The notes beneath the pieces are model-generated. The model was not told the origin of the DNA and made no database searches. It worked only from the letters and a program-made list of their open reading frames with translations. The translations under genes and the position numbers were made by a program. From contig JAUSIP010000001.1 in the NCBI GenBank assembly GCA_030648005.1, forward strand, positions 6,662 through 70,661: DNA of 64,000 nt, read 5' to 3'. Positions within the stretch are counted from its first letter, which is position 1; the number at the start of each line of letters is the position of its first letter. Origin of the DNA: a bacterium (GTDB lineage: Bacteria > Patescibacteriota > Minisyncoccia > Phycocordibacterales > UBA12445). Positions 1 through 64,000 of this stretch are shown here, one piece after another.

Positions 1-1709
1 GCGGTCAAGAAAATAGTGATGAAGTCCTCCTCCTTAGTATTCAAGTCCATCACACCTACACCACCTCGCTTTTGCGCGCGATACTCACCCGGATCTGTCC
101 TCTTAATATACCCACCTGAGGTCAACACTAGCACCGACTCTTCGTCAGGTATCAAGTCCTCCTCACTAATATCTTGAACTCCACCCTTGACCACCCTAGT
201 CCTTCTCTCATCGCCGTACTTCTCCTTTATCTCGGCAAATTCATCTCTGATAACCTTCAATATCTTCGCCGGACTCGCCAAGAGTGCCCGAAGTTCTTTG
301 ATAAGTTCCTGTATAGCATTGAGCTCATCTTCGATCTTCTTTCTTTCGAGTCCTGCCAAGCGCGCGAGCTTCATCTCAAGGATGGCGACCGCCTGAATGA
401 CGGAGAATTTGAACGCCTTGATCAAATTAGCAGATGCCTCGGGAGTGTCCTTAGACTTCTTTATTATTTTTATTATCTCATCTATGTGGTCGAGCGCCTT
501 CTTGAGTCCGAGCAAAATATGCTCTCTCTCGAGCGCCTTTCTAAGATCAAACTCTGTTCTTCTTCGGACAACTATCTGTCTATGCAAAAGGAACTCTTCA
601 AGAATACTCTTCAAAGAAAGAACCTTCGGTATACCGTCGACAAGCGCCAGCATGTTGTAATTAAATGTCTGCTCAAGATCTGTGTACTTATAGAGCGCAT
701 TAAGAACCTTCTGCGGATAAGCTCCGGACTTGATGTCGACAACAACTCGAACATCTTTAGTGGACTCATCTCGGATGTCTCTAATCCCTTCAATCTTCTT
801 CTCTCGCACTAAGTCAGCCATCCTGATAATCATCTCGGCCTTATTGACTTGGTACGGTATGGAAGTGATAACGATCTGGAAGTTGTCGTTCTTGGTCTCA
901 ACGATCTCCGCTTCGCCACGACACACAACACCACCACGTCCTGTCGCGTATGCATGACTTATATCCTTATCGTTATAAACTATTCCGGCAGTCGGGAAGT
1001 CAGGACCTTTCACAAACTTGCGCAGATCTTCATTAGTAGCATCTTTATTCTCCGACAAATAAGCCAGCGCATCCATCACTTCACCGAGATTGTGTGGAGG
1101 AATCTTGGTCGCCATACCGACAGCGATACCGAGCGTGCCATTCAAAAGAAGATTCGGAGTTGCAGCCGGAAAGACTGATGGCTCCTTCCTAGTGTTGTCA
1201 TAGTTTGGCACGAAGTCTACGGTCTCCTTCTCTATATCCTTAAGCATCTCAGATGAGATCTTGGCCATCTTAGCCTCTGTGTATCTATAAGCAGCGGCAC
1301 TATCGCCGTCGTTGGAACCGAAGTTACCTTGGCCGAAGACCAGCGGGTAGCGGGTAGAGAAGTCCTGTGCTAGCTTAACCATCGCATCATAAACCGAAGA
1401 GTCGCCATGTGGATGATAGTGACCAAGCACATCTCCGACGATCATCGCTGACTTCCTAAACTTCGCACTGTAAGTAAGTCCGAGACCGTGCATAGAGTAC
1501 AGGATCCTTCTGTGAACAGGCTTCAAACCATCGCGCACATCCGGCAAGGCTCGAGAGACGATGACAGACATCGCGTAGTCCAGATATGACTTCCTCATCT
1601 CCGGCACTATATCTATCGGCACAATCGATCGCCCTACCGCGAGAACCTCTTCCGGTGTCAGCGGTCCGCCCTTGCCCTTATTATCGTTTTTTGAATTTTT
1701 ACCGGCCAT
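1..1709 (-). CDS. gyrA: DNA gyrase subunit A, N-terminal ~570 aa; the C-terminal part runs off the window start
   Basis: Hand translation of the minus strand from ATG 1709..1707 gives MAGKNSKND...[20 protein letters not shown]...GKYHPHGD-like motifs ([14 protein letters not shown]) and QGNFGS. The ORF is absent from the track because it is open to the edge; the + strand ORFs 174..1178 are antisense artefacts. Confidence 0.93.
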
Positions 1710-1721
1710 TGATTTAATATT

Positions 1722-2024
1722 TTACTTTGCACCTAACTTATCATTCATGTCCATCAACTCACTCTGAACCGACCGCCAAACGGCAGTCATATTTGTACTA
1801 AGCCTAGTAAACAACGACGGGGCGTCTGACTTCTTATCGATTACTTCAGTCAAACCACTGGTATCACTATTTAATGCCAATGGGGTCATGTTGTTAGAAA
1901 AATTCCAAACACCAAAAATGCCGATTATCAGACCGAGGGAGACGGTACTATGCAAAAGCATCTTCCGTCTTTGTTCTACCGGCTTCTCCCGCATCTTATC
2001 CATAAAATTATGTAATCTTTGCAT
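1722..2024 (-). CDS. hypothetical small membrane protein (one TM helix)
   Basis: 100-aa ORF 12 nt upstream of gyrA with a hydrophobic segment VSLGLIIGIFGVW; no recognisable family. Confidence 0.45.
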   Translation of the reverse strand: MQRLHNFMDKMREKPVEQRRKMLLHSTVSLGLIIGIFGVWNFSNNMTPLALNSDTSGLTEVIDKKSDAPSLFTRLSTNMTAVWRSVQSELMDMNDKLGAK

Positions 2025-2055
2025 CTTTTTTAGTTCTTATGCTTATACTAATCCC

Positions 2056-2709
2056 TTATACTATTGGTGACAACAAAATAACTTCTCCTTCTTTCCCCTC
2101 AAGATCTTTCATTTTAATCGTCAACTTATCCAGAGGCGACACGTTCTCTACTCCGGACTCCTTCAAGAAAGATGCGACAGCAGTCTTAGACACGCCGTTG
2201 ATATCGTGCTGCATTGGGATGACAATCTTCGGCTCGAGTAAGTTTACCAGCTTACTAGCATCTGAAGCGTTAAGTAATTCGTCAGCTGGCGAACTGCCGG
2301 TAATCGGCACAAATAGTATATCTATTGCTCCAAGTTCCTCCTTAACTTCTGGTTTTATATCTAGAACATTTAGCGCACCGACGTGACATAAATTTATGTC
2401 ATCAAAAACTACAGAATAAATAGTGTTCATCTTCTTAACTTCATTGATAGTTTGCTCCACCAAGAAACCCTTCACATAAATCCCCCCAGCCTCATACTCA
2501 CCTGGACCGTCTATAACGAAGAGTTCTCGACTCCCGCCGGAGACATTGGAGACACCATTATAGTTCTTGTCATTCATGCTTATAATGGCGATATCAGAAG
2601 AGAATCTGGTTGATTTAAAATCTGAATCCTTAGACACAGGGTTAAAAGCGATGACCACATCGCCCAACTGAACCTTAAAACACCCTATCCCATGATAAGA
2701 AATAACCAT
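2056..2709 (-). CDS. metallo-beta-lactamase-fold metal-dependent hydrolase
   Basis: 217 aa; N-terminal pattern MVISYHGIGCFKVQL...FNP typical of UPF0173/MBL-fold hydrolases. Confidence 0.6.
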   Translation of the reverse strand: MVISYHGIGCFKVQLGDVVIAFNPVSKDSDFKSTRFSSDIAIISMNDKNYNGVSNVSGGSRELFVIDGPGEYEAGGIYVKGFLVEQTINEVKKMNTIYSVVFDDINLCHVGALNVLDIKPEVKEELGAIDILFVPITGSSPADELLNASDASKLVNLLEPKIVIPMQHDINGVSKTAVASFLKESGVENVSPLDKLTIKMKDLEGKEGEVILLSPIV

Positions 2710-2722
2710 ATGTACCTATTAT

Positions 2723-2781
2723 AGTCCCGATTTTGATCTAAGTCAAAACCGGGATCCTCGATTCGATGAATCGAATCGGGA
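2723..2781. repeat. miniature inverted-repeat element, copy 1 (TIRs GTCCCGATT / AATCGGGAC)
   Basis: Perfect 9-bp terminal inverted repeats; the internal CGGGATCCTCGATTCGATGAATCGAATCGGGAC is the reverse complement of the element at 53662..53696. Confidence 0.7.
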
Positions 2782-2791
2782 CAAAATTTTT

Positions 2792-2819
2792 ATAAAAGAA
2801 AAAGCCCCCAAGACGGGGG
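2792..2819 (-). terminator. rho-independent terminator for ORF 2841..3308
   Basis: GCCCCCAAGACGGGGGC hairpin followed by a T-run on the minus strand. Confidence 0.6.
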
Positions 2820-2840
2820 CGGGCGGGGCGACTGATGACT

Positions 2841-3308
2841 TCATATGTAGTCTTCAATATTGTCGAGCCAAAAGTTGCTAACACCGCTCTGTTTCTGACG
2901 TTCGATGCGTTCGGCTTCGTTGAGTACAATAATCATCTCTCTACCGGCAAGAGTCAGCCTGACCGGGGAATAAAGTGCATAAGAAAGCAAACTTACAGCA
3001 GTAGCAACTTCTGCCACCTCAGCCTGCGATTCGGTCAGACAGGCAGAATGCCGGAGCTTCCGACAAAACTTCTTGCCTTCGAATATTCGGTCAACCATAG
3101 ATGATCTGATTATCAGAAAATCTTTCGCCGGGTAAAGCTCAAAGAGACGAAGTAGTGTCCCACGAAGATATATCCTAGCCTTGCGATCCCAAAAATTCAT
3201 CTCCCTCTCGGCAGTTTTACAATGTGAGTAGCCATACTTCTTTACATAACCGACAAATATTGAACGCATATCGCGGAGAGTTCGATTATCTCCCACCCCC
3301 AACTTCAT
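2841..3308 (-). CDS. hypothetical protein
   Basis: 155-aa ORF with its own terminator; no family recognised. Confidence 0.4.
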   Translation of the reverse strand: MKLGVGDNRTLRDMRSIFVGYVKKYGYSHCKTAEREMNFWDRKARIYLRGTLLRLFELYPAKDFLIIRSSMVDRIFEGKKFCRKLRHSACLTESQAEVAEVATAVSLLSYALYSPVRLTLAGREMIIVLNEAERIERQKQSGVSNFWLDNIEDYI

Positions 3309-3391
3309 AACACACTCCTTTATATATCTTTACAAAATTCTCAAGAAGCAAGCGAGTCTAGTTTGAAACTAACACAAATAACTCACAGAGT

Positions 3392-5389
3392 CTACTTCGT
3401 CTTGAACTCGTACACACCTTCCCAAGTAGCAGGCGGATGTTCGATGAAGTAAAGTGCACGCTCATTAAGTAACCTCGTTGGGCCGTCGTTTAACTTTTTT
3501 AAAATATCTTCTGTAATCTTCTTAACCTCCTGCCAATCGCCGTTGTAATAAAATCTTCGAGCTTTCTCAAAGTCAGACAAGATCCCCTTCACAGCCTCTT
3601 CCTTCTCTCTCTCGACAACTTCGAAGATCGTGACCGGCAATTTCTTACCTTTAACCTTCACTCTATCCAACTCTCTTATCAAGATCTTCTCTTTCTCTAT
3701 CAGTTCGGCCGGCAGATGATCAAAAGTATGCTGGCTAATAATGATATGCACCCCATAAGTCTTAGTCTGGCCTTCAAGACGCGAAGCGAGATTCACAGTA
3801 TCTCCCATCACAGTGTAGTCAAACTGCTGTTCCGAACCCATATTACCAGCAATCACCTTACCTGAATTCAAACCGATACCTATATCAATAGCCGGATCAC
3901 CTTCTGATACACTCTTCTCATTAAACTTTTTTAGCGCAGTCACCATCTCTAGCGAAGTCAGAACTGCATCCACAGCGTGCATTTTATTGGTAAGTGGAGC
4001 ACCCCAGAAGGCCATAATTGCATCGCCGATATACTTGTCTACAACCCCCCGCTTTTTTAGAGCAATGTCAGTCATTACAGTAAGGTACTTATTTAAGAAA
4101 TGTACCAGCTGTCCGGGAGTGAGGCCTTCAGAAAGATTTGTGAATCCGCGAACATCGGAGAAAAATACAGTGGTCTCTTTCTCGTCTCCGCCAAGCTTAA
4201 TCTTAGACGGATCGCGGAGCATCTCTTCCAGAATATCCCTAGAAACATATTTAGAGAAAAGATTACGCAGGTGATTCTTCTCTTTCTCAACAGTAAAATA
4301 ATGATAGGCGAAAGAGACCAATGAGCCGGAGATCCAGGCCAAGTTAATGTGCACAATGTTCGCAACCTGACCCTCGCCAAAAAGGTAGATGATCGCGACA
4401 TTGTAAAAAATACCCAAGACAACATTTACTCCGAGAGCTTTCCATGGCCGTTCACTAAAAGAGAATAGAAGTGCCGGCAATAATGTGGCAAAAAATATCC
4501 AGAACTCAAGCCAGCCCTCACTGATCGGAGCAAGTTTATAATCCTGCAAGATCATGTTTGCGATCTCCGCCTGGATCTCCACTCCACTCATAGCTGTGCC
4601 TCGCGAGAATGGTGTCGGCTTCTCATCATGCAAATCCGCTGCAGTAGAACCTATAAAAATAATTTTGTTTAAGAGTGGTAGATCAATATTTCCTTCATAA
4701 ACTTTCCAGAAAGGCACCATTGGGAATGATCCGGGCGGACCGGCGAATACGATCCGCTCAATACTCTCTTTGGGGTATGAATTTCTATGGCGAAGTCCGG
4801 CCGACTCGACAGTTTTCAATCCTAACGCCTTATTGATCACCGAACTGTCCGCGATCTCTATCCAAAGTGGAACCCTACGCACTACACCATCACGGTCAAG
4901 TATTAGGTTCACATGTGCCGGCGCAGTTAGAGATACATCAGTTATAATTTTCAGATTTTTCACCAGTGGCGCACCTCTCTCTACAAATGCATGCAAGCCG
5001 TCGATATTCACACTGGTAAATTCAACCGGCATTACCAATGGATATTTCAAACCCTCCATAGCCCTCACAAGAGCCCAATCATCTGCCTCTCCTATACGCG
5101 AAGCCTCCGGAAAGATCACATCTAGACCCACAGACTTCGGCTTATACTGCTCCAGATTGGAGAGTGCCTTAGCAAACACAGCTCGAGGCCACGGCCATTG
5201 GCCGATCTTCTGGATAGATTCGTTATCTATACCAATGATAACTATATCTTTATTAATCTCCTTTTTACTGAAGAGAATATCCTCGAAGAACTGCTCTATC
5301 CCCGAGAAAAGTCCGGCACGAAAAGAGCCGACCAGGATTAAGCCGAGAAATGAGTTTAAAAAATAAAAAAATAATTTTTTCCTATTCAT
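3392..5389 (-). CDS. CHASE2 sensor domain / class III adenylate-guanylate cyclase
   Basis: N-terminal CHASE2-like region, TM helices, C-terminal cyclase core FFSDVRGFTNLSE...YIGDAIMAFWGAP. Confidence 0.85.
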   Translation of the reverse strand: MNRKKLFFYFLNSFLGLILVGSFRAGLFSGIEQFFEDILFSKKEINKDIVIIGIDNESIQKIGQWPWPRAVFAKALSNLEQYKPKSVGLDVIFPEASRIGEADDWALVRAMEGLKYPLVMPVEFTSVNIDGLHAFVERGAPLVKNLKIITDVSLTAPAHVNLILDRDGVVRRVPLWIEIADSSVINKALGLKTVESAGLRHRNSYPKESIERIVFAGPPGSFPMVPFWKVYEGNIDLPLLNKIIFIGSTAADLHDEKPTPFSRGTAMSGVEIQAEIANMILQDYKLAPISEGWLEFWIFFATLLPALLFSFSERPWKALGVNVVLGIFYNVAIIYLFGEGQVANIVHINLAWISGSLVSFAYHYFTVEKEKNHLRNLFSKYVSRDILEEMLRDPSKIKLGGDEKETTVFFSDVRGFTNLSEGLTPGQLVHFLNKYLTVMTDIALKKRGVVDKYIGDAIMAFWGAPLTNKMHAVDAVLTSLEMVTALKKFNEKSVSEGDPAIDIGIGLNSGKVIAGNMGSEQQFDYTVMGDTVNLASRLEGQTKTYGVHIIISQHTFDHLPAELIEKEKILIRELDRVKVKGKKLPVTIFEVVEREKEEAVKGILSDFEKARRFYYNGDWQEVKKITEDILKKLNDGPTRLLNERALYFIEHPPATWEGVYEFKTK

Positions 5390-5398
5390 GACCTTATA

Positions 5399-6730
5399 CT
5401 ATCCGCGTCGTTCTCCATCATCCTCAAATTTAAGTAGGACCCTGAATACCGGCGTTTTGCCGGCTAGCTCTTTGTCACCACCCTTCCAGATAGCCATCAC
5501 GACTCCGGAACCTTCGCCCATTTCAGATATTTCAGGAGTAAGCTTGCCTACGAAAATCCCGCTCGCATCTATTGTTCCAATAGGACCCACAACCCTCCAA
5601 TCTACGGAACTTGTGACATCCTCCTTGCTTCCATCACTTAAAACAAGCATCGCCCTAAAGGCAATTTTCTGCTGTTCTGCAAAATCAGAGTTAATGAAAG
5701 TTCTCGACTCTATAATAAGATCAACAGGAGTACCTCGCCTACTTCTTATTATCCCCCCGATCGGACTATCTATTCTCTGTTCAACATTGTTCAATATCTC
5801 TTTCTTAATTTCCGCCCTCACCTCAGCTCTTACCTCCGCTTTTTTTACCGGTTCCGTAATCTTTCTCTCAACTATTTCTCCCACTCTCCTCTCTTCTGTC
5901 TTAATATTAATTTTGGTCTTCAATTCAGTCCGAACTTCTCTCAATGAATCTTTAAGTAACTCCTCACGCAGTTTTTCCCTCAGAACTCCACGTGACTTCA
6001 GATCTTTCACTTGAACTTCGATCTTAGTATCCTCAGACTCGTTGGCATTCAACCACTCTTGATCTCTAGGCACGATACCCGCGCCTGCGCTAGCCGGACT
6101 AACTGCAACGTCCACAGCGACAACCACCTTTTTATTGACTCTAATCTTCTCAACATCATCATTGGTCCACTCGACAAATTTGCCTTCACTTAGAATTATC
6201 GGTTCTTTGCCGACTCGTTCTCCGGTCTTAGGGTCTATTACCTGGAGAGCAACTGTATGTTGGGATCCAAACATCTTAGAGTGCCCTCCCTCCGAACTCA
6301 TACCAAAAGCCGTACCACGTACGGTCGCCACGGCGTTGGATGTCTTCACCTCCCAGACTGAAGCCGGTGTGGCAAGATCTATCACCTTAGACCAAACTTT
6401 CCCGACCGCCAGGCTAACTTTGACAGAAATAGCTCCGCTTGCTTTGTCGTAATTTCCATCATTCAAGGTGATTGTGGTGCCAGAATCCAAACGAAGCACC
6501 GAGCCGTCCAAGAAGTGCACCTTAGCCTCTCCATCGGTGCTTACTACGAGAGTTATCGGGTAGTCCAAACTGTCTCCACTTTTAAGACCAGAAACTTCCC
6601 CCTTAGTGATAGTTATCCACGGCTTTGTCGGAAGCTCTACAACGGGTGGAATCTCCTTTCCATCACCACCCACTAAAGACAGAAACAAAATAGGGATGAA
6701 TAAAACCGCTGCAATAAATATATTTTTCAT
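5399..6730 (-). CDS. FecR-domain secreted protein with C-terminal Big_2-like domain
   Basis: Signal peptide; VKTSNAVATVRGTAFGM (FecR-like); C-terminal Ig-like segment; adjacent to the CHASE2 cyclase. Confidence 0.6.
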   Translation of the reverse strand: MKNIFIAAVLFIPILFLSLVGGDGKEIPPVVELPTKPWITITKGEVSGLKSGDSLDYPITLVVSTDGEAKVHFLDGSVLRLDSGTTITLNDGNYDKASGAISVKVSLAVGKVWSKVIDLATPASVWEVKTSNAVATVRGTAFGMSSEGGHSKMFGSQHTVALQVIDPKTGERVGKEPIILSEGKFVEWTNDDVEKIRVNKKVVVAVDVAVSPASAGAGIVPRDQEWLNANESEDTKIEVQVKDLKSRGVLREKLREELLKDSLREVRTELKTKINIKTEERRVGEIVERKITEPVKKAEVRAEVRAEIKKEILNNVEQRIDSPIGGIIRSRRGTPVDLIIESRTFINSDFAEQQKIAFRAMLVLSDGSKEDVTSSVDWRVVGPIGTIDASGIFVGKLTPEISEMGEGSGVVMAIWKGGDKELAGKTPVFRVLLKFEDDGERRG

Positions 6731-6789
6731 TCATATAATATACTGCAACATTGCTCTCCTGCCAAGAGAGATGATATTATTCAATATAC

Positions 6790-7818
6790 ATGCTCGTGTT
6801 CGAACACCTCAGCAAGAGACTTATAGAACTGTTTGGGCTTTTGCTTATTGTCTTTCTGGTGACGAAATTTGTATCTGCATCCGGATTTCAATTCAATAAA
6901 AATTTAAACTTTGGATTAAGAAGTGATCCTGAAGTTATCAAACTACAAGATTTTTTAAGAAACTTAGGATTTTTTAATTTACCTACGTCTAGCGGAAACT
7001 ATTTCAATGTCACGGTCGATGCAGTTAAGAAATTCCAGCTCGCGAACAATATAAAGCCGATCAGCGGCTACTTCGGCCCGCTAACAAGAACACAAGCCAA
7101 TCGCCTATCGGGCACCCTAACTACAAACTTCCCGTCACCAACACCAATAACGCCAGTACCGATATCAGTCAACCGCTCCGCCACATCTACTTTCTTCGGA
7201 CAGATCGAGATCACCGACACAAATAATTCAGATAACATCAAAGACGAATATACAACCATACAGAACACCGGCACCACCAGCATAAGCATCACCGGCTTTA
7301 AACTCACAAACTCTCGCGGCGAGGAATTCCAAATACCTAAGGGACATAACCTACCAGGAATCTCAGCTGTTCCCCCAGACGAGATCATACTGAGGGGCAA
7401 TGATTCAGCCAAGATATTCATAGGTAAACAAGACCGGCATCTCGATTTTAGAGAGAATCTCTGTACCGGCTATCTTGATCAAGACAAAAGCTTCGGGGGT
7501 AAGATCTCGCGCAATTGCCCAGAACCAGACATCAATACTAATTTAAAACTACCCGACCACTGCATTCTAGTGTTCGAGGCCACTGGGTCTTGCCAGACAG
7601 TGGATCAATCCAGAATTCAAATAGCGGAATGTTTAGAATTTTCCGAAGCGCACTACAACTATCAGGGTTGTATTAAAGACTTTAAAAATAAAAGCAACTT
7701 TTTTAGCAGAAGATGGATAATCTGGATGCAAAGATCGAGCAAATTCTTGAGAGATATACACGACAAGGTCACCCTTTACGACAAAGATGGCAAAATCGTC
7801 CATGTCTTTACATATTAA
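6790..7818 (+). CDS. peptidoglycan-binding (PG_binding_1) domain protein with Cys-rich C-terminal domain
   Basis: DPEVIKLQDFLRNLGF...VDAVKKFQLANNIKPISGYFGPLT motif; the start codon is uncertain. Confidence 0.55.
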   Translation: MLVFEHLSKRLIELFGLLLIVFLVTKFVSASGFQFNKNLNFGLRSDPEVIKLQDFLRNLGFFNLPTSSGNYFNVTVDAVKKFQLANNIKPISGYFGPLTRTQANRLSGTLTTNFPSPTPITPVPISVNRSATSTFFGQIEITDTNNSDNIKDEYTTIQNTGTTSISITGFKLTNSRGEEFQIPKGHNLPGISAVPPDEIILRGNDSAKIFIGKQDRHLDFRENLCTGYLDQDKSFGGKISRNCPEPDINTNLKLPDHCILVFEATGSCQTVDQSRIQIAECLEFSEAHYNYQGCIKDFKNKSNFFSRRWIIWMQRSSKFLRDIHDKVTLYDKDGKIVHVFTY

Positions 7819-7864
7819 ATCTTTTAGGTATACTTAGGCACAACTCAATTATTAAAGGAATTTA

Positions 7865-7965
7865 TAGATTTGAGTGCAGAACGAGGAGAAAGTGAGTACT
7901 GCGACGATATGTACTAAAAGTACATTGAGGAGTAGGCGGAACTTTCGACAAAGTTATGTGCCAAA
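7865..7965 (+). repeat. conserved ~100-nt 3'-UTR repeat element, copy D (sense strand +)
   Basis: TGCAGAACGAGGAG...ATGTACTAAAAGTACATTGAGGAG...CTTTCGACAAAGTTATGTGCC matches the copies at 15682, 17826 and 33706 in reverse complement. Confidence 0.8.
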
Positions 7966-8037
7966 TATATAGATTCCGCAAGTGCCAACCACCCGGGCAT
8001 CAAAGTAAACCAAGACGGGGACGGAAAATTAATCATT

Positions 8038-9135
8038 ATGGGTACAAAACTATCTGATACAGACGTAACAAGCTATCACTCAAGCTCAATGGAGCAATAC
8101 GCCAAGCACATAGCGGGCAGACCCGAAATGGGCGACTTAGTAGAGGCACCGGTCATCGGCATAGTGAAGCTTGCTCTATATGTAGATCTCAAGCCTTACG
8201 GTACAGGTGTTATTTATGGTAGAGAGTTCTTAAATGCCCGAGATGTGATCAAGAAGATCAACGTCGGCGATATCATCACAGCTAAAGTTGTGGAGACAGA
8301 AACACCGGAGGATGGCTATGTTGGGCTATCTTTGAAAGAGGCAAGACAGGCATTGGTTTGGGCCGAGGCCGAGAACTTGGTCAAAAATAAAACGGTTCTT
8401 GAGCTATCCATTAAGGATGCCAACAAGGGCGGTCTTATTCTCGAATGGCAGAATGTTGTTGGTTTCTTACCTGCATCACAGTTGAAGCCTGAACACTATC
8501 CTAGAGTCAACGACGGCGATAAGGATAGGATAATGATCGAGTTAAAGAAGTTGATTGGGCAGAAAATTTTTGTATCTATAATTGGAGCTAATCCTAAGGA
8601 GGGCAAACTAATCTTCTCAGAGAAGAGTGGGGCGCAAAAAGAAAGGACTGAGATGGTTGAGAAGTATACTGTTGGCGATACACTCGATGGTGAAGTTACA
8701 GGAGCTGTAGACTTCGGAATATTCGTTAAACTCGAAGATGGCCTAGAGGGCTTAGTACACATCTCCGAGATTGATTGGTCTCTGGTTGAGAACCCTAAGA
8801 AGCTCTTCAAAACTGGTGACAAAATTAAGGTTAAGGTCATTGAGATCAAAGATGGCAAGGTATCTCTGTCTATCAAGGCACTAAAGGAGAATCCCTGGAA
8901 AGCTGCGGAATCTAAATACAAAAAGGGTGCTAAAGTTACCGGTGTTGTTATCAAATACAACAAGCATGGTGCCCTAGTAAGCATCGAGGAGGGTGTAGCG
9001 GGTCTAGTACACATCTCAGCCTTTAACACAGAGGAGAAGATGAAGGAGAAACTCGAACTCGGCAAGTCATACAACTTCACCATCACACTCTTCGAGCCAA
9101 AAGAGCAGAAGATGACGCTGACACTAGTTGAATAG
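8038..9135 (+). CDS. rpsA: ribosomal protein S1-like (multiple S1 RNA-binding domains, short form)
   Basis: Four repeated S1-domain signatures (GxVxG...VGDxxxxKV). Confidence 0.75.
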   Translation: MGTKLSDTDVTSYHSSSMEQYAKHIAGRPEMGDLVEAPVIGIVKLALYVDLKPYGTGVIYGREFLNARDVIKKINVGDIITAKVVETETPEDGYVGLSLKEARQALVWAEAENLVKNKTVLELSIKDANKGGLILEWQNVVGFLPASQLKPEHYPRVNDGDKDRIMIELKKLIGQKIFVSIIGANPKEGKLIFSEKSGAQKERTEMVEKYTVGDTLDGEVTGAVDFGIFVKLEDGLEGLVHISEIDWSLVENPKKLFKTGDKIKVKVIEIKDGKVSLSIKALKENPWKAAESKYKKGAKVTGVVIKYNKHGALVSIEEGVAGLVHISAFNTEEKMKEKLELGKSYNFTITLFEPKEQKMTLTLVE

Positions 9136-9720
9136 ACTCATCGCCTTGTTGCGTCCTTCAGTAATGATGCACGAGACAGCTTCAATAATCTTTTTAGACT
9201 CTTTTTTAAGAAGGTCCAATTCTGCCTTCTTAAACTCGCCGAGTATTAACTTCTCCACATCAGCCTCCCCTACCGGTCTTTTTATTTTGCCTGATGGCGT
9301 CACTGGCGAGATACCAATCCTTATTCTTATAAACGCCTCAGTCTTGATATTTTGAATTATAGATTTAACACCATTGTGTCCGCCGGGACCTCTATTAAAA
9401 GAAATTCTAAAGCTACCGATTGGCAAGTCTAGATCATCATGTATTACTATCAATTCCTCAGCCGTTTTCTTCGAAGTTACTAACTTATTTAAACCCACAC
9501 CGGAATTATTCATGAAGTTATCCGGCCAAAGAAGAGTTAGCTTCTTGCTTCCTAATTTGCCGGTAGATATGAGTGACTTGGTCTTAACATCACTTTTCCA
9601 ATCTGCAAATTCTACATCAGAAGAGTTACGCAAAAATTCCGTAACAATCCGCCCGGTATTATGCCTCGTATTCTTATACTCTTCACCTGGATTTCCGAGT
9701 CCGACAATAATATATGACAT
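9124..9720 (-). CDS. pth: peptidyl-tRNA hydrolase
   Basis: MSYIIVGLGNPGEEYKNTRHNTG; start moved to the internal ATG 9720. Confidence 0.9.
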   Translation of the reverse strand: MSYIIVGLGNPGEEYKNTRHNTGRIVTEFLRNSSDVEFADWKSDVKTKSLISTGKLGSKKLTLLWPDNFMNNSGVGLNKLVTSKKTAEELIVIHDDLDLPIGSFRISFNRGPGGHNGVKSIIQNIKTEAFIRIRIGISPVTPSGKIKRPVGEADVEKLILGEFKKAELDLLKKESKKIIEAVSCIITEGRNKAMSLFN

Positions 9721-9751
9721 AGGTTTATTTATATCACCTCCACAAATTCTT

Positions 9752-9788
9752 GGCAAAAAGAAATCCCCCACCTGGCTGGTGGGGGGGG
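9752..9788 (-). terminator. hairpin terminator downstream of ORF 9813..10415
   Basis: CCCCCCCCACCAGCCAGGTGGGGG hairpin plus a T-rich tract on the minus strand. Confidence 0.5.
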
Positions 9789-9812
9789 CGGATGAACTAG
9801 GGCTGGTTGCTA

Positions 9813-10415
9813 CTAACCTTCATGTTCAGCCGGGATGGCATCGAGATCGTCGCCGTTCATGTTCGGCTTCGGCGGAATGGGGTACTTGCCAATCGAGAGT
9901 TCAGTATCCGTAATCGCCGACACGGGCTCGGCTTGGACTCCCGATGAAGGGGGTAGCGCGTACTTCTTGACGTAGAAGATCTGTTCGCCGGGGGTGTACT
10001 CATACTTGTCGAGCATGACCACCATCGGTTTCTCCTCGAAGACGACCCGATGATCGATATCCAACTCGTGGAGATTGGGACTGATCTCTCGCATCAAGGT
10101 CGAGATAACCTGACGCACCGGAATGTCCAGGCCGAACTCCTTCCAAATACGGCCGCCATCCGCCTTGACCACCCACTCCTTGAGGTTCAAGTAGTTGGCA
10201 CCGCGTTCGACCTGCTTCCACATGACGCGGAAGTAGTCGCCGGACCGCTGGAGCATCAAGTAGACGAAGTCCGACCGGAAGTCATGGTGACCTTGGAACT
10301 TCCGCACCCTGACCTCCAGACACATGACGGCCACCTTCTTGTCATCGGAGCCAGGTGGGACCATGTACTCGACCAGCGATGCAAGAGCCGAGGGCAGATC
10401 AATAGATGGTCTCAT
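9813..10415 (-). CDS. hypothetical protein, compositionally foreign (GC-rich)
   Basis: 200-aa ORF, visibly GC-richer than its flanks, with its own terminator, inserted between pth and lepB; no family recognised. Confidence 0.55.
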   Translation of the reverse strand: MRPSIDLPSALASLVEYMVPPGSDDKKVAVMCLEVRVRKFQGHHDFRSDFVYLMLQRSGDYFRVMWKQVERGANYLNLKEWVVKADGGRIWKEFGLDIPVRQVISTLMREISPNLHELDIDHRVVFEEKPMVVMLDKYEYTPGEQIFYVKKYALPPSSGVQAEPVSAITDTELSIGKYPIPPKPNMNGDDLDAIPAEHEG

Positions 10416-10581
10416 TGTCTTCTTCTCCTTCTCTACGCCTATTCTAGCGTAAGTTGGTTATTGTCTAGGAGCACACTTCTACCTACAAGTATAGCATATA
10501 TGAGATATTTGTCAATGGCCAGAAATCCGCCCAAATATCCCCTATTTGCATATAATCGATTTTTGTAGTAAAATAGGCGGA

Positions 10582-11214
10582 ATGAATGAAGAAAATATAG
10601 TAAATAGCCATGAGAATAAGGATGGAATTAGTCCGATGCCAGAAATAGAAGAGGAGGTATCTTGGGGTACTTTTATCAAAGATATCATCAAGTTCACCCT
10701 ACTCTCTTTGATAGTGGTCGTGCCAATACGAGTCTTCATCGCCCAGCCTTTTCTCGTAAGCGGAAGCTCTATGAAGCCAACTTTCCATGATGGCGAGTAT
10801 CTGATTGTGGACGAAGTCTCCTACTATCTCAGTAAACCAGCAAGAGGTGATGTGGTTGTTTTCAGATATCCCTATGATCGCTCCAAATATTTCATCAAGA
10901 GAATAATCGGCCTTCCAGATGAGACAGTAGAGATAGATCAGAGCAAAATATTCATAAAAAATAAAGAAAATCCGGAGGGGTTCCTTCTTAACGAATCATA
11001 TGTAACCGACAAGAACTGGGGCACCAGAAAGTCGAGCATGACACTCTCCAATAAAGAATATTTTGTCATGGGCGACAACAGAAACGCGAGTTCAGATTCT
11101 AGAGAGTGGGGAGCACTGGCAGACGAGTTCATCACCGGACATGTTAAATTAAGACTTCTGCCAATCACAAAAGTAGAAGTATCACCGGGAGCAGTAGAGA
11201 AGTTTACCAATTAA
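10582..11214 (+). CDS. lepB: signal peptidase I
   Basis: SGSSMKPTF...GDNRNASSDSREWG; start at ATG 10582 (RBS AGGCGGA); an upstream ATG at 10546 is possible. Confidence 0.88.
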   Translation: MNEENIVNSHENKDGISPMPEIEEEVSWGTFIKDIIKFTLLSLIVVVPIRVFIAQPFLVSGSSMKPTFHDGEYLIVDEVSYYLSKPARGDVVVFRYPYDRSKYFIKRIIGLPDETVEIDQSKIFIKNKENPEGFLLNESYVTDKNWGTRKSSMTLSNKEYFVMGDNRNASSDSREWGALADEFITGHVKLRLLPITKVEVSPGAVEKFTN

Positions 11215-11236
11215 TTAACCCTGTTTCTTACACATC

Positions 11237-12622
11237 ATGGCAACAACAAAAAAAGAAAATTCAAAAATGGAGCCGCCACGAGCGCCGAAGGGTATGCGCG
11301 ATCTTTTAACACGCGACTACTACTTCTTCCAGGGCTTCTATGAGAAAGCCGCTGAAGTCGCCATCTACTTCGGATTCAAGCCGATAGAGACGCCTTTGGT
11401 TGAAGAGACACGGCTCTATACGGCAGGTGTTGGTGAGGGTACAGATATAGTCGAGAAAGAGATGTACAGGGTAAAGAGTAAGGGGAGCTCAGAACTTAGT
11501 CTTCGTCCGGAAGGCACAGCAGGAGTGGTTAGGGCATATATTGAGAATGGTATGCAATCTATGCCTCAACCGGTCATGCTCTACTACTATGGTACTTTCT
11601 ATCGACATGAGCGTCCGCAAAAAGGGCGATGGAGAGAGCTTAGACAGTTCGGACTTGAGATATTAGGGAGCGAGAAGTCTATAGCTGATGCGACGATCAT
11701 CAAGGTCACAATGTCTATCCTTGAAGATGCCGGGTACAAAAACCTCCTGCTTTCCATCAACAGCATCGGTGACAAAGCCTGCCGAAATTCGTACAAAAAA
11801 GAACTGACCAACTATTATAAGAAACATGCGAACGCGACCTGCAAAGACTGCAAGATTCGAATAAAGAATAATCCTCTACGTCTACTCGACTGCAAAGATG
11901 AGAAGTGCAAACCAATAAAGGAAGCTGCCCCACAATCCGTCAGTTTCTTGTGTGACCCATGCAAACAGCATTTCAAGGAAGTGCTGGAGTATTTGGAGAC
12001 ACTTAAAATTGAATATACGATTGATAGCAATTTAGTAAGAGGTCTAGATTATTACACTAGGACCGTTTTTGAGGTAAGCACGAAGGCTACTCCAAGCCCA
12101 AGAGAAGATGTTGTGGCTGGGGTGGTTGCTGGAGAAAAAACAGAGAAAGAAGGAGATGTGGAAGCTGTTAAGATCGAACCAGTATCTCTAGCCTTAGCTG
12201 GAGGGGGAAGATATGATTACCTAGCCAAAACACTTGGAAGCAAGAAGGATGTCCCAGGAGTCGGAGTCGGTATCGGTGCAGATAGAGTAGTCATGTCCCC
12301 GGAATTCAATCAGGAGCTCGCTCCGCGAATATTAAAGAAGCCTAAGATGTTTTTCATTCAGCTCGGCTTCTCTGCTAAACTTCAGAGTCTATCGATCATA
12401 GATATTTTGAGAAAAGCAAAGATACCCGTTCTTCAATCTCTCTCCAAAGACAGCCTATCTTCCCAACTGGGTGTTGCCGAGAAGATGAAGATCCCATATA
12501 CGATCATAATGGGACAGAAAGAGGTGATAGACGGCACGGTGATCATCCGCGATATGGACAGCCGATCACAAGACGAGATCAAGGTCGACAAACTAGCAGA
12601 ATACATAAAGAAGTTGAAATAA
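11237..12622 (+). CDS. hisS: histidyl-tRNA synthetase with Cys-rich insertion
   Basis: GMRDLL, LRPEGTAGVVRAY, class II motifs; inserted CKDCK...CKDEKCK...CDPCK cluster. Confidence 0.9.
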   Translation: MATTKKENSKMEPPRAPKGMRDLLTRDYYFFQGFYEKAAEVAIYFGFKPIETPLVEETRLYTAGVGEGTDIVEKEMYRVKSKGSSELSLRPEGTAGVVRAYIENGMQSMPQPVMLYYYGTFYRHERPQKGRWRELRQFGLEILGSEKSIADATIIKVTMSILEDAGYKNLLLSINSIGDKACRNSYKKELTNYYKKHANATCKDCKIRIKNNPLRLLDCKDEKCKPIKEAAPQSVSFLCDPCKQHFKEVLEYLETLKIEYTIDSNLVRGLDYYTRTVFEVSTKATPSPREDVVAGVVAGEKTEKEGDVEAVKIEPVSLALAGGGRYDYLAKTLGSKKDVPGVGVGIGADRVVMSPEFNQELAPRILKKPKMFFIQLGFSAKLQSLSIIDILRKAKIPVLQSLSKDSLSSQLGVAEKMKIPYTIIMGQKEVIDGTVIIRDMDSRSQDEIKVDKLAEYIKKLK

Positions 12623-12651
12623 TAACCGTCTTATGGTATCCTAAGAAACCA

Positions 12652-12894
12652 ATGATACAAGTAGAAGTAACAAAAAATAATAACGAGACCTCTTCAAGTA
12701 TAATCAGAAGATTTACCAAGAGAGTCCAGGAGTCGGGCATTATAAGGCGCGCCAAGTCCTTACGCTATAACGAAAGGGCGAAGTCCAGCTACGTCAAGAA
12801 GAAGAAGACACTCAAGCGACTCGCCAAGAGAAGCGAGACAGCCCGACTAAGAAGGCTCGGCAAGATAGAGGATGCTCCAACATATCGAAAATAA
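12652..12894 (+). CDS. rpsU: ribosomal protein S21
   Basis: IRRFTKRVQESGIIRRAK...RYNERAKS, basic C-terminus. Confidence 0.85.
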   Translation: MIQVEVTKNNNETSSSIIRRFTKRVQESGIIRRAKSLRYNERAKSSYVKKKKTLKRLAKRSETARLRRLGKIEDAPTYRK

Positions 12895-13273
12895 AACCAA
12901 AGAGAAGATCCCGCCAATTCCGTTCGCGGATATTGCAGGGTATACTATGAACCAAGGCTATGAACTTAGCCTTGGTTTCGTTAGTAATGCCACCTCAAAA
13001 AGATTAAACAACACCTATCGGCAGAAGAATAAACCAACGAATATTTTAAGCTTTCCTCTATCAAAAACAGAAGGAGAAATTCTAATAGCTATCAAGGTGG
13101 TGCAGAAAGAGGCGAAGGAACTTGGAGAAGAGTTGTCTGCTTATCTCGCATATATATTTATCCACGGTTTAGCGCATTTGGAAGGATTGGATCATGGTAG
13201 TAGAATGGAAGAAGAGGAGAAAAAAATAAGGTACAAATTTAGGGACATTTTCAAATCCTCCAATTTACTATAA
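12872..13273 (+). CDS. ybeY: rRNA maturation endoribonuclease YbeY
   Basis: HGLAHLEGLDH metal-binding motif. Confidence 0.85.
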   Translation: MLQHIENKTKEKIPPIPFADIAGYTMNQGYELSLGFVSNATSKRLNNTYRQKNKPTNILSFPLSKTEGEILIAIKVVQKEAKELGEELSAYLAYIFIHGLAHLEGLDHGSRMEEEEKKIRYKFRDIFKSSNLL

Positions 13274-14467
13274 GTGAGGAATAAAATAATAACAGGCATA
13301 GACATCGGATCATCTTCGATAAGGATCGTTGTTTCAGAAATTACTCAGGGGGAATCAACTCCACGGATTTTGTCTATGACAAATTCAAAATCGCGTGGAC
13401 TTCGGCATGGATATATTATAGATATGGAAGAGGCTGCAGAGTCTCTCAAAGATGCAGTGGTTGAAGCAGAGAGGATATCAGGCAAAAAAATAGAAGATGC
13501 GTATCTTGCCATAGGCGGAATAAGTCTTGAATCTATCATAGGCGAAGGCTCGATAGCTGTCTCCAAAGCCGACCTTGAGATAGGCGAAGCGGACATAAAA
13601 CGCGTACTAGAGACCAGCGAATCAAACCTAAAGAAGATAGCTAACCGCCAGATCATTCAATCTATTCCCATTCAATATAAACTAGATGGTAAGAAAATCC
13701 TTGGTCGACCCCATGGTATGAAGGGAGAGATCCTGGAGGTCAAAGTGCTCTATATCACCTGTCTTGAGCAACACTTGAACGATCTGATCAGCATCGTGGA
13801 GGGGGTGGGAATCTCAATAGAGAATATTGTACCCTCTCCTATTGCCGCAAGCTACGCAATATTATCTAAGGTGCAGAAGACGGCGGGCTGTATTCTAACG
13901 GACATCGGAGCAGAGACCGTTACTATCGCGGTCTTTGAAGAAGGGATTCTAACATCGCTGAAAGTTTTTCCAGTCGGTTCTGTAGACATCACGAATGACA
14001 TCGCTCTTGTGTTGAAGATCTCTATGGAGGAGGCAGAAAATTGTAAAACAGGCAAAGATAATAAAAATTACAACAGAAAAAGATTGGAAGAGATCATTGA
14101 GGCCCGACTCTCCGATATTTTTGATCTTATTGAAGCTCATCTAAAGAAGATCGGGAGGAACTCTCTTCTGCCGGCTGGCATCATTCTGGTTGGTGGTGGC
14201 TCAAACCTAAATATTGTAGAGCCCTTAGCTAAGGAGTACCTCAATCTGCCCGCCAGGATCGCTCCGCTATCGATCATGTCAAGTATCCCCATAAATGAAA
14301 ATAAGGAATCGCAGGTAGTTAGAAGAAGTGTCGATTCATCTTGGGCAGTCGCTTATGGACTCTGCACACTAGGGGAAAATAATGAGTCCCAAGAGAGCTC
14401 CCCTAGCCGTTTCGCAAAACAAACAAAAAACAACTTAATAAAGTGGTTGCGTCAATTCTTGCCATAA
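13274..14467 (+). CDS. ftsA: cell division protein FtsA
   Basis: Actin-like ATPase fold, ITGIDIGSSSIRIVV; directly upstream of ftsZ. Confidence 0.88.
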   Translation: MRNKIITGIDIGSSSIRIVVSEITQGESTPRILSMTNSKSRGLRHGYIIDMEEAAESLKDAVVEAERISGKKIEDAYLAIGGISLESIIGEGSIAVSKADLEIGEADIKRVLETSESNLKKIANRQIIQSIPIQYKLDGKKILGRPHGMKGEILEVKVLYITCLEQHLNDLISIVEGVGISIENIVPSPIAASYAILSKVQKTAGCILTDIGAETVTIAVFEEGILTSLKVFPVGSVDITNDIALVLKISMEEAENCKTGKDNKNYNRKRLEEIIEARLSDIFDLIEAHLKKIGRNSLLPAGIILVGGGSNLNIVEPLAKEYLNLPARIAPLSIMSSIPINENKESQVVRRSVDSSWAVAYGLCTLGENNESQESSPSRFAKQTKNNLIKWLRQFLP

Positions 14468-14495
14468 TCTCCTCATCTGATAGTATGGCTTTAAC

Positions 14496-15671
14496 ATGCC
14501 AAAAGTTAATCCAGAAATTGAAGCCTTCGCAAGAATAAAAGTTATCGGCGTCGGAGGATCGGGTGGTAACGCTATCAATCACATGATCGACTCCAAGATT
14601 GTCGGAGTTGAATTCGTGGCCATGAACACAGACACTCAGGATCTGCACAAATCTCTTGCTGAGAAGAAGATCCATATTGGTAAAAACTTAACCAAAGGAC
14701 GAGGGGCCGGTATGAATCCCGAGGTTGGGCAGCGAGCCGCCGAAGAGACGATTGAAGAGATACAAGGAATAACCAAGGGGGCCGATATGGTCTTCATAGT
14801 TTGCGGTATGGGTGGAGGTACGGGCACCGGCGCAGCACCAACCATTGCCAAGACTGCTAAAGAGCAAGGTGCTTTGACCATTGGAGTAGTCACTAAGCCC
14901 TTCTTCTTCGAGGGCGCTCAAAGAATGCGGCTAGCCAACGACGGCATAATGAACCTCAGGAATGAAGTTGACGCGATGATCGTCATACCAAACGATAGAC
15001 TTCTTGGGGTCATCGACAAAAGTACGACATTCCTCTCCGCATTTGCAATGTGCAACGAAGTATTGAGGCAGGCAGTAGAGGGTATCTCTAATCTAATAAC
15101 AATTCCTGGTATCATCAACGTCGACTTCGCAGACATTAGGACCATCATGCAGAACACAGGCTCAGCCCTTATGGGTATAGGTTCCGCTTCGGGCGAGAAT
15201 CGCGCCGAAGAAGCAGCTAGAGCAGCGATAAACTCCCCCCTCCTTGATCTTTCTATTCAGGGCGCAAAAGGTGTCCTATTTGCCGTATCCGGCGGGGATG
15301 ACATGACTATGTTTGAAATCCAGGAAGCAGCTAAGGTTATCACTGAGTCGATCGATCCAGACGCACGAGTCATCTTCGGCGCAATCAAGGATCCAAATCT
15401 CAAGAAAGACGAACTGAAGGTTACAGTTATCGCAACAGGATTCGCCAACGAAACCTTTGGCAAGAGTGATGAGATGATCAGGAGGCCAAAAATAAACGAG
15501 GTGAGCGAACCGGTGGCAAAGTCCTTCGTCCAAGAATTAAAGAATACATTTAAAAAAGAAGAGCGAATAGAAAACATTTCTAACATTTCGGACATGAACA
15601 TAGGCATGGACAAATCTGAAGATGAGAACTGGTCTTCAGTGCCGGCCTTCCTTCGTCGCGCCAAGAAATAA
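14496..15671 (+). CDS. ftsZ: cell division GTPase FtsZ
   Basis: [13 protein letters not shown] and the tubulin signature [16 protein letters not shown]. Confidence 0.95.
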
Positions 15672-15681
15672 AAAACTCAAA

Positions 15682-15780
15682 TTTAGCGCATGACTTTGTC
15701 GAGAACTCCGTTTATTTCTCACAGTACCGACTAAGTACAGTTTCAAAATAATACTCGTTCTCTCCTCGTCCTGCATCTAA
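15682..15780 (-). repeat. conserved ~100-nt 3'-UTR repeat element, copy A (sense strand minus, 3' of the dehydrogenase gene)
   Basis: Plus-strand TTAGCGCATGACTTTGTCGAG...CAGTACCGACTAAGTACAG...CTGCATCTAA aligns with the copies at 17826 and 33706. Confidence 0.75.
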
Positions 15781-15804
15781 ATTTGAGATTTTTATAGACT
15801 ATCG

Positions 15805-17094
15805 TTACTGCCCGATACCTTCATAGTGAAAGCCCAGTGCTTCGGCTTCGGCTTTTTTGTATATATTTCTGGCATCTACAATATTGGCACGGCCGATATT
15901 TTTCTTTATCTGTAGAAGTGTGATCTCCCTAAACTGCTTCCACTCGGTCATGATAACCAAACAATCCGCATCCTTTAACATACCTAGGGAATTATTACTG
16001 AATGTTATTTGTGGAAAAAGCTGTCTACCATTCGCTTCAGCCACCGGATCAAAACAGACCACCTCGGCGCCTGCACTCAGAAGATCCTCGACAAGCCTAA
16101 CTGCCGGAGATTCGCGAAGATCATCCGTCTCCGGCTTGAAGGCAAGTCCCCAAACCGCCACCTTCTTGCCATGTAAACCCTTCACCAGTCCCACAACCTT
16201 AGCTAAAACTCGATCACCTTGTCTTTTATTTATCTCTTCAGTTACATTCAGCAGAGGTAGTTCTGTGTCATACTTCCTCGCTGTGCTGATGAGGCCCTTA
16301 ACATCCTTAGGAAAGCACGATCCACCATATCCGGGGCCGGCATTCAAGAATGCGCGCTTGCCAATCCTCTGATCAAGCTTCATACCGAGTGCCACTTCAT
16401 CAACATTAGCTCCTATCTTCTCACAGAGTTCTGAGAGACTGTTAATGAACGATATGGAGACAGCAAGATAAGCGTTGGAGGCATACTTGATCATCTCGGC
16501 TGTTCTGACATCAGTGAAGAGTATCTCGGTTTTTATAAGTGAATACAGCTCCTGCATTATCTTCTTGGCACGGCCTAGTGGTACTCCGATAACAACTCTG
16601 TCTGGCTTCAAAAAATCAGATATCGCCTGGCCTTCACGCAGAAACTCGGGGTTTGAGACCACGTCGAATTTTACTTTCGCATGTTTCTCTAAGATCTTGG
16701 CAACTCTCTCCCCTGTCCCAACAGGGACCGTAGACTTATTTATAACAACAGCATACTTACGCATATTTCTTCCGATCTCTTCAGCCGCACGCTCAATATA
16801 TTTTGTCTCCACAGTCCCATCTTTTTTAGAAGGAGTGCCGACCGCTATAAAAATAACATCCGCATGTGCTATACCCTCCTCTGTATTATTGAAAAATTTT
16901 ATCCGTCCCTTCTTTATATTTTTAACAAGCAACGTCTCTATTCCCGGTTCGTATATCGGCGAGATCCCCTTCTTCAAATCCTCTATCTTCTGCTTATCTA
17001 TATCAACACAAGATACTTCATAACCCAGTTCAGCAAAGCATACCCCAGTCACCAAACCCACATACCCTGTACCCATTACACTAATTCTCTTCAT
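15805..17094 (-). CDS. UDP-glucose/GDP-mannose 6-dehydrogenase family enzyme
   Basis: MKRISVMGTGYVGLVTGVCFAELG Rossmann N-terminus; length and family pattern. Confidence 0.85.
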   Translation of the reverse strand: MKRISVMGTGYVGLVTGVCFAELGYEVSCVDIDKQKIEDLKKGISPIYEPGIETLLVKNIKKGRIKFFNNTEEGIAHADVIFIAVGTPSKKDGTVETKYIERAAEEIGRNMRKYAVVINKSTVPVGTGERVAKILEKHAKVKFDVVSNPEFLREGQAISDFLKPDRVVIGVPLGRAKKIMQELYSLIKTEILFTDVRTAEMIKYASNAYLAVSISFINSLSELCEKIGANVDEVALGMKLDQRIGKRAFLNAGPGYGGSCFPKDVKGLISTARKYDTELPLLNVTEEINKRQGDRVLAKVVGLVKGLHGKKVAVWGLAFKPETDDLRESPAVRLVEDLLSAGAEVVCFDPVAEANGRQLFPQITFSNNSLGMLKDADCLVIMTEWKQFREITLLQIKKNIGRANIVDARNIYKKAEAEALGFHYEGIGQ

Positions 17095-17173
17095 ATCAAA
17101 ATTATAACAAAGGTTAAATCATTTTGGTTATAAAAAAATCCCCCCGCCATAGCGAGGGGCACTTCGTCAAATA

Positions 17174-17650
17174 TTATTTGAGTAAAATTCTTTCAAGATC
17201 AGGCTTCCAGCGGGTGAGGAACTCGGTGATGATGTGTCCGCCGTCGTCGCCAGCAGTGGCACCATAGTCGATGAATTGATATCCGCAACTTGTACGACGT
17301 ATATTGTGCCGATGGTACGAATGGAAGTCCACACCGAAGAGATATTGGTATGCATCTTCCGGCAAGCTTTTCAAGGTCGCCGCCCATTCTTCCTTGTCAG
17401 GCTCAACACCGTAGTTACGGCGAACGATACTGAAGAGTCCGAGGCTAAAATACACCGTAGCAAGGTAACCTGCTTTGTTCGCAAGCCAACACTTGTACTC
17501 ACTCCAATTTTGCTGCATTGCGGCGAAGACCAGATCTCGGACTGTTTTAAAATTTCGGCATTTGTAGAGGATCTTCTGCATGTTCGGGATCTTGATGACT
17601 AGGGGCCCAATCAGGATTGCCGCCCGAAAACTTCCATAGTGTATCTCCAT
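17174..17650 (-). CDS. hypothetical protein (moderately GC-rich)
   Basis: 158-aa ORF, terminator 17135..17170, no family recognised. Confidence 0.45.
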   Translation of the reverse strand: MEIHYGSFRAAILIGPLVIKIPNMQKILYKCRNFKTVRDLVFAAMQQNWSEYKCWLANKAGYLATVYFSLGLFSIVRRNYGVEPDKEEWAATLKSLPEDAYQYLFGVDFHSYHRHNIRRTSCGYQFIDYGATAGDDGGHIITEFLTRWKPDLERILLK

Positions 17651-17825
17651 GAATTTTCAACTCCTTATCTTCCATAAAAAGTATAACAAAAAAAGCCGAC
17701 TAAGTCAATAGCTGGCTTTTTCTTACGCCCCGAGCCGAGTTTTAAATCCTAACGTGCCAGTAAAGGTAAACTTTGTTGCACTGGTATTTTAAAACTCAGC
17801 TCGAAGCTCGAACTCGGACTATCCA

Positions 17826-17923
17826 CTTAGCGCATAACTTTGTCGAAAGCTCCATTTGCTTCTCAATGTACTGTTAGTACATCTTCGTCGCAAGATTCGC
17901 TTTCTTCGCGTTCTGCATCTAAG
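17826..17923 (-). repeat. conserved ~100-nt 3'-UTR repeat element, copy B (3' of the helicase gene)
   Basis: CTTAGCGCATAACTTTGTCGAAAGCTCC...TGTACTGTTAGTACA...GCGTTCTGCATCTAAG. Confidence 0.8.
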
Positions 17924-17941
17924 TGTCTAAGTCCTTTGTGT

Positions 17942-19180
17942 TTAGCGTCTGTATGTTTTGTACTGCGAAGCTGGGCGGCCTGAATTTGAGTGACTAGAAT
18001 TACTTCTTGCAAAACGATTGAATTTTGGTCGTTCAGGTCTGTCCACCTCATTGACTCCACTGACACTTATACGTTTTGGTGGTAGTACAGGATTTGGCTT
18101 CAGCGCCAAACTCTTCCTCATTAGTCTCTCTATCTCCTTCACATCATAACGCTGGCCATGCTCGGCGAAAGAGATCGCCTTACCCATCTTACCAGCTCGG
18201 CCTGTTCGGCCTATTCGGTGAACATAATCCTCCGGATTGTCGGGTAGATCGAAGTTTACAACCAGCTCGATATCTGAGACGTCGATACCTCGAGCAGCAA
18301 TATCTGTAGCCACAAGCACTCGATGCCTACCACTCTTGAATCCATCAAGCGCTGCCTTCCTCTGCGAGAGAGACTTGTTGGAGTGGATGTCAGCTGAAGT
18401 GTGCCCCATATCTTTGATCTTATGAGAGATCTTCTTTGCTCCATGCTTAGTTCGTGAGAAAACCAAGACGGTACCCTTATGATCAGAAAGCATTTTATCC
18501 AGTAGTTGGATCTTCTCGTCTTTTGATATCATGTACAGTTCTTGCGAAATTCTCTCAGTCGTACTACCGGCTTCAGCTATCTGCACAGTCGCAGGCGACT
18601 TCATGTAAGTATTAGCTATCGCTCTAATCTTCGGAGGCATAGTCGCGGAGAAGAGCAGAGTCTGATGTTCTTTTGGTACAGATGACAAAATCTTTTTTAT
18701 CTGGGGTTCGAATCCCATATCAAGCATTCTGTCAGCTTCATCTAATACTAATATCGCTACAGTTCCTAAATTAATAGTTTTGTGCTGTAAGTGATCATTC
18801 AGTCTTCCTGGTGTTGCGACGATCACATGAGGCTTCTGGCGGATCATTGAGAGTTGTCCGCCCATAGGTGCGCCTCCAACAAGAATAGCTGTGCGCAATC
18901 CAAGCGGGCTACCGATTCTTTTCAAAGTCTCCTCAACCTGCATGGCAAGCTCTCGGGTTGGTAAGACTATTAAGCCTGTAGCACCATTCTTCTTAGCCAG
19001 CAACTGGATCATTGGCAAACCGAAAGCCAGCGTCTTACCTGTACCTGTCTGGGCAATACCTATAACGTCCTTGCCTGTCAGGACAATAGGAATAGACTTC
19101 TCCTGAATAGGAGTCGGTTTTGTGAGGCCATTCTTCTCCAGAATAGCCAAAAGCAATGGTGATATACCTAGATTATTCAT
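17942..19180 (-). CDS. DEAD-box ATP-dependent RNA helicase
   Basis: Q-motif TPIQ, AQTGTGKT, DEAD, SAT. Confidence 0.92.
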   Translation of the reverse strand: MNNLGISPLLLAILEKNGLTKPTPIQEKSIPIVLTGKDVIGIAQTGTGKTLAFGLPMIQLLAKKNGATGLIVLPTRELAMQVEETLKRIGSPLGLRTAILVGGAPMGGQLSMIRQKPHVIVATPGRLNDHLQHKTINLGTVAILVLDEADRMLDMGFEPQIKKILSSVPKEHQTLLFSATMPPKIRAIANTYMKSPATVQIAEAGSTTERISQELYMISKDEKIQLLDKMLSDHKGTVLVFSRTKHGAKKISHKIKDMGHTSADIHSNKSLSQRKAALDGFKSGRHRVLVATDIAARGIDVSDIELVVNFDLPDNPEDYVHRIGRTGRAGKMGKAISFAEHGQRYDVKEIERLMRKSLALKPNPVLPPKRISVSGVNEVDRPERPKFNRFARSNSSHSNSGRPASQYKTYRR

Positions 19181-19336
19181 ATTTTTTCTATCTGACCCGA
19201 TATCTGTAATGGGTCAGTAGAATTGACACATAAGTTCGAGTCCTAATATTACCTGTAAGTATACACTATTGAGTTTATTTTGTCAAGCAAATAAAAACAG
19301 CCCCTATTTTAGGGGCTGGCAACGATTTCGGCGCAC

Positions 19337-19876
19337 TTACAGTTTTTTTTGAAGAAATTCCCTGAGCTTCTTCTCGTTGGTGATTGGTTCAACTCTAACA
19401 GTCTCCGGATAGATAGGATGACCCGCTTCGTCCTCCTCGTAATCCTTATGTCCATCAATATCTTCCTTACTCAAACCAGCCTGCATAAGAAACTCTTCAA
19501 TGCTCTCTTTGGTATAGCCAGACCATGGAAGATCGGAGTTAGCATACATCAACCTTCCGCACTTGAGGATATTTGAGTAAATAGCATCAGCGTTCTGAAG
19601 AACTCTCTGGCGCAAGATCTCGTGTTCAAGATTTTTGATCCTCTTGTTGTAAGTTGTCTTACCGGCATGCCTTTCGTTGTATTGCGCGATCTGATCATCT
19701 GTGAAGCATCGTTCTAGGAGTTCAGCGAGCTTCCTGACCGGATCCTTGATCAGCTTGAAGCCACGTCGCTCAACAACCTCGACATAAGCTTCCAGATCTG
19801 CCCATGCATCCACGAACCGCTCCTCGATCTCTTCTGTATCTTCCTGAGACAAAACTTCGACTTCTGATGTACTCAT
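19337..19876 (-). CDS. hypothetical acidic protein
   Basis: Start at the internal ATG 19876 with RBS GGAGGT; terminator hairpin 19297..19315; no family recognised. Confidence 0.5.
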   Translation of the reverse strand: MSTSEVEVLSQEDTEEIEERFVDAWADLEAYVEVVERRGFKLIKDPVRKLAELLERCFTDDQIAQYNERHAGKTTYNKRIKNLEHEILRQRVLQNADAIYSNILKCGRLMYANSDLPWSGYTKESIEEFLMQAGLSKEDIDGHKDYEEDEAGHPIYPETVRVEPITNEKKLREFLQKKL

Positions 19877-20011
19877 TTGGGACCTCCTCTTTATTGACAA
19901 ACGGCTCTTTTCCAATAGCAAGATAGCATTAAAAAGTCCGAGTGGCAACTATGTTCGAAGTCGGTCTTCGTGCATCTTAAACTACAAAATATAGCTTAGA
20001 ATTTTGGCAAT

Positions 20012-20047
20012 AAAAAAACCGGTTGCAAACAGAGTGTCTGCAACCGG
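20012..20047 (-). terminator. rho-independent terminator of the E2-E1-Ubl operon
   Basis: Perfect 9-bp stem CCGGTTGCA/TGCAACCGG followed by a T7 run on the minus strand, 23 nt after the Ubl stop. Confidence 0.8.
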
Positions 20048-20069
20048 GCGTGGTATTCACTATGAGCTC

Positions 20070-20309
20070 CTAAGAACCTTGCGGGCGTTCGTGAACTGCG
20101 ACGATCTTCGATGCTGAAGTCACGCGCGTTTCAGGCGTGGCAGGCTTGCCGTCGACCGACAGGTTCTTCTTGTCGAGGCTGACTCCAGCCTCCTTGAGCA
20201 CCTCGGCGAGCGTGGCGCTCGCTTCGATAGTGACCGTCTTGGTGATCGGTTTTCCCGAAGTGGGGACGACCTCAAGTTGAACTTCGAAAGTCTTCTTGGT
20301 CTTGGTCAT
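20070..20309 (-). CDS. small ubiquitin-like (beta-grasp) protein, C-terminus ...HERPQGS
   Basis: 79 aa; predicted beta-beta-alpha-beta-beta pattern; last gene of the operon with the E1-like gene; RBS GAGGGGG; GC-rich. Confidence 0.5.
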   Translation of the reverse strand: MTKTKKTFEVQLEVVPTSGKPITKTVTIEASATLAEVLKEAGVSLDKKNLSVDGKPATPETRVTSASKIVAVHERPQGS

Positions 20310-20353
20310 TTTCCTTCACCCCCTCTTTTTTGTCTTGTTTTTTTTGTAAAGAA

Positions 20354-20992
20354 CTATACTTCTTGAAAGTACCCGCACAACATCCTCAGATGCCGCTTGA
20401 ATTTACTCTGTTTGAAGAACATTGTCAAGGCAGCGCAGGCGACGTTGGCCGCGGTACTGCTGATGTGTATCGCACCATGGTTGCCGCACATAGACCGGGT
20501 AGCTTCTACCGAGGAATATCGGATGAAATTCTCATAATAATCCACGTCATCCTTATCGCACGTGCGAATAGCGAACACTTCGATATATTCAGCGTTGATT
20601 CTCGTATCAACGAAGATCCCAACGAGAGGATTGTCCTTAACAGCCTTCCAGATGAGCTGGCGCGCCTCCATAGTATCAACACAAGCAACGACCGCGGTTT
20701 TGAGCGGTTCACCGTTGTACATCTTGGGTATAACCCTAATCTGAACTCCTGACGCTTCTTCCACGATCTCACTTAACGCTTCGACCTTCAGCCTCAAAAT
20801 ATGCTTCTGCCGGAACTCCGACATCGGCACGTTATGCGAGGCCACTTCGTCGCCATCCAAAACCGTAAGATCAGCGCACCCTTCTCTGGCGAGCATGATA
20901 GTGAGTCTACTGCCGACTGAACCGGCGCCAATGATAGTAACAGGTCGGAAGAGATCCGGATCAACGATCTTATTCTGTGCATCGAAATTCAT
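20354..20992 (-). CDS. E1-like ThiF/MoeB-family adenylyltransferase
   Basis: VTIIGAGSVGSRLTIMLAREGCADLTVLDGDEV Rossmann/ATP-binding signature; start ATG 20992 overlaps the upstream gene's stop (ATGA). Confidence 0.75.
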   Translation of the reverse strand: MNFDAQNKIVDPDLFRPVTIIGAGSVGSRLTIMLAREGCADLTVLDGDEVASHNVPMSEFRQKHILRLKVEALSEIVEEASGVQIRVIPKMYNGEPLKTAVVACVDTMEARQLIWKAVKDNPLVGIFVDTRINAEYIEVFAIRTCDKDDVDYYENFIRYSSVEATRSMCGNHGAIHISSTAANVACAALTMFFKQSKFKRHLRMLCGYFQEV

Positions 20993-22413
20993 TGTCCTAT
21001 GCAAGGCACACCTCCTTCGTCCAGTATCACCTTGATCGGCCATTCAGCGATCTTGTGCAGAGCCGTCTGATCTTCGTAACCTTCGAAAAGCCAACGAGTG
21101 AAGTAGCCGATGCCGTCTGCGTATCGATGCTCCTTGATCGCATCCTTGATCGCCGTGCCGGCATTGCCAAAACAGGGCGTGCCTTCTTTATTGATATGAG
21201 GATGAGGAACTCCTTCCGGATGAAACCGATCGAGACTCCAGATATAGAAGTCGCCGTTTCTATGGATTGCGAAAGCGAACCTGCCAAGCTGATGAGTATT
21301 GCCCGCATTAGTAATGTCAGCTCCGATAGTAGTAACGCGGATCATATCTTCAGCAAGCGATAGTTCCGATACATATGGATTCGAACGGATCCTGCGCCAC
21401 TGCCCCTTGAGAGATCTGAACAATTCATCTTTGGGCAGGGCATTGCTTACTGTCTTACTCAAGCGCTGAAGATTGAAACATTCACGCTCATTGATAGCCA
21501 GAGTCATCCTCAGATCTTCAATCTCTTGTTGTATCTTCTGCACCTCTCTGTCTATGCCGCCACTGACGGTGCTTATCCATTTTGTTGTAACGTCGACAAA
21601 CCTCTTGCGATTCAGACGGAGCATTTTGTCAGATGGCTTAGCTCCACCTTGCAGAGCCTGATAACGGCGTAGGGTCACAGCCAGAGCATTATCCAAAATT
21701 TTCAAACTAGTAAGAGAATTGAAAAATTCAACCACGCAAAACAGAAAATACCAGTTATTGCCAACTATCTGCGCAAGATCGTTCTCCCCGTCGCCGACGA
21801 ACTCCCCTCTTCCGGGAGTACCGGAGAAGGTCAGAACACCGTTGCCTTCTTTGGTATCCAACTGAAGGTCGAAGGCGCGGCGTAGATACTTGCTCTTTGA
21901 ATATCCGGGCGAATAGCTCCAAGGGAAAATATTGATCAGATTAGGCTTGTCGGGTAGCGGAGGCCTACCTATATCGCGTTTCTCGGCGTAAAAATCTATG
22001 TCCAATCCTCCGGCAAGCCTAGAGAAATTCTCTAAGATAATTCTGATGCTGGAATAGGGAGCTTCTTCGATCGTCTTCTTATCGTCTTCCTTCTCTGACA
22101 AGGGGATGATCCTGATATTTCCGGTCTTGATCCCAACGTACGGAACAGTGCGATTGCCCCACTTGGCATTCTTGGCATTAATGACATTTGGGTAAGGAGC
22201 TTGCCCGATACCGACAATCAGAAGAACGTCAATGAAGGTCATCCTCGCTTCCGCCACATTCGCGCACTGGAAGATGTAAGCATCGAGCTCGTATGGCCCT
22301 ACTCGTACTGTCCGCCTCTTGAAAGGGATCCCCTTCTTTGTGAACTCTTGAGTATGAGGCTCAGCCACGAGAGCCGGCAAGGCGAAAATAGGTGTTTTCA
22401 GTCCGGGAACCAT
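20989..22413 (-). CDS. E2-like (UBC-fold) protein with ~330-aa N-terminal domain of unknown function
   Basis: C-terminal HPHINKEGTPC matches the UBC active site HPNINSNGSIC with identical spacing; RBS AAGGAGG; first gene of the operon. Confidence 0.6.
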   Translation of the reverse strand: MVPGLKTPIFALPALVAEPHTQEFTKKGIPFKRRTVRVGPYELDAYIFQCANVAEARMTFIDVLLIVGIGQAPYPNVINAKNAKWGNRTVPYVGIKTGNIRIIPLSEKEDDKKTIEEAPYSSIRIILENFSRLAGGLDIDFYAEKRDIGRPPLPDKPNLINIFPWSYSPGYSKSKYLRRAFDLQLDTKEGNGVLTFSGTPGRGEFVGDGENDLAQIVGNNWYFLFCVVEFFNSLTSLKILDNALAVTLRRYQALQGGAKPSDKMLRLNRKRFVDVTTKWISTVSGGIDREVQKIQQEIEDLRMTLAINERECFNLQRLSKTVSNALPKDELFRSLKGQWRRIRSNPYVSELSLAEDMIRVTTIGADITNAGNTHQLGRFAFAIHRNGDFYIWSLDRFHPEGVPHPHINKEGTPCFGNAGTAIKDAIKEHRYADGIGYFTRWLFEGYEDQTALHKIAEWPIKVILDEGGVPCIGQ

Positions 22414-22527
22414 CTCTGCCTCCTTTGGCCCTCCGTAGCTTTATGCGTAGGGGGCCTTTATTTCGTACAGTGTCAAGGAGCACTCAAACCGATGAGATAA
22501 TATCAGGAATAATTGATTTAGTCAATG

Positions 22528-22614
22528 CGGAGGTGGGAGGATTTGAACCTCCGATACCCTTTCGGGTATGCCAGTTTTCGAAACTGGTGATTTCAACCAC
22601 TCACCCACACCTCC
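22528..22614 (-). tRNA. tRNA-Ser (anticodon CGA), type II with long variable arm
   Basis: Hand fold: acceptor GGAGGTG/CACCTCC, anticodon loop TTCGAAA, T-arm GGAGGTTCAAATCCTCC, discriminator G, no encoded CCA. Confidence 0.85.
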
Positions 22615-22685
22615 AAGTTTAAGCGTTTAAATACTAACAGCATTTTGCATTTTTGACAAAATTTAGTATTATAACGAAACCTAAC

Positions 22686-22793
22686 GGCCCTATCGTTCCC
22701 GATTTTATTACGATTTCGTTACAGCGAAATCTCCATAAAATCGAGGATCCTCGACCCTGTGGGGTCGGGACTATCGGTTAGGACACGGCCTTT
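22686..22793 (+). pseudogene. orphan tRNA-Glu 5' half (to the anticodon loop) interrupted in the D-arm by a MITE
   Basis: GGCCCTATCGT + 75-bp element + CTATCGGTTAGGACACGGCCTTT is identical to positions 1-34 of tRNA-Glu at 22931; no 3' half follows. Confidence 0.7.
22697..22771. repeat. miniature inverted-repeat element, copy 2 (TCCCGATTTT...GGGGTCGGGAC)
   Basis: Shares its ends and the internal ATCGAGGATCC core with the copies at 2723 and 53662. Confidence 0.7.
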
Positions 22794-22915
22794 GAGAGGT
22801 GAGGATGGGGTAAGGGGTCCCATCCGCAAGACCTTTTGAGGTAGTTTGCGAGCTAGTGAAGCAAAATATCCAAAAGGTGTACTGCTCCCGTAGGGAGGGA
22901 AACGCAGTGAGGCAT
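22794..22915 (+). ncRNA. conserved structured element X between the orphan 5' half and tRNA-Glu
   Basis: GAGGTGAGG-hairpin-CGCAAGACCTTTTGAG...AATATCCAAAAGGTGTACTG-hairpin. A homolog lies upstream of tRNA-Gly (33021..33122) and shows compensatory hairpin changes. Confidence 0.5.
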
Positions 22916-22930
22916 TTTAAAAAACTATAC

Positions 22931-23002
22931 GGCCCTATCGTCTATCGGTTAGGACACGGCCTTTTCAAGGCTGGAAGCAGAGTTCGACTCTCTGTAGGGT
23001 CA
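22931..23002 (+). tRNA. tRNA-Glu (anticodon TTC)
   Basis: Hand fold: acceptor GGCCCTA/TAGGGTC, anticodon stem CGGCC/GGCTG, loop TTTTCAA, T-arm CAGAGTTCGACTCTCTG. Confidence 0.85.
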
Positions 23003-23139
23003 TTGCGAAGCAAGGAGACTAAGTGAATGAACTGCTTCATTCACGCCAGAGAGTCGAAGCCCGATTGAGATAGTTTATGATTCCGAGTTTATCGAGGAAG
23101 AAATAAAATATCCAATTGGGGTACTGTTCCTGTAAGGAA

Positions 23140-23158
23140 CGACTCTCTGTAGGGTCAT
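23140..23158 (+). repeat. direct orphan copy of the tRNA-Glu 3' end (CGACTCTCTGTAGGGTCAT)
   Basis: 19-nt identity with 22984..23003; preceded by the GGGTACTG-hairpin motif. Confidence 0.8.
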
Positions 23159-23172
23159 CGCGAAATACCACC

Positions 23173-24039
23173 ATGACTCATCAAATACTCTTATATTACA
23201 AATATATAAACATCGAGGACCCGGAAGCGCTGATGGCGTGGCAGAAGAAGCTGTGTGAAGAACTTACTCTAAAGGGTAGAATTATAATCGCCAAAGAGGG
23301 AATCAATGGCACGGTCGAAGGCACTAGAGAGAATACTGAAAGGTATATAGAAGCGATGAAGGCTGATCCCCTCTTTGCTGACGTTCACTGGAAGATAAGT
23401 GCGAGTGACGGATTGGCCTTTCCTAAACTATCTATCAAGGTCCGATCAGAGATAGTGAGCGCACATCTTGATGGCGAAGATGTGAATCCGACAGAAGTTA
23501 CCGGCAGACATTTGAATCCTGAAGAACTTCACGAACTTTTAAAAAGCGGCGAGGAAGTTTATGTCGTCGACATGAGGAATGACTATGAACACAGAGTCGG
23601 GCACTTTAAGAATTCAATACTTCCTCCATTAACCAACTTCCGAGATCTGCCGAAAATAATTCCGGAGCTTGAATATTTGAAAGACAAAAAGGTTGTGACA
23701 GTCTGTACTGGCGGCGTGCGGTGTGAGAAAGCTTCCGGCTATCTAATCAAGAAAGGATTTAAAGATGTCAGTCAGTTGAACGGCGGGATTGTATCGTACA
23801 TGGAGAAGTTCCCTAACCAATATTTCAAAGGTAAATTATATGTCTTTGATGGCCGAGTCACGATGGGCTTCGACACCGATAGTCCAGCACACGAAATAAT
23901 CGGACAATGTGATAAGTGTAATAAGCAAAGTGAGAATTACATAAACTGCAACAACAATCTCTGCCATCGCCATTTCATCTGCTGTGTAAACTGCATAGAA
24001 ACAAGCGGAGCCTTCTGCGGGGATCAGTGCAGAAATTGA
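23173..24039 (+). CDS. trhO: rhodanese-domain tRNA U34 hydroxylase TrhO/YceA (UPF0176) with Cys-rich C-terminus
   Basis: MTHQILLYYKY...AKEGINGTV, rhodanese CTGGVRCE; start at ATG 23173. Confidence 0.8.
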   Translation: MTHQILLYYKYINIEDPEALMAWQKKLCEELTLKGRIIIAKEGINGTVEGTRENTERYIEAMKADPLFADVHWKISASDGLAFPKLSIKVRSEIVSAHLDGEDVNPTEVTGRHLNPEELHELLKSGEEVYVVDMRNDYEHRVGHFKNSILPPLTNFRDLPKIIPELEYLKDKKVVTVCTGGVRCEKASGYLIKKGFKDVSQLNGGIVSYMEKFPNQYFKGKLYVFDGRVTMGFDTDSPAHEIIGQCDKCNKQSENYINCNNNLCHRHFICCVNCIETSGAFCGDQCRN

Positions 24040-24155
24040 TCCTTGAAATAACCAAAATCTTCTGTTATAACTTACTCTAAGTCCCCCTTCGCGTAAAACT
24101 TCAGCGGGACGCTAAATTCTATAATTACTCATTGAAATTCGTAAATAGAATTTGC

Positions 24156-24229
24156 GCGCGTGTAGCTCAGGTGGTTAGAGCGTTACATTGACATTGTAAA
24201 GGCCCCTGGTTCGAGTCCAGGCATGCGCA
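24156..24229 (+). tRNA. tRNA-Val (anticodon GAC)
   Basis: Hand fold: acceptor GCGCGTG/CATGCGC, D-arm GCTCAGGTGGTTAGAGC, loop TTGACAT, T-arm CCTGGTTCGAGTCCAGG. Confidence 0.85.
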
Positions 24230-24249
24230 CAACGAACGAAGTGAGGCGG

Positions 24250-24270
24250 GCACATGCCTGGACTCGAACC
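24250..24270 (+). repeat. inverted copy of the tRNA-Val T-arm/acceptor 3' strand (GCACATGCCTGGACTCGAACC)
   Basis: Reverse complement of 24209..24228 with one mismatch. Confidence 0.8.
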
Positions 24271-24349
24271 TCGAAAGGGGCCGGGAAAACTGTAGTTTTC
24301 CCGTGGAGGAAGGATTGGGAAAACCGTGGGTTTCCCAGTGTGTGAGTAC

Positions 24350-24364
24350 TCCAGGCATGCGCAC
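24350..24364 (+). repeat. direct orphan copy of the tRNA-Val 3' end (TCCAGGCATGCGCAC)
   Basis: 15-nt identity with 24216..24230. Confidence 0.8.
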
Positions 24365-24374
24365 CAGAATAATC

Positions 24375-25571
24375 ATGAGGATATTAAGTATAGAAACAAG
24401 TTGTGATGAGACAGCCATAAGTGTGGTGGAGGCTAGGGGGACGTTAAAATCCCCCTCTTTCAAATTGCTCTCAGGGATTGTCCATTCGCAAGCCGATCTA
24501 CATGCAAAGTGGCAAGGTGTTGTGCCGACCATAGCCAAGAGAGAGCATGCTAAGAACCTGGTGCCGGTTTTAGAACGGGCATTAAAAGAATCCGGGCTTT
24601 TAGAAAATTCAAAAGTACCTGTCCGGTCAGGAAAAATTCAAAATTCAAAACTAGATTTAAAAATAAAAAAAATATTAGAGAGAGAAGAGGGACTTGCAGA
24701 AAGCTTTTTAAATTTTGTGCCTAATATTGAAATTCCGAAGATCGATGCCGTAGCCGTCACCTACGGCCCAGGACTTGAACCAGCTCTATGGACGGGTATT
24801 AACTTTGCGAAAGCGCTATCTGCATATTGGAAGAAACCAGTTGTGCCTGTGAACCACATGGAAGGTCACACACTCTCTGCTCTTCTACCGGGAGCTGTCG
24901 TTGGTGTGGAGGAAAATATTAAACTCAAGATGCCTGTTCTGGCTCTACTTATCAGTGGTGGCCACACTGAACTTGTTTTAATAAAAGACTGGCAGAATTA
25001 TAAGGTTGTCGGACACACCAGAGATGATGCCGTCGGTGAAGCGTTCGATAAAGTAGCAAGAATGCTTGGACTTCCCTATCCAGGTGGCCCACAGATCTCT
25101 AAGATGGCGGAGGGTTATCGAGGTAAAAAAACGATCAAGCTCCCACGCCCTATGATCCACTCTGATGACTTAGATTTTTCTTTTTCAGGATTAAAAACTT
25201 CTGTACTTTATAAAATCAAAGAACTCGGCGAACTATCTCCTGACTTAAAAGCTGAGCTCGCTCACGAATTCGAAGAAGCTGTCGTTGAGGTACTGGTAAG
25301 CAAAACAAAAAAAGCACTAGAGAAATTTGGCGTTAAAACCTTAATCGTCGGCGGAGGGGTTATTTCGAATAAAAAAATACGCCAGGCTTTTCAACAGCTT
25401 ACAAAAGAAAATTTCAAAGATGTGCAACTCCTGATCCCACACCAATCCCTATGTGGAGACAACGCCACTATGATCGGCATGGCTGGATACATGCGTTTGC
25501 TTAGCTATAAATCTAAAAAAACTAGTCCCCAGAAAAATTTCAAGGCTAAGGGCAATCTTGTGCTAAAATAG
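24375..25571 (+). CDS. tsaD: tRNA N6-adenosine threonylcarbamoyltransferase TsaD (Kae1/Gcp family)
   Basis: MRILSIETSCDETAISVV; start at ATG 24375 (the track ORF begins at an upstream GTG). Confidence 0.85.
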   Translation: MRILSIETSCDETAISVVEARGTLKSPSFKLLSGIVHSQADLHAKWQGVVPTIAKREHAKNLVPVLERALKESGLLENSKVPVRSGKIQNSKLDLKIKKILEREEGLAESFLNFVPNIEIPKIDAVAVTYGPGLEPALWTGINFAKALSAYWKKPVVPVNHMEGHTLSALLPGAVVGVEENIKLKMPVLALLISGGHTELVLIKDWQNYKVVGHTRDDAVGEAFDKVARMLGLPYPGGPQISKMAEGYRGKKTIKLPRPMIHSDDLDFSFSGLKTSVLYKIKELGELSPDLKAELAHEFEEAVVEVLVSKTKKALEKFGVKTLIVGGGVISNKKIRQAFQQLTKENFKDVQLLIPHQSLCGDNATMIGMAGYMRLLSYKSKKTSPQKNFKAKGNLVLK

Positions 25572-25614
25572 ATTCGGACTCAATAAGCTCTTTCAAAAAA
25601 AAGGGGGGGTCAGA

Positions 25615-26145
25615 GTGCGATATATTCTTACTCTACTCTACTTGCTTTGTATTATGACCGCCAATCCTGCGCTTTCTCAGACAATCAAAAACGGTGAGAT
25701 CATTATCACCGGCAACGAACCCGAACTCAGGGCTAAGGTACCACAATGGATCAAAGATTTCCGTAAGGAAGTTAAGAAATATGATCTTGATCCGAAACAG
25801 CCATCTCTAAATGTACTACGCCAAACTGGCCGGGGCAACTGCGAAGCCTTTGCAAAACTTGGTGCCTTGTACGCCATCCACTCCGGATACAGTTGTGAAT
25901 TCGTCATTATCGCCAATGGCAATGATGGACACATATTCTTGTATGTACGATGTGGAGATGACTATTGGAGCATATCCAACAGAGTCTATTACCATGTCGG
26001 ATCGATCGACGATGCAAAATGTCAGATGGGAGCTGTCGGACATAGATTCATAATGAAAATACCAGCAACACTTTCTGGTCTCAACTGGGAGTATCGTGAC
26101 CTGGTTTATAATAATAGCGCCATCCTGCAAGACCCGCTCAAATGA
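25615..26145 (+). CDS. secreted transglutaminase-like/papain-fold putative cysteine peptidase
   Basis: Signal peptide; GNCEAFA ... DGHIFLYV ... D triad-like pattern. Confidence 0.45.
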   Translation: MRYILTLLYLLCIMTANPALSQTIKNGEIIITGNEPELRAKVPQWIKDFRKEVKKYDLDPKQPSLNVLRQTGRGNCEAFAKLGALYAIHSGYSCEFVIIANGNDGHIFLYVRCGDDYWSISNRVYYHVGSIDDAKCQMGAVGHRFIMKIPATLSGLNWEYRDLVYNNSAILQDPLK

Positions 26146-26167
26146 TAATTTATGAGCGGGTCTTTTT
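26130..26167 (+). terminator. rho-independent terminator
   Basis: 11-bp stem AGACCCGCTCA/TGAGCGGGTCT plus T5. Confidence 0.8.
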
Positions 26168-26255
26168 CATTTTTTATAAAAAAATGATCCTGCGTAGCTT
26201 TAGCGAAGCGAGATTAAATATTCCCGAAATCAAATAATTTTGCTAGAATATCAGC

Positions 26256-28424
26256 ATGGAAGACAAACTATCTAAACCTTATAACCCGGCCGAGACGGAA
26301 GCTAGAATATATAAGAAGTGGGAGGATTCCGGCTATTTTAATCCGGATGTCTGTATAGAGAAAGGGGTTACAGGAGCAACTGCGCCTACCTTCTCCGTGG
26401 TTTTACCTCCGCCCAACGTGACTGGCCGTCTTCACCTCGGACATGCGCTTGAACACAGCCTTCAAGACACCGCTGTACGCTTCGAGCGTATGCGGGGCAA
26501 GCGCACTGTATGGATACCCGGCACAGATCACGCCGCCATTGCAACACAGTCAAGATTTGAGAAAGAGTTACAAAAAGAATCTGGCAAATCTCGACACGAT
26601 TTCCCGCGAGACGAGTTCTTCAATATGATAAACGAATTCGGACTGAAAAATCAGCAGGATATGCTCGGGCAGATGCGACTACTCGGCTCATCTCTCGACT
26701 GGTCTCGTGAAGCATTCACCCTCGACAAAGAGCGTAGTCTTGCCGTGAGAACCGCCTTCAAAAAGATGTATGATGAAGGCCTGATATACCGGGGCTTCCG
26801 AGTTGTTAATTGGGACCCTAAGGGACAGACAACCATCGCCGATGACGAGATAGTTTACGAGGAGCGCGAAGCAAAACTTTATACTTTTAAATATTCAAAA
26901 GATTTTCCCATCTCAATATCCACCACTCGTCCCGAAACCAAAGTTGGAGATACTGCCGTAGCTGTAAACCCAAAAGATGCTAGATATCAAGAATATATTG
27001 GTAAGACATACGAAATAAAAGATTTCTGTGGAGTCTCACTCAACATAAAAATAGTCGCGGATGATTCAGTAGAGCCGGAATTCGGCACCGGAGCACTGGG
27101 AGTTACACCGGCACATAGTCAGATAGACGCTGATATGGCCACCCGACACGATCTGCCAACCGTACAAGTTATAAATGAATTTGCGAAAATGACCGTTGGC
27201 GACGAAAGGATTTTAGGTAAGAAAACTACCGAGGCCAGAGAGGCTATCGTCACGTGGCTTAGCGAACAAGGGTTACTGGAGAAAGAGGAAGTGATCAAGC
27301 AGAATGTATCAACAGCAGAGAGGACAGGTGGGATAGTAGAACCTCTTCCGAAGTTGCAGTGGTTTATAAACGTCAACAAAGCTATCCCTTCAAAAAACAA
27401 CAAAACTCTGAAGGAACTAATGAGGGGGCCTATTTCGTCCCGCGAAGTTACTATTCTTCCTGATCATTTTGAGAAGATCTACTTCAACTGGATAGATAAC
27501 CTGCGCGACTGGTGCATCTCAAGGCAGATTATATATGGACATCAAATTCCTGTCTGGTATAGGAACGACGAGATCTATTGTGGTATCGAAGCTCCGGAAG
27601 ACCCGGGTTTCAAACAGGATCCGGATACTCTTGATACATGGTTCTCATCCGGACTGTGGACTTTCAGCACCTTAGGCTGGCCGAAAAAAACGATCGACCT
27701 AGAGACTTACCACCCTACAACCTTTATGAATCCAGGCTACGAGATACTGTTCTTCTGGGTGGCCAGAATGGTTATGATGAGTGAATATCTCTTAGGCGTT
27801 ATCCCATTTAAAACAGTCTATCTTCATGGAATCGTGAGGGATGCCAAAGGTAAAAAATTCAGTAAGTCTGCTAAAAATGGGATTGAGCCTGAAGAGGTTA
27901 TCAAGCAATTCGGCACTGATGCACTTCGAATGTCTATGATCGTCGGTATAGGACCGGGCAACGATCTAAGTTTTGATATTCAAAAAGTGAAAGCCTATTC
28001 GAAATTTGCCAACAAACTTTGGAATATTACACGGTTCACCCTCGACAATACAAAGGATCTTGATCTAAACAAAAATAACACCCTAGTATCCGAAGATATC
28101 GCCATCTGGAAAAATGTAGAAGCTTTAATACAGAAAATAACTACTGACATGGAAAGTTATAAATTCTACCTCGCGGCAGAAGATCTGTATCACTATATAT
28201 GGCACGAATTTGCAGATAAGATAATTGAAGAAAGTAAGCTATTGCTTCAGGGTGTCGATATAGCGATATCCAATTCCAGAAAGAAGCTTTTGCGAGATAT
28301 ACTTGCAACCTCTCTAAAACTCCTACATCCCTTCATGCCGTTCATCACCGAGGAGCTCTGGAGTATTCTCCCACGAGGGCAGGGCGAGAGTGAAATATTA
28401 ATGATAGAAAAATGGCCACATTAG
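26256..28424 (+). CDS. valS: valyl-tRNA synthetase (short form lacking the C-terminal coiled coil)
   Basis: PPPNVTGRLHLGHA (HIGH), KFSKS, YGTDALR-like FGTDALR. Confidence 0.85.
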   Translation: MEDKLSKPYNPAETEARIYKKWEDSGYFNPDVCIEKGVTGATAPTFSVVLPPPNVTGRLHLGHALEHSLQDTAVRFERMRGKRTVWIPGTDHAAIATQSRFEKELQKESGKSRHDFPRDEFFNMINEFGLKNQQDMLGQMRLLGSSLDWSREAFTLDKERSLAVRTAFKKMYDEGLIYRGFRVVNWDPKGQTTIADDEIVYEEREAKLYTFKYSKDFPISISTTRPETKVGDTAVAVNPKDARYQEYIGKTYEIKDFCGVSLNIKIVADDSVEPEFGTGALGVTPAHSQIDADMATRHDLPTVQVINEFAKMTVGDERILGKKTTEAREAIVTWLSEQGLLEKEEVIKQNVSTAERTGGIVEPLPKLQWFINVNKAIPSKNNKTLKELMRGPISSREVTILPDHFEKIYFNWIDNLRDWCISRQIIYGHQIPVWYRNDEIYCGIEAPEDPGFKQDPDTLDTWFSSGLWTFSTLGWPKKTIDLETYHPTTFMNPGYEILFFWVARMVMMSEYLLGVIPFKTVYLHGIVRDAKGKKFSKSAKNGIEPEEVIKQFGTDALRMSMIVGIGPGNDLSFDIQKVKAYSKFANKLWNITRFTLDNTKDLDLNKNNTLVSEDIAIWKNVEALIQKITTDMESYKFYLAAEDLYHYIWHEFADKIIEESKLLLQGVDIAISNSRKKLLRDILATSLKLLHPFMPFITEELWSILPRGQGESEILMIEKWPH

Positions 28425-29119
28425 CCAGCCCCACTGCATTGTTCTTCTCTCTGATCGGCGGGATAATCCCTGCGATTCTTTGGCTATGGTTCTGGCTACG
28501 CGAAGACAACAAGCATCCGGAACCGGCAAGAATGATCGTCGGAACCTTTCTTGCTGGTATCTTAAGTATAATACCCACATATTTCGCCGAATCTTATATT
28601 GCAGGCCATGTCGTGGACTCAGTAACAATTCTGATAATCTGGGCGCTCATTGAGGAAACTATGAAGTTCTCTGCGGCTTACCTCGGAGCTCTGCGTACAA
28701 AATTTTATGATGAGCCATTAGATGCGCCGATCTATATGATAACTGCGGCACTCGGTTTTGCCGCCGCTGAGAATTTTCTTTTTATTATAAACTCGCAAGA
28801 CAAACTATCATCTTTACTGACCGGCAGTATGCGTTTTGTTGGGGCAAGCCTACTTCACACGCTAGCATCTGCACTAATAGGCTGTATGATGGCGATGGCA
28901 TTTAAAAGAGGCTATTTCGCCAAGTTTATAGCTATTGTGATGGGGTTATTAACAGCTACAGTCTTGCACACATCCTTTAATGTATTTATAATTAAGAGTA
29001 ACGGCGGGAGTATTTCAATTGTATTTCTAACTCTCTGGCTGGCTATAATATTTCTACTGCTCTTCTTTGAGAAGCTTCGCATAGAAGATACTTACAACGA
29101 TCCCAATCAAATCGAATAA
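28412..29119 (+). CDS. prsW: PrsW-family intramembrane metalloprotease
   Basis: IEETMKF (EExxK) and FAAAENF (FxxxEN) motifs in a polytopic membrane protein. Confidence 0.75.
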   Translation: MATLASPTALFFSLIGGIIPAILWLWFWLREDNKHPEPARMIVGTFLAGILSIIPTYFAESYIAGHVVDSVTILIIWALIEETMKFSAAYLGALRTKFYDEPLDAPIYMITAALGFAAAENFLFIINSQDKLSSLLTGSMRFVGASLLHTLASALIGCMMAMAFKRGYFAKFIAIVMGLLTATVLHTSFNVFIIKSNGGSISIVFLTLWLAIIFLLLFFEKLRIEDTYNDPNQIE

Positions 29120-29128
29120 AACATAAAT

Positions 29129-29581
29129 ATGATGAGAAAAGAAAAGAGGTCATTTTTCGAGCGTATAACCGGCAGTATACGGCGGGCAAGCAGTACTGAA
29201 GAAGAACCGGATACTCAAGAAAAAAGCTGGGGTGATGATAGCGCTGAAGGGGCGCAATTGGCCGTAGATGTATATCAGACTCCAAGCGAAATAATAGTCA
29301 TGGCCATGATCGCCGGCGTTAAACCCGACGACTTAGATGTTAACATCACCAGAGAGATGGTTGTTATCAAGGCCAAAAGAGAGGAGCCTGAGTCTCCAGA
29401 GAAAGAGCGGTATGTGCATAAGGAGCTATATTGGGGGCCATTTGATAGAACCATCGTCCTGCCTGATGAAGTTGACGCTGATCACTCTGAAGCCATAGAG
29501 AAGCACGGTCTGCTAATAATCAGAATGCCAAAGTTTAACAAAAACCACTCCAAGACGCTTAAAATCAAGTCGCTAGGGTAA
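29129..29581 (+). CDS. Hsp20/alpha-crystallin small heat-shock protein
   Basis: ACD pattern LAVDVYQT...IIVMAMIAGVKPDDLDVNI...GPFDRTIVLP. Confidence 0.8.
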   Translation: MMRKEKRSFFERITGSIRRASSTEEEPDTQEKSWGDDSAEGAQLAVDVYQTPSEIIVMAMIAGVKPDDLDVNITREMVVIKAKREEPESPEKERYVHKELYWGPFDRTIVLPDEVDADHSEAIEKHGLLIIRMPKFNKNHSKTLKIKSLG

Positions 29582-29622
29582 TAATTGCCTCAATAGCCTT
29601 TTTTTGCTAGTATCTTAGCTAT

Positions 29623-29698
29623 GCCGAGGTAGCTCAGTTGGTAGAGCATATGCCTGAAGAGCATGGGGTCGGCGGTTCAAATCCGCCCCTCGGCACCA
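29623..29698 (+). tRNA. tRNA-Phe (anticodon GAA), CCA encoded
   Basis: Hand fold: acceptor GCCGAGG/CCTCGGC, loop CTGAAGA, T-arm GGCGGTTCAAATCCGCC, ACCA. Confidence 0.85.
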
Positions 29699-29703
29699 AA
29701 AAA

Positions 29704-29725
29704 ATCCCCATAAGGGGATTTTTAC
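29704..29725 (+). terminator. hairpin terminator after tRNA-Phe
   Basis: ATCCCCATAAGGGGAT plus T5. Confidence 0.65.
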
Positions 29726-29943
29726 TTGCCGAGGGAGAACGCCAACTGCTTGGCGTTCGTGCGGATTTGAAAGCCACAGCCATGTCCCATGGGGACAGGC
29801 GAGGCGGGGTCGAGAGTACTTAGTCCGCGCAATTTCGCTTTAGCGAAATGAGCAGACTTAGTAACTCGTGACCTAATCCCCCGAAGCTTGGTAAGGACAA
29901 TTTATTTGGAATTAAAATCGGCATAATTAAACAACCGGTTGTT

Positions 29944-29957
29944 CCCTCGGCACCAAA
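29944..29957 (+). repeat. direct orphan copy of the tRNA-Phe 3' end (CCCTCGGCACCAAA)
   Basis: 14-nt identity with 29685..29698+; preceded by the palindrome AACAACCGGTTGTT. Confidence 0.7.
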
Positions 29958-30102
29958 TTTTATCCTTGTTTTGTAACGCTGAAAAATTGACGGTGTGGTG
30001 GAGTTGGAACTTAAGTTAGCTTAGGTTGACTGTGTTCATATATAAATGTTAGTTTAGATGTGGACTGTTTTTGGATAATTGACAATCATCGGAGGTCAAG
30101 TG

Positions 30103-30543
30103 ATGACACATCACGATGAAGTTTTAGACCGGAAGAAAAGCATGAAAAAGCTGCTTGATGATGCTCATGAAGACACAATGCTATTGCCAGATTATGTCAA
30201 ATCTGCGGAAGTCAAGGCTATAGATCCTACTCAATATTTGCGGAGGCGACGCTATATCAATGGGGTCTATGGCGTTAAGAGGTTGATTAGGGAGGCCCCC
30301 AAGCTCGGCCAAGATATCTCTGTAATAGTTCTTGAGTTGGGCGACTTCTACATTTCGAACCACGGCTTCAATCCTGAGACAGATGAATGTAACGGTAATG
30401 TTGTGCTACAAGGTGATGCAGAGAAGATCTATGACTGGTGCTTAGAGAGAAATCTTGGCCCAAAGATTGTCTATTCAAAGGGTGGTAGACCGGAACTCTT
30501 GTTTGTGGGCGTTAGTCAGTTCGTGATAGTTATAACTTGGTAA
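30103..30543 (+). CDS. hypothetical protein
   Basis: Start ATG 30103 with RBS GGAGGT; terminator 30571..30596. Confidence 0.5.
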   Translation: MTHHDEVLDRKKSMKKLLDDAHEDTMLLPDYVKSAEVKAIDPTQYLRRRRYINGVYGVKRLIREAPKLGQDISVIVLELGDFYISNHGFNPETDECNGNVVLQGDAEKIYDWCLERNLGPKIVYSKGGRPELLFVGVSQFVIVITW

Positions 30544-30570
30544 CAACTCTAAGTGTTAATTCTATATTCG

Positions 30571-30596
30571 GCCGTCATATTGACGGCTTTTTATTT
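30571..30596 (+). terminator. rho-independent terminator
   Basis: GCCGTCA/TGACGGC stem plus T5. Confidence 0.75.
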
Positions 30597-30686
30597 TTCT
30601 GCCCAAGCGGATAGGTTTGGTATATAGGGAATCACAAGAGACTTCATTAATTCAGTTCTAACATCATCCACCAGAGTGCACCAAAC

Positions 30687-30740
30687 AAAAAAAACTCGAA
30701 GTGAGTCTTCCTATACAGGAAGACTCACTTCGAGTTTTTG
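30687..30740. repeat. 45-bp perfect hairpin repeat, copy 1 (19-bp stem ACTCGAAGTGAGTCTTCCT)
   Basis: Near-identical copy at 44118..44170; flanked by A/T runs, so it can act as a bidirectional terminator. Confidence 0.8.
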
Positions 30741-30746
30741 GGACTT

Positions 30747-31055
30747 TTATCTTTGATTCAATGAGTCAAGCTGTTTAAGAATATCTACGGCTCCGGGAGT
30801 TTTGCTAAGATCCGGTATAGAGCTGGCCTTCTTCTGAATATCACTCAGGGTGGAGCCGGCCTGGCTATACAAATTAAGTAGCAGATTGAAATATGGCTGG
30901 ATGTAATAGTAAGTTCCAACAAATGAGCCGATTATAAGACCCCAGTAAATAAATTTAAAAACCTTATTTACCCTTGCAGACCTCTGTATCCCGCGGAGAA
31001 TCTTATTGTTCTCACGGGTTAGTTCTAATAATTCTCCGAGCTGTTTATCTTCCAT
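30747..31055 (-). CDS. hypothetical small membrane protein
   Basis: 102 aa, one TM helix. Confidence 0.45.
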   Translation of the reverse strand: MEDKQLGELLELTRENNKILRGIQRSARVNKVFKFIYWGLIIGSFVGTYYYIQPYFNLLLNLYSQAGSTLSDIQKKASSIPDLSKTPGAVDILKQLDSLNQR

Positions 31056-31654
31056 TAATTATATAATAACAAAAAAAGACCCCGGGGACAATCCCGGGGC
31101 CACAACCTCGCATGCTTAGCTAGCTACTCCTTTGACTACTTCGACCTCAGCCTTTTTTCTGCTCGATGCTCTCTTGCCACCAGATAAGATACCGGCACCA
31201 AGTACAAAACCGAAGTTATACCAACCACCATTGTTATGAACCTCATACAGACACACATCACTCGAGAAAAGCGAAATGATCCATGTGATCGGCGCGATTA
31301 TTCCGTGCTACAGACCGAGCCAGAACCCAGCAATATTTCCGTCCGAAGCTGGAACATTCACCGTAGTATTTGGACCGGGGGTACAACCAGTCAGAAGCAG
31401 TACCCCACCCAAGAACAATAGACCGAGCAAGTGTGTTTTCCTCATTGTTCCATCCTTCGAGTTAGAAACGTACACGATCTAGAGAATAGAGTATCATTTA
31501 TATTAAATAAGTCAATAACAAGGAATCTCGCCCTACGGGCGCTGGTACTTTTCGCTCCGATATCCATCGGAGAACGAAAAGTCTTTCGATTCCCCGGCGC
31601 AGGCAAAGCAGTTTGCCTGCTCGGGAGCACAAAAAACCGCTCCGCTCTTGTTTG

Positions 31655-31726
31655 TGCTCCCGCGAGGAATCGAACCTCGATTTAAGGTTTAGGAAACCTC
31701 CGTCCTATCCGTTGAACGACGGGAGC
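31655..31726 (-). tRNA. tRNA-Arg (anticodon CCT)
   Basis: Hand fold on the minus strand: acceptor GCTCCCG/CGGGAGC, loop TTCCTAA, T-arm CGAGGTTCGATTCCTCG. Confidence 0.8.
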
Positions 31727-31898
31727 TTGGACTTGTCTTTTATAACATCAATTAAGCTTAAAATCAAACTATTTATTAAATTTTAAAACTTGTTACAGAT
31801 TGAACGGCCGTCAGATATGTAACATTTTTGTTTTTATTATCATCCTGTTATGATGAATAATACAAAGTATAAAGTGCCGTAAGGCTCCGAGAAGCCCG

Positions 31899-32210
31899 CT
31901 AATTAGCGGGCTTCGATATTGAAATTATCCTATCATAACTATCATCTTTTGACACCTTATTGCGTCTCGTGTGTTTACACTTAATACACTTTTGCAATAT
32001 ATAAGTCTCTCCCCCATCTATCTCTATCCCTATCGGCTCCATGAGAGTCTGACAGGTGGCTAGCCTGTCTCCGGGCTCTACATCTACATGCTTGCTCCAT
32101 AAGCACTCCGGACAGTGGTTGGTGAAGCCGTTGCCAGCAACAAAAAATCCGCATTTAGCGCATTCGAAGTTTTCAATGTTGCGTATGAATGTCATTAGAT
32201 TTAATTCCAT
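31899..32210 (-). CDS. RNHCP-domain zinc-ribbon protein
   Basis: CAKCGF...TNHCPECLWSKHVD matches the RNHCP domain signature. Confidence 0.65.
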   Translation of the reverse strand: MELNLMTFIRNIENFECAKCGFFVAGNGFTNHCPECLWSKHVDVEPGDRLATCQTLMEPIGIEIDGGETYILQKCIKCKHTRRNKVSKDDSYDRIISISKPAN

Positions 32211-32367
32211 TATTGCCCACTATCCCACTTCGCACAAGGCTACGCGGGATCATTTTTTTATAAAAAATGAAAAAGTCTCCCGCTGAGCGAAAGACTGCTG
32301 TTGCCCCGCTTCTCGGGGACTTCGGGCAACTATGCGAGGCTTAGCCTCGCATAGTATGTATGGCTCC

Positions 32368-32823
32368 TTACAGGTGACTGCTGGTCTCGGCAGTCGGCTG
32401 TCCGACAACCCCGTCCGTAGGCATGGATATGTCGAGCACCAGGTTCTCACAGGCCTTCGTCCATTCGGGTGTTCCCTGGTGATAAGCCTCGATCTTGCCC
32501 TTCTCCATCTGCCAAGAATTGCTGGGATTCAGATCGTCGAAGTCATATTCCAGATGAGAGATCCTTAGACCACGGAAGCTATTGAATCTTACGATCCAGA
32601 GCTTGTCGTTGTATCGGACCACATCTCCCGGCTTCAGGCTTCTAACCGTCTCGCCGTTCAGCATGGTCTGATGACCCTTACGCGCCCGTTCCCGAGCCTC
32701 GTCCATCTGCTCGGCTGGAGAGCGGGTATCCTTGTTGTGGAAGACCTCGCCAACAAGAACAAGGCAAAACAAGAGATAGATCATTATATAAAGAAGCTCC
32801 CACACCTTTTGACCCAGAGACAT
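32368..32823 (-). CDS. hypothetical membrane-anchored protein (GC-elevated)
   Basis: 151 aa, N-terminal TM helix; no family recognised. Confidence 0.45.
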   Translation of the reverse strand: MSLGQKVWELLYIMIYLLFCLVLVGEVFHNKDTRSPAEQMDEARERARKGHQTMLNGETVRSLKPGDVVRYNDKLWIVRFNSFRGLRISHLEYDFDDLNPSNSWQMEKGKIEAYHQGTPEWTKACENLVLDISMPTDGVVGQPTAETSSHL

Positions 32824-32939
32824 AATACTTCCTCCTTGAACTAGTAACGCAATCTATGTTTTCAAACCCTCTCTAGTTTTGCATATTATAGTGTAAAAGT
32901 CAATAGCTGAAAAAACCTTGTATTCTCTAACTACTTTTG

Positions 32940-33010
32940 TGCGGCCAGGGAGAATCGAACCCCCATCTAATGCTTGGGAAGCACTCATTTTACCACTAAA
33001 CTATGGCCGC
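32940..33010 (-). tRNA. tRNA-Gly (anticodon CCC)
   Basis: Hand fold: acceptor GCGGCCA/TGGCCGC, loop TTCCCAA, T-arm GGGGGTTCGATTCTCCC. Confidence 0.8.
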
Positions 33011-33020
33011 TTTTCTAAAT

Positions 33021-33156
33021 TAAATCTCATCCTTACAGGATCTGTACACCTTTTGGATATATTCTCGCACAAACTCAAATATATCTCAAAAGGTCTTGCG
33101 GCGCTAAGCGCGCCTCACCTCAGGAAGGTCGCATCCTACCACTGAACTATACCCGC
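33021..33156 (-). ncRNA. orphan tRNA 5' half (GCGGGTATAGTTCAGTGGTAGGATGCGACCTTCC) fused to conserved structured element X, immediately upstream of tRNA-Gly
   Basis: Minus-strand sequence TGAGGTGAGG-GGCGCGCTTAGCGCC-GCAAGACCTTTTGAG...AATATATCCAAAAGGTGTACAG-ATCCTGTAAGGAT is homologous to 22794..22915. Confidence 0.55.
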
Positions 33157-33163
33157 TTAAAAA

Positions 33164-33502
33164 CTATTTTGTAAAAAAATCCAGAAAACTATCCCAGTAG
33201 CTCTTATTGTCACTCACTTCAGGTTTCTTATCGCTAACCTCATCTACCACCACAAGCACCTCCTCGCCCAACTTTGTGATCTGGAATTTATTGCGGAGTT
33301 CTTCTTCTACCCCTCTTTCTGTTTTAAGCCTCTCCAGTTCTGCGATCAAGCGATCACGGTTATCCTGCAAAAGAGCTAGCTTCTTCTCCGACTCCTCCCT
33401 ATTCATCTTAGTTATCTGGTTAGTTTTGTAAATATTGTAATCGCTATTGATTAGTAAGACAACAATGATCAACAGTACTCCTATCATTATTGGAGACTGC
33501 AT
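33164..33502 (-). CDS. FtsB/DivIC-like septum formation initiator (TM plus coiled coil)
   Basis: Start ATG 33502 with RBS AAGGTGGA; TM helix then a heptad-rich segment. Confidence 0.5.
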   Translation of the reverse strand: MQSPIMIGVLLIIVVLLINSDYNIYKTNQITKMNREESEKKLALLQDNRDRLIAELERLKTERGVEEELRNKFQITKLGEEVLVVVDEVSDKKPEVSDNKSYWDSFLDFFTK

Positions 33503-33705
33503 ATATTTCTTCCACCTTTTCTTTTCTTGTAAATCTCTCACCAACGTATTATAGTATATGGATAATATACCCACAATGTTATTTCACAAAGAAAACAAAA
33601 AGAAGATAAATCTGCTCTGGAGTATTATGTGTGTACTCCTAGCGATCAGTATGGTACTGCTCTACATCCCAGCCTTCTACCAGTAAAACCTATATACTTA
33701 GCGCA

Positions 33706-33792
33706 TAACTTTGTCGGAGACTGCGTTTATTCCTCACTGTACTATTTGTACAGTTTCGTCATAAGCCTCGCCTCCTTCGCGTTCTGCATCTA
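33706..33792 (-). repeat. conserved ~100-nt 3'-UTR repeat element, copy C (3' of lepA)
   Basis: CTTAGCGCATAACTTTGTCGGAGAC...TGTACTATTTGTACA...GCGTTCTGCATCTAAG. Confidence 0.8.
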
Positions 33793-33820
33793 AGTCTATC
33801 AGTTTTAGAATTTTGGGATT

Positions 33821-35650
33821 TTAGGATTTGATAACCTTAAGGAACACCTCCTGTGGGATGTTTATTTTGCCCTTGCCCAACCTCTCCATTTTCTTCTTGC
33901 CTTTCTTCTGCTTCTCGCGAAGTTTCATTTTTCTAGTGATGTCTCCGCCGTATAAATAACCGGCCACATCCTTCTTCATACCCGACACTGAACGTGATGA
34001 GATAATACGTCCAAAGGCCTGCGCCTGTATCTTGAAATCAAACATCTGACGAGGTAGGGCAGCCTTCAATTTATCGACTATCTTCTCACACTCTTCTTCG
34101 ACTACGCGCCGAGCTACCACTTTACTAAACGAAGGGAAGAGTTCATCCCCAATCAGCACATCCACACGCACTACATCGGCCTCACGGAGACCATCTATCT
34201 GATATGAAAGCGAAGCAAACCCGGAAGAAATGCTCTTCAACTTGTCGAAGAAATTCCTCATTAATTCGCGAAGTGGCATGCTGATCTCAAGCTGATTTCT
34301 CCTATCACCGAAGACCTCAGTCGATCCAACCTCCACCTCATGTTCATAGAACATCTGCATAACCTCGCCCAAATACTCCGGTGGAGTGATTATCTTCGCC
34401 TTAACCCAGGGTTCATAAACCTTCTTCTTAACGCTGTCATCAGGAAAGAGCGACGCGGAATGAATCATCTCTTTTTTATTTACCCTGAGCTCTGTCGAAG
34501 GGCTGGTTGCTAGATATTCTACCAAGTAACTTACCGTAGGTGAAGTTATAACTAGTTCGAGATTGAACTCCCTCTTTAATCTTTCAGTGATGATTTCCAA
34601 ATGAAGCATACCCAAGAATCCGCATTTATAACCACGCCCAAGTGAAGTCGACTGATCCTCATCATAAGTCAGAGAAGAATCAGATAGTTTTAAGCGCTCC
34701 AGTGCCTGTCGTAAAAGCACGAAGTCATCCTGACTCTCCGGATAGATCGAAGCCCAGACAACAGGACGTGGCTCCATATAGCCAACCAGAGCCGGCAACT
34801 CCTTACCGACTCTGGTAATAGTGTCTCCGACCTTGTTCTGTCCGATCTTTTTTATACCTGTCACAATATATCCAATCTGACCGGGAGCAAGTTCAGCCAC
34901 AACCTTCTTCTCCGGAGCGAATATACCAACTTCAATGATCTCAAACTTTTCCTCAGATGCCACGAAGACCATGTTGTCCCCCGCCTTTATTGTGCCGTCT
35001 AAAACTCTAACAAAAACGATTATCCCTTTGTGTGCGGAATATTCAAAGTCGAAGACGAGTGCACGGGAACTTCCACTGTCCGGCATCGGTTCTTTTGGTG
35101 CGGGGATACGAGCGATTATCTCCCGTAGCAGATCCTCAACGCCAAGTCCGGTCTTACCTGAAGTCGCCATTATAGAATCTCTGTCACAATCAAGAAGTTT
35201 AACTATCTCATCTTTAACATCTTCAATCCTAGCACTCGGCAGATCAACTTTATTCAAAACAGGTATAATGGTCAGTCCAAGTTCACGCGCCATTGCTAAT
35301 ACAGTCAGAGTCTGTGCCTGAACACCCTGGGTAGCATCAACAAGAAGAAGTGCACCTTCAACAGCCTTCAGGGCCCGCGAGACCTCATAGGAGAAGTCAA
35401 CATGCCCAGGAGTATCTATTAAATTTAGGGTATAGGATATAGTGTCCAGGGTATAAGACATCATCACTGGCTGCATCTTAATAGTGATACCGCGCTCACG
35501 CTCAAGCTCCATGCTATCAAGTACTTGCTCCTTCATCTTACGATGTTCGATCGTCTTTGTAGTCTCCAACATCCTATCAGACAGAGTACTCTTGCCATGA
35601 TCTATATGGGCAATAATGGAGAAGTTCCTTATTTTATTCAAATCAGACAT
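33821..35650 (-). CDS. lepA: translation elongation factor 4
   Basis: NFSIIAHIDHGKSTL, DTPGHVDF, C-terminal LepA-specific region. Confidence 0.95.
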   Translation of the reverse strand: MSDLNKIRNFSIIAHIDHGKSTLSDRMLETTKTIEHRKMKEQVLDSMELERERGITIKMQPVMMSYTLDTISYTLNLIDTPGHVDFSYEVSRALKAVEGALLLVDATQGVQAQTLTVLAMARELGLTIIPVLNKVDLPSARIEDVKDEIVKLLDCDRDSIMATSGKTGLGVEDLLREIIARIPAPKEPMPDSGSSRALVFDFEYSAHKGIIVFVRVLDGTIKAGDNMVFVASEEKFEIIEVGIFAPEKKVVAELAPGQIGYIVTGIKKIGQNKVGDTITRVGKELPALVGYMEPRPVVWASIYPESQDDFVLLRQALERLKLSDSSLTYDEDQSTSLGRGYKCGFLGMLHLEIITERLKREFNLELVITSPTVSYLVEYLATSPSTELRVNKKEMIHSASLFPDDSVKKKVYEPWVKAKIITPPEYLGEVMQMFYEHEVEVGSTEVFGDRRNQLEISMPLRELMRNFFDKLKSISSGFASLSYQIDGLREADVVRVDVLIGDELFPSFSKVVARRVVEEECEKIVDKLKAALPRQMFDFKIQAQAFGRIISSRSVSGMKKDVAGYLYGGDITRKMKLREKQKKGKKKMERLGKGKINIPQEVFLKVIKS

Positions 35651-35679
35651 AAAGGTAATAATATACTAAGACGAGCCTT

Positions 35680-37362
35680 TTACAACCCTTCCGGAGAAGG
35701 AATGATTGGTCTTTTGTTTCCAAATTTTCTACTAATCATAGACGTGAACCCTCTCATCTCTTCATTTTTAATTGCTGTCAAAAACATGCACCAAACAAAT
35801 ATACCAATTAACCCTGAATAAAGTCCGTGCAAGAAGATACCCCAGAATGTTTGCAGATCTAGAAAATTATTGAAAATATGAAGAGAGAAAGATGTAATAA
35901 TCCCCAGCACAATTGAGGCGAGGAGCGATTGCAAAACTGTCTTCATTACTCTAGGCGAGAATCTTATTTTTATATCTTTCTCAAAAGTGATCCAGAGAAA
36001 TATCGCATTTATAAAAGTTCCTATTGTGAAAGCAAGTCCAAGCAAGAGGACCTCGGCACCAGGAACATCTGCGATTCTAAATACTCTGTCTACAAGCCTC
36101 TCGTATCCGGGATGCCCGGATGAAATATTTATAAAAAGATATGCGGAAATTATAATTATCAAGGAAGATGCTATTTTTATAATAACCGGCTGTTTCGTCT
36201 TGCCTGTCGCATAATAAGCACGATCGAAAAGCTGGATGATACTTTGGAAAACTACCGTCAGAGAGAACATCGCCAGAAGGGCCGCAGTAAGCCTGGTGTG
36301 ATCCCAATTAAAATTACCAGAACCAAGTATTATGCGTACGATCTGAGCGCGAAGTACAATAAAAAGAGTCACTATCGGCATTGACCAGAAGATAATATGT
36401 CGGAGCGTTTCGGACATATACGAGACGAACTCCTCTTTCTGTCCGGAGGAAAACATCTTTGACATGGTTGGGAAAGCGGCCACCGAATAGCTTATGCCTA
36501 TTAACGCCATCGGCACAGACTGAAGATTGAAAGCGAAGTTAAAAATAGATATAGAACCACTCGACATATGCGAAGCCAGGGCTGTTAGCACCATGATAGC
36601 AAGTACATTAACGCCAAGTGCCATAGTTCTAGGCAGAGATAGGCTTGAAATCTTAGATATATCTTTCTTTAAGAATTTAAAACTTATAGCCGGGAAATAA
36701 CCTTCACTTACAACAGTAGGCACTTGCACTAGGAAGTGCATCAACGCACCCAACACCACACCATATACCAAGCCATCCAACCCAAAAACCGGATAGAAGA
36801 AGATCACTCCGGATATGATCCCAATATTGTATAGGACTGGACTTAGGGCATAGATGAAGAATCTTTTATAAGATTGGGTTACCGCGCCAAAAAGATTTGA
36901 TAATCCCAAAAAAAACGGTGACAAAAGCAGTATGCGAGTCATGGTTATAAGTTTCGCCTTAGCCTGAAGATCGAACCCGGGTGCTACGAAATCCACAAGA
37001 TACGGCGTAAAGATATAAACAACAGCGCTAGTTATAGTTATAGTAAGCAAGAAGAATGTGAGGAGCGATGAGAGAAAAGATTTAACATCTTCAACAGACT
37101 CATGCTCTATCTTGTCTACCAATATTGGGATGAGTACAGTGACAGCCAAGAAAGAGCCGACGGAGACAAAAATAAGATCTGGTAGTCGGAAGGCTGCATA
37201 GTAAATATCAAGTTCACTTGAAGCGCCAAAGTGGCCAGCCAACAACCTATCGCGGAAAAGGCCTAACAGCTGTGACACTAACGATGAGAAACCAAGAAGA
37301 AAAGCGGCCTGATGCAGACCGCTAAACTCTTTATTGAAAAAATCAATAAGTTTCTGGACCAT
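35680..37362 (-). CDS. murJ: lipid II flippase MurJ/MviN
   Basis: Polytopic membrane protein; N-terminal LLGLFRDRLLAGHFGASSELDIYYAAFRLPD pattern. Confidence 0.8.
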   Translation of the reverse strand: MVQKLIDFFNKEFSGLHQAAFLLGFSSLVSQLLGLFRDRLLAGHFGASSELDIYYAAFRLPDLIFVSVGSFLAVTVLIPILVDKIEHESVEDVKSFLSSLLTFFLLTITITSAVVYIFTPYLVDFVAPGFDLQAKAKLITMTRILLLSPFFLGLSNLFGAVTQSYKRFFIYALSPVLYNIGIISGVIFFYPVFGLDGLVYGVVLGALMHFLVQVPTVVSEGYFPAISFKFLKKDISKISSLSLPRTMALGVNVLAIMVLTALASHMSSGSISIFNFAFNLQSVPMALIGISYSVAAFPTMSKMFSSGQKEEFVSYMSETLRHIIFWSMPIVTLFIVLRAQIVRIILGSGNFNWDHTRLTAALLAMFSLTVVFQSIIQLFDRAYYATGKTKQPVIIKIASSLIIIISAYLFINISSGHPGYERLVDRVFRIADVPGAEVLLLGLAFTIGTFINAIFLWITFEKDIKIRFSPRVMKTVLQSLLASIVLGIITSFSLHIFNNFLDLQTFWGIFLHGLYSGLIGIFVWCMFLTAIKNEEMRGFTSMISRKFGNKRPIIPSPEGL

Positions 37363-39851
37363 TAGTTATCGGCATCGGAGCTGTCGTCAACTTCAACAGA
37401 AGTGGCAGTAGACGTCTCCTTCTTAACTTTCTCTTTCACTGGAAGTTTGCTTCTTTTCTCCGGCGCGACAGGTTCGTTCTTTGGCGGAACAATATTCTCA
37501 AGAGCTCCTCTACCGGCTTTCAAATTTATCAGAATATTCGCAACCTCCTTAGAATCCGGATTAAGAACGCTCAGCTCTTCAAACTCTTTGATCGCATCAT
37601 TAACCTTACCAAGCTTACTATAAGATATACCTAAGAAATATTTGGCATTGGCATAATTTGACTGTGCACCGGTTGCAGCCTTTAATGCTTCTACAGCCCC
37701 AGCATAATCCTTGTTCGTATATTTCAACAAACCGAGCTGGAATAAAATCCCAACATCGCCAGGTGAGAAAATAGCAGCCTGCTGTGCCTTCGCGATCGCT
37801 TCCGGCAAGTTTCCTTGCTTTGCCTCTATCTGAGATAAAAGGAATAAAGCTTCTGTGTAATTACTCTTCTTTGCTAATGCCTTAGCGATATATTCTTTAG
37901 CTTTAACACTGTCGCCCTTTGCAACTTCAACCTGGGCCAAATTTAAGTAGATGCTAGGATTCTTAGGATTGAGCACTAGCGCCTTATTATAGGAATCAAT
38001 AGCAAGATCATAAGATCCACTGATCACATCCTTAAGTGGGAGCACCGTCTCACCAACCTTACCCAAGGCGATCCAGTTAAAATAATTGGATGGATTAAGC
38101 TCCGTAGCCTTTCTTGCACTACCCGCCGCCGAAGTCAGATCAAGCTGCAACTGCTGAAATAAAGATTCTTTCGTCATACCAGATGAACCGGAGAGTAGGG
38201 AGCGAAGTTTAATCAAACCAATCTCTGTTAATGATCTATAATAAAGATCCTGTTCATCCATATCAATGGCACTCTTGATAGATCTCTCAACTTCCACAAT
38301 CCCCCCCACTTGATTGAAGTTATAAATACCACGCTGGAAAGTATATAGGGCACTAGATTTCTTATAGAGAGAGTAACTTCCAGATATGACCGATATAATA
38401 AGCAGAACAATAACAAGAACTGCAACAAAGCCGAGCTTCGGACTGTTAAGGAAAGAAAAACCATACTGCCTAACCAAACCGGCACGAGACAAAGAAGCCA
38501 AGAAAATGCCTGTGAACACGAAAGTTAACACCATCAACGCCGTATCTGTAACGTAGAATATAGAGAATGCCCAAAGATAGAAGCTTGCGATAAATGATGC
38601 CAGAATTATAAGCTGATCAGCCATATCCTCAAAGGAGACCATAAGCGCCTTGTATCCGTAATACACGAGGGATAATAGGAAAAGTCCTGCCGAAATCAAA
38701 CCAAATAATCCCAAGGTGATTGCATAAGATGGTATGCGCCCAAAACCGACATTGAATTCAGTATTCCAGAATATCGTGGAGTTGACCGCATCAGGCTTAT
38801 ACACTGACCACTCTTTTGCAAAAGTATTCGGTCCAGTACCAAGATAAAAACTCTTTTGCATTGTCGCTTTAGCAACCTCCATTGTTGACTGCCAAGACGG
38901 TCTGACTTCCAACTGATATATATTATATTTATTCAAAACAGGTCCTACGGAGTTAGCCCCAAAGAAGAGAACTATTGCCACAATAACCACAAAGAACGAC
39001 GGCTTAAAAATAATATTCTTATAATTGCTATGGCCTTCACTGAACATCCCCGACCTCGCAAGAGAATATATACATACAATAAGAGCGAAGACGCCGACTA
39101 TAACCCAAATAAGATTGTAGTTGGCTAAAGTAACCATCATTATGGAGAGGGCAAGTGTCATCCAAAGTATACTTTTTTTAAACTTTTTACCTCTAAGCGA
39201 AGGTGATTCCAAACCAACCAGAGCGAGTAACAAAGACAGGCCGAAGAAGATACCGAAATCGTTCCACTTTCCGATCATGTTAGATAAAACCCCACCCGAA
39301 AGAAGTTTAACAGGAGAAAGTATCTGGATCAGCTCGACTGCACCAATAATCAACGATGTGATTATCAATCCGTTAAAAAATCGAAAGGTCCTTTTCCGAG
39401 AATCGAAAAACGTGGAGGCCAGGAACATCGCTAAGAAGAAAACGATGGTTGAGACAAGTGTGTCGTTCTCGTATCCGAGTCCAAAAACCGATAAGCCAAG
39501 AGCTGGAGCAAGGAGAGAAGATGCGGTAAACGAAGCCACAAGCAACAGACTTGTCCAAAAAATAGCTCCACCCGGAAAAGTGAACTTGCCGTCCTCAAGC
39601 CTGGTTATGAGCCACAATACAAAAGAGACAAGGACTCCGCCCGAAAATAGAATCTTCTTTGCAAACTCAAGCTGAAAACCAGAAGAAGCCGGTAAAATAA
39701 AAAGTGGAACCAGTAATATTGTGAATAAAAAAACAAAGTAAGAAAGTTTGCCTATAAATGGCATTGTTCCGTAGAAACGACTCTTTCGAGGAGTCTCGTC
39801 AGACTCCTCTACCACTTCATCAATAACGATATTTAAATCTTCTTCTTGCAT
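37362..39851 (-). CDS. O-antigen ligase/polymerase-like membrane domain fused to C-terminal TPR repeats
   Basis: Many TM helices, then TPR-like repeats (AIDSYNKALVLNP..., YLNLAQV...). Confidence 0.65.
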   Translation of the reverse strand: MQEEDLNIVIDEVVEESDETPRKSRFYGTMPFIGKLSYFVFLFTILLVPLFILPASSGFQLEFAKKILFSGGVLVSFVLWLITRLEDGKFTFPGGAIFWTSLLLVASFTASSLLAPALGLSVFGLGYENDTLVSTIVFFLAMFLASTFFDSRKRTFRFFNGLIITSLIIGAVELIQILSPVKLLSGGVLSNMIGKWNDFGIFFGLSLLLALVGLESPSLRGKKFKKSILWMTLALSIMMVTLANYNLIWVIVGVFALIVCIYSLARSGMFSEGHSNYKNIIFKPSFFVVIVAIVLFFGANSVGPVLNKYNIYQLEVRPSWQSTMEVAKATMQKSFYLGTGPNTFAKEWSVYKPDAVNSTIFWNTEFNVGFGRIPSYAITLGLFGLISAGLFLLSLVYYGYKALMVSFEDMADQLIILASFIASFYLWAFSIFYVTDTALMVLTFVFTGIFLASLSRAGLVRQYGFSFLNSPKLGFVAVLVIVLLIISVISGSYSLYKKSSALYTFQRGIYNFNQVGGIVEVERSIKSAIDMDEQDLYYRSLTEIGLIKLRSLLSGSSGMTKESLFQQLQLDLTSAAGSARKATELNPSNYFNWIALGKVGETVLPLKDVISGSYDLAIDSYNKALVLNPKNPSIYLNLAQVEVAKGDSVKAKEYIAKALAKKSNYTEALFLLSQIEAKQGNLPEAIAKAQQAAIFSPGDVGILFQLGLLKYTNKDYAGAVEALKAATGAQSNYANAKYFLGISYSKLGKVNDAIKEFEELSVLNPDSKEVANILINLKAGRGALENIVPPKNEPVAPEKRSKLPVKEKVKKETSTATSVEVDDSSDADN

Positions 39852-39921
39852 ATTTTTAATTATAAACTCCTTAGGCGATTAATATGCTACTAATTTTATA
39901 CCAGTCTGTTATAATCTACAA

Positions 39922-40653
39922 GTGCAAGAAAAGATACCCCACGGCCATAGTGAGAATCTCCACCAGACTGATCATGGTCTGTATATAAGCGACCTGGTAT
40001 ATGGATCAAACGACGGTATTATAACCACATTTGCAGTGGTTTCCGGAGCGGCAGGAGCGGCCTTAACCACAGAAACCATCATAATCCTAGGGCTGGCCTC
40101 GCTCGTTGCTGATGGTATTTCCATGGGGATATCTAATTATCTAGCCATCTCTTCCAGGCTCGACTACCAGAAGCAAGAACGAAGGAGAGAAGAATTTGAA
40201 GTTGATAATTTCCCAGAGAAAGAGCGTTCGGAGGTTAGAGAGATACTAGAACGCTGGGGTATCCCGGAGAGGTATATGGAGGAAACTCTGACTTCCATAA
40301 CGAGCGACAAGACACGCTGGGTAGATTTAATGATGAAAGAAGAGCTCGGAATATTCGAAGATAAGATAGAATCCCCTTCAAAACACGGACTCGTAACAAT
40401 GGGCGCTTTCGTAATAGCGGGATCTCTCCCTTTGACACCGTATCTTTTTGGTGTAAATGCAGACTCGCAATTCATCGTTTCAATAATCGCCACCGCTAGC
40501 TCACTCTTTGTTGTTGGTTCAGCAAGGACATATCTAACGGGAGCCAAGTGGTTCCAATCTGGACTTCAAATGCTTCTGGTTGGCAGTGCTGCTGCTGCCA
40601 GCGCTTATCTCGTAGGCGCTCTGGTCAAGAACTTCTTTGGGATCATGATCTAA
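39922..40653 (+). CDS. VIT1/CCC1-family iron/manganese transporter
   Basis: DLVYGSNDGIITTFAVVSGAAGA motif. Confidence 0.75.
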   Translation: MQEKIPHGHSENLHQTDHGLYISDLVYGSNDGIITTFAVVSGAAGAALTTETIIILGLASLVADGISMGISNYLAISSRLDYQKQERRREEFEVDNFPEKERSEVREILERWGIPERYMEETLTSITSDKTRWVDLMMKEELGIFEDKIESPSKHGLVTMGAFVIAGSLPLTPYLFGVNADSQFIVSIIATASSLFVVGSARTYLTGAKWFQSGLQMLLVGSAAAASAYLVGALVKNFFGIMI

Positions 40654-40667
40654 TAGAACCTACTATT

Positions 40668-41591
40668 CTAGATTTTCTTCGGAAATAGGACAGAAAGCCA
40701 TAGCGATAATCCGAGGGTTGACATTATTATCGCCAGGGACATGAGTGATGATATGTGAATGCTAAATATCCCAGCAAGCATTTTTAAACCAATGAAAACC
40801 AATATAAAAGCCAGGCCCTTCTGAAGATGGTGAAAGCGGTGCAAAAAACTTTCAATCAGGAAGAAGAGCGCTCGAAGTCCCATCACTGCAAAAATATTGG
40901 AGGTGAAGACGATGAAACTGTTTTGTGATATGGCGAAAGCTGCCGGAATGGAATCCACCGCGAAAACGATATCTGTCGTTTCAACAATGATTACGATCAA
41001 GAAGAGCAGCGTGAAGTGGATCTTCCCTTTCTCCCAAAGAACAAACTTACCTTCATGATCAGCTGTGCTGAAACGGAGATATTTCCTGGCATATTTCACA
41101 ACAATACTATTCTCAAAATCAGCATGCTCCTCTTTCTTATCCGCAAAAAGTTTTATACCGGTATATAGAAGTAGAGCGCCAAAAATATACAGAACAAAAT
41201 GGAACTGCTCTATTATATAGGCGCCGGCAACAATGAATACGCCTCTGGAGACGATCGCTCCAAGTATCCCCCAGAAGAGAACCTTGTGGTGATACTTTTC
41301 CGGAAGCTTAAAGTAGTTAAAGATCAACATTATGACAAAAAGATTATCGACGGAGAGCATCTTCTCAGTCACGTAAGCGCCCATGAACTCTGCCGCCAAC
41401 TCCCGACTCATAAAGAGAAATACAAGAAAGGCAAAAGCGAAAGATATAGCCACCCAGAAGAGCGACTGGATGAGCGCCTCCTTTGGTTCTATGCGATGTG
41501 CCCTTTTATTAAAGAAGCCAAGATCAGCTATCAAAAAACCGATAATAGTAATTCCAAATAGTATAGATAGATAAAATTGTGGATCAGTCAT
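40668..41591 (-). CDS. TerC-family integral membrane protein
   Basis: LSVDNLFVIMLIF and overall TerC topology. Confidence 0.75.
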   Translation of the reverse strand: MTDPQFYLSILFGITIIGFLIADLGFFNKRAHRIEPKEALIQSLFWVAISFAFAFLVFLFMSRELAAEFMGAYVTEKMLSVDNLFVIMLIFNYFKLPEKYHHKVLFWGILGAIVSRGVFIVAGAYIIEQFHFVLYIFGALLLYTGIKLFADKKEEHADFENSIVVKYARKYLRFSTADHEGKFVLWEKGKIHFTLLFLIVIIVETTDIVFAVDSIPAAFAISQNSFIVFTSNIFAVMGLRALFFLIESFLHRFHHLQKGLAFILVFIGLKMLAGIFSIHISSLMSLAIIMSTLGLSLWLSVLFPKKI

Positions 41592-41654
41592 CAGCTATTT
41601 ATATCATTTGTCGGAGATAAAAGAAAAGCCCCGATAGACATCGGGGGGGTATCT

Positions 41655-42296
41655 CTAAAAGAACAACAACATCTGCTGTGCGACACTATCTAACCCCCCT
41701 TTATTCGAGAGGAAGATATATGGGATATCGGATGCGAGCGCATCTTTGTCCTGCTCCCAATAATCAACTTCACCCAAAGAAAGTATATAGAAGGACGCAA
41801 CGAAACTTTCAGGATCATCATACTTTGTCGAGATGTAACTACGTACCGAACGGACAGCCTCGGGTTCAAGTATCATAAACCGTGGATAAGCATCGGCAGT
41901 GAGCGGCTCGAGAGCTTTAACGAGAGAAGTCTTGTGTGTAGCATAGTAGTTCTCATGCTCTTCAGATACAGAGAGATATCTATTCTGGTGTCTTACAAAT
42001 CGCTCCGCTGGCACATTGTATATATATTCACCGGGTAGATCTGAAACCATTGGCCCGCGAGTCGTGAAGCTTCTGATTAAGCGAAGGTTCGGCCTCATCT
42101 CAAAAATCTTCCTCATAACATTAGTTTTATTTGCATCAGACGCAGATGTTACTGTGCAGATTGCAGGTCGTATGAACCTGCTAGGATCTCCCCGGAGGCT
42201 CACATATTCAAACTCTTGCCCAAAAGATATTAGCTCACGTATCTCCGCATGAATCTCTTTGGATATCCCACGGTTTATTATAATCACCCGCTTCAT
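41655..42296 (-). CDS. hypothetical protein
   Basis: Start at the internal ATG 42296 with RBS AGGAGG; no family recognised. Confidence 0.5.
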   Translation of the reverse strand: MKRVIIINRGISKEIHAEIRELISFGQEFEYVSLRGDPSRFIRPAICTVTSASDANKTNVMRKIFEMRPNLRLIRSFTTRGPMVSDLPGEYIYNVPAERFVRHQNRYLSVSEEHENYYATHKTSLVKALEPLTADAYPRFMILEPEAVRSVRSYISTKYDDPESFVASFYILSLGEVDYWEQDKDALASDIPYIFLSNKGGLDSVAQQMLLFF

Positions 42297-42418
42297 CTGA
42301 AACCTCCTTGTCAACGAACTAGAACAGCAATATCTTGCTGTAATATAGTATGAAATCAATTATTTGCCAATGTAGGCAAGAAAAAACCCATACTGCTTTA
42401 GCGGTATGGGGATAGGTT

Positions 42419-43195
42419 TTAGGCCTCGTAGACTATTGGATAGCGAATCAGATAATAGAAGGGTTCCTTGCAAATCGGCCGATATGGATCAAACCGACTT
42501 CTCTCACGATAGATGTATTGCCAATGATCGCGAACGACTCCCTCCTCAAGTAGAACTATACTCGAAGATCTTGTACCGTAGTTGTATATTGGATCGTCGA
42601 TGCAAGTGCCAAAATAAGGGTCACCGTGAATATCCAGCACCACTCGCAAGACCCCGACCGAAGGCTCCTGTTCGGTGATATTGGTGTTTCGGCAAACATT
42701 CAAGACGTTCTGAACGGACAAAGAATGATCTCCACCTATAACCCTGCCCACACCATGATTAGTGACGACCAAGATCCCATCTCCCTCTATCGTAGACTCG
42801 ATAACCTTACCATCACCCTTAAGAAGAAACATCTTATTCTTGTCGCCTACAACCATATAGAAACCGTTATAATCACTACCCGGCAGGCGATTGATCTCTT
42901 CAAAGGCTCGCTCCGCACTCTTATGTCGGAGCGCCCGCATAACGAGCTCTCCCCGACTGACTCTGTCCGGCACTGATGTCACAGAGGGACGATTTGTAAG
43001 TGCTGCAAAAACACCATGACCATTAACTCCGTTCCATGTACCTCCGCGCTCCATGTCCTTGGGAGCGAAGATCCTGTGCTCCCAATCCCGCATTCCAGGC
43101 GATTCCGAAAGGCGATCAAGCCGTTCATCGCGATTAGACGCAAATGCAATCCTGTAACGAGGAAAGATGTTATTAAACACAACCAACGTGCCCAT
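42419..43195 (-). CDS. NRDE-family (TANGO2-like) protein
   Basis: Contains the eponymous FASNRDE motif near the N-terminus. Confidence 0.65.
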   Translation of the reverse strand: MGTLVVFNNIFPRYRIAFASNRDERLDRLSESPGMRDWEHRIFAPKDMERGGTWNGVNGHGVFAALTNRPSVTSVPDRVSRGELVMRALRHKSAERAFEEINRLPGSDYNGFYMVVGDKNKMFLLKGDGKVIESTIEGDGILVVTNHGVGRVIGGDHSLSVQNVLNVCRNTNITEQEPSVGVLRVVLDIHGDPYFGTCIDDPIYNYGTRSSSIVLLEEGVVRDHWQYIYRERSRFDPYRPICKEPFYYLIRYPIVYEA

Positions 43196-43198
43196 TTA

Positions 43199-43918
43199 TC
43201 ATTCGCCTCCTTGCCCCGAGATTTGTCGTGGGGCTTCTTCAGTAAGCTTCTTAAGAAGCTCCTCCGGCAATTTGTCGCGTGTCACATGCTGGCATGAACC
43301 GTCAGCACTGACAATGATCGCACGTACCCTTTTCCATTCGTCACAGTTGGCTACAATAAAGTCTGCCTTCGAATCATGCATACTCTTTGTGGCGATCTCA
43401 ATCAACTTCTCATCAGAAACACCCATCTCGTGCTTGAACTTCACTAGCTTACCCTTAAAACCCCAGGTGTCGCGGATCTTGTCAACAATCTTCTCTGTCC
43501 GCAGAAGCTCGAGAGAAAGTCTATCGTGAGGTGTCTTGATCTTGGTACTATTATCTATCTGATGATAAGCACCTCCGATATTACTCGCGAACACACCTGC
43601 GACATACCAGTCACTCACTGCCGCTGAATGGATCACTACATCATATTTGCCACCTCGAATCTCTTTTTCTATCAAGAACTTCAACTCATCATATGTCCGA
43701 AAGTGCTTCACATTTCGAAGAAGGAGATTCTCACGGAACTTCAGAATGTCGTCGCGATTGGAGAAACTCTCATCTGCAGTCAGGATCGTTACATCATGTT
43801 CTTTACCCCGAAAATATCTGGCGATCTTTTCACCTGTTCTACCTGTAGCATTGTTAGTAATCGAGCGAATCGCATCAATATCCTCGTCTGTCCCGCCAGC
43901 CGTTACTAGAACTCGCAT
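43199..43918 (-). CDS. coaB: phosphopantothenate--cysteine ligase (CoaB domain)
   Basis: MRVLVTAGGTDEDIDAIRSITNNATGRTG. Confidence 0.7.
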   Translation of the reverse strand: MRVLVTAGGTDEDIDAIRSITNNATGRTGEKIARYFRGKEHDVTILTADESFSNRDDILKFRENLLLRNVKHFRTYDELKFLIEKEIRGGKYDVVIHSAAVSDWYVAGVFASNIGGAYHQIDNSTKIKTPHDRLSLELLRTEKIVDKIRDTWGFKGKLVKFKHEMGVSDEKLIEIATKSMHDSKADFIVANCDEWKRVRAIIVSADGSCQHVTRDKLPEELLKKLTEEAPRQISGQGGE

Positions 43919-44117
43919 GGTGTATCCTCCTTATCAATGAACCCAGCCCATCCACACCAAAACTACCACATTAGTATGTGGCTGTCTATTGATGAAATTT
44001 ATACGGAAGAAAAAACTATTTCTTTGCCTTCTTCGGCTTCTTCTTCTCCTTTCTATGTCCGTCTCCTTTTGCCATATCTAAATTATAACATCACTCCTCC
44101 CAAAACTTATCCACAGT

Positions 44118-44170
44118 AAAAACTCGAAGTGAGTCTTCCTATATAGGAAGACTCACTTCGAGTTTTTTTA
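44118..44170. repeat. 45-bp perfect hairpin repeat, copy 2
   Basis: Identical 19-bp stem to copy 1; loop ATATA; followed by T7. Confidence 0.8.
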
Positions 44171-45049
44171 GATAATCTCGGCTAGATCTTCGTATGTATC
44201 TTCCTTCGGAATAATGTAGATATCCTGCCCATACCCTCCAGTGCCGACATACTCCGCCTCGCCATTAAGTACCGCCTCGAAGTCCTGACAGGCGAAACAT
44301 CCCTCCTCACCTCGTGGACAATCGAACTCCTTCGCCAGCCGTGCCGCCTTAACCTTTCGAGCAACTGTTAAAACTTTCTCCTTCGCTTCAGTTAAATCCG
44401 GTATCTTCATTGACGTTAGTTCATCGCTTCGGTCTAAGTACCAGTAGGCTACGCCGGAAACTTTCCTTTTTTGCAGAGCATTAAGTAGGAGCATGTATAT
44501 TGGCAACTGAAGGGAACCTTCCCCCTCGTCATGTTTACCAGTTTTAAAATCAATCACCACAATACTGTCATCTTCAGGCTTGTACTCCATCCAATCGATC
44601 AATCCGCACAAAATAATATTCTCATCCTCTGACAAATAAAAGTTTGGTGGCATGCCGTTGTGTCCATCCTTTAGTCTGACTGTTTTCTTAGCTAAAGGTC
44701 CCGGATGTTTTATGGCTCGCTCGATCATCGCCTTACCTCGTGCCTTCGCCTCCGCTTCCTCTTCCGCTGACTGGAATCCGCCCTTTTTGCCAGACACCTT
44801 CATCCAAGCCACTTCATAATCCTCCAGCAAGTTCCTCTTTAGTCGTTCTTCGGTCGGTATCGTTTTTAAATTCTCCAACACTTCATGCACCGCCGTACCC
44901 AGCGACAACGCCGGACTTATGACCGCAATCTTCCGCCCGCTCTTCGGATCCTTGTAGACATTCTTAAGAAAGTAAGCGCGCGGACACTTCAAGAAGTCCC
45001 CCATCGAAGAGTGTGATACCCAGACTGCGGTGTATTTGTCTTGCGGCAC
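44168..45049 (-). CDS. PD-(D/E)XK nuclease (RecB/Cas4-like) with C-terminal Cys cluster
   Basis: GLIDWMEY...VIDFKTGK nuclease motif; CPRGEEGCFAC cluster. Confidence 0.6.
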   Translation of the reverse strand: MPQDKYTAVWVSHSSMGDFLKCPRAYFLKNVYKDPKSGRKIAVISPALSLGTAVHEVLENLKTIPTEERLKRNLLEDYEVAWMKVSGKKGGFQSAEEEAEAKARGKAMIERAIKHPGPLAKKTVRLKDGHNGMPPNFYLSEDENIILCGLIDWMEYKPEDDSIVVIDFKTGKHDEGEGSLQLPIYMLLLNALQKRKVSGVAYWYLDRSDELTSMKIPDLTEAKEKVLTVARKVKAARLAKEFDCPRGEEGCFACQDFEAVLNGEAEYVGTGGYGQDIYIIPKEDTYEDLAEII

Positions 45050-45052
45050 GTT

Positions 45053-45970
45053 CTATTCCGCTAACATCTTATCCATCGCCTGGTCATAACGCTTCAAACA
45101 TTCCCTGCTCCGGGCTTCATATGTAGCACCAGCAGACTTCTTAAAAACGAAGGCGCGGAACTGTATGAACCATGTTGCAAACGGATTATAATTCGCTTTG
45201 TACAGTGAAGCAATACATTGATTTCTATAGGCGACAACATGGGACCGATATCCTCTCGCGCATCTTATAGCCTTATCTTCGCTGGTTTCGCCTTCCTTTG
45301 GCTCAGCCGACTTCAAACAGATATTTATATATTTCTCCCCCGTAGTGAGTTCGATCGGCTTATTCAAGGTGTAATCCGTCTCGCAAAGTTTTTTTCTTGT
45401 CTCTTCTGATGTGTCCGGCCACTTACCCATTTCCATACATCGGTTTAAATAACTCTTACATGTATCTTTCTCTCCTATGCTGCCTACCAATTCGGAACAA
45501 TAGTACTTGTATACCGGCGCCTTGCACTTATTTTCATCTACTATGATCGGGATCTCGGCTGTGGTTGGAGTATCGAAGACCCCGCGCTTCTGCATAGAAT
45601 TAGTATCCGCCACCGCTAGGTCACTACAACAAGAGGCGGCATTAGGATTATTGTAGACGATCATGCACTTCTGAACATATCTGCTGTGATATTTTTTAGC
45701 GGCGTCATTCCAGGCTTCAGGATTGCCGGGTAAGGGTGAGGGTGGTATTGTATTTTGATCTGCATTGATCGCGCAACCTCTGTCGCATTTAGCGATCTCC
45801 GCCAGACTTTGATCCAGTGGCAGCTTCTTCAACAGAACAGCATCGGAGCATGAAGCCTTGCAGGCGCGATACTCCTCCAAACTCTTTGTGCTGGCAATTT
45901 GAGGCGATAATGCATAGGCGGGCAAGTATCCTAATAAAAAAGTGAACGCTAATATTATTATCTTCTTCAT
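45053..45970 (-). CDS. secreted cysteine-rich hypothetical protein
   Basis: Signal peptide, more than 20 Cys. Confidence 0.45.
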   Translation of the reverse strand: MKKIIILAFTFLLGYLPAYALSPQIASTKSLEEYRACKASCSDAVLLKKLPLDQSLAEIAKCDRGCAINADQNTIPPSPLPGNPEAWNDAAKKYHSRYVQKCMIVYNNPNAASCCSDLAVADTNSMQKRGVFDTPTTAEIPIIVDENKCKAPVYKYYCSELVGSIGEKDTCKSYLNRCMEMGKWPDTSEETRKKLCETDYTLNKPIELTTGEKYINICLKSAEPKEGETSEDKAIRCARGYRSHVVAYRNQCIASLYKANYNPFATWFIQFRAFVFKKSAGATYEARSRECLKRYDQAMDKMLAE

Positions 45971-46058
45971 GCTTGTATATTAATATTTTTCGCCCGCTAA
46001 ATCAATACATTACTGCACAAGACAGTCTTGTACAGTACTTATATTTTAATTTTAGCTT

Positions 46059-46313
46059 CTACTTATAAACATCTTTGCGGTGCTCGAATTTTATGACTGA
46101 AATCAATAGTTCTTGTTTATAAATTTTATATATGATACGAAACGGCCAGACGCGGACAGTATATTCGTCTTTATGTTTACCATGAAGTTTCTTGCCTGAA
46201 AACGGATCCGCCCTAATGGCGGAGAGAACTTGCATGGCTCTATTATAGTCCTCATCATTCAGACTATCGAGATTCTTTTCTGCTTTTGGTTTGATCTTTA
46301 GTATGAATGCCAT
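46059..46313 (-). CDS. RelE/ParE-family toxin
   Basis: 84 aa, basic; overlaps the upstream antitoxin gene. Confidence 0.6.
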   Translation of the reverse strand: MAFILKIKPKAEKNLDSLNDEDYNRAMQVLSAIRADPFSGKKLHGKHKDEYTVRVWPFRIIYKIYKQELLISVIKFEHRKDVYK

Positions 46314-46629
46314 ATTTTCTTTTTGGTTTTTCTGCCAGAGATCGAGGTCGTTTTGCGATCATCTCTTCAAGAGATACCCAGTTTTTATAATCTCCCGACC
46401 TTACAGCCTCATCAGTCTCAGTGACTTCCTTCTCTAGATCAGGAAAAGTACGAAGGACATCTAATGTTTCCACCCAGGATTCATATTCTTCCGCAGACAT
46501 AATAACCACCTTTGGCTTGCCGTCGGCAGTTAATGTATAAACTTTGTTTGGTGACTGCACTTCGTCAGCAATCTCAAAAATACGCTTGCGCGCATCGGAT
46601 ATAGAAATTGTTGTTTTTACATTTGTCAT
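46264..46629 (-). CDS. Phd/YefM-family antitoxin
   Basis: ISISDARKRIFEIADEV...VVIMSAEEYESWVETLDV. Confidence 0.65.
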   Translation of the reverse strand: MTNVKTTISISDARKRIFEIADEVQSPNKVYTLTADGKPKVVIMSAEEYESWVETLDVLRTFPDLEKEVTETDEAVRSGDYKNWVSLEEMIAKRPRSLAEKPKRKYGIHTKDQTKSRKESR

Positions 46630-46684
46630 GTTATGTACACTATAGCGTACATAGTATATTATCGCAAGCCACCTGTCTCTCCAC

Positions 46685-47278
46685 TTAAGGGCAGGGTGCG
46701 AATTCGCAGTTGGGGCCGGTGCGCCCGACAGCCGAGCCGTCAGGGCAGATCTTCGCCTCCATAGTACATGCCCTCATAGGCGGAGGTGTAGGCAGCGGCG
46801 GGGTCGGCATACTAACACCGCCTGTAGTTAGGTCGAAAAACACCGGTATCTCGAGAACGTCGTCGTGCTCGGGCAAGCCGGAAGGGTTGTCCTTCCGGAG
46901 TATCAGGGTTCCCCTGTTGCTTGATGCTTTTTTGTTGACCGTAAAAGTAATGGTGGCTTCGTACAGCACGAACTCCGGCGTCATCCACTCGCTCTGTGCT
47001 GTAGCAAAACTCTCCACCAGCACCTTGCCGTCCGCGTCGAGTAAGGTCACCGGGAAGCTGGCTTCAAAGTACCAGTTGCCTCTTGCCTCGCCTCTTATAA
47101 CGAGCGGGCTCTTGATGACTTGGTTCGGGCGCGGAGAGTCGACGCGGATAAGGTTCGATTTTTCATTTTCGAAATTCGTCACAACCGAAGCCGGCGCCTC
47201 TTTTCGCGCCATTTTTAACCCAACGCCAAGACCTGCGATAAATAATAGAGTGATAACTACTGCTAAAATATTTTTCAT
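46685..47278 (-). CDS. secreted Gmad2 immunoglobulin-like domain protein
   Basis: Start ATG 47278; SPLVIRGEARGNWYFEASFPVTLLDADGKVL pattern. Confidence 0.5.
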   Translation of the reverse strand: MKNILAVVITLLFIAGLGVGLKMARKEAPASVVTNFENEKSNLIRVDSPRPNQVIKSPLVIRGEARGNWYFEASFPVTLLDADGKVLVESFATAQSEWMTPEFVLYEATITFTVNKKASSNRGTLILRKDNPSGLPEHDDVLEIPVFFDLTTGGVSMPTPPLPTPPPMRACTMEAKICPDGSAVGRTGPNCEFAPCP

Positions 47279-47294
47279 AAGGCTAATTATAGCT

Positions 47295-48539
47295 CTAGGC
47301 ATTGCTCCCCGCAATGTAACCTGTTGTCCAGCAGAGCTGGAGAGAGTAGCCACCAGAAGGCCTGTTGATGTGCAGCAGGTCGCCAGTAATAAATAGATTA
47401 TCGAGCTTCAAAGAACGCATAGTTTTAGTGTCTACTTCGTCGAGTACCACTCCCCCGTCGGCGGCCACTGCGCGGTCGCTACCCATCAGGCTAGTGATAG
47501 TTACCGGTAGGGATTTCAAAATGCGTACTATCTTTTTCCTCTCTTCAACAATAACGCTGTTTATCTTTTTATCAGGATCAAGTCCATCTATGAGAGAAAG
47601 GATCCTGTCACCGGTGCCCGGTGGGGCAACTTCACGGAAAACATTTTTCAAATTCTTATTTTTGTTAGCATCAAAAAGTTCAATAACTTTCTTCTCTAAA
47701 TCGCCGATATCTAAATCCGGATATGTATCAATAGTAGCTGTAACGACACCGGAACGAAGCAACCCATCAACATCTTTAGCACTGTTCAAGATCAGCGGAC
47801 CGGAGAGACCGAAGTGGGTGAATAGTATCTTACCTGTTTTAGAAAATCTTTTTTTGCTGTCTAAGAAAAAAGTAATCTTCATGGATTCAATAGAAACACC
47901 GGGAAGATCTTTGATCCACCTGTCAGCTACAGCAAGTGGAACAATAGTTGGTGTTGGCGGTACAGTGGTGTGACCGAGAGCGTTCAACCAGTTGAAGCCG
48001 TCGCCTGTAGAACCCGTCTCCGGATGTGAGATTCCGCCAGTAGCTAAGACCACAGACTTGGCTTTATATAAAATTCCATTCGAGATAACGCCTTCAACTT
48101 TATTACCAACAGAAACTATTTTAGAAACCGGCGACATATTCTTCACCACAACACCGTTATCACGAACATAATGCTCCATAACCTTGAAAACATCCAGGGC
48201 CTTTTCTGTCTTAGGGAAAGCACGCTTTTTAGCCTGTACAACAAGCGGGAGACCATGTGATTCAAAAAAGTTGAAAGTCTCCTTAACTCCAAATTGTGAG
48301 AATGAAGAATACAAGAACTGCTCTGCATCGCCGTAATTCTTCAGAAGCGCGCGGATGTCAAACTCGGCATTAGTAATATTGCATCTGCCACCACCGGTGA
48401 TCTTCAACTTCTCACCAAGCAACCTATTTTTTTCCAGTAGCAAAACTTTCTTCCCAAGCTCCCCCGCCCGGCCGGCGGCCATTATACCGGAAGCTCCGCC
48501 CCCGACAACAATGACATCATATTGTTCTTCTGAAGCCAC
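47295..48539 (-). CDS. HI0933/BaiN-like FAD-dependent flavoprotein
   Basis: YDVIVVGGGASGIMAA...GGGRCNITN. Confidence 0.8.
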   Translation of the reverse strand: MASEEQYDVIVVGGGASGIMAAGRAGELGKKVLLLEKNRLLGEKLKITGGGRCNITNAEFDIRALLKNYGDAEQFLYSSFSQFGVKETFNFFESHGLPLVVQAKKRAFPKTEKALDVFKVMEHYVRDNGVVVKNMSPVSKIVSVGNKVEGVISNGILYKAKSVVLATGGISHPETGSTGDGFNWLNALGHTTVPPTPTIVPLAVADRWIKDLPGVSIESMKITFFLDSKKRFSKTGKILFTHFGLSGPLILNSAKDVDGLLRSGVVTATIDTYPDLDIGDLEKKVIELFDANKNKNLKNVFREVAPPGTGDRILSLIDGLDPDKKINSVIVEERKKIVRILKSLPVTITSLMGSDRAVAADGGVVLDEVDTKTMRSLKLDNLFITGDLLHINRPSGGYSLQLCWTTGYIAGSNA

Positions 48540-48548
48540 ACAATCAAA

Positions 48549-49325
48549 CTAGTCTGCCCAGATAACATGAGTAAAAACCTTCTTACCATTTCCAAGATCT
48601 CGTACATAGAGCGATGGTCGGCCGTCTGCAGAATTTTTTATACTCTTACCCCAACTCTTTGGGTCATCGTGGTTAACCACATCTGATGCTCCCTGAGAGA
48701 AAGCTGTTTGACTGCTTGTATTCGTACTGTCCAGATGAGCATAGATAGTATCCAACATATCGTAATCATGCTGGTTAGGATGCTGGTTAGAAAGTGGATT
48801 ACTTGTATAGTCCATACATGTATCAAGGTTTGGATTATTGAAATCCTCATCTTGGTGATTTAGACCAAAGACGTGTCCAACTTCTTGGCACATTACAAAA
48901 GCCTTCCACTCCGGTTTGTTATAAGCAGGTTTGACAAAGTAACTGTCGTTGAGCTTTGTGGTGGCTTGGACAATATGTTCACCGTTCGTCCAGACACTCG
49001 CGATACCAAGCCAGCCATTGCTTCCATATTTACTGTTGCACACTTCGATCCGCCCAAGAGTGGCTCTGCAATTTTTCGGATTAGAAGTGCCGGCAACAAC
49101 TACCGTATCTAATACTGAAGACAAACTCCAGTCACTCGAAGCGAGAGCAAGATACGAATCCCAAGATGTTGAGACATTGTCACCAAGCTTCAGGGTCAAA
49201 GGATTAGCAGTACGTGCCCAGTGGTACCCACCCCAAGAATGATCGGCATATGCGACAGATACTAAAGTACCTAGAGAGAGTACAGATGCGGCCGCAAACT
49301 TACTGAAATTAGAAAATTTAAACAT
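48549..49325 (-). CDS. secreted metzincin-type zinc metalloprotease
   Basis: Signal peptide; HEVGHVFGLNH (HExxHxxGxxH). Confidence 0.7.
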   Translation of the reverse strand: MFKFSNFSKFAAASVLSLGTLVSVAYADHSWGGYHWARTANPLTLKLGDNVSTSWDSYLALASSDWSLSSVLDTVVVAGTSNPKNCRATLGRIEVCNSKYGSNGWLGIASVWTNGEHIVQATTKLNDSYFVKPAYNKPEWKAFVMCQEVGHVFGLNHQDEDFNNPNLDTCMDYTSNPLSNQHPNQHDYDMLDTIYAHLDSTNTSSQTAFSQGASDVVNHDDPKSWGKSIKNSADGRPSLYVRDLGNGKKVFTHVIWAD

Positions 49326-49379
49326 TGTGATGAAATTATTACTAATATTAAATTTTTATCTTTATCTAATGTATCAATT

Positions 49380-50873
49380 TTACTTCTCCAAATCAAGCTC
49401 TTCATCTATGCGGATCTCAGCCACAAACTCCGGCACGTGGCTTACTAATATCATAGCACCTTCATACTTATTGAGTGCTTCGGCGATGATAGGCAAGTGG
49501 CGGAAATTAATATGGTTAGTCGGCTCGTCGAGTATAAGCAGACCCGGCTTCTGAAGCACGAGGCGAGCGAAAGCTACCAAGCCCTTCTGCCCCTCTGATA
49601 GACTGCCGATCTTGCTGTGCATAAGATCACCGGTGATGAGAAACCCCGCAGCAGTGCCTCGCATCGCATGTTCATCAGACTTCTTCATAATAGACAGAAG
49701 CGAATCAAAGACAGTATCTTCGAAGTTAAGCGTGGAGAAATCTTGACGGTAATAACCGACAACTGTGTCCTTCGCGATAACCGAACCGGAAGCTGTGCCC
49801 TTAGCAATAGCCTCAAGTAGAGTGGACTTGCCGATGCCATTTGGACCTTTCAAAAGCAAGTGCTGATTCTTACGAAGTGTAAGACTGGCCTTGTGTTTAA
49901 CAATCGGATTCGCGACCTTACCCTTCTTCGAGACGTGAGGATTAGTGCTTATAGTATTAAATTCAGTGATACTAAGTATCGTACCGGACAGATCCGTCTG
50001 TGAAGGAATAATGAAGGGGCGGATAGTCCTGTCCTCCTTTCTCGTATCCACCTTACTCTCCTCAAGCTCCTCTGCTAAATCGCGCATACGCTTGGCAACC
50101 AAACGCATCTGACCGCCCTTATTAGCGAAAGAGTTGGCCTTATCCTTCTTCTCTTGTATCTGCTTCTCCAACTGGGCATTCTGCCTATTCTCCCTCTCCA
50201 CTCGAGCAGAGATCTCTCTAACGACATTGAAATAGTTGCCGGTGTACTGCTCAACTTTCTTAGTGAAGATATCCAGATACAAAACTCCGTCGGTGAAAGC
50301 GTTGAGGAAGTCCGAATCGTGCGAAATGACAATCACAGTCTTGGTATAATTCTTCAAGAACTGCGTGAGATGCGCGATCCCCGCTTTGTCTAAGTTGTTG
50401 GTCGGCTCATCAAGTAGAAGCAGATCAGGATCTTGTATCAGTGCCGAAGCCAGAAGAAGTCGTGCCTGCTGTCCGCCGGAGAAGGAACGGACGATGCGGT
50501 CATGCAACTTTTCATGGCCTTTCAAATTCACAACTTCAAGCACTTCGTCTATCTTGGGATCGATGTCGTAGATTTTATCTGCAAACTGCCTTTCGAAAAA
50601 TTCGCGGACAGTCAGGTCAAGCATATCGCGTGGGATGATCTGTCTCGCGAGCGCAATAGTCAGACCATGCGAAAGAAAGACATCGCCAGAGTCCGGCTTC
50701 AGACCACCAGTAATAAGCTGAAAGATAGTACTCTTCCCTCCACCGTTCTGCCCCATGACCGTGATCTTGGAGTTCTTGCGAACAGAGAAAGAGACCGCAT
50801 CCAGAATGGGCTTGTTCTCTTCGTATTGAAAGCCGGCGTCTTCAAACCGGAGTATCACTTCGTCTTTTGCCAT
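49380..50873 (-). CDS. ABC-F family ATPase (two ABC domains, no TMD)
   Basis: Two Walker A/B sets and a linker between domains. Confidence 0.85.
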   Translation of the reverse strand: MAKDEVILRFEDAGFQYEENKPILDAVSFSVRKNSKITVMGQNGGGKSTIFQLITGGLKPDSGDVFLSHGLTIALARQIIPRDMLDLTVREFFERQFADKIYDIDPKIDEVLEVVNLKGHEKLHDRIVRSFSGGQQARLLLASALIQDPDLLLLDEPTNNLDKAGIAHLTQFLKNYTKTVIVISHDSDFLNAFTDGVLYLDIFTKKVEQYTGNYFNVVREISARVERENRQNAQLEKQIQEKKDKANSFANKGGQMRLVAKRMRDLAEELEESKVDTRKEDRTIRPFIIPSQTDLSGTILSITEFNTISTNPHVSKKGKVANPIVKHKASLTLRKNQHLLLKGPNGIGKSTLLEAIAKGTASGSVIAKDTVVGYYRQDFSTLNFEDTVFDSLLSIMKKSDEHAMRGTAAGFLITGDLMHSKIGSLSEGQKGLVAFARLVLQKPGLLILDEPTNHINFRHLPIIAEALNKYEGAMILVSHVPEFVAEIRIDEELDLEK

Positions 50874-50950
50874 GGCCTAGAGCCTAACACAAATTTGACA
50901 AAAAGAAAAACCACCAATCTAATTGGTGGTAGGGGTAAGAATGAGAGAAT

Positions 50951-51487
50951 TTAGACACAATCTGTGGCGGATATAATCGCTCGGCCATAGAGAGCTTTGG
51001 TTATCTTATCCTCACTGCCGTACTTTCGGAAACCAGTATCATCTCTTACTGAAGGATTCCGCTCTTCCAATTCCTTGAAGTATTCCTTCCAGTCAAACAC
51101 CTTCTTCGGAGGAGCCTTCGTGATGATACTCTGAGGGTAAAGGATGTCCAATTTCGTGCCATCAGTCTTCTGACACTTAAACGTAATCGGCAAACCATGA
51201 CTTCGCAAACCATCAGGTTTCAACCAGCCCGCGACCCTATCAAAAAGAACTCCAATCACCTTGTATCTATTCCCAGTGAAAAACTTATTATCTCGTCCAA
51301 GAGATCTAGCAGTATCTCCTCTAATCCATCCTTCAACCACTCCCCAAACTTCAAGAATGTCCCCCTCCCCGCAAACAGGTAGTGAGATCCCATTGCTCTC
51401 GCACTGTAATGCCTGCTTGTCGTCTAGAAAGAGAAACCCACAGAACTGACACATGAAGACGACGGGGCGTCTGATTACAAGTGGCAT
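50951..51487 (-). CDS. hypothetical protein with N-terminal CxxC zinc-ribbon
   Basis: Overlaps the upstream ORF by 13 nt (operon). Confidence 0.45.
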   Translation of the reverse strand: MPLVIRRPVVFMCQFCGFLFLDDKQALQCESNGISLPVCGEGDILEVWGVVEGWIRGDTARSLGRDNKFFTGNRYKVIGVLFDRVAGWLKPDGLRSHGLPITFKCQKTDGTKLDILYPQSIITKAPPKKVFDWKEYFKELEERNPSVRDDTGFRKYGSEDKITKALYGRAIISATDCV

Positions 51488-51732
51488 GATTTTCCTCCTT
51501 CAGGTGGTGTGTGTACGAGGTGCCATGTGAGCCATGGGACATGCTTTTTGACGAGCGCGTTCAGATCGGGATAGACCATGATCGTGAAGAGGCCGAATGG
51601 GTGCTTGTATCTCTTCTTCACCATCTTGGCGGCTTTATTTACATTCTTTGCCTCCACAAATGCTATGTCCATATCAGAATGCGTGGGCGCGGCATAGCTG
51701 TAGGTGACTACGCAGAATTCTAGCATGAGCAC
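51475..51732 (-). CDS. hypothetical small protein
   Basis: Overlaps both neighbours by 13 nt; could start at the internal M. Confidence 0.35.
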   Translation of the reverse strand: MLMLEFCVVTYSYAAPTHSDMDIAFVEAKNVNKAAKMVKKRYKHPFGLFTIMVYPDLNALVKKHVPWLTWHLVHTPPEGGKSCHL

Positions 51733-52340
51733 CTTCTTTTCTGGGTATCATGATTAGGAATCTCGATATGCGAAACAGGAACCCACTTCATTGGCCCACG
51801 GACTTTATGACAATGTTCAGCTGAGATCTCGAGAGCATCAATGACGATCTTAGCGGGATCCATCTGCCCGAAGTCAGCACTCAGATAAGCATGATGCATG
51901 GCGCCAAGAGCATAAGAGAACCCCACCCCTATAGCGGCGAAGGGTAAGGCCGGATCTTGAATAGAATAATTCATGCCAATTTCATAAACCCAATTTCTAT
52001 AACAGATAAGAAAATTTGATCCTATCTCTTCCTCACCAGCCTTGTAATTACCTCTCTTGAAAAGCTTCTGCATGGCAGGAACCATCTTCAAGATTAGAAA
52101 ATTGCGATTGACCTCCCTATCGAGAGTTAGCTCCTTCTGCTCGGGCAACCTAAGAGATCTCATCAAATCTGCCGCGCGATAATCACCATCAAAGGCAATC
52201 ATAACATCCGGACTCTTAACCTGCTTGATTTTGAAGAATTTCACATCATTTCTTGTTGCGGCGTTATCGCCATAAGTACAGAGCGAGTCAGCGCCGACAA
52301 CTGTGAGATTATTGTGAACCAGCGCCACGACGCAAGTCAT
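51720..52340 (-). CDS. proteasome-family (HslV-like) N-terminal-nucleophile threonine peptidase
   Basis: MTCVVAL...VVGADS, IAFDGD, AIGVGFSYALGAM parallel the HslV motifs TTIVSV...IAGDGQ, AGFAGGTAD, AIGSGGPYA. Confidence 0.6.
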   Translation of the reverse strand: MTCVVALVHNNLTVVGADSLCTYGDNAATRNDVKFFKIKQVKSPDVMIAFDGDYRAADLMRSLRLPEQKELTLDREVNRNFLILKMVPAMQKLFKRGNYKAGEEEIGSNFLICYRNWVYEIGMNYSIQDPALPFAAIGVGFSYALGAMHHAYLSADFGQMDPAKIVIDALEISAEHCHKVRGPMKWVPVSHIEIPNHDTQKRRCSC

Positions 52341-52398
52341 AGGAACCCCTCCCTATATCAAAAAAACATTGTTCTAAACTCAAACTATCAAAAATGTC

Positions 52399-52857
52399 CT
52401 ATGATGTAAATGTCGAGGATTTCGGCGCGACCCTGGCGCCGATCACGACCGCCAGCGCGGCGATCAAGATATTTTTTATAATATACTGACCTTCAAGAGT
52501 TGGAACTAGAAGTCCTTGCCATGTAATATCCGACAAAAGTAAAAGTGGCATAGCAGTAGTGACCAGGTGTAAGCAGAGGAAAAATATCGCCACCCGTTCT
52601 AGTCCGGTGATAAGGAACAGTATACCGATCGTCATCTCATAAATCGCAAATAAAGTATAAAAGAGAGTAAAAGGCATGAAGCCTATTGTCTTATCAAAAA
52701 GAGCAAGCACAAGCGGGCCAGCCGGACTCGCACCGATAAGCTTCAAAGCTCCGAACCAGAAGTAAACAATAAAGATCGCTGTCCGCGCCATAGGTACCTC
52801 CAGCCTTCGAAGATGGGAGATCACCCTCGCGTCAATTTTATGGAACCGTTCTTGCAT
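52399..52857 (-). CDS. DoxX-like small membrane protein
   Basis: Four predicted TM helices; an internal start is possible. Confidence 0.4.
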   Translation of the reverse strand: MQERFHKIDARVISHLRRLEVPMARTAIFIVYFWFGALKLIGASPAGPLVLALFDKTIGFMPFTLFYTLFAIYEMTIGILFLITGLERVAIFFLCLHLVTTAMPLLLLSDITWQGLLVPTLEGQYIIKNILIAALAVVIGARVAPKSSTFTS

Positions 52858-52892
52858 AGAATTAATTATAACATATTGATTTTGATTTAATA

Positions 52893-52918
52893 AAAAAAAC
52901 CCCGATGACCATCGGGGG
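52893..52918 (-). terminator. rho-independent terminator
   Basis: CCCCGATG/CATCGGGG stem plus T8 on the minus strand. Confidence 0.8.
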
Positions 52919-52924
52919 CGCTAG

Positions 52925-53278
52925 CTAATTTACATTGGATGGTGGTAGCGGATTATCCTGTGGCTCAGCTTCGGGGATTTCTTCAACTATCTCGCTGTGT
53001 TCATCCTGAATGTTTTCATATCTAACCTTAACCACGAGCATATCTGCATGGTTTGATTTAAGAACCGGGTCAACAGCCACAAACAGAGCATAGTCGTCAA
53101 ACAACAACTTCAATATAGCCCACCTTCTGTCTTCGGGAATCTCACCCATCCTCTGCTTACTTCTCCATTCACCATCCAACCCCTCTAGAGCTTCAATGAA
53201 CGTCTCGAACTCCTCAATTTTTTTAAAATTTGGAGGTTCTCTCCCACTCCAGAGTGGTATCCTTTTTGGTCTGTACAT
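52925..53278 (-). CDS. hypothetical protein
   Basis: Start ATG 53278 with RBS GGAGG. Confidence 0.45.
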   Translation of the reverse strand: MYRPKRIPLWSGREPPNFKKIEEFETFIEALEGLDGEWRSKQRMGEIPEDRRWAILKLLFDDYALFVAVDPVLKSNHADMLVVKVRYENIQDEHSEIVEEIPEAEPQDNPLPPSNVN

Positions 53279-53359
53279 GACAACCTCCCAACAGTTAGTT
53301 ATCAATCAACTACCCTTTCATAAAATAACATTTTATGGATAGCCTGGGCAAGTTAGTGT

Positions 53360-53545
53360 CTAGTTTTTCCAATGGAGTACAATCTCAAAATAAAGGAAGA
53401 GTGCCCCGGTGACTGCCCAAGATAGGATCTCGAAGATTATCGGCTTGAAATTTATTTTATGCAGGGTCATTGCGAGTGATCCGAAAACAACTATCAGCAC
53501 GGCGAGTAATACAATCAACTCTTTCTGTGTTTCTATCACGCTCAA
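53360..53545 (-). CDS. hypothetical small membrane protein
   Basis: 61 aa, two TM helices. Confidence 0.35.
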   Translation of the reverse strand: MSVIETQKELIVLLAVLIVVFGSLAMTLHKINFKPIIFEILSWAVTGALFLYFEIVLHWKN

Positions 53546-53661
53546 CCTCTCCTTTTGGAATTTCTAAACTAACCTTACCAAATATTTATATATTATAAAA
53601 GACCCCCATCTTTTGCTTTTTTAGTAATAATTTGATATATTTTACTTCATATTCCTCGGTA

Positions 53662-53708
53662 GTCCCGATTCGATTCATCGAATCGAGGATCCCGACAGGG
53701 GTCGGGAC
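53662..53708. repeat. miniature inverted-repeat element, copy 3, inserted in an orphan tRNA-Asn 5' fragment
   Basis: GTCCCGATTCGATTCATCGAATCGAGGATCCCGACAGGGGTCGGGAC, flanked by TCCTCGGTA and TCAGTGGTTTAGTTGTTAAC (tRNA-Asn positions 1-9 and roughly 12-38). Confidence 0.75.
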
Positions 53709-53735
53709 TCAGTGGTTTAGTTGTTAACTTAATAT

Positions 53736-53810
53736 TCCTCGGTAGCTCAGTGGTAGAGCAGCTCGCTGTTAACGAGTTGGTCGTAGGTTCGAATCCTACC
53801 CGGGGAGCCA
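53736..53810 (+). tRNA. tRNA-Asn (anticodon GTT), CCA encoded
   Basis: Hand fold: acceptor TCCTCGG/CCGGGGA, loop CTGTTAA, T-arm GTAGGTTCGAATCCTAC. Confidence 0.85.
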
Positions 53811-53948
53811 AGTGAGCGAAGCGAACGCTCCACGAGCAAGCAAACTGCTTTGCTTGCGTGGTAGGATTCGAAAAGGTTCTCCGTTATCCGATGGCAATCG
53901 GATCGGAAACCTGTACCGTTCATGTAATGAAAGAATCCTTCTAAAAAA

Positions 53949-54566
53949 ATGAAAAACCCCAAAGTAATAATCTACGACAACGACGGAATGATCTGCCATA
54001 GTGGCCGATTTAGCGACAGTTATTCTAAGGAGTTTGGGATTGAGATGGATATAATGAGTCCCTTTTTCGAAGGACCATTTAAAAACTGTCTCGTTGGAAA
54101 AGCAGACCTGAAAGAGGAGTTAGAAAAAGTTTTAGATATATGGAACTGGAAAGGGACAGCCAACCAGCTTCTTGATTACTGGTTTTCAGTAGGAAGCACG
54201 CTCGACGAGAAAGTTTTCCCTACTATTTCAAAATTTAAAGATCAAGGTCTAATAGTATGTCTGGCAACTAATCAGGAAAAATATCGAAAAGAATATTTAG
54301 TTACAAAATTTGGATACGACAAAGTATTTAATGAAATCTTTTCTTCTGCAGAACTAGGCGCTTATAAGAACAGCGAGAAGGGTCTCCAAAAAACTTTCGA
54401 CATCTTGAAAGATAAATATGGCATTGAAGATAGAGACGAGATCATGTACTGGGATGACCGAGAAGGAAATGTTGAACATATAAATCAGTTTGGTATGAAC
54501 GGTCAGCATTATAAAAATTATGAGGAGTTTAGGGATGTAATGGCCGGTCTTGGCTACTTAGTTTAA
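53949..54566 (+). CDS. HAD-superfamily hydrolase
   Basis: IIYDNDGMI (motif I), LATNQ, WDD. Confidence 0.6.
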   Translation: MKNPKVIIYDNDGMICHSGRFSDSYSKEFGIEMDIMSPFFEGPFKNCLVGKADLKEELEKVLDIWNWKGTANQLLDYWFSVGSTLDEKVFPTISKFKDQGLIVCLATNQEKYRKEYLVTKFGYDKVFNEIFSSAELGAYKNSEKGLQKTFDILKDKYGIEDRDEIMYWDDREGNVEHINQFGMNGQHYKNYEEFRDVMAGLGYLV

Positions 54567-54570
54567 TTTT

Positions 54571-54972
54571 ATGCAAAATAAAACAACTCACGAATCATTT
54601 GTTTTAAGACAATCCACACTTCCAAGTGCAGGAATCGGAGTGATTACCTTACACGACATAGCCAAGGGTACATATATGGAGCTTTTTCGTGATGGTTTTG
54701 AGGAGGAAATTAGGGATGAGTCTGATGTGCCGAAGCCACTCAGGGCATACTGTCTCTATCAGGGTAATGGCAAGATCTTATGTCCAAAAATGTTCAATCG
54801 TATGGATATCGGAAATTATCTCAATCACTCAGAGAACTGGAATATGGTCTATGAAAAAGGCAGGGGTTACTTTGCTTCTCGAGATATTAGAGCCGGAGAG
54901 GAACTCTTTGCCAACTATAGAGATCTGGGAGAGCCCGAAGACCAGAGAGAGGAGTATTACAAGGTGCATTAA
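54571..54972 (+). CDS. SET-domain protein (putative lysine methyltransferase)
   Basis: NHSENWN and GEELFANY motifs. Confidence 0.6.
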   Translation: MQNKTTHESFVLRQSTLPSAGIGVITLHDIAKGTYMELFRDGFEEEIRDESDVPKPLRAYCLYQGNGKILCPKMFNRMDIGNYLNHSENWNMVYEKGRGYFASRDIRAGEELFANYRDLGEPEDQREEYYKVH

Positions 54973-55043
54973 TACTTTGACCTTCAGCATTTCTTGGAGC
55001 AGAGCGAGTACGATGCGAAAGGTGTACTGTTCCCGTAATGAAA

Positions 55044-55061
55044 GAATCCTACCCGGGGAGC
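55044..55061 (+). repeat. direct orphan copy of the tRNA-Asn 3' end (GAATCCTACCCGGGGAGC)
   Basis: 18-nt identity with 53791..53808; preceded by the GGTGTACTG-hairpin motif. Confidence 0.8.
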
Positions 55062-55073
55062 AAAAATAAAATA

Positions 55074-56483
55074 CTATCTTTGGTAGTGTGTTGAATTTTT
55101 AAATTCCCAGTTACCGACCGAGCAAGAACCGTCCTGATGCTCGATCTGTAATTCACTTGCACTTGTAAGTTGTACTATAATTCTACCGCTCGTTATTCCT
55201 CGCTCATTATTCCTGTACTGATGATTTCCATCATTGTCATAGCAATAAGTAGAACCCGGCACAACTTCATTAAATTTTCTATTTATATTTCCCAATGAAT
55301 TAGCTGTAAATATCCATTTGGTCGGCTGAGAAACAAACATTCCACTTGTTGATATAACAGATTCACCAGAGAACCTATTGTTCAATCCAAAGTGGAGTAA
55401 TTTACCCCAGTCGGCGGGCCTCATTGGAGACGCGTTTCCAATAAACCAATCGCCCTGTAAAGTCCCGGTAATATCATGTTCAACAGTTCCACAATTACCC
55501 TTTGCTGTTGGTTCAAGTTTTGCCAAAAGCTGTTCTCTAAGTGGAGAAGAAAAATAATTATAAGGACAAGTTGAGTGTTTTGTCAGAAAGCCGTGTCTCG
55601 ATGGACTTATAAAAGAATGCGTGACGCGTAAATCCCATGTGCCAAAATTGAAATTCCCCTGCATCCTACCCACGGTGCCAAGCGGTGTTCCCTCTACTAT
55701 TTTATTCAAAACCATTACAGGACAATTGTTACTACCCGGCGAATCACTTGAATTCGGACATTTATATTCATCAACAATCTTCTTCAGTACTGGCGAAAAA
55801 CCCTTGATGTGATCAACGACACCAAACACGTCCTTGCAAAACGCATATTTAATTGTGTGATCTTCGGGATCCTGAGTAGCTCCATATCTTGGGGTTATCA
55901 AAATAATCCACATATCTCCGGGTGCTACAAGCGGTGTCGTTTGAGTTGTTCCTTGACCATTAACTGCTATGTAAGTATCCGAACTAATACTTGCGAGAGT
56001 ATGTTCTGGAGGGTTTGCTGATCCGATAGGCTCAATACCCACTATAGAGTCAAGAGGAACGGGGGATGTCTTCATCAATACATTTTCACAATCAGGAAGC
56101 AGAGCTCGCTCTTCGTCAGAAAGAATCTCCCACCCCAGACGCTTTTTTATCAGATCCTCGGGCTTATTGCTAAACCCGTGGTTTACCCAATTTACAATAT
56201 CCTCCACTCTAACTTCTTTTTTGTTACCAGAATCTTGCGGTGTTTGATTTATCGGGGCAACTTTTGGAAGTTCCGCTACGCCAATATCTTGCCGGGGAAC
56301 TTCTTTCTCACTCTCTTTCTCACTCTCAGTCGCTACTTTCACTACAGGCTTATCTGTATCTAATTTCTTAATCTCTTTTACTCCGTGATTCGAATATAAA
56401 TATCCACTGGCAATTAAAAATACGGTAACAAAACTAATAATAATGACAGGGGCAAACCCTCTTTTATAACAAATTATTTTCAT
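55074..56483 (-). CDS. secreted/anchored hypothetical protein
   Basis: 469 aa with an N-terminal TM/signal anchor. Confidence 0.5.
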   Translation of the reverse strand: MKIICYKRGFAPVIIISFVTVFLIASGYLYSNHGVKEIKKLDTDKPVVKVATESEKESEKEVPRQDIGVAELPKVAPINQTPQDSGNKKEVRVEDIVNWVNHGFSNKPEDLIKKRLGWEILSDEERALLPDCENVLMKTSPVPLDSIVGIEPIGSANPPEHTLASISSDTYIAVNGQGTTQTTPLVAPGDMWIILITPRYGATQDPEDHTIKYAFCKDVFGVVDHIKGFSPVLKKIVDEYKCPNSSDSPGSNNCPVMVLNKIVEGTPLGTVGRMQGNFNFGTWDLRVTHSFISPSRHGFLTKHSTCPYNYFSSPLREQLLAKLEPTAKGNCGTVEHDITGTLQGDWFIGNASPMRPADWGKLLHFGLNNRFSGESVISTSGMFVSQPTKWIFTANSLGNINRKFNEVVPGSTYCYDNDGNHQYRNNERGITSGRIIVQLTSASELQIEHQDGSCSVGNWEFKNSTHYQR

Positions 56484-56799
56484 ATGAATATACTATCATG
56501 AAGTAAACTTGCAACCGGCCTCATTATCCACAAATTAAATAGCGAAACATTAGTGAGAATAATCATTTTTTGTTACTCTTCTAATTATGCTAAACGGCCA
56601 AAAAATTCTTGTCTACGCGCCGTTTGATAGCGAGATCTCTGATATTAGTTCACGGGAAGATTTCGGTTATGATGTTTAGCTTACTGTATAGAGAACTCAT
56701 ATAGTCCTTGTTGGATAAAATTGTTATAATATTCTCTTGTTCGAGGAGCCAGAAAAACGCCGCGAGATTCCAGAATGAAAATGGTGTAGAATAATAACT

Positions 56800-57291
56800 G
56801 TGACTATCAACAATGCATTCAAACTTATCATTGCCATTGCGGTTTCCGAGCTGGCCGGTATCATCGGTTCGGTGTTTACGATTCCGTCCGTTGCCGGTTG
56901 GTACGCCGGGATTGTAAAGCCGGCTCTCAATCCACCGGCGTGGGTGTTCGGGCCGGTCTGGACGACACTATTCGCGCTTATGGGTATCGCGGCGTTCCTG
57001 ATCTGTTCCTCCTACGCTGAAGCTTCGGCGGATAAAAAGAAAGGGATTAAGGTGGCGTTGATATTGTTTGGCATCCAGCTGGTGCTCAACACGCTATGGT
57101 CGATTATCTTTTTCGGCCTGCACAGCCCAGGCGGCGCGCTTGTTGAGATCATATTCCTTTGGCTCGCTATCCTCGCTACAATCATTGCCTTCGCGAAGAT
57201 CTCAAGACCGGCGGCATGGCTTCTGGTGCCCTACATTCTTTGGGTCAGTTTCGCAATGTATCTGAATTATGCGATCTGGTCGTTGAATTGA
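56800..57291 (+). CDS. tspO: TspO/MBR tryptophan-rich sensory protein
   Basis: Five TM helices, GWYAGIVKPALNPPAWVFGPVWTTLF. Confidence 0.8.
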   Translation: MTINNAFKLIIAIAVSELAGIIGSVFTIPSVAGWYAGIVKPALNPPAWVFGPVWTTLFALMGIAAFLICSSYAEASADKKKGIKVALILFGIQLVLNTLWSIIFFGLHSPGGALVEIIFLWLAILATIIAFAKISRPAAWLLVPYILWVSFAMYLNYAIWSLN

Positions 57292-57684
57292 ACAGGGAGA
57301 AAATATTGAAGGAGTACTGGTGGCTGGTCCCATTTACCGAGAAATTCCTACCCAAGTATCTTTACTATCCAACCCACAAATGTTAGCTTGTGGACGGAAG
57401 ACGGCGTACTGCGATTGCAGTTGTCATAAGAAAGAAAAAGAATTACAAACAGAAAGTAACAAAGGAGGAGAATAAAGATGTCTAGCGGTATGGCCAGAAG
57501 CGGCCGGAGAACTTCGAGCCTTCAAGCGAGCACTTCAGCTAAGAGCGGGTATTACCGCCGCTCAGCTTGAGATGGCTCTGCAATTGGCAGAAGTAGAATT
57601 TAAAAGATTGAAAAATTCAAAGTAGAGATATTTTTGTACAGCCACCCAAAATAGGGTGGCTTTTTTCTTTTATTTAAAATTATC

Positions 57685-57936
57685 TCACCGATGAGTACAC
57701 CCGGCCCAACAGCAAGGCCGGCGCATTCCGCCCTTAAGTTTTGACATCGCTTTCTCGATACGGATATTCCTAGTCTCCTCTTTCTTGCCGGACGTAACCC
57801 AGCATATCCATTCGTTGCGAGCGAGCGGGGTGATATCTTCCCATACTTCCAGCGCCCTAGGTGTTGCTATGAGAGCCTCGCGTAAATCCGCCGGTAGTCT
57901 ATGTACTGTGCCGGAGGCGACACCTTTTTTAATCAT
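57685..57936 (-). CDS. YdeI/OmdA-domain protein
   Basis: LREALIATPRALEVWEDITPLARNEWICWV. Confidence 0.55.
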   Translation of the reverse strand: MIKKGVASGTVHRLPADLREALIATPRALEVWEDITPLARNEWICWVTSGKKEETRNIRIEKAMSKLKGGMRRPCCWAGCTHR

Positions 57937-57953
57937 AACTTAATTTTACCAGA

Positions 57954-59252
57954 CTATTCCTTCTTTCCAAGCGAAAACCAATCTGTATTACGGGTCATAT
58001 ACATGACTGCGGCCAGGATCATGAAGAGGAAGAGTGAACCGGCAATGAGTGCGTAGTCTTCAAGATGAAGTATGAAGTAGAGATAAGCATAGAGTGTTGT
58101 GAGGAGTGCGAAGATCGGGAAGGCGCGCCGCCTGCTCTTCAGAACAAATGCGCTGTATGATGTTATAAGAAAAGCTATCATAGTAGTCGCCAAGAGATAT
58201 GCGGGCGTGAATCCGATCTGTTCTGTGAGAGAGAGCAGGAGGAGGTAGAAGAGCGCAAGTGCGGAGCCAACGAGAAGATACTGTATAGGATGTACATGTA
58301 CACCAGCGAGTACATCAAAGAGGAAGTAAGCGGCGAAAGTTAGAACGATGAAGAGAATTGCATATTTTACTGCGCGTTGAACCATGTCATATGTATCGAT
58401 TCCCGGATGAAGATCTACCCCGGCCGCCGATCCGGCGAATTGCAGGAGATCGAGCTTCTCTCCCTGCCAAGTAGCCGGATACGAGCGACCAAGTGAAGAA
58501 AGATGCCATTCGGAAATGAAACCGTCTTTTGTTATTTCACGAGAGGTCGGGAGGAATTTGCCGACGAATTTAGGATTAGGCCACAATGAAGCAATAGAGA
58601 GACTTGTCTCGGTTCCGAGAGGTGCGATCAAAATCCCCTCACTCCCCTTCAGTTTAAGTTCGAACGAGAACGGGATCTTTGCACTACCGCTAATCGGCAC
58701 AGCGACATGGAGACCGGAGCTGTTCAGCGTTTCAAAGCCGGAACCGGGCTCAAAGGCAAACGAAGTGCCCCTCCAGTTGAGATCAAATTGTCTCTCGATA
58801 CCGCGCGTGTCAGTGATCTCAACCGCAAGCGTTGCATTATAAATACCACGGGAAGTAAGCGAGCGCATGTCATCCGGTGAGAATTCGCCCGAAACCTTGA
58901 CCTTACTCACGTAGACGACCGACTTGAAAATGCCTCGCGAACGTACTTCTGGCTCAAGAACCGTCTCGTAGTTTAAGATTGCAGGAAGGACGTAGGCCTT
59001 CTCAAGGTAGCTTGACGTGCCTCGCACAACTGATACTTCGGCAATAAGCATTGGGCCGACTATCGTCTGACGTTCACCCCAGCCCTGTGCGATCTCACTC
59101 TTGGCTTCGTCCGCCCTGTGTTGCCGCTCTTCTACGAGCCCCATCACAAGAAGACTCGCCACAAAACAGGCTACGCCGATAATACCGATAGCTAATACTT
59201 TTATTGATATAGTGTCAGTCATAATGTTTCTATAACTTACGCTCCCACTCAC
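57954..59252 (-). CDS. creD: CreD-family inner membrane protein
   Basis: N-terminal TM helix, large periplasmic region, C-terminal multi-TM block. Confidence 0.65.
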   Translation of the reverse strand: MSGSVSYRNIMTDTISIKVLAIGIIGVACFVASLLVMGLVEERQHRADEAKSEIAQGWGERQTIVGPMLIAEVSVVRGTSSYLEKAYVLPAILNYETVLEPEVRSRGIFKSVVYVSKVKVSGEFSPDDMRSLTSRGIYNATLAVEITDTRGIERQFDLNWRGTSFAFEPGSGFETLNSSGLHVAVPISGSAKIPFSFELKLKGSEGILIAPLGTETSLSIASLWPNPKFVGKFLPTSREITKDGFISEWHLSSLGRSYPATWQGEKLDLLQFAGSAAGVDLHPGIDTYDMVQRAVKYAILFIVLTFAAYFLFDVLAGVHVHPIQYLLVGSALALFYLLLLSLTEQIGFTPAYLLATTMIAFLITSYSAFVLKSRRRAFPIFALLTTLYAYLYFILHLEDYALIAGSLFLFMILAAVMYMTRNTDWFSLGKKE

Positions 59253-59312
59253 AGGTTACAGAGCAAATAAAGAAACCGCCTATTGGCGGTTATTTTTCCG
59301 CCAGCTGGCGGA

Positions 59313-59636
59313 TTACACCTCCTTCTTCTTATAGAAAGTTACTTCCACTTTAAACCTTTTATCTTTAGGGTGATTATTAACGAAATAGGCAGCCACTTTT
59401 TCTACAAAATCTTTTCCATATTTATTGGCCAGATAAAGACAGTGATACAAATCTTCTCCCGAGGCGGTTCCAATCTTTTCAAATTCCGAAGTTTGTTCCT
59501 GATTTAGAAGTATGATTTGTCGTTCCTCCAGCAACTTTCCATTCTTTTCTTTCTTCATCAGAAGACCTTTTACATTCTCCTTAAAAGAAGTTATTTGATG
59601 CCTAGAAACGACATCTAGACTTGCCTTGCTTTTCAT
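59313..59636 (-). CDS. hypothetical protein
   Basis: 107-aa ORF. Confidence 0.4.
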   Translation of the reverse strand: MKSKASLDVVSRHQITSFKENVKGLLMKKEKNGKLLEERQIILLNQEQTSEFEKIGTASGEDLYHCLYLANKYGKDFVEKVAAYFVNNHPKDKRFKVEVTFYKKKEV

Positions 59637-59758
59637 AACACCCCCTTTTTTCTCCCCTTATCCTATTCTAAATATCCGATAAAAGCTAGCGCGGAATCAA
59701 ACAGGATATAAAAAAACCGCTCTTTCGAGCGGGGTGAGTTACAACGAATACCTTCTTT

Positions 59759-60616
59759 CTAGAACAGTTCCCATGCGGTAGGATGTTCTTGGATCTTTCT
59801 CATGGCCTTAAACTGGATCTGTCTGACTCTCTCACGACACACACCGAGCATCTTGCCAATAGTGTCAAGTGTTCTTGGTTTATTATCTTCCAGACCAAAC
59901 CGGAGATCGATCACCATCTTCTCTATTTTAGAGAGGATCTTAAGGATAAGAGACCTGAACTGCTCACGAGCCACCTTCTTGATCGCCTGATCTTCCGGAG
60001 AAGGACGGTCGTCGGACAGCACAGCTCTCAAGGATGCGTTATCAGTATTATCATTCGCAGATCCTGAAGACATTAGCCTATCCAACGAAACCGGATCTCG
60101 ATCGAGATTCTCCATCTCGATCTCACGAACATCGTCGACTGTCATTCCCAGCTCTCTCGCAATAACCTCAGGTGTTTGATCTAGCCCATTATTCATCTTT
60201 CTCCATTCCTCCTTATACATGAAGACCTTAGAAACCTGATCGCTCTTGTAGACGGGAAGTGTTATTGTCCTAGATCCGGTAGCTATTGCTCTGCGGACCG
60301 CCTGTTTGATCCACCAAGTTGCATAGGTCGAGAACCTAAGACCACGGGCCCAGTCAAACTTCTTGACCGCCCTCATGAGGCCCATATTACCCTCCTGAAT
60401 AAGATCAAGGAAGGACAGGCTCTTAGAATTTTTGATCTGTTTCTTGTATTTTTTGGCGACCGAGATCACCAGTCGAAGATTCGCCCTGATCAACGATGCC
60501 TTAGCCTGTTCGTCACCTTCCGCGGTCTTCCGCGCCAACTCTCGCTCCTCATCTGAAGACACCAGACGATGCTGGCCTATCGCCACCATATAACCCACTG
60601 TTTCAATGTCCACCAT
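59759..60616 (-). CDS. RNA polymerase sigma-70 family factor (primary-like, compact)
   Basis: Region 2 FSTYATWWIKQAVRRAI, region 4 LGVCRERVRQIQFKAMRKI. Confidence 0.85.
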   Translation of the reverse strand: MVDIETVGYMVAIGQHRLVSSDEERELARKTAEGDEQAKASLIRANLRLVISVAKKYKKQIKNSKSLSFLDLIQEGNMGLMRAVKKFDWARGLRFSTYATWWIKQAVRRAIATGSRTITLPVYKSDQVSKVFMYKEEWRKMNNGLDQTPEVIARELGMTVDDVREIEMENLDRDPVSLDRLMSSGSANDNTDNASLRAVLSDDRPSPEDQAIKKVAREQFRSLILKILSKIEKMVIDLRFGLEDNKPRTLDTIGKMLGVCRERVRQIQFKAMRKIQEHPTAWELF

Positions 60617-60717
60617 AGACTTATCGCCTCCTATTATTATCTTATATCACATACAGTCTATCTGTCAAGTCTTACTGAAACCTTGATTTTTTGATTAATT
60701 TATGGTAATATTGAAAT

Positions 60718-60951
60718 ATGAGGAGAAACGCAGCAGAACTCAATATAAGCCAGGCAGAGATGCCTCTTGCTGACTTTCTCGAATCCTACAACAAAAATAT
60801 GCCAGCTAGCTTCCCGCGCGCGACTACAAGTTTGCTCAAGAAATTTCAAGAAGCCCATGCCGTACTTTTCCGCCACGGAGACTCTTGGTCTCTTGATCAG
60901 CATCGTAAGAAGCTGATGGACTGGCTACCGAGGAACATTAAGACGCTCTAA
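60718..60951 (+). CDS. hypothetical protein
   Basis: 77-aa ORF. Confidence 0.3.
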   Translation: MRRNAAELNISQAEMPLADFLESYNKNMPASFPRATTSLLKKFQEAHAVLFRHGDSWSLDQHRKKLMDWLPRNIKTL

Positions 60952-60973
60952 ACAATTGGTGTATAATTAAACC

Positions 60974-62047
60974 GTGAGGAAACTTAGAGAATCACTCGAG
61001 GAGAATTATCGCCGTATCTCTACGGCTGCCATACTAATCGCTTTCATAATCGACAGCGTCACCCTTGTTCGTGTTGATCTCTATTTGACCAATCTGCTTT
61101 TGCTTGTCTATCTTGCCATTGTCGGAGTCGGCATAGTAATTATAAATCTGTATGAAGACGGCCGGACGCGCTTCATCTCCGAAGATGCTTACCAATGGCT
61201 CTTCATCGCCATGCAGTTCTCCTTCGGAGGACTCTTCGGTCGATTCTTGATCTACTACAGCAGAAGTGGTTCGCTTTTGACTAGCTGGCCTTTCCTACTC
61301 CTACTGGCCGGTCTACTTATTGGTAATGAATTCTCAAAAAAATATTATACCCGCCTTGTCTTACAGATCAGCTTCTTCTTCCTGGCTCTCTTCTCCTATC
61401 TGATATTCTTAATTCCGGTTCTTGTTGGCCGTATGGGAGGAGATATATTCATACTTTCCGGCTATATCAGTCTACTGTGTATCCTGTCTTTCTTGTATCT
61501 TCTTTCAAAAACCGCCCCGAAGAGGGTGAACTCCGACAGTCACTCTTTATACTGGAGTATTGGTGCCATATTCTTCCTGATGAATCTATTCTACTTTACC
61601 AATATTATACCTCCGATACCCCTATCGCTCCGTGAAGCCGGCGTCTACCACAAGGTCATCCCAGGCAGTACGGGATATCTAGTAACACATGAAGATTCTG
61701 CTCGACTGTCATTTCTAATGCCGTACGAAATGATACACATAAAAGCCGGTGGTACACTCTCCGCCTACTCTGCAATCTTCGCCCCAACCAACTTCGATAC
61801 GTCTATCGTCCACAACTGGCAATTTTATAATCCCTCTACCGAACAGTGGGAAAGTCGCAGTAAGATCACATTGCCAATAGTCGGCGGGCGTGACAACGGC
61901 TATCGAGGATATTCTATTAAGACAAATCTAACCGCCGGGTACTGGCGCGTAAATATGGAGACACTACGAGGACAATCAATAGGCGCAACGAAGTTCAAGG
62001 TCGAGTACGTCGACAAGGAACCACACTTGACATCATCTACTATTTAA
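60974..62047 (+). CDS. hypothetical polytopic membrane protein with C-terminal extracytoplasmic domain
   Basis: At least 6 TM helices. Confidence 0.5.
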   Translation: MRKLRESLEENYRRISTAAILIAFIIDSVTLVRVDLYLTNLLLLVYLAIVGVGIVIINLYEDGRTRFISEDAYQWLFIAMQFSFGGLFGRFLIYYSRSGSLLTSWPFLLLLAGLLIGNEFSKKYYTRLVLQISFFFLALFSYLIFLIPVLVGRMGGDIFILSGYISLLCILSFLYLLSKTAPKRVNSDSHSLYWSIGAIFFLMNLFYFTNIIPPIPLSLREAGVYHKVIPGSTGYLVTHEDSARLSFLMPYEMIHIKAGGTLSAYSAIFAPTNFDTSIVHNWQFYNPSTEQWESRSKITLPIVGGRDNGYRGYSIKTNLTAGYWRVNMETLRGQSIGATKFKVEYVDKEPHLTSSTI

Positions 62048-62115
62048 TGCTAATTTTCTATGTGGAATCTCGTCCATTGACTGTATCCGCCAGCTGGCGG
62101 AGGGAGGATATCTAA

Positions 62116-62397
62116 ATGCCAACACGTGTATGTCCGGCATGCGGGAATCGATCAAAAGAGGTCAATCATCCGGCCGGAATGACTGAATATTCAGCCGCGA
62201 CCGGTTTTATTCCTGTGTCTGTCGAAGGTGGAAGTACGGTCTGGCTTTGCGCCATATGCGCTTCGATCGTTCGGCGCTTCGCCGAGTCTATAGTGGAAAT
62301 CGTAGGAGAGGAGAAGATCCGTTTTTCCGATCTGCTGAAGCCGAAGGAGGAAGTAGATGGAAGCCAAGAAAATAGTGCCTGTGTCAGTCAATCCTGA
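62116..62397 (+). CDS. zinc-ribbon hypothetical protein
   Basis: CPACGN...CAIC. Confidence 0.35.
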   Translation: MPTRVCPACGNRSKEVNHPAGMTEYSAATGFIPVSVEGGSTVWLCAICASIVRRFAESIVEIVGEEKIRFSDLLKPKEEVDGSQENSACVSQS

Positions 62398-62674
62398 CAG
62401 CGAACACTCGCACAAGTTCCACGGCAAGATCGTCTTCACCTGGGCAGGCAGAAGTGTCAACAAGATCTTGTCTCTCTTTATTGAGAGGGTCTGGACACAA
62501 GTAAACAGCAGCGACTTCTGCACAATGCAGAGGGTCAACGACAAAGAAGTAGAGCTATGGGTGTGCGCTAAGAACATCAAACTTGTCCATAAGGTTCTGA
62601 ACGAGGCGCTTGAAAGCTTGAAGACCCCCATCGAGAAATGTAGCGAGAAGCTTGTTGTGTCCAAAGAGGGGTAA
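62357..62674 (+). CDS. hypothetical protein
   Basis: Overlaps the upstream ORF; followed by a terminator. Confidence 0.35.
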   Translation: MEAKKIVPVSVNPDSEHSHKFHGKIVFTWAGRSVNKILSLFIERVWTQVNSSDFCTMQRVNDKEVELWVCAKNIKLVHKVLNEALESLKTPIEKCSEKLVVSKEG

Positions 62675-62698
62675 CTAATCAGCAAAAACGAGCCACGC

Positions 62699-62725
62699 GC
62701 GCCCCGAACCTCGGGGCGCTTTTTT
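62699..62725 (+). terminator. rho-independent terminator
   Basis: GCGCCCCGA/TCGGGGCGC stem plus T6. Confidence 0.8.
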
Positions 62726-62762
62726 ATTAGCACAATTGACACTGATTTAAAAAGATCTATAC

Positions 62763-63392
62763 TTGACAATAGAGAGAATATTGATTTTTTCACAACCAGA
62801 CTGGAGACAAGAGATGGGCGAGCAGAAGTGTGTACGTAAAACATGGATCCTTCTTGGATATCTCAGTGGGGTGGCTAGATTCGAGGTAAGCTGTATGGAT
62901 ATCAATAAAGTTCTCGAAGAGAATCCTGAACTTATTCTAAATTACAACGCACTACTATACTTCCACTTCTTTGAGAAGCTCTTCATAAAGATTATTCCCG
63001 AGGGTGAGACTGAAGAGATAAACATGGAATCAATGGGCGAAAGCTATAAGGCCTCTCCGCAATACTTCTTCCCAGGACAAGGTAAATTCGTCTTTGTTGA
63101 TAAGCTCAAAACCAAGAATGACGAGCAAAGCATGACTATGCTAAAATACATGCTTGATCATAACCTTGACACCGGCTTCATTGACACTATCATTGGCCAA
63201 ATGTTCAGCTCGGTTCACCTTGCTAAGGGCGATCGCTTTCTAAAAGAATCAGAGATCAAAGACTTCGGACAGAAACAGAAGATTACCGAAAGTGAACCCG
63301 AATCTGAAATTAAGGAAGTCAAAGAGACAAAAGTTGAAGAGCCTACCGAGCCGGAACCAGGGCCACCCATCAAACCGGAAGATCTCAACTGA
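62763..63392 (+). CDS. hypothetical protein with acidic/Pro-rich C-terminus
   Basis: The start may be an internal M. Confidence 0.4.
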   Translation: MTIERILIFSQPDWRQEMGEQKCVRKTWILLGYLSGVARFEVSCMDINKVLEENPELILNYNALLYFHFFEKLFIKIIPEGETEEINMESMGESYKASPQYFFPGQGKFVFVDKLKTKNDEQSMTMLKYMLDHNLDTGFIDTIIGQMFSSVHLAKGDRFLKESEIKDFGQKQKITESEPESEIKEVKETKVEEPTEPEPGPPIKPEDLN

Positions 63393-63405
63393 TTTATCGC
63401 GATCC

Positions 63406-63430
63406 TCCCGACCTTGTGTCGGGATTTTTT
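63406..63430 (+). terminator. rho-independent terminator
   Basis: TCCCGAC/GTCGGGA stem plus T6. Confidence 0.7.
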
Positions 63431-63436
63431 AAAAAA

Positions 63437-64000
63437 ATGATTAGCAAAAATAAAAATAAAATAATAGTCGTGTGTGGACCTACCGCAACAGGCAAGAGTG
63501 ACCTGGCTGTGGTGCTAGCGAAGAAGTTTGATGGCGAAGTGATATCTGCTGATTCGAGGCAGGTGTATAAAGGCATGGATATTGGGAGTGGTAAAATCAC
63601 CAAGACGGAGATGCAGGAAGTACCACACCACCTGCTCGATGTCATCTCACCTAAGAAAGTCTTTACGGTTGCTGATTATCAGAAGCTGGCGAATGAGGCT
63701 ATTGAAAAAATATTAGCAAAAAATAAACTACCGATTATCTGCGGGGGGACGGGTCTATATATACAATCGATCGTAGATGATCTTATTCTTCCGGAAGTAC
63801 CGCCAGATCTAGGACTAAGAAAAGAACTTAAAAAAAAATCTGTAGCTGAACTTTTTATAGAATTAAAAAGGTTAGATCCGAAACGCGCCGAGAATATTGA
63901 CAGTAAGAATCCAGTAAGGCTGATCCGGGCGATCGAGATAGCTCGCACGTTAGGTTCTGTGCCTAAATTACAATTTGGTAAAAATAAAAAGTACGAATTC
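63437..64000 (+). CDS. miaA: tRNA dimethylallyltransferase (partial, runs off the window end)
   Basis: VVCGPTATGKSDLAV...ISADSRQVYKGMDIGSGK. Confidence 0.85.
   Translation, partial: MISKNKNKIIVVCGPTATGKSDLAVVLAKKFDGEVISADSRQVYKGMDIGSGKITKTEMQEVPHHLLDVISPKKVFTVADYQKLANEAIEKILAKNKLPIICGGTGLYIQSIVDDLILPEVPPDLGLRKELKKKSVAELFIELKRLDPKRAENIDSKNPVRLIRAIEIARTLGSVPKLQFGKNKKYEF

Follow-up and report, generated by a model that had tools for sequence, protein, structure and literature searches.

The DNA analysed here, a stretch of 64 kb that we call the window and that comes from an uncultured bacterium of the candidate phyla radiation, holds three confirmed copies of a short double-hairpin element, out of four reported by the initial annotation. 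The copies and the tRNA genes that surround two of them are laid out as follows.

2725..2781, minus strand: copy 1 of the element, 57 nt; hairpin 1 runs from 2781 to 2755 and hairpin 2 from 2754 to 2725
22686..22793, plus strand: displaced, dead 5' half of a tRNA-Glu gene, recognized by comparison with the intact gene at 22931-23002; carries copy 2
22697..22770, plus strand: copy 2, 74 nt; hairpin 1 at 22697-22747 and hairpin 2 at 22748-22770
22931..23002, plus strand: intact tRNA-Glu(UUC), found by ARAGORN; Rfam tRNA model, 51.8 bits
23011..23157, plus strand: displaced tRNA-Glu 3' half, from CAAGG.. to ..TAGGGTCA, read against the intact gene
53653..53728, plus strand: displaced, degenerate 5' half of a tRNA-Asn gene, recognized by comparison with the intact gene; carries copy 3
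53663..53707, plus strand: copy 3, 45 nt; hairpin 1 at 53663-53689 and hairpin 2 at 53690-53707
53736..53810, plus strand: intact tRNA-Asn(GUU), found by ARAGORN; Rfam, 71.8 bits

When folded as single strands, all three copies form a pair of neighbouring hairpins (z-scores from -4.3 to -6.4; none of 200 shuffled sequences folds as well); the individual values are -18.6 kcal/mol (z=-5.5) for copy 1 folded as DNA, -22 kcal/mol (z=-6.4) for copy 2 and -16.8 kcal/mol (z=-4.3) for copy 3. Hairpin 1 is identical in sequence between copies 1 and 3, and copy 2 carries a long form of it with an inner stem. The core, ATCGAGGATCC, occurs exactly three times in the window, and with up to one mismatch allowed there are eight matches versus 1.28 expected, a number that 0 of 100 shuffles reach. 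Additionally, R1, a covariance model trained on other genomes' copies alone, picks out these three places in the window and no others, with first hairpins at E=5e-10 to 8e-10 and two partner hairpins at about 2e-3 (copy 1, 5e-10 for 2755-2781 and 1.8e-3 for 2725-2754; copy 2, 7.6e-10 for hairpin 1 and 2.2e-3 for hairpin 2; copy 3, 5e-10). The reported fourth, "degenerate" copy at about 23058-23100 does not belong to the family; it has no R1 match at E<=10, does not fold (z=+0.17), shares with the family just CCCGAT..ATCGAGGA, and is part of a different insertion, in the T-loop of the displaced tRNA-Glu 3' half. The terminal inverted repeats that the copies were said to share are likewise something else, namely the feet of two separate hairpins.

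Copy 1 is intergenic. It lies, as first described, between an MBL-fold hydrolase gene (2056-2709; Pfam Lactamase_B_3), whose start codon (2709) is 15 nt away downstream, and an unassigned ORF (2841-3308), directly past the terminator of the latter; on the minus strand its flanks are TTTTG on one side and CTATAAT on the other. Two short Logan contigs from the same organism end within copy 1.

Copy 2 sits in the D-arm of the displaced tRNA-Glu 5' half, between tRNA positions 11 and 12, such that positions 1-11 are found at 22686-22696 and positions 12-34 at 22771-22793, where the half is broken off in the anticodon loop. The intact tRNA-Glu gene is nested between this half and the displaced 3' half, and the latter is itself interrupted twice by other hairpin families, in the variable region (23023-23044) and in the T-loop (about 23059-23139). 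Copy 3 sits in the D-arm of the displaced tRNA-Asn 5' half, between tRNA positions 10 and 11, with positions 1-10 at 53653-53662 and the remainder up to the anticodon loop (..GTTGTTAAC) at 53708-53728; the intact tRNA-Asn starts 7 nt downstream, and its 3-nt leader, ATA, is likewise duplicated. The initial annotation was thus close in placing the insertions at tRNA positions 9-11, but the tRNA 5' fragments that it called orphans are displaced halves, each with the intact tRNA-Glu or tRNA-Asn immediately 3' of it. Rfam at gathering thresholds reports seven tRNAs and nothing else over the whole window, and at E<=5 over 22400-24400, the Glu locus, it gives no relevant match, tRNAs only; a known RNA family was dropped as a candidate on these grounds.

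Once joined, the flanks of copy 2 are 100% identical over 36 nt to the intact tRNA-Glu (22929-22964), and therefore this insertion was precise and without duplication. For the same reason the flanking G and C are target and not element; the limits first given to the copies were near the true ones but included these two bases. The flanks of copy 3 match the intact tRNA-Asn. Two of the copies, those in the displaced tRNA-Glu and tRNA-Asn 5' halves, are relics; copy 1 inserted alone, between genes.

Is there an element at all, or are we looking at chance similarity or at a local segmental duplication that includes pieces of tRNA? Two copies do lie in duplicated tRNA segments, as such an explanation would have it. 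However, the host tRNAs differ (Glu and Asn), no tRNA surrounds copy 1, the core motif occurs much more often than chance would allow, and a model trained on other genomes finds exactly the copies in the window. A pattern scan of species-representative genomes adds at least 118 loci, at least 108 of which have structurally valid hairpins, and with no fewer than 108 further genomes carrying the element, at unrelated sites, local segmental duplication is out and the mobility first suggested is favoured; we assign the absence of an element a negligible probability. Among the matches listed, hosts are mostly Patescibacteria, and some are labelled Bacteroidales, Ignavibacteriota, Stahlbacteria/WOR-3 or Gammaproteobacteria. 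Elsewhere there are up to six copies per 8-kb locus and several per genome, at unrelated sites, and most copies are 41-90 nt long.

The architecture of the family is that of two abutting hairpins, TCC-CGAUU..AAUCG-A-GGA followed by UCC-N-CGA..UCG-GGA, with conserved feet TCCCGA..TCG(A)GGA and TCC(N)CGA..TCGGGA. Because the scan pattern fixed TCCCGATT and ATCGAGGATCC, those bases are conserved in part by design, and the informative stem positions are 7-12 only; among 80 distinct hairpin units, 98.0% of stem cells are paired versus 82.8% after shuffling, double-sided stem changes number 139 versus 37 after shuffling, and a slid-register control leaves 33-55% paired. In other words, stem changes are compensatory across genomes. 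A phage origin was considered and rejected: seven viral-contig matches to the pattern include no true copy, all seven being chance matches in coding sequence without hairpins. Plasmids gave no match to the scan pattern. A neighbouring "A-element" pattern, GAGGTGAGG..GCAAGACC, has 73 viral matches, all of them by chance and resembling ribosome-binding sites. Our literature search, which was incomplete, found no description of the element or of tRNA-linked UPF0213 genes; an earlier description is possible.

The element inserts as DNA, with exact junctions and no duplication of the target. Of 91 compact copies, 12 have an uninterrupted paralog in the same 8 kb to which their two flanks, put together, can be matched straight through the junction, nearly always at 100% identity; no target-site duplications were seen, a direct-repeat test (k=2-5) on the compact copies giving essentially none. 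G occupies position -1 in 65% of copies and C position +1 in 53%, compared with 22% in the background, which amounts to a weak, symmetric target preference, (T)TG/CA(A), with the slash at the insertion point. The suspicion of a target-site preference has also proved right at a larger scale, with tRNA D-loops favoured: tRNA-like sequence is found in or beside 20 of 92 copies (about 22%), mostly at the D-loop, tRNA junctions fall at positions 10-25 with a mode of 18, and D-, anticodon- and T-loops are struck far above chance. In the window and elsewhere, interrupted tRNAs are truncated or degenerate beside an intact copy, and displaced target fragments beside a restored gene extend from tRNAs to the 5' ends of gatB, fusA and leuS. 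Copies also occur within long intact ORFs (class I aaRS, RecG, SecA, UvrD), where all seven are divisible by three and free of stops; other copies divide 33/29/25 by length modulo 3. The inserts predicted for SecA, RecG and the aaRS are 14-20 aa long. Because these copies are in frame within intact essential genes, they are evidently translated rather than spliced.

This last point bears on whether the copies might be RNA-level intervening sequences, i.e. a bacterial analogue of archaeal multi-intron and split tRNAs, taken out by an endonuclease and a ligase to leave functional tRNAs. The insertions are in tRNA loops (D, anticodon, variable, T), and the structure is compact, stable and two-fold symmetric, all of which such a role would suit. 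A further argument comes from nucleases of the type described below and their neighbour COG4123, which we take to be the tRNA m6A37 enzyme. Prokaryotic Slx1-like nucleases show a neighbourhood association with COG4123 methyltransferases, and one is fused to a TrmH-type tRNA Gm18 methyltransferase, leading the authors to suggest an RNA role (Dunin-Horkawicz et al., PMC1564403). We nevertheless consider splicing highly improbable. No exon-intron bulge-helix-bulge (BHB) helix of the archaeal type can form, since the conserved ends find their pairing partners within the element irrespective of the exon; the host tRNAs break off at the anticodon loop, with an intact copy alongside; the reading frame kept by seven of seven copies in protein genes would be needless if they were spliced; and the target preference is a symmetric one in DNA. 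Ribozyme, group I intron and BHB intron were all dropped as candidates for the hairpins and for neighbouring motifs, given that base conservation is in the stems, that the host tRNAs are incomplete and that the in-ORF copies keep frame.

In other genomes, full-length elements of about 330 bp are found, whose hairpin loop carries as cargo either a gene for an 80-108 aa GIY-YIG protein or an intact tRNA. The nuclease ORF is in a hairpin loop in six cases (L016, L083 twice, L085, L066 and L269), and tRNA cargo and nesting are seen at L103, L008, L110 and L092. The early proposal that the copies are part of a larger tRNA-targeting unit is thereby borne out, and so in part is that of an autonomous partner: an ORF-bearing form exists, but it encodes a GIY-YIG nuclease of 80-108 aa and not a DDE transposase. 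No protein other than this nuclease, and no DDE transposase, was found in any element. The nuclease matches Pfam GIY-YIG (PF01541) at E=2e-17; in 13 sequences Y16, G18, R26, H30 and E62 are invariant and Y5 is nearly so. Its profile matches the UPF0213 structures 1ZG2 (1.2e-15) and 1YWL (4.1e-14), and SLX1 chains (2e-5 to 8e-4), but I-TevI only at E=0.06, and the protein is the catalytic domain alone, at 80-108 aa, with no tethered DNA-binding domain. In the 64-kb window no GIY-YIG gene was found (best profile E=2.7; no tblastn match at 1e-3), and none of the three copies contains an ORF, in agreement with the initial annotation; the window copies are ORF-less, non-autonomous derivatives.

How tightly are nuclease and hairpin linked? 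About 0.9 Mb of hairpin-selected DNA contains 11 GIY-YIG ORFs, with such ORFs in 10 of the 118 loci listed. As an independent test, 80 metagenomic loci were picked by protein similarity only, with a profile from a narrower nuclease alignment. A tRNA lies no more than 300 nt away in 39 of the 80, on the same strand as the nuclease ORF, and 11 TCCCG..CGGGA hairpins fall within 200 nt of the ORF (29.5 kb) versus none in the remaining 132.7 kb. The full bulged double-hairpin unit is present in just 3 of the 80 loci, and thus most relatives of the nuclease adjoin tRNAs without the exact element. At L213, a locus from Gracilibacteria, tRNA-Met pseudo-copies bearing TCCCGATTAAAATCGGGA stand on both sides of the ORF, and in Bacteroidota-type loci (L223, L240, L251, L239 and again L213) a single TCCCGA..TCGGGA hairpin exactly replaces the anticodon arm or T-arm of a partial tRNA duplicate downstream of the ORF. 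At two further loci, L023 and L097, other GIY-YIG ORFs lie in the loops of unrelated inverted repeats of 21-22 bp. The link between nuclease and hairpin is associative, read from gene arrangement, and because hairpin loops also hold tRNAs, the nuclease gene could be cargo and not driver.

Taken to its end, that last thought gives a mobile double hairpin in which the GIY-YIG gene is a mere passenger, like the tRNA, and the mover acts in trans, whether an IS200/IS605 or REP-RAYT-type HUH/Y1 transposase that works on hairpins in single strands or the host's own replication and repair at palindromic sites. We regard this as unlikely. In its favor, hairpin ends, precise insertion and the lack of target-site duplication are hallmarks of single-strand transposition, the loops accept varied cargo (tRNA or ORF), the full unit is rare among the nuclease loci, and no nuclease gene accompanies the three copies in the window. 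What weighs against it is that the only protein ever found within elements, six times, is the GIY-YIG nuclease, that in the protein-selected loci the TCCCG..CGGGA hairpins keep exclusively to the vicinity of nuclease ORFs (11 versus 0), and that the nuclease family is itself tRNA-linked. Additionally, the element ends are two-fold symmetric, whereas IS200/IS605 use same-strand hairpins and a conserved target of 4-5 nt, and the ORFs of L023 and L097 in their unrelated inverted repeats suggest that nuclease and hairpin have co-evolved.

The arm-replacing hairpins of the Bacteroidota-type loci raise another possibility, that the hairpins are no parasite and serve instead as a functional RNA or DNA signal of a nuclease-tRNA module. 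They might bind the nuclease or let it regulate itself, confer immunity by destroying its target in the duplicated piece of tRNA, or direct a processing step that frees the nuclease mRNA from tRNA operon transcripts. Such a role would fit the exactness of the replacement, the shared strand of ORF and tRNAs, and the stem covariation, which indicates selection for folding. It fits less well with the 72 of 92 compact copies that have no tRNA-like flanks, with the small share of the listed hairpin-selected loci that have a nuclease ORF (10 of 118), with in-frame inserts in SecA, RecG, UvrD and aaRS genes, with several copies per genome at unrelated sites, or with a window that has copies and no nuclease. 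This distribution of copies fits proliferation better than a dedicated cis-signal, the two roles being compatible; that the hairpins are signals and no parasite we judge improbable.

We favor the reading that the window copies are non-autonomous members of a widespread double-hairpin element with a putative GIY-YIG mover and replacement cargo, and we think it probably correct. A minimal, structure-specific GIY-YIG nuclease would recognize the extruded hairpins and cut at the hairpin feet and at the target, with movement following by cut-and-paste or by homing-type repair. The mobile unit would come with its own substitute, a tRNA or a segment of a gene, and it is this substitute that would make the invasion of a single-copy tRNA gene survivable. 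The old, interrupted half would be left beside the intact gene, and repeated invasion would yield nested, "Russian-doll" tRNAs.

Several known systems share parts of this picture. At 45-74 nt, without an ORF and with three copies in the window, the copies are within the usual size for MITEs (below about 600 bp, no ORF, several copies), and the initial annotation called them MITE-like, which is broadly right; like classical MITEs (Tc1/mariner-, IS630- or IS5-derived; Correia/NEMIS), they are short, ORF-less, proliferating and multi-copy, with inverted ends and an ORF-bearing relative. The likeness stops there, as our element has no target-site duplication and no DDE partner, its "TIRs" are hairpin feet and its cargo sits in a loop. 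REP/RAYT and IS200/IS605-derived elements share hairpin ends, the lack of target duplication, many ORF-less copies and a small dedicated nuclease encoded between or beside hairpins; their partner, however, is an HUH Y1 transposase with one-strand recognition and a fixed target of 4-5 nt or GTAG, whereas here the candidate partner is a GIY-YIG protein, the ends are two-fold symmetric and the target is a weak TTG/CAA. Rickettsia palindromic elements (RPE) insert in frame in essential protein genes, where they appear as an extra peptide, and also in RNA genes. They are about 100-150 bp long, are not known outside Rickettsia and are not known to encode a nuclease. The present element is likewise palindromic and in frame in essential genes, but it is unrelated in sequence, mostly 41-90 nt long and spread over several phyla. 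Mitochondrial endonuclease ORFs, such as that of Allomyces atp6, move with a piece of their target gene. They too leave a displaced, decaying target fragment beside a restored, partly foreign functional copy; the present element differs in being bacterial, mainly tRNA-targeted, hairpin-bounded and repeatedly nested.

The closest sequence relatives of the element nuclease are UPF0213 (BH0048, 1ZG2; EF2693, 1YWL; the E. coli YhbQ family) and SLX1. SLX1, a RING-domain protein that depends on SLX4, cleaves branched DNA, flaps, stem-loops and Holliday junctions, a range of activity that fits an element built of extrudable hairpins. Prokaryotic UPF0213/Slx1-like proteins are standalone domains for which others predicted a role in double-strand-break repair, and no mobile-element context was noted for them (PMC1564403). 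Free-standing GIY-YIG homing genes, for example phage T4 segB in a tRNA cluster (PMC2330249), also place a nuclease gene among tRNA genes, and their proposed spread is similar in that a nuclease-less allele is cut and repair copies the gene together with flanking tRNA sequence. For the present element, such a spread would have indirect support in the displaced target fragments that lie beside restored genes. The Seg and I-TevI enzymes carry a long DNA-binding domain, whereas the element nuclease is a bare catalytic domain, and Seg genes are not enclosed by hairpins and have no ORF-less derivatives, whereas the present element has both features. The double-hairpin or repetitive hairpin elements of mitochondria (Allomyces, yeasts, sponges; PMC2800124) resemble the present element in architecture and in its in-frame retention within ORFs. 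They are short and ORF-less, are made of a single hairpin or of two side by side, in which the stems are conserved and the loops vary, occupy intergenic sites and tolerated sites in RNA and protein genes, are kept in transcripts, and are presumed mobile by an obscure mechanism. This is analogy and no homology, given that the present element is on bacterial chromosomes and unrelated in sequence, and it has a GIY-YIG form and a strong tRNA-loop bias, whereas no ORF-bearing partner is reported for the mitochondrial elements in PMC2800124.

A broader claim would be that UPF0213/SLX1-like nucleases are putative movers of a class of prokaryotic selfish elements that has so far escaped notice, and here we see the case for and against as evenly balanced. 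Such a class would consist of a unit of about 330 bp with the nuclease gene in an extrudable hairpin loop, would invade tRNA and essential genes by structure-specific cleavage with replacement cargo, thereby producing nested tRNAs, and would pepper the small genomes of the candidate phyla radiation (CPR) with double-hairpin derivatives of 40-90 nt.

For CPR and other uncultured genomes, the finding accounts for several odd features: tRNA fragments and nested tRNA genes, assemblies that break at repeats, and the short stretches inserted in frame in SecA, RecG, UvrD and aminoacyl-tRNA synthetases. It also matters for annotation, where copies yield false ORF extensions and false tRNA calls with odd anticodons built on the hairpin, for example "tRNA-Ile(TAT)" and "tRNA-His(ATG)". 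A small nuclease that recognizes a defined hairpin could additionally serve as a tool. If true, our interpretation would extend the few known routes by which bacterial DNA elements move with one that is driven by a GIY-YIG protein and bounded by hairpins, and UPF0213, a widespread group of tiny nucleases with solved structures, would gain a biological role.

One unit recurs at three places in the window: two end-to-end hairpins, TCC-CGAUU..AAUCG-A-GGA and then UCC-(N)-CGA..UCG-GGA. Read directly from the sequence, the copies and the tRNA loci that two of them interrupt are as follows.

2725-2781, best read on the - strand: copy 1
22686-22696 and 22771-22793: tRNA-Glu 5' half, interrupted between positions 11 and 12 by copy 2
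22697-22770, + strand: copy 2
22931-23002: intact tRNA-Glu
23011-23157: tRNA-Glu 3' half, counterpart of the 5' half, with two interruptions by other hairpin insertions
53653-53728: degenerate tRNA-Asn 5' half, interrupted between positions 10 and 11 by copy 3
53663-53707, + strand: copy 3
53736-53810: intact tRNA-Asn

The initial annotation had described a MITE-like family of four copies with terminal inverted repeats and a GGATCC core. The shared unit at three places is borne out, with refined limits; the repeats and the core are present too, the former as the outer hairpin feet and the latter as the junction between both hairpins. When copies 1-3 are folded as single-stranded DNA, both predicted hairpins form (-16.8 to -22 kcal/mol; z-scores of -4.3 to -6.4; 0 of 200 shuffles equally stable), and a covariance model made from hairpin units of other genomes recovers exactly these three copies. 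The proposed fourth copy, at about 23058-23100, does not fold (z = +0.17), escapes the model even at E<=10, and is part of another insertion. The 11-mer ATCGAGGATCC occurs exactly three times in the window and, with one mismatch allowed, eight times vs 1.28 expected, a count reached in 0 of 100 shuffles. ARAGORN and Rfam return seven intact tRNAs and no other match in the window, and a search there for a GIY-YIG gene found none; what the window holds is ORF-less relics only. Copy 1 is intergenic, with an MBL-fold hydrolase gene starting 15 nt downstream, and two short Logan contigs of the same organism (SRR13727527) stop inside it: L001, whose nt 1-56 begin within the copy, and L296, whose 3' end terminates about 88 nt beyond the flanking ORF. 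Such assembly breaks are expected because copy 1 is a repeat. The nearest named relatives of the window's TPR protein are in Candidatus Vogelbacteria (55% identity), which places the organism in the Patescibacteria/CPR.

Other genomes reveal a proliferating palindromic DNA element whose hairpin structure is under selection. The pattern TCCCGATT-N(8-38)-ATCGAGGATCC, scanned in one genome per species, matches at least 118 loci, many of them on both strands owing to the two-fold symmetry of the conserved parts, and 108 of the matches listed contain a structurally valid hairpin. Hosts among the matches listed are mostly Saccharibacteria, Yanofsky-, Pacei-, Magasanik- and Sungbacteria and other Parcubacteria/Patescibacteria, with some MAGs labelled Bacteroidales, Ignavibacteriota, Stahlbacteria/WOR-3 or Gammaproteobacteria. 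Across 80 distinct hairpin units aligned from these matches, 98.0% of cells are paired in the 12-bp foot, which carries a bulged A, vs 82.8% when shuffled, and double-sided changes number 139 vs 37; the search pattern itself dictates the six outer pairs and some of positions 7-8, and the informative signal is that at positions 7-12. An independent count was made as well, and sliding the registers by 1-3 columns lowers pairing in the 80 units to 33-55%. Seven pattern matches in viral contigs were all chance occurrences in coding sequence, and a plasmid search with the composite element sequence gave no match. Some loci form arrays or subfamilies, each with conserved flanks of its own such as ..ccagtatccag/TCCCGATTCCCGGTTCCCGGGATCGAGGATCC.. 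(L111; Bacteroidales L082, L089, L091, L116, L119); L111 has six copies in 8 kb, regularly spaced, with an identical 45 nt ahead of each.

How does the element enter DNA, and where? Insertion is exact and duplicates nothing. For example, once joined, the sequences flanking copy 2 are 100% identical to the intact tRNA-Glu over 36 nt, so this insertion was exact, and 12 of 91 compact (ORF-less) copies have, in the same 8 kb, an uninterrupted paralog of the joined flanks that matches across the junction, which shows precise insertion without target duplication. A direct-repeat test likewise finds none of the MITE-type target-site duplications for which the initial annotation had proposed to look. 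The flanks favor T/T/G at -3/-2/-1 (53/45/65%) and C/A/A at +1/+2/+3 (53/50/45%) over a background of about 22-28%, a weak, symmetric preference in which the left and right sides are independent of each other; the tRNA-Ala(UGC) anticodon loop, ..TTTG/CAA.., is a perfect target and has been struck repeatedly (L110, L092, L083). Insertion is also biased to tRNA loops. We estimate that tRNA genes occupy well below 1% of a bacterial genome, which makes the 20 of 92 copies in or beside tRNA-like sequence a large excess; 14 of these have their junction within tRNA-matching sequence, at positions 10-25 (mode 18, the D-loop GG) and once at 43. In the window, the tRNA-Glu 5' half ends broken in the anticodon loop, and a 130-nt structured stretch separates it from the intact gene; the order of 5' half, intact tRNA-Glu and 3' half shows an intact gene nested within an older, riddled copy. 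The tRNA-Asn 5' half also stops in the anticodon loop, 7 nt ahead of its intact counterpart.

Further structured elements lie beside tRNA genes or tRNA fragments in the window. A second conserved element, GAGGTGAGG[hairpin]GCAAGACCTTTTGAG..ATATCCAAAAGGTGTAC[hairpin with YGTAR loop], occupies 22794-22925 (+) and 33121-33025 (- strand), in both cases preceded by a tRNA 5' half that breaks off in the anticodon loop (Glu, Gly) and followed by an intact tRNA of the same type; it has no Rfam match, and a pattern scan of viral contigs gave chance matches only. Four hairpins with the loop AACTGCTT (23023-23044, 29737-29758, 31599-31620 (-) and 53836-53857) each lie just past the 3' end of an intact tRNA (Glu, Phe, Arg, Asn), have flanks that match or complement its acceptor and T-arm, and look like a third hairpin family within displaced tRNA 3' fragments. 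T-loop-type insertions with TCCGATGGNNATCGGA, GTAC and a hairpin, in that order, lie at 53858-53940, 55015-55058 and 31520-31590 (-), and the tRNA-Asn 3' fragment AATCCTACCCGGGGAGCA (55040-55058) directly follows the insertion at 55015-55039. Between two tRNA-Asn 3' fragments, a HAD-like ORF (53949-54566; weak, Pfam E~0.006, below cut-off) and a SET-domain ORF (54571-54972) resemble a small island placed within the T-loop. Additionally, the 21 nt at 24250-24270 are, with one mismatch, the reverse complement of the adjacent tRNA-Val (24156-24230) across its T-arm and acceptor 3' strand; with the 3' half of this tRNA they would form a long hairpin in a read-through transcript.

The element is also tolerated in frame within genes. 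Seven compact copies lie inside long, otherwise intact genes (L014, L025, L049, L070, L071, L107), namely two class I aminoacyl-tRNA synthetases, RecG (two copies), SecA, UvrD and one ORF without assignment (L071). All seven are divisible by three in length, lack a stop codon and stay in frame, extending the host protein by 14-20 residues; the remaining copies split 33/29/25 by length modulo three. The element therefore enters DNA and passes through to protein rather than being spliced out. RNA-level splicing fits the data poorly, as does a purely regulatory role of the hairpins.

At several loci where the second hairpin does not close nearby, one hairpin loop contains a gene. In L016 (Sungbacteria) the element, about 330 bp in total, reads TCCCGATTTGT-AAAATTCTGAA[ATG..108 codons..]TTCAGAATTTT-AGACAAATCGAGGA/TCC..hairpin..GGGA, and what it encodes is a GIY-YIG domain (Pfam E=2e-17); L083 (twice, one frameshifted), L085, L066 and L269 share this layout. 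Eleven such ORFs lie in the ~0.9 Mb of hairpin-selected DNA from the matches listed. Y16, G18, R26, H30 and E62 are invariant in 13 nuclease sequences, and the profile best matches the UPF0213 structures 1ZG2 (1e-15) and 1YWL (4e-14), followed by SLX1 at 2e-5 vs only 0.06 for I-TevI; the nuclease encoded by the ORF-bearing form is a minimal, SLX1-like GIY-YIG enzyme. In L015 and L017 the ORF sits between an intact tRNA and a displaced 5' half with a compact copy in its D-arm, in L017 at the tRNA-Glu site that is also occupied in the window. Unrelated inverted repeats of 21-22 bp enclose two more GIY-YIG ORFs in their loops (L023, L097). An intact tRNA can likewise sit in a hairpin loop (L103, L008), which accounts for the nested tRNA-Ala genes of L110 and L092, where two 5' halves, the intact gene and two 3' halves follow one another with TCCC..GGGA feet bounding every junction.

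Is the nuclease the mover? The main rival is that its gene is mere cargo and another activity moves the hairpins. As an independent test, we gathered nuclease relatives by protein similarity alone. P0001 occupies one constant site on 18 contigs, between a gatB 5' fragment (MAEKYEPVIGL) and an intact gatB (MKLDPIIGLEIH..); P0002 (Gracilibacteria) is flanked by two tRNA-Met pseudo-copies with TCCCGATTAAAATCGGGA in place of the anticodon arm, then intact tRNA-Met; and P0003 is followed by a tRNA-like piece with TCCCGAAATTATTCGGGA. In 39 of 80 metagenomic loci selected with a nuclease alignment, an intact tRNA lies within 300 nt, nearly always on the ORF's strand; the loci contain 59 tRNAs in 180 kb, frequently with one type duplicated around the ORF. 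Simple TCCCG..CGGGA hairpins, which usually take the place of either the anticodon arm or the T-arm in a partial tRNA duplicate, number 11 within 200 nt of the ORF (29.5 kb) vs 0 in the other 132.7 kb. The complete bulged double-hairpin unit is present in only 3 of the 80, so the double hairpin of the candidate phyla radiation is one branch of a wider nuclease-hairpin-tRNA association. ARAGORN also calls "tRNAs" with odd anticodons in the partial tRNA copy that lies directly 3' of the ORF (L223 1735-1809, Ile-TAT; L251 269-344; L237; L247; L253), those in L223 and L251 holding a TCCCGA..TCGGGA hairpin in the anticodon arm's place; such calls are likely annotation artefacts in public genomes.

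We infer that the nuclease moves the element. A bare catalytic domain leaves no obvious route to a site besides a structure, and the nuclease would find its sites through DNA structure; SLX1 enzymes cleave branched and stem-loop DNA, and the ends and the target share a two-fold symmetry that suits a dimer. Displaced gene halves may adjoin intact genes because the mobile unit supplies a replacement segment, in the manner of some mitochondrial endonuclease ORFs. The gatB fragment and the intact gene differ in sequence (MAEKYEPVIGL vs MKLDPIIGL), which suggests an imported origin of the restored 5' end. In L200-L209 (from Sungbacteria populations), L087 and L010, intact copies of gatB, fusA (EF-G) and leuS directly follow element-bearing 5' fragments of these genes.

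Closest to it among known systems are mitochondrial double-hairpin and repetitive hairpin elements (PMC2800124), Rickettsia palindromic elements, REP/RAYT and IS200/IS605-derived palindromic elements, and free-standing GIY-YIG homing genes, including T4 segB in the tRNA cluster (PMC2330249). The element is not a classical MITE, since it has neither target duplication nor DDE partner, nor an IS200/IS605 derivative, since no Y1 enzyme lies inside, its ends are symmetric and its target is not fixed; the nuclease, lacking a DNA-binding domain, is not a Seg/I-TevI-type homing gene. A 2006 GIY-YIG survey described prokaryotic Slx1-like proteins as standalone domains associated with tRNA-type methyltransferases and is silent on hairpins, tRNA genes and mobility (PMC1564403), and a full-text literature search found no published description of the element. 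We place it, as a variant, among hairpin-type non-autonomous elements and nuclease-driven selfish genes, with a fair chance of proving a distinct class once its mechanism is put to the test.

Follow-up and report, generated by a model that had tools for sequence, protein, structure and literature searches.

A GC-rich segment beside tRNA-Ser in a Patescibacteria genome reads as an accessory ubiquitin-like conjugation operon rather than a decayed tRNA island

The segment lying between a tRNA-Ser gene and a DEAD-box helicase gene in the window (the whole 64,000-nucleotide stretch of contig JAUSIP010000001.1 analysed here) had originally been predicted to be a compositionally foreign island, acquired at the tRNA and since deprived of its integrase. 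We read the operon it contains as an accessory ubiquitin-like conjugation module rather than a decayed tRNA-Ser island. Taken as a whole, the best explanation (probability roughly 0.65) is a minimal, accessory conjugation module with an intrinsically elevated GC content and tRNA-Ser as a mere neighbour. Positions 19,337–22,614 hold not one island but two parts, a three-gene operon and an unrelated, lineage-specific acidic ORF. The positions given in the original prediction for the tRNA-Ser, the three genes and the acidic ORF were all borne out, and so was the E2/E1/ubiquitin-like (Ubl) identity of the operon, on the strength of domain matches, Foldseek and profile searches. The features of the locus are as follows:

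22527..22614, minus strand: tRNA-Ser(CGA) (ARAGORN; Rfam tRNA model, 56.7 bits)
22497..22525, minus strand: operon promoter-like site, TTGACT, 17 nt, TG-TATTAT (consensus scan)
20989..22413, minus strand: E2-like gene, 474 aa (AF2 model, Foldseek, profile search)
21172..21174, minus strand: codon of invariant Cys414 in the E2-like gene (sequence read-out)
20354..21004, minus strand: ThiF-type E1 gene, 216 aa (Pfam ThiF, PADLOC, PDB)
20070..20309, minus strand: Ubl gene (240 bp), 79-aa beta-grasp ubiquitin-like protein (SAMP2 profile match)
20019..20047, minus strand: operon intrinsic terminator, 13-bp stem followed by T7 (terminator scan and sequence)
19337..19876, minus strand: acidic orphan ORF, 179 aa (own signals, background GC)

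Based on the ORF calls, the three co-directional genes of the operon span 20,070–22,413, with the 3′ end of the tRNA-Ser pointing towards them; the promoter-like site agrees with the consensus at 10 of 12 positions and carries an extended −10 TG, a consensus match only. The ORFs between 15 and 27 kb encode FtsZ, UGDH, orf158, the helicase, the acidic ORF, the cassette, TrhO, TsaD, orf176 and ValRS. Among these, trhO (rhodanese family) and tsaD, both tRNA-modification genes, lie within 3 kb of the cassette, an arrangement specific to this genome.

The acidic ORF (pI 4.9) does have the ribosome-binding site (AGGAGG) and the terminator (19,298–19,318) of its own that had been predicted, along with its own promoter-like site, which makes it a separate transcription unit. 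A database search returned only the ORF itself. In the closest relative (L082) a 297-aa ORF occupies the same relative position and is 32% identical to it over its C-terminal part; no acidic ORF was found beside the cassette in any locus outside the window and L082. As a lineage-specific orphan of background composition (44.8% GC), unlinked to the cassette elsewhere, it is no island member and stands outside the cassette.

The predicted rise in GC exists, but it is far smaller than the 50–57% that had been estimated. The window averages 44.4%, the claimed island 48.3% and the operon 49.5%, the latter being the highest value of all windows of the same size; only the 240-bp Ubl gene (57.1%) falls within the estimated range, the E2-like and E1 genes standing at 48.8% and 49.7%. 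The excess is limited to the operon, and since neither the acidic ORF nor the intergenic DNA departs from background, the anomaly covers less than the proposed 19,337–22,614. The helicase, thought to be low-GC core, has a GC content of 45.8%. Tetranucleotide distance also peaks in the window at 19,501–22,500 (z = 3.3), so that the operon is indeed the top outlier in both sliding analyses, but the region at 53–56 kb comes close (z = 2.8), and among single genes it is the Ubl gene alone whose GC3 stands out (0.70, z = 3.0).

The E1 and E2-like genes lie just 1.3 and 0.8 SD above the window mean in GC3, and several further 1-kb windows of the stretch attain 50% GC, as would be expected if the operon were just an ordinary cluster of core genes and its signal arose by chance or from the usual variation among genes. 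We find this scarcely credible, given that 14 of 15 independent loci have a cassette richer in GC than its flanks (sign test, p = 0.001), the difference reaching 13.6 points (+5 points here), that the close family counts just 10 members among 5.8 billion proteins, and that no cassette is found near the helicase in any of 80 representatives of related species. Three genomes (L093, L098, and L101) have inherited the cassette vertically at a shared syntenic site, where it co-diverges with its flanks (flank proteins 60–80% identical), and its GC3 is 0.67–0.86 versus 0.40–0.60 in the flanks; the ribosomal protein genes of another carrier (L081) show no GC3 excess. Moderately high GC, mainly at third codon positions, is thus an intrinsic, maintained trait of the cassette family. 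Since the whole family shows the excess, and keeps it where the cassette descends vertically, composition provides no evidence of recent transfer, and the label "compositionally foreign" is left unsupported.

The E2-like protein consists of three parts: an N-terminal domain (approximately aa 1–255), a coiled-coil hairpin (aa 269–343), and a UBC-like domain (aa 344–462) that carries H404-P405-H406 and Cys414. In the AF2 model of the protein (pLDDT 91.7), the UBC-like domain is folded as a helix, a beta-meander, the HPH loop, the cysteine, and further helices. Foldseek aligned this model with UbcH7 at a probability of 0.84 and a TM score of 0.46, with a non-significant E-value of 0.18; an earlier, weaker model likewise had E2s as its best structural matches. 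When a profile of the C-terminal domain was compared with the PDB, only UBE2L3 chains were returned, at a marginal E = 0.034, in an alignment pairing HPHiskegspC with HPNIDEKGQVC of UBE2L3. Cys414, eight residues past H406, thereby falls opposite the established catalytic cysteine of UbcH7, in its HPN-x7-Cys motif, and the asparagine of that motif is replaced by histidine. H404, H406, C414, G416, and Y446 are unchanged across 127 relatives, and Cys414 is predicted to be the active-site residue of the E2. The protein was matched by no Pfam, NCBIfam, or PADLOC model; Pfam UQ_con and Prok-E2_A-E remained unmatched at E ≤ 1 with the window protein and at E ≤ 0.01 with 70 family members, and the N-terminal 255 residues had no match of any kind. 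The fold match and the profile match together form the basis on which the 474-aa protein is predicted to be an E2.

The E1 gene starts with TTG, 6 nt past a GGAGG, and shares 16 nt with the E2-like gene; the alternative start is an in-frame ATG upstream, at 21,043. Its product matches Pfam ThiF (PF00899) at 4e-12 (46.2 bits, cut-off 28.1) and, within the PDB, ThiF at 1e-10, as well as UBA5, MccB, Cap2, and BubCD. The best HMM scores are to Cap2-type E1 domains: PADLOC E1-E2 (2.5e-12) and NCBIfam 6A-MBL cap2_3, the latter at 2e-13 but far under its cut-off. The glycines of the nucleotide-binding GxGxxG motif (G26, G28, and G31), the Mg/ATP-binding aspartates D50 and D110, and R115 do not vary among 18 homologues, and an invariant C173-G-x-H motif follows the adenylation core; judged by position only, Cys173 may be the equivalent of ThiF Cys184 or UBA5 Cys250.

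The third protein, the Ubl, ends in ERPQ-Gly78-Ser79. A profile built from 20 homologues found the structures of SAMP2 and PF1061 at E = 3.7e-5, with weaker matches to ISG15 and SUMO; the Pfam and NCBIfam SAMP2 models match weakly, under their cut-offs, and the alignment shows the ThiS/SAMP pattern. Instead of a C-terminal Gly-Gly or a terminal Gly, the protein has a Gly-Ser directly before the stop codon, without exception among the 20 aligned homologues and the complete copies seen. No conjugated Ubl is known to us that ends in Ser rather than Gly, and this terminus could reflect a different chemistry.

The three genes behave as a unit. Their order (E2-like, E1, Ubl) is kept in every locus that reaches beyond the E2-like gene (about 25 others, drawn from 5 close, one distant, and 23 metagenome loci), and the E2-like and E1 genes overlap in 7/7 loci with called genes. 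No recurrent fourth gene or peptidase was found beside the cassette across the loci compared. The E2-like family comprises 2133 cluster representatives at E ≤ 1e-3, mostly of full length, and the cassette occurs sporadically in uncultivated bacteria. A survey of flanks (42 neighbours, about 20 loci) showed housekeeping genes, including those for RuvB, RF2, SerRS, H+-PPase, cyclophilin, TsaE, and a sigma factor; neither a JAB domain nor DUF6527 was found in the cassette or in these flanks, and searches of phages and plasmids did not find the cassette. Its position differs between related genomes: in L081, for instance, a cassette with 60–75% identity sits between prfB and ftsE.

Among known systems, Bil (BilABCD) similarly encodes Ubl, E2, and E1 by individual genes of a single operon, with cysteine-based chemistry and no E3; its E2 is thought to choose the target itself (10.1101/2024.11.21.623953). 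The operon was nevertheless rejected as a Bil system: Bil always includes a JAB/JAMM peptidase, which is absent here from both operon and flanks, there is no fourth conserved gene, the E1 is a single 216-aa ThiF domain, the E2 bears a 340-aa N-terminal extension, and the Ubl consists of one SAMP2-like beta-grasp with Gly-Ser at its end. Type II Bub (6E.2 / DUF6527) is also a three-gene ubiquitination-like operon, typically without a JAB peptidase, with a tight coupling of E2 and E1 (fused in Bub, translationally overlapped here). However, Bub encodes the DUF6527 serine protease BubE, missing from the cassette and its flanks, and its E1 and E2 lack catalytic cysteines and are oxyester-based, whereas Cys173 and Cys414 are invariant here, so this assignment was likewise discarded. 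Type II CBASS also has E2 and E1 as one unit, and the E1 scores best against Cap2-type domains; that resemblance is restricted to the E1 domain, the two enzymes are separate polypeptides, the cassette includes a dedicated beta-grasp Ubl but lacks a CD-NTase, an effector, and Cap3, and the neighbours are tRNAs, a helicase, and an orphan ORF, on which grounds CBASS was rejected as well. The archaeal SAMP2/UbaA system shares a minimal ThiF/MoeB-type E1 and the modifier most similar to ours, but sampylation proceeds without an E2 and the SAMPs have a Gly-Gly terminus, in contrast to the E2-like protein and Gly-Ser terminus of the cassette.

Comparison with relatives gives a mixed picture of the segment between tRNA-Ser and the helicase: it is accessory, being missing beside the helicase in two relatives and in the 80 species representatives, yet it is shared with the closest relative. 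In L082 the cassette occupies the same locus, followed by the homologue of the acidic ORF, the helicase (82.5% identical), the orf158 homologue, and UGDH. It is missing at this locus in L001 and L002 (helicases 75% and 68% identical), which are collinear with the window beyond the helicase, on the side away from the cassette. The pattern may reflect a gain in the lineage of the window and L082, or a loss in L001 and L002; synteny upstream of the helicase is conserved in no relative, and a clean empty site was likewise found in none. Under the conjugation-module reading, an accessory, patchy cassette would have arrived in, or relocated to, the variable stretch that lies upstream of the helicase before the window and L082, its closest sampled relative, separated.

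An island that integrated horizontally at tRNA-Ser, kept the GC content of its donor, and has since lost its integrase would have much in common with tRNA-linked integrative islands: an adjoining tRNA 3′ end, pointing here towards the operon, atypical composition (the operon being the foremost GC and tetranucleotide outlier of the window), and accessory content that is patchy and found in varied contexts in related genomes. Elsewhere in the window, tRNA-Asn and tRNA-Glu carry att-like repeats of their 3′ ends, so that integration at tRNAs seems to occur in this genome. We nonetheless consider such an origin improbable. No second copy of the 22-nt tRNA-Ser 3′ end was found within the window at up to 3 mismatches, nor by a repeat scan, and there is hence no flanking direct repeat; the original prediction was right that no integrase (or recombinase) is present among the ORFs at 15–27 kb. 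The tRNA link is not kept in L082, whose contig holds 673 bases upstream of the cassette with no tRNA in them, and only about 3 of 17 loci have a tRNA next to the cassette, on one side or the other. The cassette proteins are 56–78% identical between the window and L082 (E2-like 56%), more diverged than the adjacent helicase, and so show no sign of recent arrival; the composition shift is cassette-intrinsic and the acidic ORF does not share in it. These results leave the role of tRNA-Ser as an integration site, as originally proposed, unsupported, and make it a neighbour of the operon.

As a conjugation module, the operon would work as follows, going by homology and invariant residues. The ThiF-type E1, which probably forms a homodimer and binds the E2-like protein, would adenylate the C-terminus of the 79-aa SAMP2-like modifier, which would then be passed to E1 Cys173 in the crossover loop and on to Cys414 of the UBC-like domain, as a thioester. 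The conserved N-terminal domain and coiled coil of the E2-like protein may pick the target, standing in for an E3; neither an E3 nor a deubiquitinase was identified. Either Ser79 itself would be activated, or one residue would be trimmed by a host enzyme; as no dedicated peptidase is encoded, tagging would be irreversible or else undone by a host protease.

Compatible with this mechanism is a role in Bil-like anti-phage defence, in which the Ubl would tag phage structural proteins, and we regard this as possible though rather unlikely. Those bacterial E1/E2/Ubl operons that have been characterised (Bil and type II CBASS) defend against phages, as Bub is suggested to do (10.1101/2024.11.21.623953); the sporadic distribution, the shifting genomic position, and the Cap2-like E1 scores would fit, as would an E2-like protein that outpaces its flanks in divergence (45% versus 80% identity for L093/L098, 56% versus 82.5% for the window and L082). 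However, the flanks are of housekeeping type with just weak, generic PADLOC matches, and no CapW, CapH/P, or other regulator was found in them; neither the E2-like protein nor the Ubl is matched by any PADLOC model, the operon lacks a deubiquitinase gene, at least one lineage has inherited the cassette stably at a single site, and the cassette was not found on phages or plasmids. We think it highly improbable that the E1 merely forms a thiocarboxylate on a ThiS/MoaD/SAMP-like carrier for cofactor synthesis or tRNA thiolation, with no conjugation at all. The nearness of the Ubl to SAMP2/ThiS-like proteins and of the E1 to ThiF, and the proximity of trhO and tsaD, point that way, but sulfur-carrier pathways have no use for the invariant UBC-like partner with its HPH-Cys motif, the modifier does not end in Gly-Gly, neither a sulfurtransferase gene nor one for cofactor synthesis is found repeatedly next to the cassette, and the trhO/tsaD neighbourhood is confined to this genome.

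Bacterial relatives of ubiquitination (type II CBASS, Bil, and Bub) have been shown to conjugate proteins only recently, and every new family of this kind has so far brought unexpected chemistry. We tentatively propose, at somewhat less than even odds, that the cassette represents a large undescribed family of minimal, cysteine-dependent Ubl conjugation: at least 2000 clusters, all from uncultivated bacteria, with three genes and no deubiquitinase, an HPH-Cys E2 lineage of its own fused to a novel target-recognition domain, and an invariant Gly-Ser modifier whose C-terminal serine is conjugated or whose one-residue pro-peptide is removed, located among housekeeping genes of reduced Patescibacteria genomes, with a long-kept GC3 excess hinting at a so far unrecognised selective constraint on DNA or RNA. 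It would be the fourth architecture and the smallest so far, combining an E1 of one domain, an E2 that carries its own candidate domain for substrate recognition, and one beta-grasp modifier with a non-glycine C-terminus and no dedicated peptidase. For genome scanning, the locus is a caution that a GC shift beside a tRNA is alone insufficient for calling an integrated island. The three proteins form a directly testable system, and its hosts are ultra-small, host-dependent Patescibacteria, in which each retained gene is informative; that the cassette stays GC3-rich in low-GC genomes despite vertical descent is an evolutionary puzzle in its own right.

The original prediction read 19337-22614 as a foreign, GC-rich insertion at a tRNA gene. 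The features that it located there were all confirmed at their positions: tRNA-Ser, the E2-like/E1/Ubl operon, and an acidic open reading frame (ORF) with a ribosome-binding site and a terminator of its own.

22527-22614, tRNA-Ser(CGA) gene
20989-22413 (-), gene of the 474-aa E2-like protein
20354-21004 (-), E1 gene
20070-20309 (-), Ubl gene
20019-20047, operon terminator
19337-19876 (-), acidic ORF of 179 aa, pI 4.9, preceded by an AGGAGG site
19298-19318, terminator of the acidic ORF

The GC content of 19337-22614 was 48.3% versus 44.4% for the window, within the top 1% of same-size windows; it is thus raised as predicted, although far below the 50-57% estimated by eye. The operon itself (20070-22413) reached 49.5%, the maximum among all same-size windows, with 48.8% in the E2-like gene, 49.7% in the E1 gene and 57.1% in the Ubl gene, whereas the acidic ORF (44.8%), the spacers (38-44%) and the DEAD-box helicase gene on the far side (45.8%) were at background. 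The excess attributed to the whole island therefore comes entirely from three co-directional genes, and the anomaly, while real, is weaker and narrower than claimed. Tetranucleotide distance also reached its maximum here (19501-22500, z = 3.3), with 53-56 kb in second place (z = 2.8). Gene by gene, however, the 79-aa Ubl gene was the sole clear outlier in GC3 (0.70, z = 3.0), the E2-like and E1 genes lying merely 0.8-1.3 sd above the mean.

The same excess accompanies the cassette elsewhere: of 15 independent loci, 14 had a cassette richer in GC than its flanks (sign test p = 0.001), the largest difference being 13.6 points. In three related genomes (loci L093, L098 and L101) the cassette occupies one common syntenic site, with flank proteins 60-80% identical, and the cassette proteins rank in divergence as the flanks do (E1 51-65% identical, E2-like protein 32-45%), which together indicates vertical descent. 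GC3 at these loci was nevertheless 0.67-0.86 in the cassette versus 0.40-0.60 in the flanks. Since the excess persists under vertical descent, it appears to be a property that the cassette maintains, rather than the fading signature of a donor, and the description of the segment as compositionally foreign is not supported. Across these three loci, and also in L081 and L089, the GC3 excess follows the order Ubl > E1 >= E2-like gene. High expression was considered as its cause and rejected, as the ribosomal protein genes L10 and L7/L12 of L081 have a GC3 of 0.45-0.49 versus 0.73 for Ubl.

An accessory operon does lie next to tRNA-Ser. No att-type repeat of tRNA-Ser turned up in the window, either in a scan for repeats or in a search with a 22-nt pattern at up to 3 mismatches, and no integrase is present, as had been stated. 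Of 17 independent loci, about 3 have a tRNA gene adjoining the cassette, on either side; chance adjacency is estimated at roughly 9%, assuming ~45 tRNA genes among ~1000 genes. With the missing tRNA-Ser repeat, a GC excess that belongs to the cassette at large, and an acidic ORF that is an orphan unrelated to the cassette, the reading as a single foreign island at tRNA-Ser is only partly supported. A 304-aa ORF 3' of the L081 cassette, tried as a further member of the acidic-ORF family, proved unrelated.

Comparison with relatives of this Patescibacteria MAG, whose helicase has relatives in Candidatus Vogelbacteria, Uhrbacteria and other Patescibacteria groups, gave a divided answer on presence and absence. 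In L001 and L002 (helicase identity 75% and 68%), gene order matches that of the window from the helicase to FtsZ and further on, but the cassette is missing and nothing upstream of the helicase is shared. The closest sampled relative, L082 (helicase 82.5% identical), carries it, in the order cassette, acidic-ORF homologue (32% identical), extra genes, helicase, orf158 homologue and UDP-glucose dehydrogenase (UGDH). Because the cassette lies near the helicase in both genomes, it would have been at this locus before they diverged. Between the window and L082 the cassette proteins (56%, 73% and 78% identity) have diverged further than the helicase, and the 673 bases present on the L082 contig upstream of the cassette contain no tRNA. 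None of 80 species representatives has a cassette within 10 kb of the helicase; in L081 a cassette 60-75% identical sits between prfB and ftsE.

Two further observations concern this neighbourhood. UGDH (15805-17094) and orf158 (17174-17650) separate FtsZ from the helicase in the window (region 15671-17942); they are found near the helicase in L082 too, while in L001 and L002, which lack both, FtsZ directly adjoins it, so that UGDH/orf158 is by gene order a second, lineage-specific insertion flanking the helicase. In a distant Patescibacteria relative (L017, 8144-11227), TsaD, tRNA-Glu(UUC) and the DEAD-box helicase adjoin one another and are oriented as in the window, where tRNA-Val, trhO, tRNA-Ser, the cassette and the acidic ORF come between them. 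This single case hints that tRNA-Ser, cassette and acidic ORF may occupy an expanded interval.

Separately, the window contains other tRNA-linked structures. The last 18 nt of tRNA-Asn (53791-53808, GAATCCTACCCGGGGAGC) are repeated exactly at 55044-55061, and the copies bracket a 1.25-kb segment of ~39-40% GC with a 205-aa ORF without Pfam match and a 133-aa SET-domain ORF (Pfam 2e-9). The region 53736-55061, the second-strongest tetranucleotide outlier, looks like a small tRNA-integrated element with putative att-like repeats and no integrase. A conserved ~65-nt motif (...AAATATCCAAAAGGTGTACTGTTCCCGTAAGGA...; nhmmer E 8e-13 to 4e-17) occurs in four copies, none more than ~200 nt from a tRNA gene or a fragment of one:

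22836-22902 (+), motif copy
23078-23145 (+), motif copy, directly followed by a displaced tRNA-Glu 3' fragment (23140-23158)
33026-33089 (-), motif copy
54990-55048 (+), motif copy, directly followed by a displaced tRNA-Asn 3' fragment (55044-55061)
53907-53937, weak copy

The motif has no Rfam match and was found in none of the fetched loci; a longer shared version folds into an ~18-bp stem with some compensatory changes (two sequences only). Two orphan tRNA 5' halves, at 22685-22793 (+) and about 33119-33152 (-), end in the anticodon loop and run into a common insert (GAGGTGAGG, a hairpin, CCGCAAGACCTTTTGAG...) that leads to the ~65-nt motif; neither is called by ARAGORN or Rfam. The former copies the 5' half of tRNA-Glu, identical over 23/23 and 13/13 nt to the intact gene 171-245 nt downstream; a 74-nt hairpin insertion at 22697-22770 in turn interrupts it. 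The latter resembles a 5' half of tRNA-Gly(UCC) and lies upstream of tRNA-Gly(CCC).

The cassette behaves as a unit. In a sample of five close loci, one distant locus and 23 metagenome loci, E1 and then Ubl followed in the same order on every contig reaching past the E2-like gene, the E2-like and E1 genes overlapped in 7/7 loci with called genes, and clustering of all neighbours across loci found no recurrent fourth gene, only lineage-specific synteny. Among 5.8 billion proteins, the close family of the 474-aa protein counts only 10. When 1.84 billion cluster representatives were searched with a profile, the family grew to 2133 matches at E <= 1e-3 (152 at E <= 1e-30), most of them full length (440-550 aa). 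Loci with distant members have a GC content of 42-66%, and a word-indexed re-search with a 70-sequence profile added one protein only.

The middle gene encodes a ThiF-type E1 (Pfam 46.2 bits, cut-off 28.1), with PADLOC matches to Cap2-type E1 and PDB matches led by ThiF (1e-10), then UBA5, MccB, Cap2 and BubCD. The likely start codon, TTG (21004), follows GGAGG by six bases and gives a 16-nt overlap with the upstream gene. Its homologues are 214-223 aa long, and their alignment shows invariant GxGxxG, D50, D110, R115 and a C173-G-x-H motif. Ubl is a beta-grasp modifier, a 20-homologue profile matching SAMP2 and PF1061 structures (E = 3.7e-5); its alignment follows the ThiS/SAMP pattern except at the terminus, where an invariant Gly-Ser, present in all complete Ubls seen, replaces the Gly-Gly of ThiS/SAMP proteins. 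We know of no conjugated Ubl with a terminal serine; the UFM1 precursor has a Gly-Ser-Cys terminus, which is trimmed off.

The E2-like protein had no match in Pfam, NCBIfam, PADLOC or PHROGs, where Ubl and the acidic ORF gave nothing beyond weak SAMP2 matches, and none of 70 family members scanned had a Pfam domain. An AlphaFold2 model from a 70-sequence alignment (pLDDT 91.7) has alpha/beta structure in the N-terminal region (aa 1-255), then a long helical hairpin (269-343) and lastly a C-terminal domain ordered helix, beta-meander, loop, helices. The top solved structure for this last domain was the E2 enzyme UbcH7 (Foldseek probability 0.84, TM 0.46, E = 0.18), followed by related RWD folds; E2s also led the fold list of a first, weaker model. 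A profile of the domain run against the whole PDB matched UBE2L3 chains only (E = 0.034), aligned from the N-terminal helix to 'HPHiskegspC', opposite 'HPNIDEKGQVC'; PDB sequence searches gave coiled coils only for the full-length protein and zero matches for the N-terminal domain. H404, H406, C414, G416 and Y446 are invariant in 127 diverse relatives. Assignment as an E2 is thus supported by modelled fold, motif and context, without a significant family match, and with the ThiF E1 and the SAMP2-like Ubl it upholds the label E2/E1/Ubl.

Among viral models, the top BFVD fold matches to the E2-like protein were four uncharacterised proteins of 420-474 aa (A0A8S5PR93, best at E = 4.7e-4, A0A516LW79, A0A516M3P8 and A0A516L9P6), which could be distant phage relatives. 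A small ThiF-like E1 (phrog_15670; 27-28% identical to the window E1 over 80-89% coverage) occurs in crAss-like and Flavobacterium phages directly 3' of the genes of two overlapping ~420-aa proteins (crAss-like phage cr111_1, L112, NC_055880.1 1418-5319; Flavobacterium phage FpV4, L113, 1548-5709), one of which is annotated in cr111_1 with a metalloprotease domain. These phage proteins were rejected as kin of the E2-like protein (hhalign probability below 1%), and the set may be a separate phage E1 module.

The architecture differs from that of known systems: Bil comes with a multi-domain E1 and a JAB peptidase, Bub with a DUF6527 protease and an oxyester chemistry that uses no cysteine; Type II CBASS, which lacks a Ubl, has a Cap2 fusion, Cap3 and a CD-NTase; and archaeal sampylation has Gly-Gly termini and no E2, whereas the cassette has an E2-like protein and a Gly-Ser terminus. 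A role in defence is suggested by analogy with known systems and by how fast the E2-like protein evolves, but genomic context lends it no support. A defence-island setting was rejected, PADLOC matches being weak and generic and the 42 flanking proteins mostly housekeeping (RuvB, RF2, SerRS, H+-PPase, cyclophilin, TsaE, sigma factor, M23 peptidase), with one transposase; no cassette relative was found in IMG/VR (two pattern sets), GenBank phages or PLSDB plasmids. An invariant partner of E2 type makes a sulfur-carrier function unlikely.

The cassette most likely works as a conjugation cascade. By homology, E1 would adenylate the C terminus of the modifier and take it onto Cys173, from which it would pass to Cys414 of the UBC-like domain; final transfer would be to a target presumably picked by the conserved N-terminal domain of the E2-like protein. 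We found no paper on the cassette, or on any E1/E2/Ubl system in Patescibacteria. Judged from sequence, the operon is probably an accessory three-gene ubiquitin-like conjugation module, representing a sizeable family for which there is no curated model and the literature searched gave no description.

Follow-up and report, generated by a model that had tools for sequence, protein, structure and literature searches.

Ubiquitin-type protein conjugation has only recently been demonstrated in bacteria, in type II CBASS, Bil and Bub systems. In Cap2 of CBASS, E2 and E1 are fused; the protein attaches a CD-NTase, not a ubiquitin-like protein (Ubl), and is paired with the JAB peptidase Cap3 and an effector. 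The small modifiers of the ThiS, MoaD, SAMP and TtuB type have a Gly-Gly C-terminus and work without an E2, and they are either linked to enzymes of sulfur insertion or depend on them. The precursor of UFM1 carries a Gly-Ser-x tail that is removed by dedicated UfSP proteases, and the corresponding E2, UFC1, lacks the HPN motif. Bil E2 proteins have a CEHH or downstream-His signature, and in the Bil Ubl a conserved Gly precedes residues that vary (PMC10557695, PMC11601596); in Type II Bil a single extra residue blocks adenylation, and the E1 active sites that have been structurally characterised take a terminal Gly (PMC10557695). Bub systems operate through oxyesters of Ser (E2) and Tyr (E1) with no catalytic Cys, always include the serine protease BubE, and contain Ubl-E2, JAB-E1 and E2-E1 fusions (PMC11601596). 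Every characterised pathway has a JAB peptidase or, in Bub, BubE, and a link to phage defence is known or suspected for each of them (PMC11601596).

The window (the whole stretch of 64,000 nucleotides that was analysed) contains a cassette of three co-directional genes on the (-) strand, running from 22413 to 20070 (Table 1), which probably constitutes a self-contained three-gene ubiquitin-like protein-conjugation module of a family that lies outside the curated databases and occurs mainly in CPR/Patescibacteria. A preliminary description had reported these three genes from their open reading frames, together with an overlap of the E1 start and E2 stop codons, a ribosome-binding site, a terminator with a nine-pair perfect stem and a GC content above the surroundings, and each of these observations was confirmed. 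The ATG of the E1 gene overlaps the TGA of the upstream E2-like gene (..CAATGAAT..); a longer E1 of 229 amino acids could be read from 21043, and the homologues begin MNFDQQ, which is the start of the 212-residue protein. The GC content of the cassette is 0.495, compared to a window mean of 0.444 (sd 0.018), and is the maximum among all segments of 2344 nt; GC3 of the three genes is 0.53, 0.59 and 0.70, compared to a mean of 0.49 for the ORFs of the window. High expression was rejected as an explanation of the GC3 excess, the other high-GC3 genes of the window being accessory or hypothetical (TspO, Gmad2 and unknowns), not translation genes. A gene with a rhodanese domain is located 700 nt from the cassette and is not conserved at related loci. 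The adjacent tRNA-Ser had been taken for an island integration site; the tRNA is indeed there, but the island was rejected, as no integrase was found among the flanking ORFs of the window and no att-like repeat of the 3' end of the tRNA, and a tRNA adjoins the cassette at only three of 24 loci, a different one each time, which leaves the GC and GC3 anomaly alone.

Table 1. Features of the cassette and its upstream region; positions are those of the window.
Feature	Position	Strand	Basis or remark
tRNA-Ser(CGA)	22527-22614	(-)	113 nt upstream of the operon
Promoter-like site (predicted), TTGACT-17-TATTAT, TG-extended	22497-22525	(-)	consensus scan, 10/12 matches; between tRNA-Ser and operon
Shine-Dalgarno sequence AAGGAGG	22419-22425	(-)	read from the sequence; 5 nt before the ATG of the E2-like gene
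E2-like protein, 474 aa	20989-22413	(-)	ORF
N-terminal orphan domain, aa 1-~262	21628-22413	(-)	family alignments
Helical, coiled-coil-like linker, aa ~263-345	21379-21627	(-)	AF2 helices 269-323 and 329-343; weak matches to coiled-coil Pfam families only
UBC/RWD-fold domain, aa ~346-474	20992-21378	(-)	helix, beta-meander, HPH loop, Cys, then 2-3 helices
Predicted E2 active centre, H404-P405-H406-x7-C414-F-G416-N417	21163-21204	(-)	conservation and spacing
E1, 212 aa, minimal single-domain, ThiF/UBA5-like	20354-20992	(-)	ORF; start overlaps E2 stop (ATGA)
E1 motif C169-G170-x-H172	20477-20488	(-)	invariant in 28 E1s
Ubl, 79 aa, beta-grasp, ThiS/MoaD/SAMP type	20070-20309	(-)	ORF
Ubl C-terminal tail E-R-P-Q-G-S, then stop codon (Gly78-Ser79)	20073-20090	(-)	homologue conservation
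Intrinsic terminator	20009-20047	(-)	stem-loop 20019-20047, 13 pairs including G-T, 9 perfect, 3-nt loop; then T-run

Direct searches with the 474-residue protein against Pfam, PADLOC, NCBIfam, PHROGs and PDB returned coiled-coil noise only. A word-index search identified 10 close homologues of this protein, and a HMMER profile of the family matched 2133 clusters at E<=1e-3, 152 of them also at E<=1e-30; relatives in metagenomes were sought by a scan for DNA motifs. The members belong mainly to metagenome genomes of CPR/Patescibacteria. The E2-like family is previously uncatalogued: it is covered by none of the models of Pfam, NCBIfam and PADLOC and by no paper that could be found by search (none connects E2-like or Ubl systems to Patescibacteria/CPR or contains the motif ERPQGS/ERPRGS), which supports the earlier suggestion of an undescribed variant. 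The order E2-like, E1, Ubl is kept without exception at the 26 distinct loci that are complete, even in members at approximately 20% identity, with genes that are overlapping or closely spaced; the 4-nt overlap of the E2 stop and E1 start recurs, and the three genes are separate at each locus, with no fusions. All-against-all clustering of 737 flanking ORFs yielded no family present at more than three of approximately 27 loci, and thus no conserved fourth gene. The absence of a JAB or other peptidase, already noticed in the window, extends to every related neighbourhood (approximately 27 loci); BubE is absent from these as well, with no DUF6527 among the Pfam labels of the called genes. The same census of neighbourhoods, which the preliminary description had proposed, found no homologue in a thiamine or molybdopterin locus and no linked peptidase or effector; genes for thiamine, molybdopterin or tRNA thiolation (ThiG, ThiH, MoaE, TtuA, NcsA, rhodanese) are linked at none of these loci, the rhodanese neighbour in the window having no counterpart elsewhere.

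The C-terminal domain of the 474-residue protein is, in the AF2 model (mean pLDDT 68.9, a moderate confidence), a UBC/RWD superfold with an invariant HPH/Cys centre, in agreement with the fold first proposed for it: an N-terminal helix, a beta-meander, an active-site loop and C-terminal helices are all present. By sequence alone, the resemblance to UBC falls short of significance (family profile versus PDB, E ~1; hhalign probability 33%), and none of 94 diverse members matches Pfam UQ_con or Prok-E2_A-E at E<=0.01. All of these 94 members have H404, H406, C414 and G416, and conservation reaches at least 90% for P405 and N417. The segment HPHINKEGTPC (H404 to C414) can be placed in register with HPNIDEKGQVC and HPNINSNGSIC, the Asn being replaced by His, and the spacing of His/Asn to Cys is 8 as in HPNINSNGSIC. 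Thus the UBC spacing that had been read by eye stands, but the downstream Trp that had been added to it does not: the invariant tryptophans, W441 and W458, are 27 and 44 residues past the Cys, and neither is at the canonical UBC position.

The N-terminal domain has conserved motifs (FALPA, PW..PPG, G-R-G and Q..GNNWY) and no invariant Cys, Ser or His in the family alignments. It has no Pfam match across the 94 members, its profile has no sequence match in PDB, and Foldseek with the model of the whole protein gave no significant match for it, with weak PII-like hints only. A tandem UBC arrangement, suggested by the resemblance of PW..PPG to the YPxxPP flap of UBC, was rejected with an hhalign probability of approximately 1% between the N- and C-terminal domains, and a comparison of the N-terminal 75 residues with the Ubl profile was not significant (probability 17%). 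A hidden peptidase is unlikely because this domain lacks an invariant triad of Cys, Ser, His or Asp. It is proposed that the domain is a target- or partner-binding module.

The 212-residue protein is a ThiF-type E1, as first described from its signature IIGAGSVGS..VLDGDEV, and scores 46.2 bits against Pfam PF00899 (ThiF; cut-off 28.1). The E1s of the family are 196-227 amino acids long (as called) and have one adenylation domain. In comparison to PDB, the family profile matches UBA5 (5e-11) and ThiF (5e-10), then MccB (3e-8), Cap2, UBA6, UBA3 and BubCD, and also PaaA (2e-7). Invariant in 28 E1s are G22, G24 and G27 of the GxGxxG motif, D46, D48, N54, K69, D106, R111 and C169-G-x-H172, which include the ATP/Mg residues expected of the superfamily (GxGxxG, an acidic residue following beta2, Asn, Lys and the Asp of (C/T)VD); C169 is a candidate E1 thioester cysteine, judging from its position after the adenylation core. 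In enzymes of the MoeB/ThiF type, two arginines (in the N-terminal RxxRQ and in SNLxR) contact the ATP phosphates; from the alignments, these two arginines do not appear to be recognisable in the cassette E1. The protein begins directly at the Rossmann fold (MccB is aligned from its residue ~113), and in the comparison of the profile with PDB its C-terminal half cannot be aligned to solved E1s. Models of PADLOC (E1-E2) and NCBIfam (cap2_3, ThiF, PRTRC-ThiF) match it partially, all below their cut-offs; NCBIfam ThiF and MoeB give 39-45 and 18-23 bits, respectively, with cut-offs of 152-376. Relatives of the E1 occur at 28% identity in Flavobacterium FpV phages and crAss-like Bacteroides phages, and their neighbours do not match the E2-like or Ubl profiles.

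The 79-residue protein has the beta-grasp fold that had been suspected from its sequence pattern, with a folded domain of 75-98 amino acids across the family, and its closest relatives in both sequence and structure are SAMP2, MoaD, ThiS, SAMP1 and TtuB. The most distinctive feature of the cassette, missed in the preliminary description, is how the Ubl ends, which is always in Gly-Ser. Neither G78 nor S79 varies among 80 homologues, -GS closes the Ubl at each of the 26 complete loci, and the tail has the invariant form ERP(Q/R/K)GS. A C-terminal Gly-Gly or a terminal Gly for adenylation is absent from all 80 Ubls and all 26 loci.

Compared with BilABCD (Type I/II), the cassette lacks the JAB/JAMM peptidase BilC; its E1 is a single domain of 212 residues, whereas the Bil E1 has inactive and active adenylation domains and a CYS domain; and its E2 centre is a classical H-P-H...C inside a 474-residue protein, with an invariant terminal Gly-Ser on the modifier. 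Compared with Bub (6E/DUF6527, Type I/II), it has an invariant Cys in both E1 (C169) and E2 (C414), and it has neither fusions nor BubE (DUF6527/PF20137). The original assignment to the Bub/Bil type therefore fails: there is no JAB, BubE, DUF6527, fusion, or multidomain or Cys-less E1. The best PADLOC (2.5e-12) and NCBIfam (2.2e-13) matches of the E1 adenylation core are Cap2-type E1-E2 proteins of Type II CBASS, to which the 6A-MBL/Pycsar systems are related, but the matches are limited to ~65-100 residues within the Rossmann core (49.6 bits versus a cut-off of 320), and no CD-NTase, JAB or effector is near the cassette. With ThiS-ThiF, MoaD-MoeB, SAMP-UbaA and TtuB-TtuC the cassette shares a small single-domain E1 and a beta-grasp protein, both of which have their nearest relatives by sequence in these systems; it differs in the constant presence of an E2-fold protein, the Gly-Ser tail, and the lack of linked sulfur-pathway genes. 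The best solved match of the E1 profile is UBA5, the minimal homodimeric E1 of the UFM1 system with a single adenylation domain, but the top structural matches of the Ubl do not include UFM1, and nothing beyond the E1 superfamily points to a specific common ancestry with the UFM1 system.

The cassette is most likely a Cys-thioester Ubl conjugation system, a function predicted from its sequence: the invariant Cys in both E1 and E2 fits a thioester relay, unlike the oxyester Bub systems (PMC11601596). Speaking against it are the moderate confidence of the E2 model together with the non-significant sequence match to UBC, a modifier with neither Gly-Gly nor a free Gly at its end and with no processing peptidase, and, in the E1, the apparent lack of the two phosphate-contacting arginines and the unalignable C-terminal half. 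The E1, probably homodimeric like ThiF, MoeB and UBA5, would bind the Ubl and adenylate its C-terminal carboxylate, and the acyl group would pass to a thioester on Cys169 of E1 and/or straight to Cys414 of the E2-like protein. The ~260-residue N-terminal domain and the coiled coil of the E2-like protein may serve as a built-in adaptor for the substrate or partner, so that the Ubl could be transferred to a target amine with no need of an E3. Given an invariant Gly-Ser and no linked peptidase, the terminal Ser would either belong to the activated end or be removed by an unlinked host enzyme. A tentative and rather unlikely extension is that the cassette represents a fourth, mechanistically distinct class of bacterial Ubl conjugation, in which the Ser is functional, the orphan N-terminal domain lets a giant E2 combine the E2 and E3 roles, and host proteins of genome-reduced CPR bacteria are tagged for housekeeping or regulation, not phage defence. 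In one version of the functional Ser, the Ubl would be activated and attached via the Ser carboxylate; in another, the Gly-Ser bond would activate itself, by an N-to-O acyl shift or by way of a Ser-adenylate/beta-lactone-type intermediate. No processing peptidase would be needed in either version.

The Ubl could instead be adenylated by the E1 and converted to a thiocarboxylate for thiolation of tRNA or a cofactor, as in sulfur-carrier systems of the ThiS/MoaD/TtuB/Urm1 type, with the large Cys-bearing protein as a persulfide relay and not a conjugating enzyme. The nearest relatives of the Ubl, the ThiF-like size and sequence of the E1, and the rhodanese-domain gene of the window would all fit such a system, but to our knowledge sulfur-carrier systems have no UBC-fold partner, and here one with an invariant HPH/Cys occurs in every case; the tail ends in Gly-Ser instead of Gly-Gly; the NCBIfam ThiF and MoeB scores are far under their cut-offs; and no sulfur-pathway gene is linked in any of approximately 27 neighbourhoods, the rhodanese of the window not being conserved elsewhere. 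The precedent of SAMPs, Urm1 and TtuB, which double as carriers and modifiers, also favours this explanation (PMC9574740), which on balance is improbable. The match of the E1 profile to MccB and PaaA raises the alternative of a C-terminal modification in which the E1 adenylates the Ser for an intramolecular reaction or ligation to a small molecule (beta-lactone, ester or nucleotide-peptide) and the large protein is a scaffold or acceptor. An invariant non-Gly terminal residue recalls the invariant C-terminal Asn of MccA, and no peptidase that would expose a Gly is present; this explanation is nevertheless very improbable for a substrate that is a folded beta-grasp domain of 75-98 residues and not a short peptide, an E1 with no N-terminal peptide-clamp domain, a partner that carries an E2 catalytic centre, and loci with no linked exporter or immunity gene.

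A function in phage defence or conflict as in Bil, Bub or CBASS, in which the Ubl would be put on a phage or host signalling protein upon infection and the cassette would spread horizontally as a defence module, is unlikely, although all characterised bacterial E1-E2 pathways act or are suspected to act in phage immunity (PMC11601596, PMC10557695). The cassette occupies a different genomic position in nearly every genome; its GC content, the maximum of the window, exceeds that of the flanks at 18 of 19 loci, with differences reaching 13 points, and this recurrent excess argues for horizontal spread; and LexA is found near three loci and DinB near two, reminiscent of the DNA-damage regulators associated with Bub. 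Against it, and against the antiphage context suggested in the preliminary description, the flanking genes are housekeeping genes (ribosomal, tRNA-synthetase, cell-division and translation-factor), which argue against a classical defence island; PADLOC matches neither the E2-like protein nor the Ubl; and there is no JAB, BubE, effector, or regulator of the CapW or CapH-CapP type. A phage or plasmid origin of the E2-like protein was rejected with no tblastn match in 50,697 phage and 72,556 plasmid records; no match to it was found in IMG/VR by protein pattern or DNA motif, and there is no integrase or att repeat.

Four traits set apart the cassette, read as a Ubl-conjugation module: a large family centred on CPR/Patescibacteria (hundreds to thousands of clusters), minimal parts, no peptidase, and the Gly-Ser end. 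No shorter parts list is possible than a small E1, an E2-fold protein and a Ubl, and if these proteins conjugate, they would show how little machinery a ubiquitin-like cascade needs, provide a tractable E2 that acts without an E3 and carries a new domain for substrate binding, and pose the chemical question of how a Ser-terminated Ubl is activated. The cassette would then be a new post-translational tagging system in organisms of almost unknown cell biology.

Three co-directional minus-strand ORFs encoding an E2-like protein, a ThiF-type E1 and a ubiquitin-like protein (Ubl) lie where the preliminary description had placed them, together with its start-stop overlap, RBS, terminator and elevated GC content. 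The coordinates of these and other features are listed below.

Features of the window and of related loci in other genomes, metagenomes and a phage (locus-internal positions where a locus is named)
Feature	Position	Strand	Remark
E2-like ORF, 474 aa	20989-22413	-	ORF call
E1 ORF, 212 aa	20354-20992	-	ATG overlaps upstream TGA (CAATGAAT)
Ubl ORF, 79 aa	20070-20309	-	ORF call
AAGGAGG box	5 nt upstream of E2-like ATG	-	read from sequence
Terminator, 13-pair hairpin then T-run	20047-20009	-	intrinsic
Sigma-70-like promoter site	22525-22497	-	putative
tRNA-Ser(CGA)	22527-22614	-	same strand as cassette
203-aa ORF	19337-19948	-	directly downstream of cassette
tRNA-Glu	22931-23002
tRNA-Glu duplicate	22771-22793 = 22942-22964		23 nt, 100%
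tRNA-Glu duplicate	22985-23009 vs 23140-23164		96%, tRNA 3' end
tRNA-Glu zone duplicates	22677-22696 vs 22922-22941; 22858-22896 vs 23100-23138
High-GC3 genes	9813-10415; 32368-32823; 46685-47353	-
High-GC3 gene	56800-57291	+
297-aa protein, L002	3629-4522		same position as 203-aa ORF
LexA neighbour, L010	2088-2750
LexA / DinB neighbours, L014	2866-3564 and 1545-2849
LexA / DinB neighbours, L025	5803-6417 and 3292-4506
Split E2-like gene, L019 (metagenome contig)	2-1408		two ORFs, 2-1030 and 1202-1408
289-aa neighbour of E1 relative, L041	607-1476		KT876724.1 59980-68495

The E1 scores above the Pfam ThiF threshold (46.2 versus 28.1 bits), and a profile of 28 family members matches the solved structures of UBA5 (5e-11) and ThiF (5e-10) as well as TcdA, MccB, Cap2, UBA6, UBA3 and BubCD. 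It aligns to solved E1s solely over the nucleotide-binding core formed by residues 1 to ~120, and the C-terminal half is family-specific. A single-domain protein of 212 residues, it lacks a second adenylation domain as well as CYS, UFD and rhodanese domains. The invariant positions, which include GxGxxG, D46, D48, S52-H53-N54, K69, V105-D106, R111, D129-T130-R131 and C169-G-x-H172, belong to an enzyme that is presumably catalytically competent. The closest annotated relatives of the E1 are phage genes named 'thiamine biosynthesis protein ThiF', found in Flavobacterium FpV phages and in Bacteroides phages including the crAss-like genera Kehishuvirus and Kolpuevirus (71 records, 28% identity across 83-91% of the E1; also phrog_15670). 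The neighbours of these phage genes have no match to the E2-like and Ubl profiles of the cassette; in Flavobacterium phage FpV4 (L041), a 289-aa neighbour has an N-terminus that looks Ubl-like by eye and ends in FG.

Single-sequence searches with the Ubl gave only sub-threshold matches to SAMP2 and ThiS-like proteins, and the best four matches of a ten-sequence profile in the PDB are SAMP2 (three entries) and the ThiS/MoaD-like protein PF1061. An AF2 model from 80 homologues (pLDDT 77) has the order beta-beta-alpha-beta-beta-beta; the Ubl is a beta-grasp protein. The last residues of every Ubl, directly before the stop codon, are ERP(Q/R/K)GS; only G78 and S79 are invariant among all columns of the 80-sequence alignment, and the -GS end is present in 26/26 complete loci. 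In Type II Bil systems, as many as nine variable residues come after a conserved Gly and are cut off by the JAB peptidase of the operon, and one additional Ala blocks adenylation (PMC10557695); in the cassette, by contrast, the residue after the Gly is invariably Ser and peptidase linkage is absent. None of the explanations tested accounts for an invariant extra Ser without a linked peptidase, and the invariant Gly-Ser end is the distinctive feature of the cassette.

Searches of Pfam, PADLOC, NCBIfam and PDB sequences gave no match to the E2-like protein. In an AF2 model from 10 sequences (mean pLDDT 68.9), the protein divides into an N-terminal region (~260 aa), a stretch of long helices (269-343) and a C-terminal domain composed of a helix, a beta-meander (348-393), a loop containing HPEGVPHPHINKEGTPCFGN, and further helices. 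When the C-terminal 150 residues from 27 loci were made into a profile, it gave nothing significant against PDB sequences; eight of its ten sub-threshold matches are to UBE2L3, where the alignment starts at helix 1, runs across the meander and sets HPHI..G.C on HPNIDEKGQVC. Comparison by hhalign with UBE2D2 gave the same register (P = 4.7e-4). Across 94 members at ~20% identity, the sole invariants are H404, H406, C414, G416, Y446 and W458; the 'downstream Trp' of the preliminary description stands at a distance from the Cys that differs from canonical UBC. The strongest argument is that the HPN-equivalent motif and the Cys stay invariant at canonical spacing, because of which the C-terminal domain is taken to be a catalytically competent domain of E2 type. 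With a model of moderate confidence and this motif conservation, the case for a UBC fold is good but not beyond doubt. The invariants of the N-terminal domain (F181, G201-R202-G203, Q215, Y222, L224) include no catalytic-type residues in the family alignments, which favours a role in binding rather than catalysis.

Exact-protein look-ups, a scan of species genomes and a DNA-motif scan of metagenomes yielded 40 related loci. The three genes are obligately linked: in every one of the 26 distinct loci long enough to contain them, they are contiguous on one strand in the order E2-like, E1, Ubl, an order that extends to a member at ~20% identity (L038), and the overlap of the E2 stop with the E1 start is often seen again. 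A word-index search with the E2-like protein yielded only 10 close relatives; exhaustive profile searching with HMMER gave 2133 clusters at 50% identity (E<=1e-3, a count that may take in unrelated weak matches below the 150 proteins listed), 639 (<=1e-10) or 152 (<=1e-30). Most of the matches listed are 440-550 aa long and align across much of the E2-like protein, and the 94 members contain no Pfam domains apart from coiled-coil noise. By MAG label, the named source genomes are Candidatus Lloydbacteria, Uhrbacteria, Parcubacteria and Patescibacteria group; a few bins are high-GC with larger genomes, one of them labelled Binatia. Such bins, including one labelled Candidatus Binatia, carry a longer E2-like variant of 552-590 aa (L012/L013, L039/L040) with conserved neighbours, Exo_endo_phos upstream and AAA_28 and FA_hydroxylase downstream; thus, the family extends beyond CPR genomes. 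The split in the E2-like gene of L019 reflects either a frameshift in a pseudogene or faulty assembly.

The flanks of the cassette are housekeeping genes in the window (FtsA, FtsZ, UDP-glucose dehydrogenase, DEAD-box helicase, tRNAs, TsaD, aminoacyl-tRNA synthetase), and in other loci include ribosomal proteins, RF-1, IF3 and MreBCD. Clustering of 737 flanking ORFs gave no family in more than three loci (LexA 3, PilB-type ATPase 3, DinB 2). In 3 of ~27 distinct loci a LexA gene is no more than ~3 kb away from the cassette, and two of these loci also have a DinB/Pol IV gene; this proximity could be synteny or, by analogy with the DNA-damage regulators beside Bub operons, a hint of SOS-linked expression. 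The 203-aa ORF has no family match and is missing from the other loci in the flank clustering. By eye, its last ~90 aa are similar to the 297-aa protein that takes the corresponding place in L002, where a DEAD-box helicase is likewise close by; the likeness suggests synteny between related genomes more than a fourth cassette gene.

The GC content of the cassette is 49.5%, compared to 44.4% for the window (sd 1.8), and is the highest among all windows of equal length; GC3 of its ORFs is 0.53, 0.59 and 0.70, compared to a mean of 0.49. In 18 of 19 loci the cassette exceeds its flanks in GC (mean +3.8 points, maximum +13). Other genes of the window with high GC3 have accessory or hypothetical products and none is translation-related, which together with the pattern of GC excess fits horizontal spread of the cassette. 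Four of them with GC3 equal to or above that of the cassette (0.59-0.75; two without a Pfam match, a TspO/MBR protein and a Gmad2-domain protein) may be further horizontal acquisitions. The island at tRNA-Ser proposed earlier is marked solely by composition, neither an integrase nor a further copy of the tRNA-Ser end having been found; a tRNA adjoins the cassette in only 3/24 loci, a different one each time. Partial duplicates on either side of tRNA-Glu, in the tRNA-Ser/tRNA-Glu intergenic zone (22677-23164), resemble pseudo-tRNA or att-like remnants. None of the phage, plasmid and IMG/VR collections contains a match to the E2-like protein.

Beyond the observed protein identities and folds, invariant residues and obligate linkage, a mechanism may be proposed in which the E1 would adenylate the C-terminus of the Ubl; the acyl group would pass by thioester transfer to Cys169 of the E1 and/or Cys414 of the E2-like protein, both invariant; and the N-terminal domain and coiled coil of the E2-like protein would act as a built-in adaptor as the Ubl is passed to its target. 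A rival reading is a sulfur-carrier system, but ThiS and MoaD have a GG tail, sulfur-pathway linkage and no E2, and the cassette differs on all three; in the related loci it is linked to no gene for thiamine, molybdopterin or tRNA thiolation, and to neither a CD-NTase nor an effector. Another is MccB-like C-terminal chemistry, MccB being among the structures matched by the E1 profile. An antiphage module, the third rival, is a reading of biological role that does not conflict with the conjugation chemistry proposed here.

The cassette shares with Bil a cascade of separate E1, E2 and Ubl but does not have its JAB or multidomain E1. It differs from Bub in having no BubE, Cys-less enzymes or fusions, its invariant Cys residues contrasting with the oxyester enzymes of Bub (PMC11601596), and from CBASS Cap2/Cap3 in having no such fusion, CD-NTase or JAB. 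According to PMC11601596, a JAB peptidase is encoded by every characterised ubiquitination-related pathway of bacteria, and BubE by Bub without exception; in related loci the cassette has neither a JAB or DUF6527 protein nor any other peptidase linked to it. Among the openly accessible papers searched, none ties CPR/Patescibacteria to such systems and none contains the tail motif. From its sequences and predicted structures, the cassette is classed here as a probable new family of bacterial ubiquitin-like conjugation operons.
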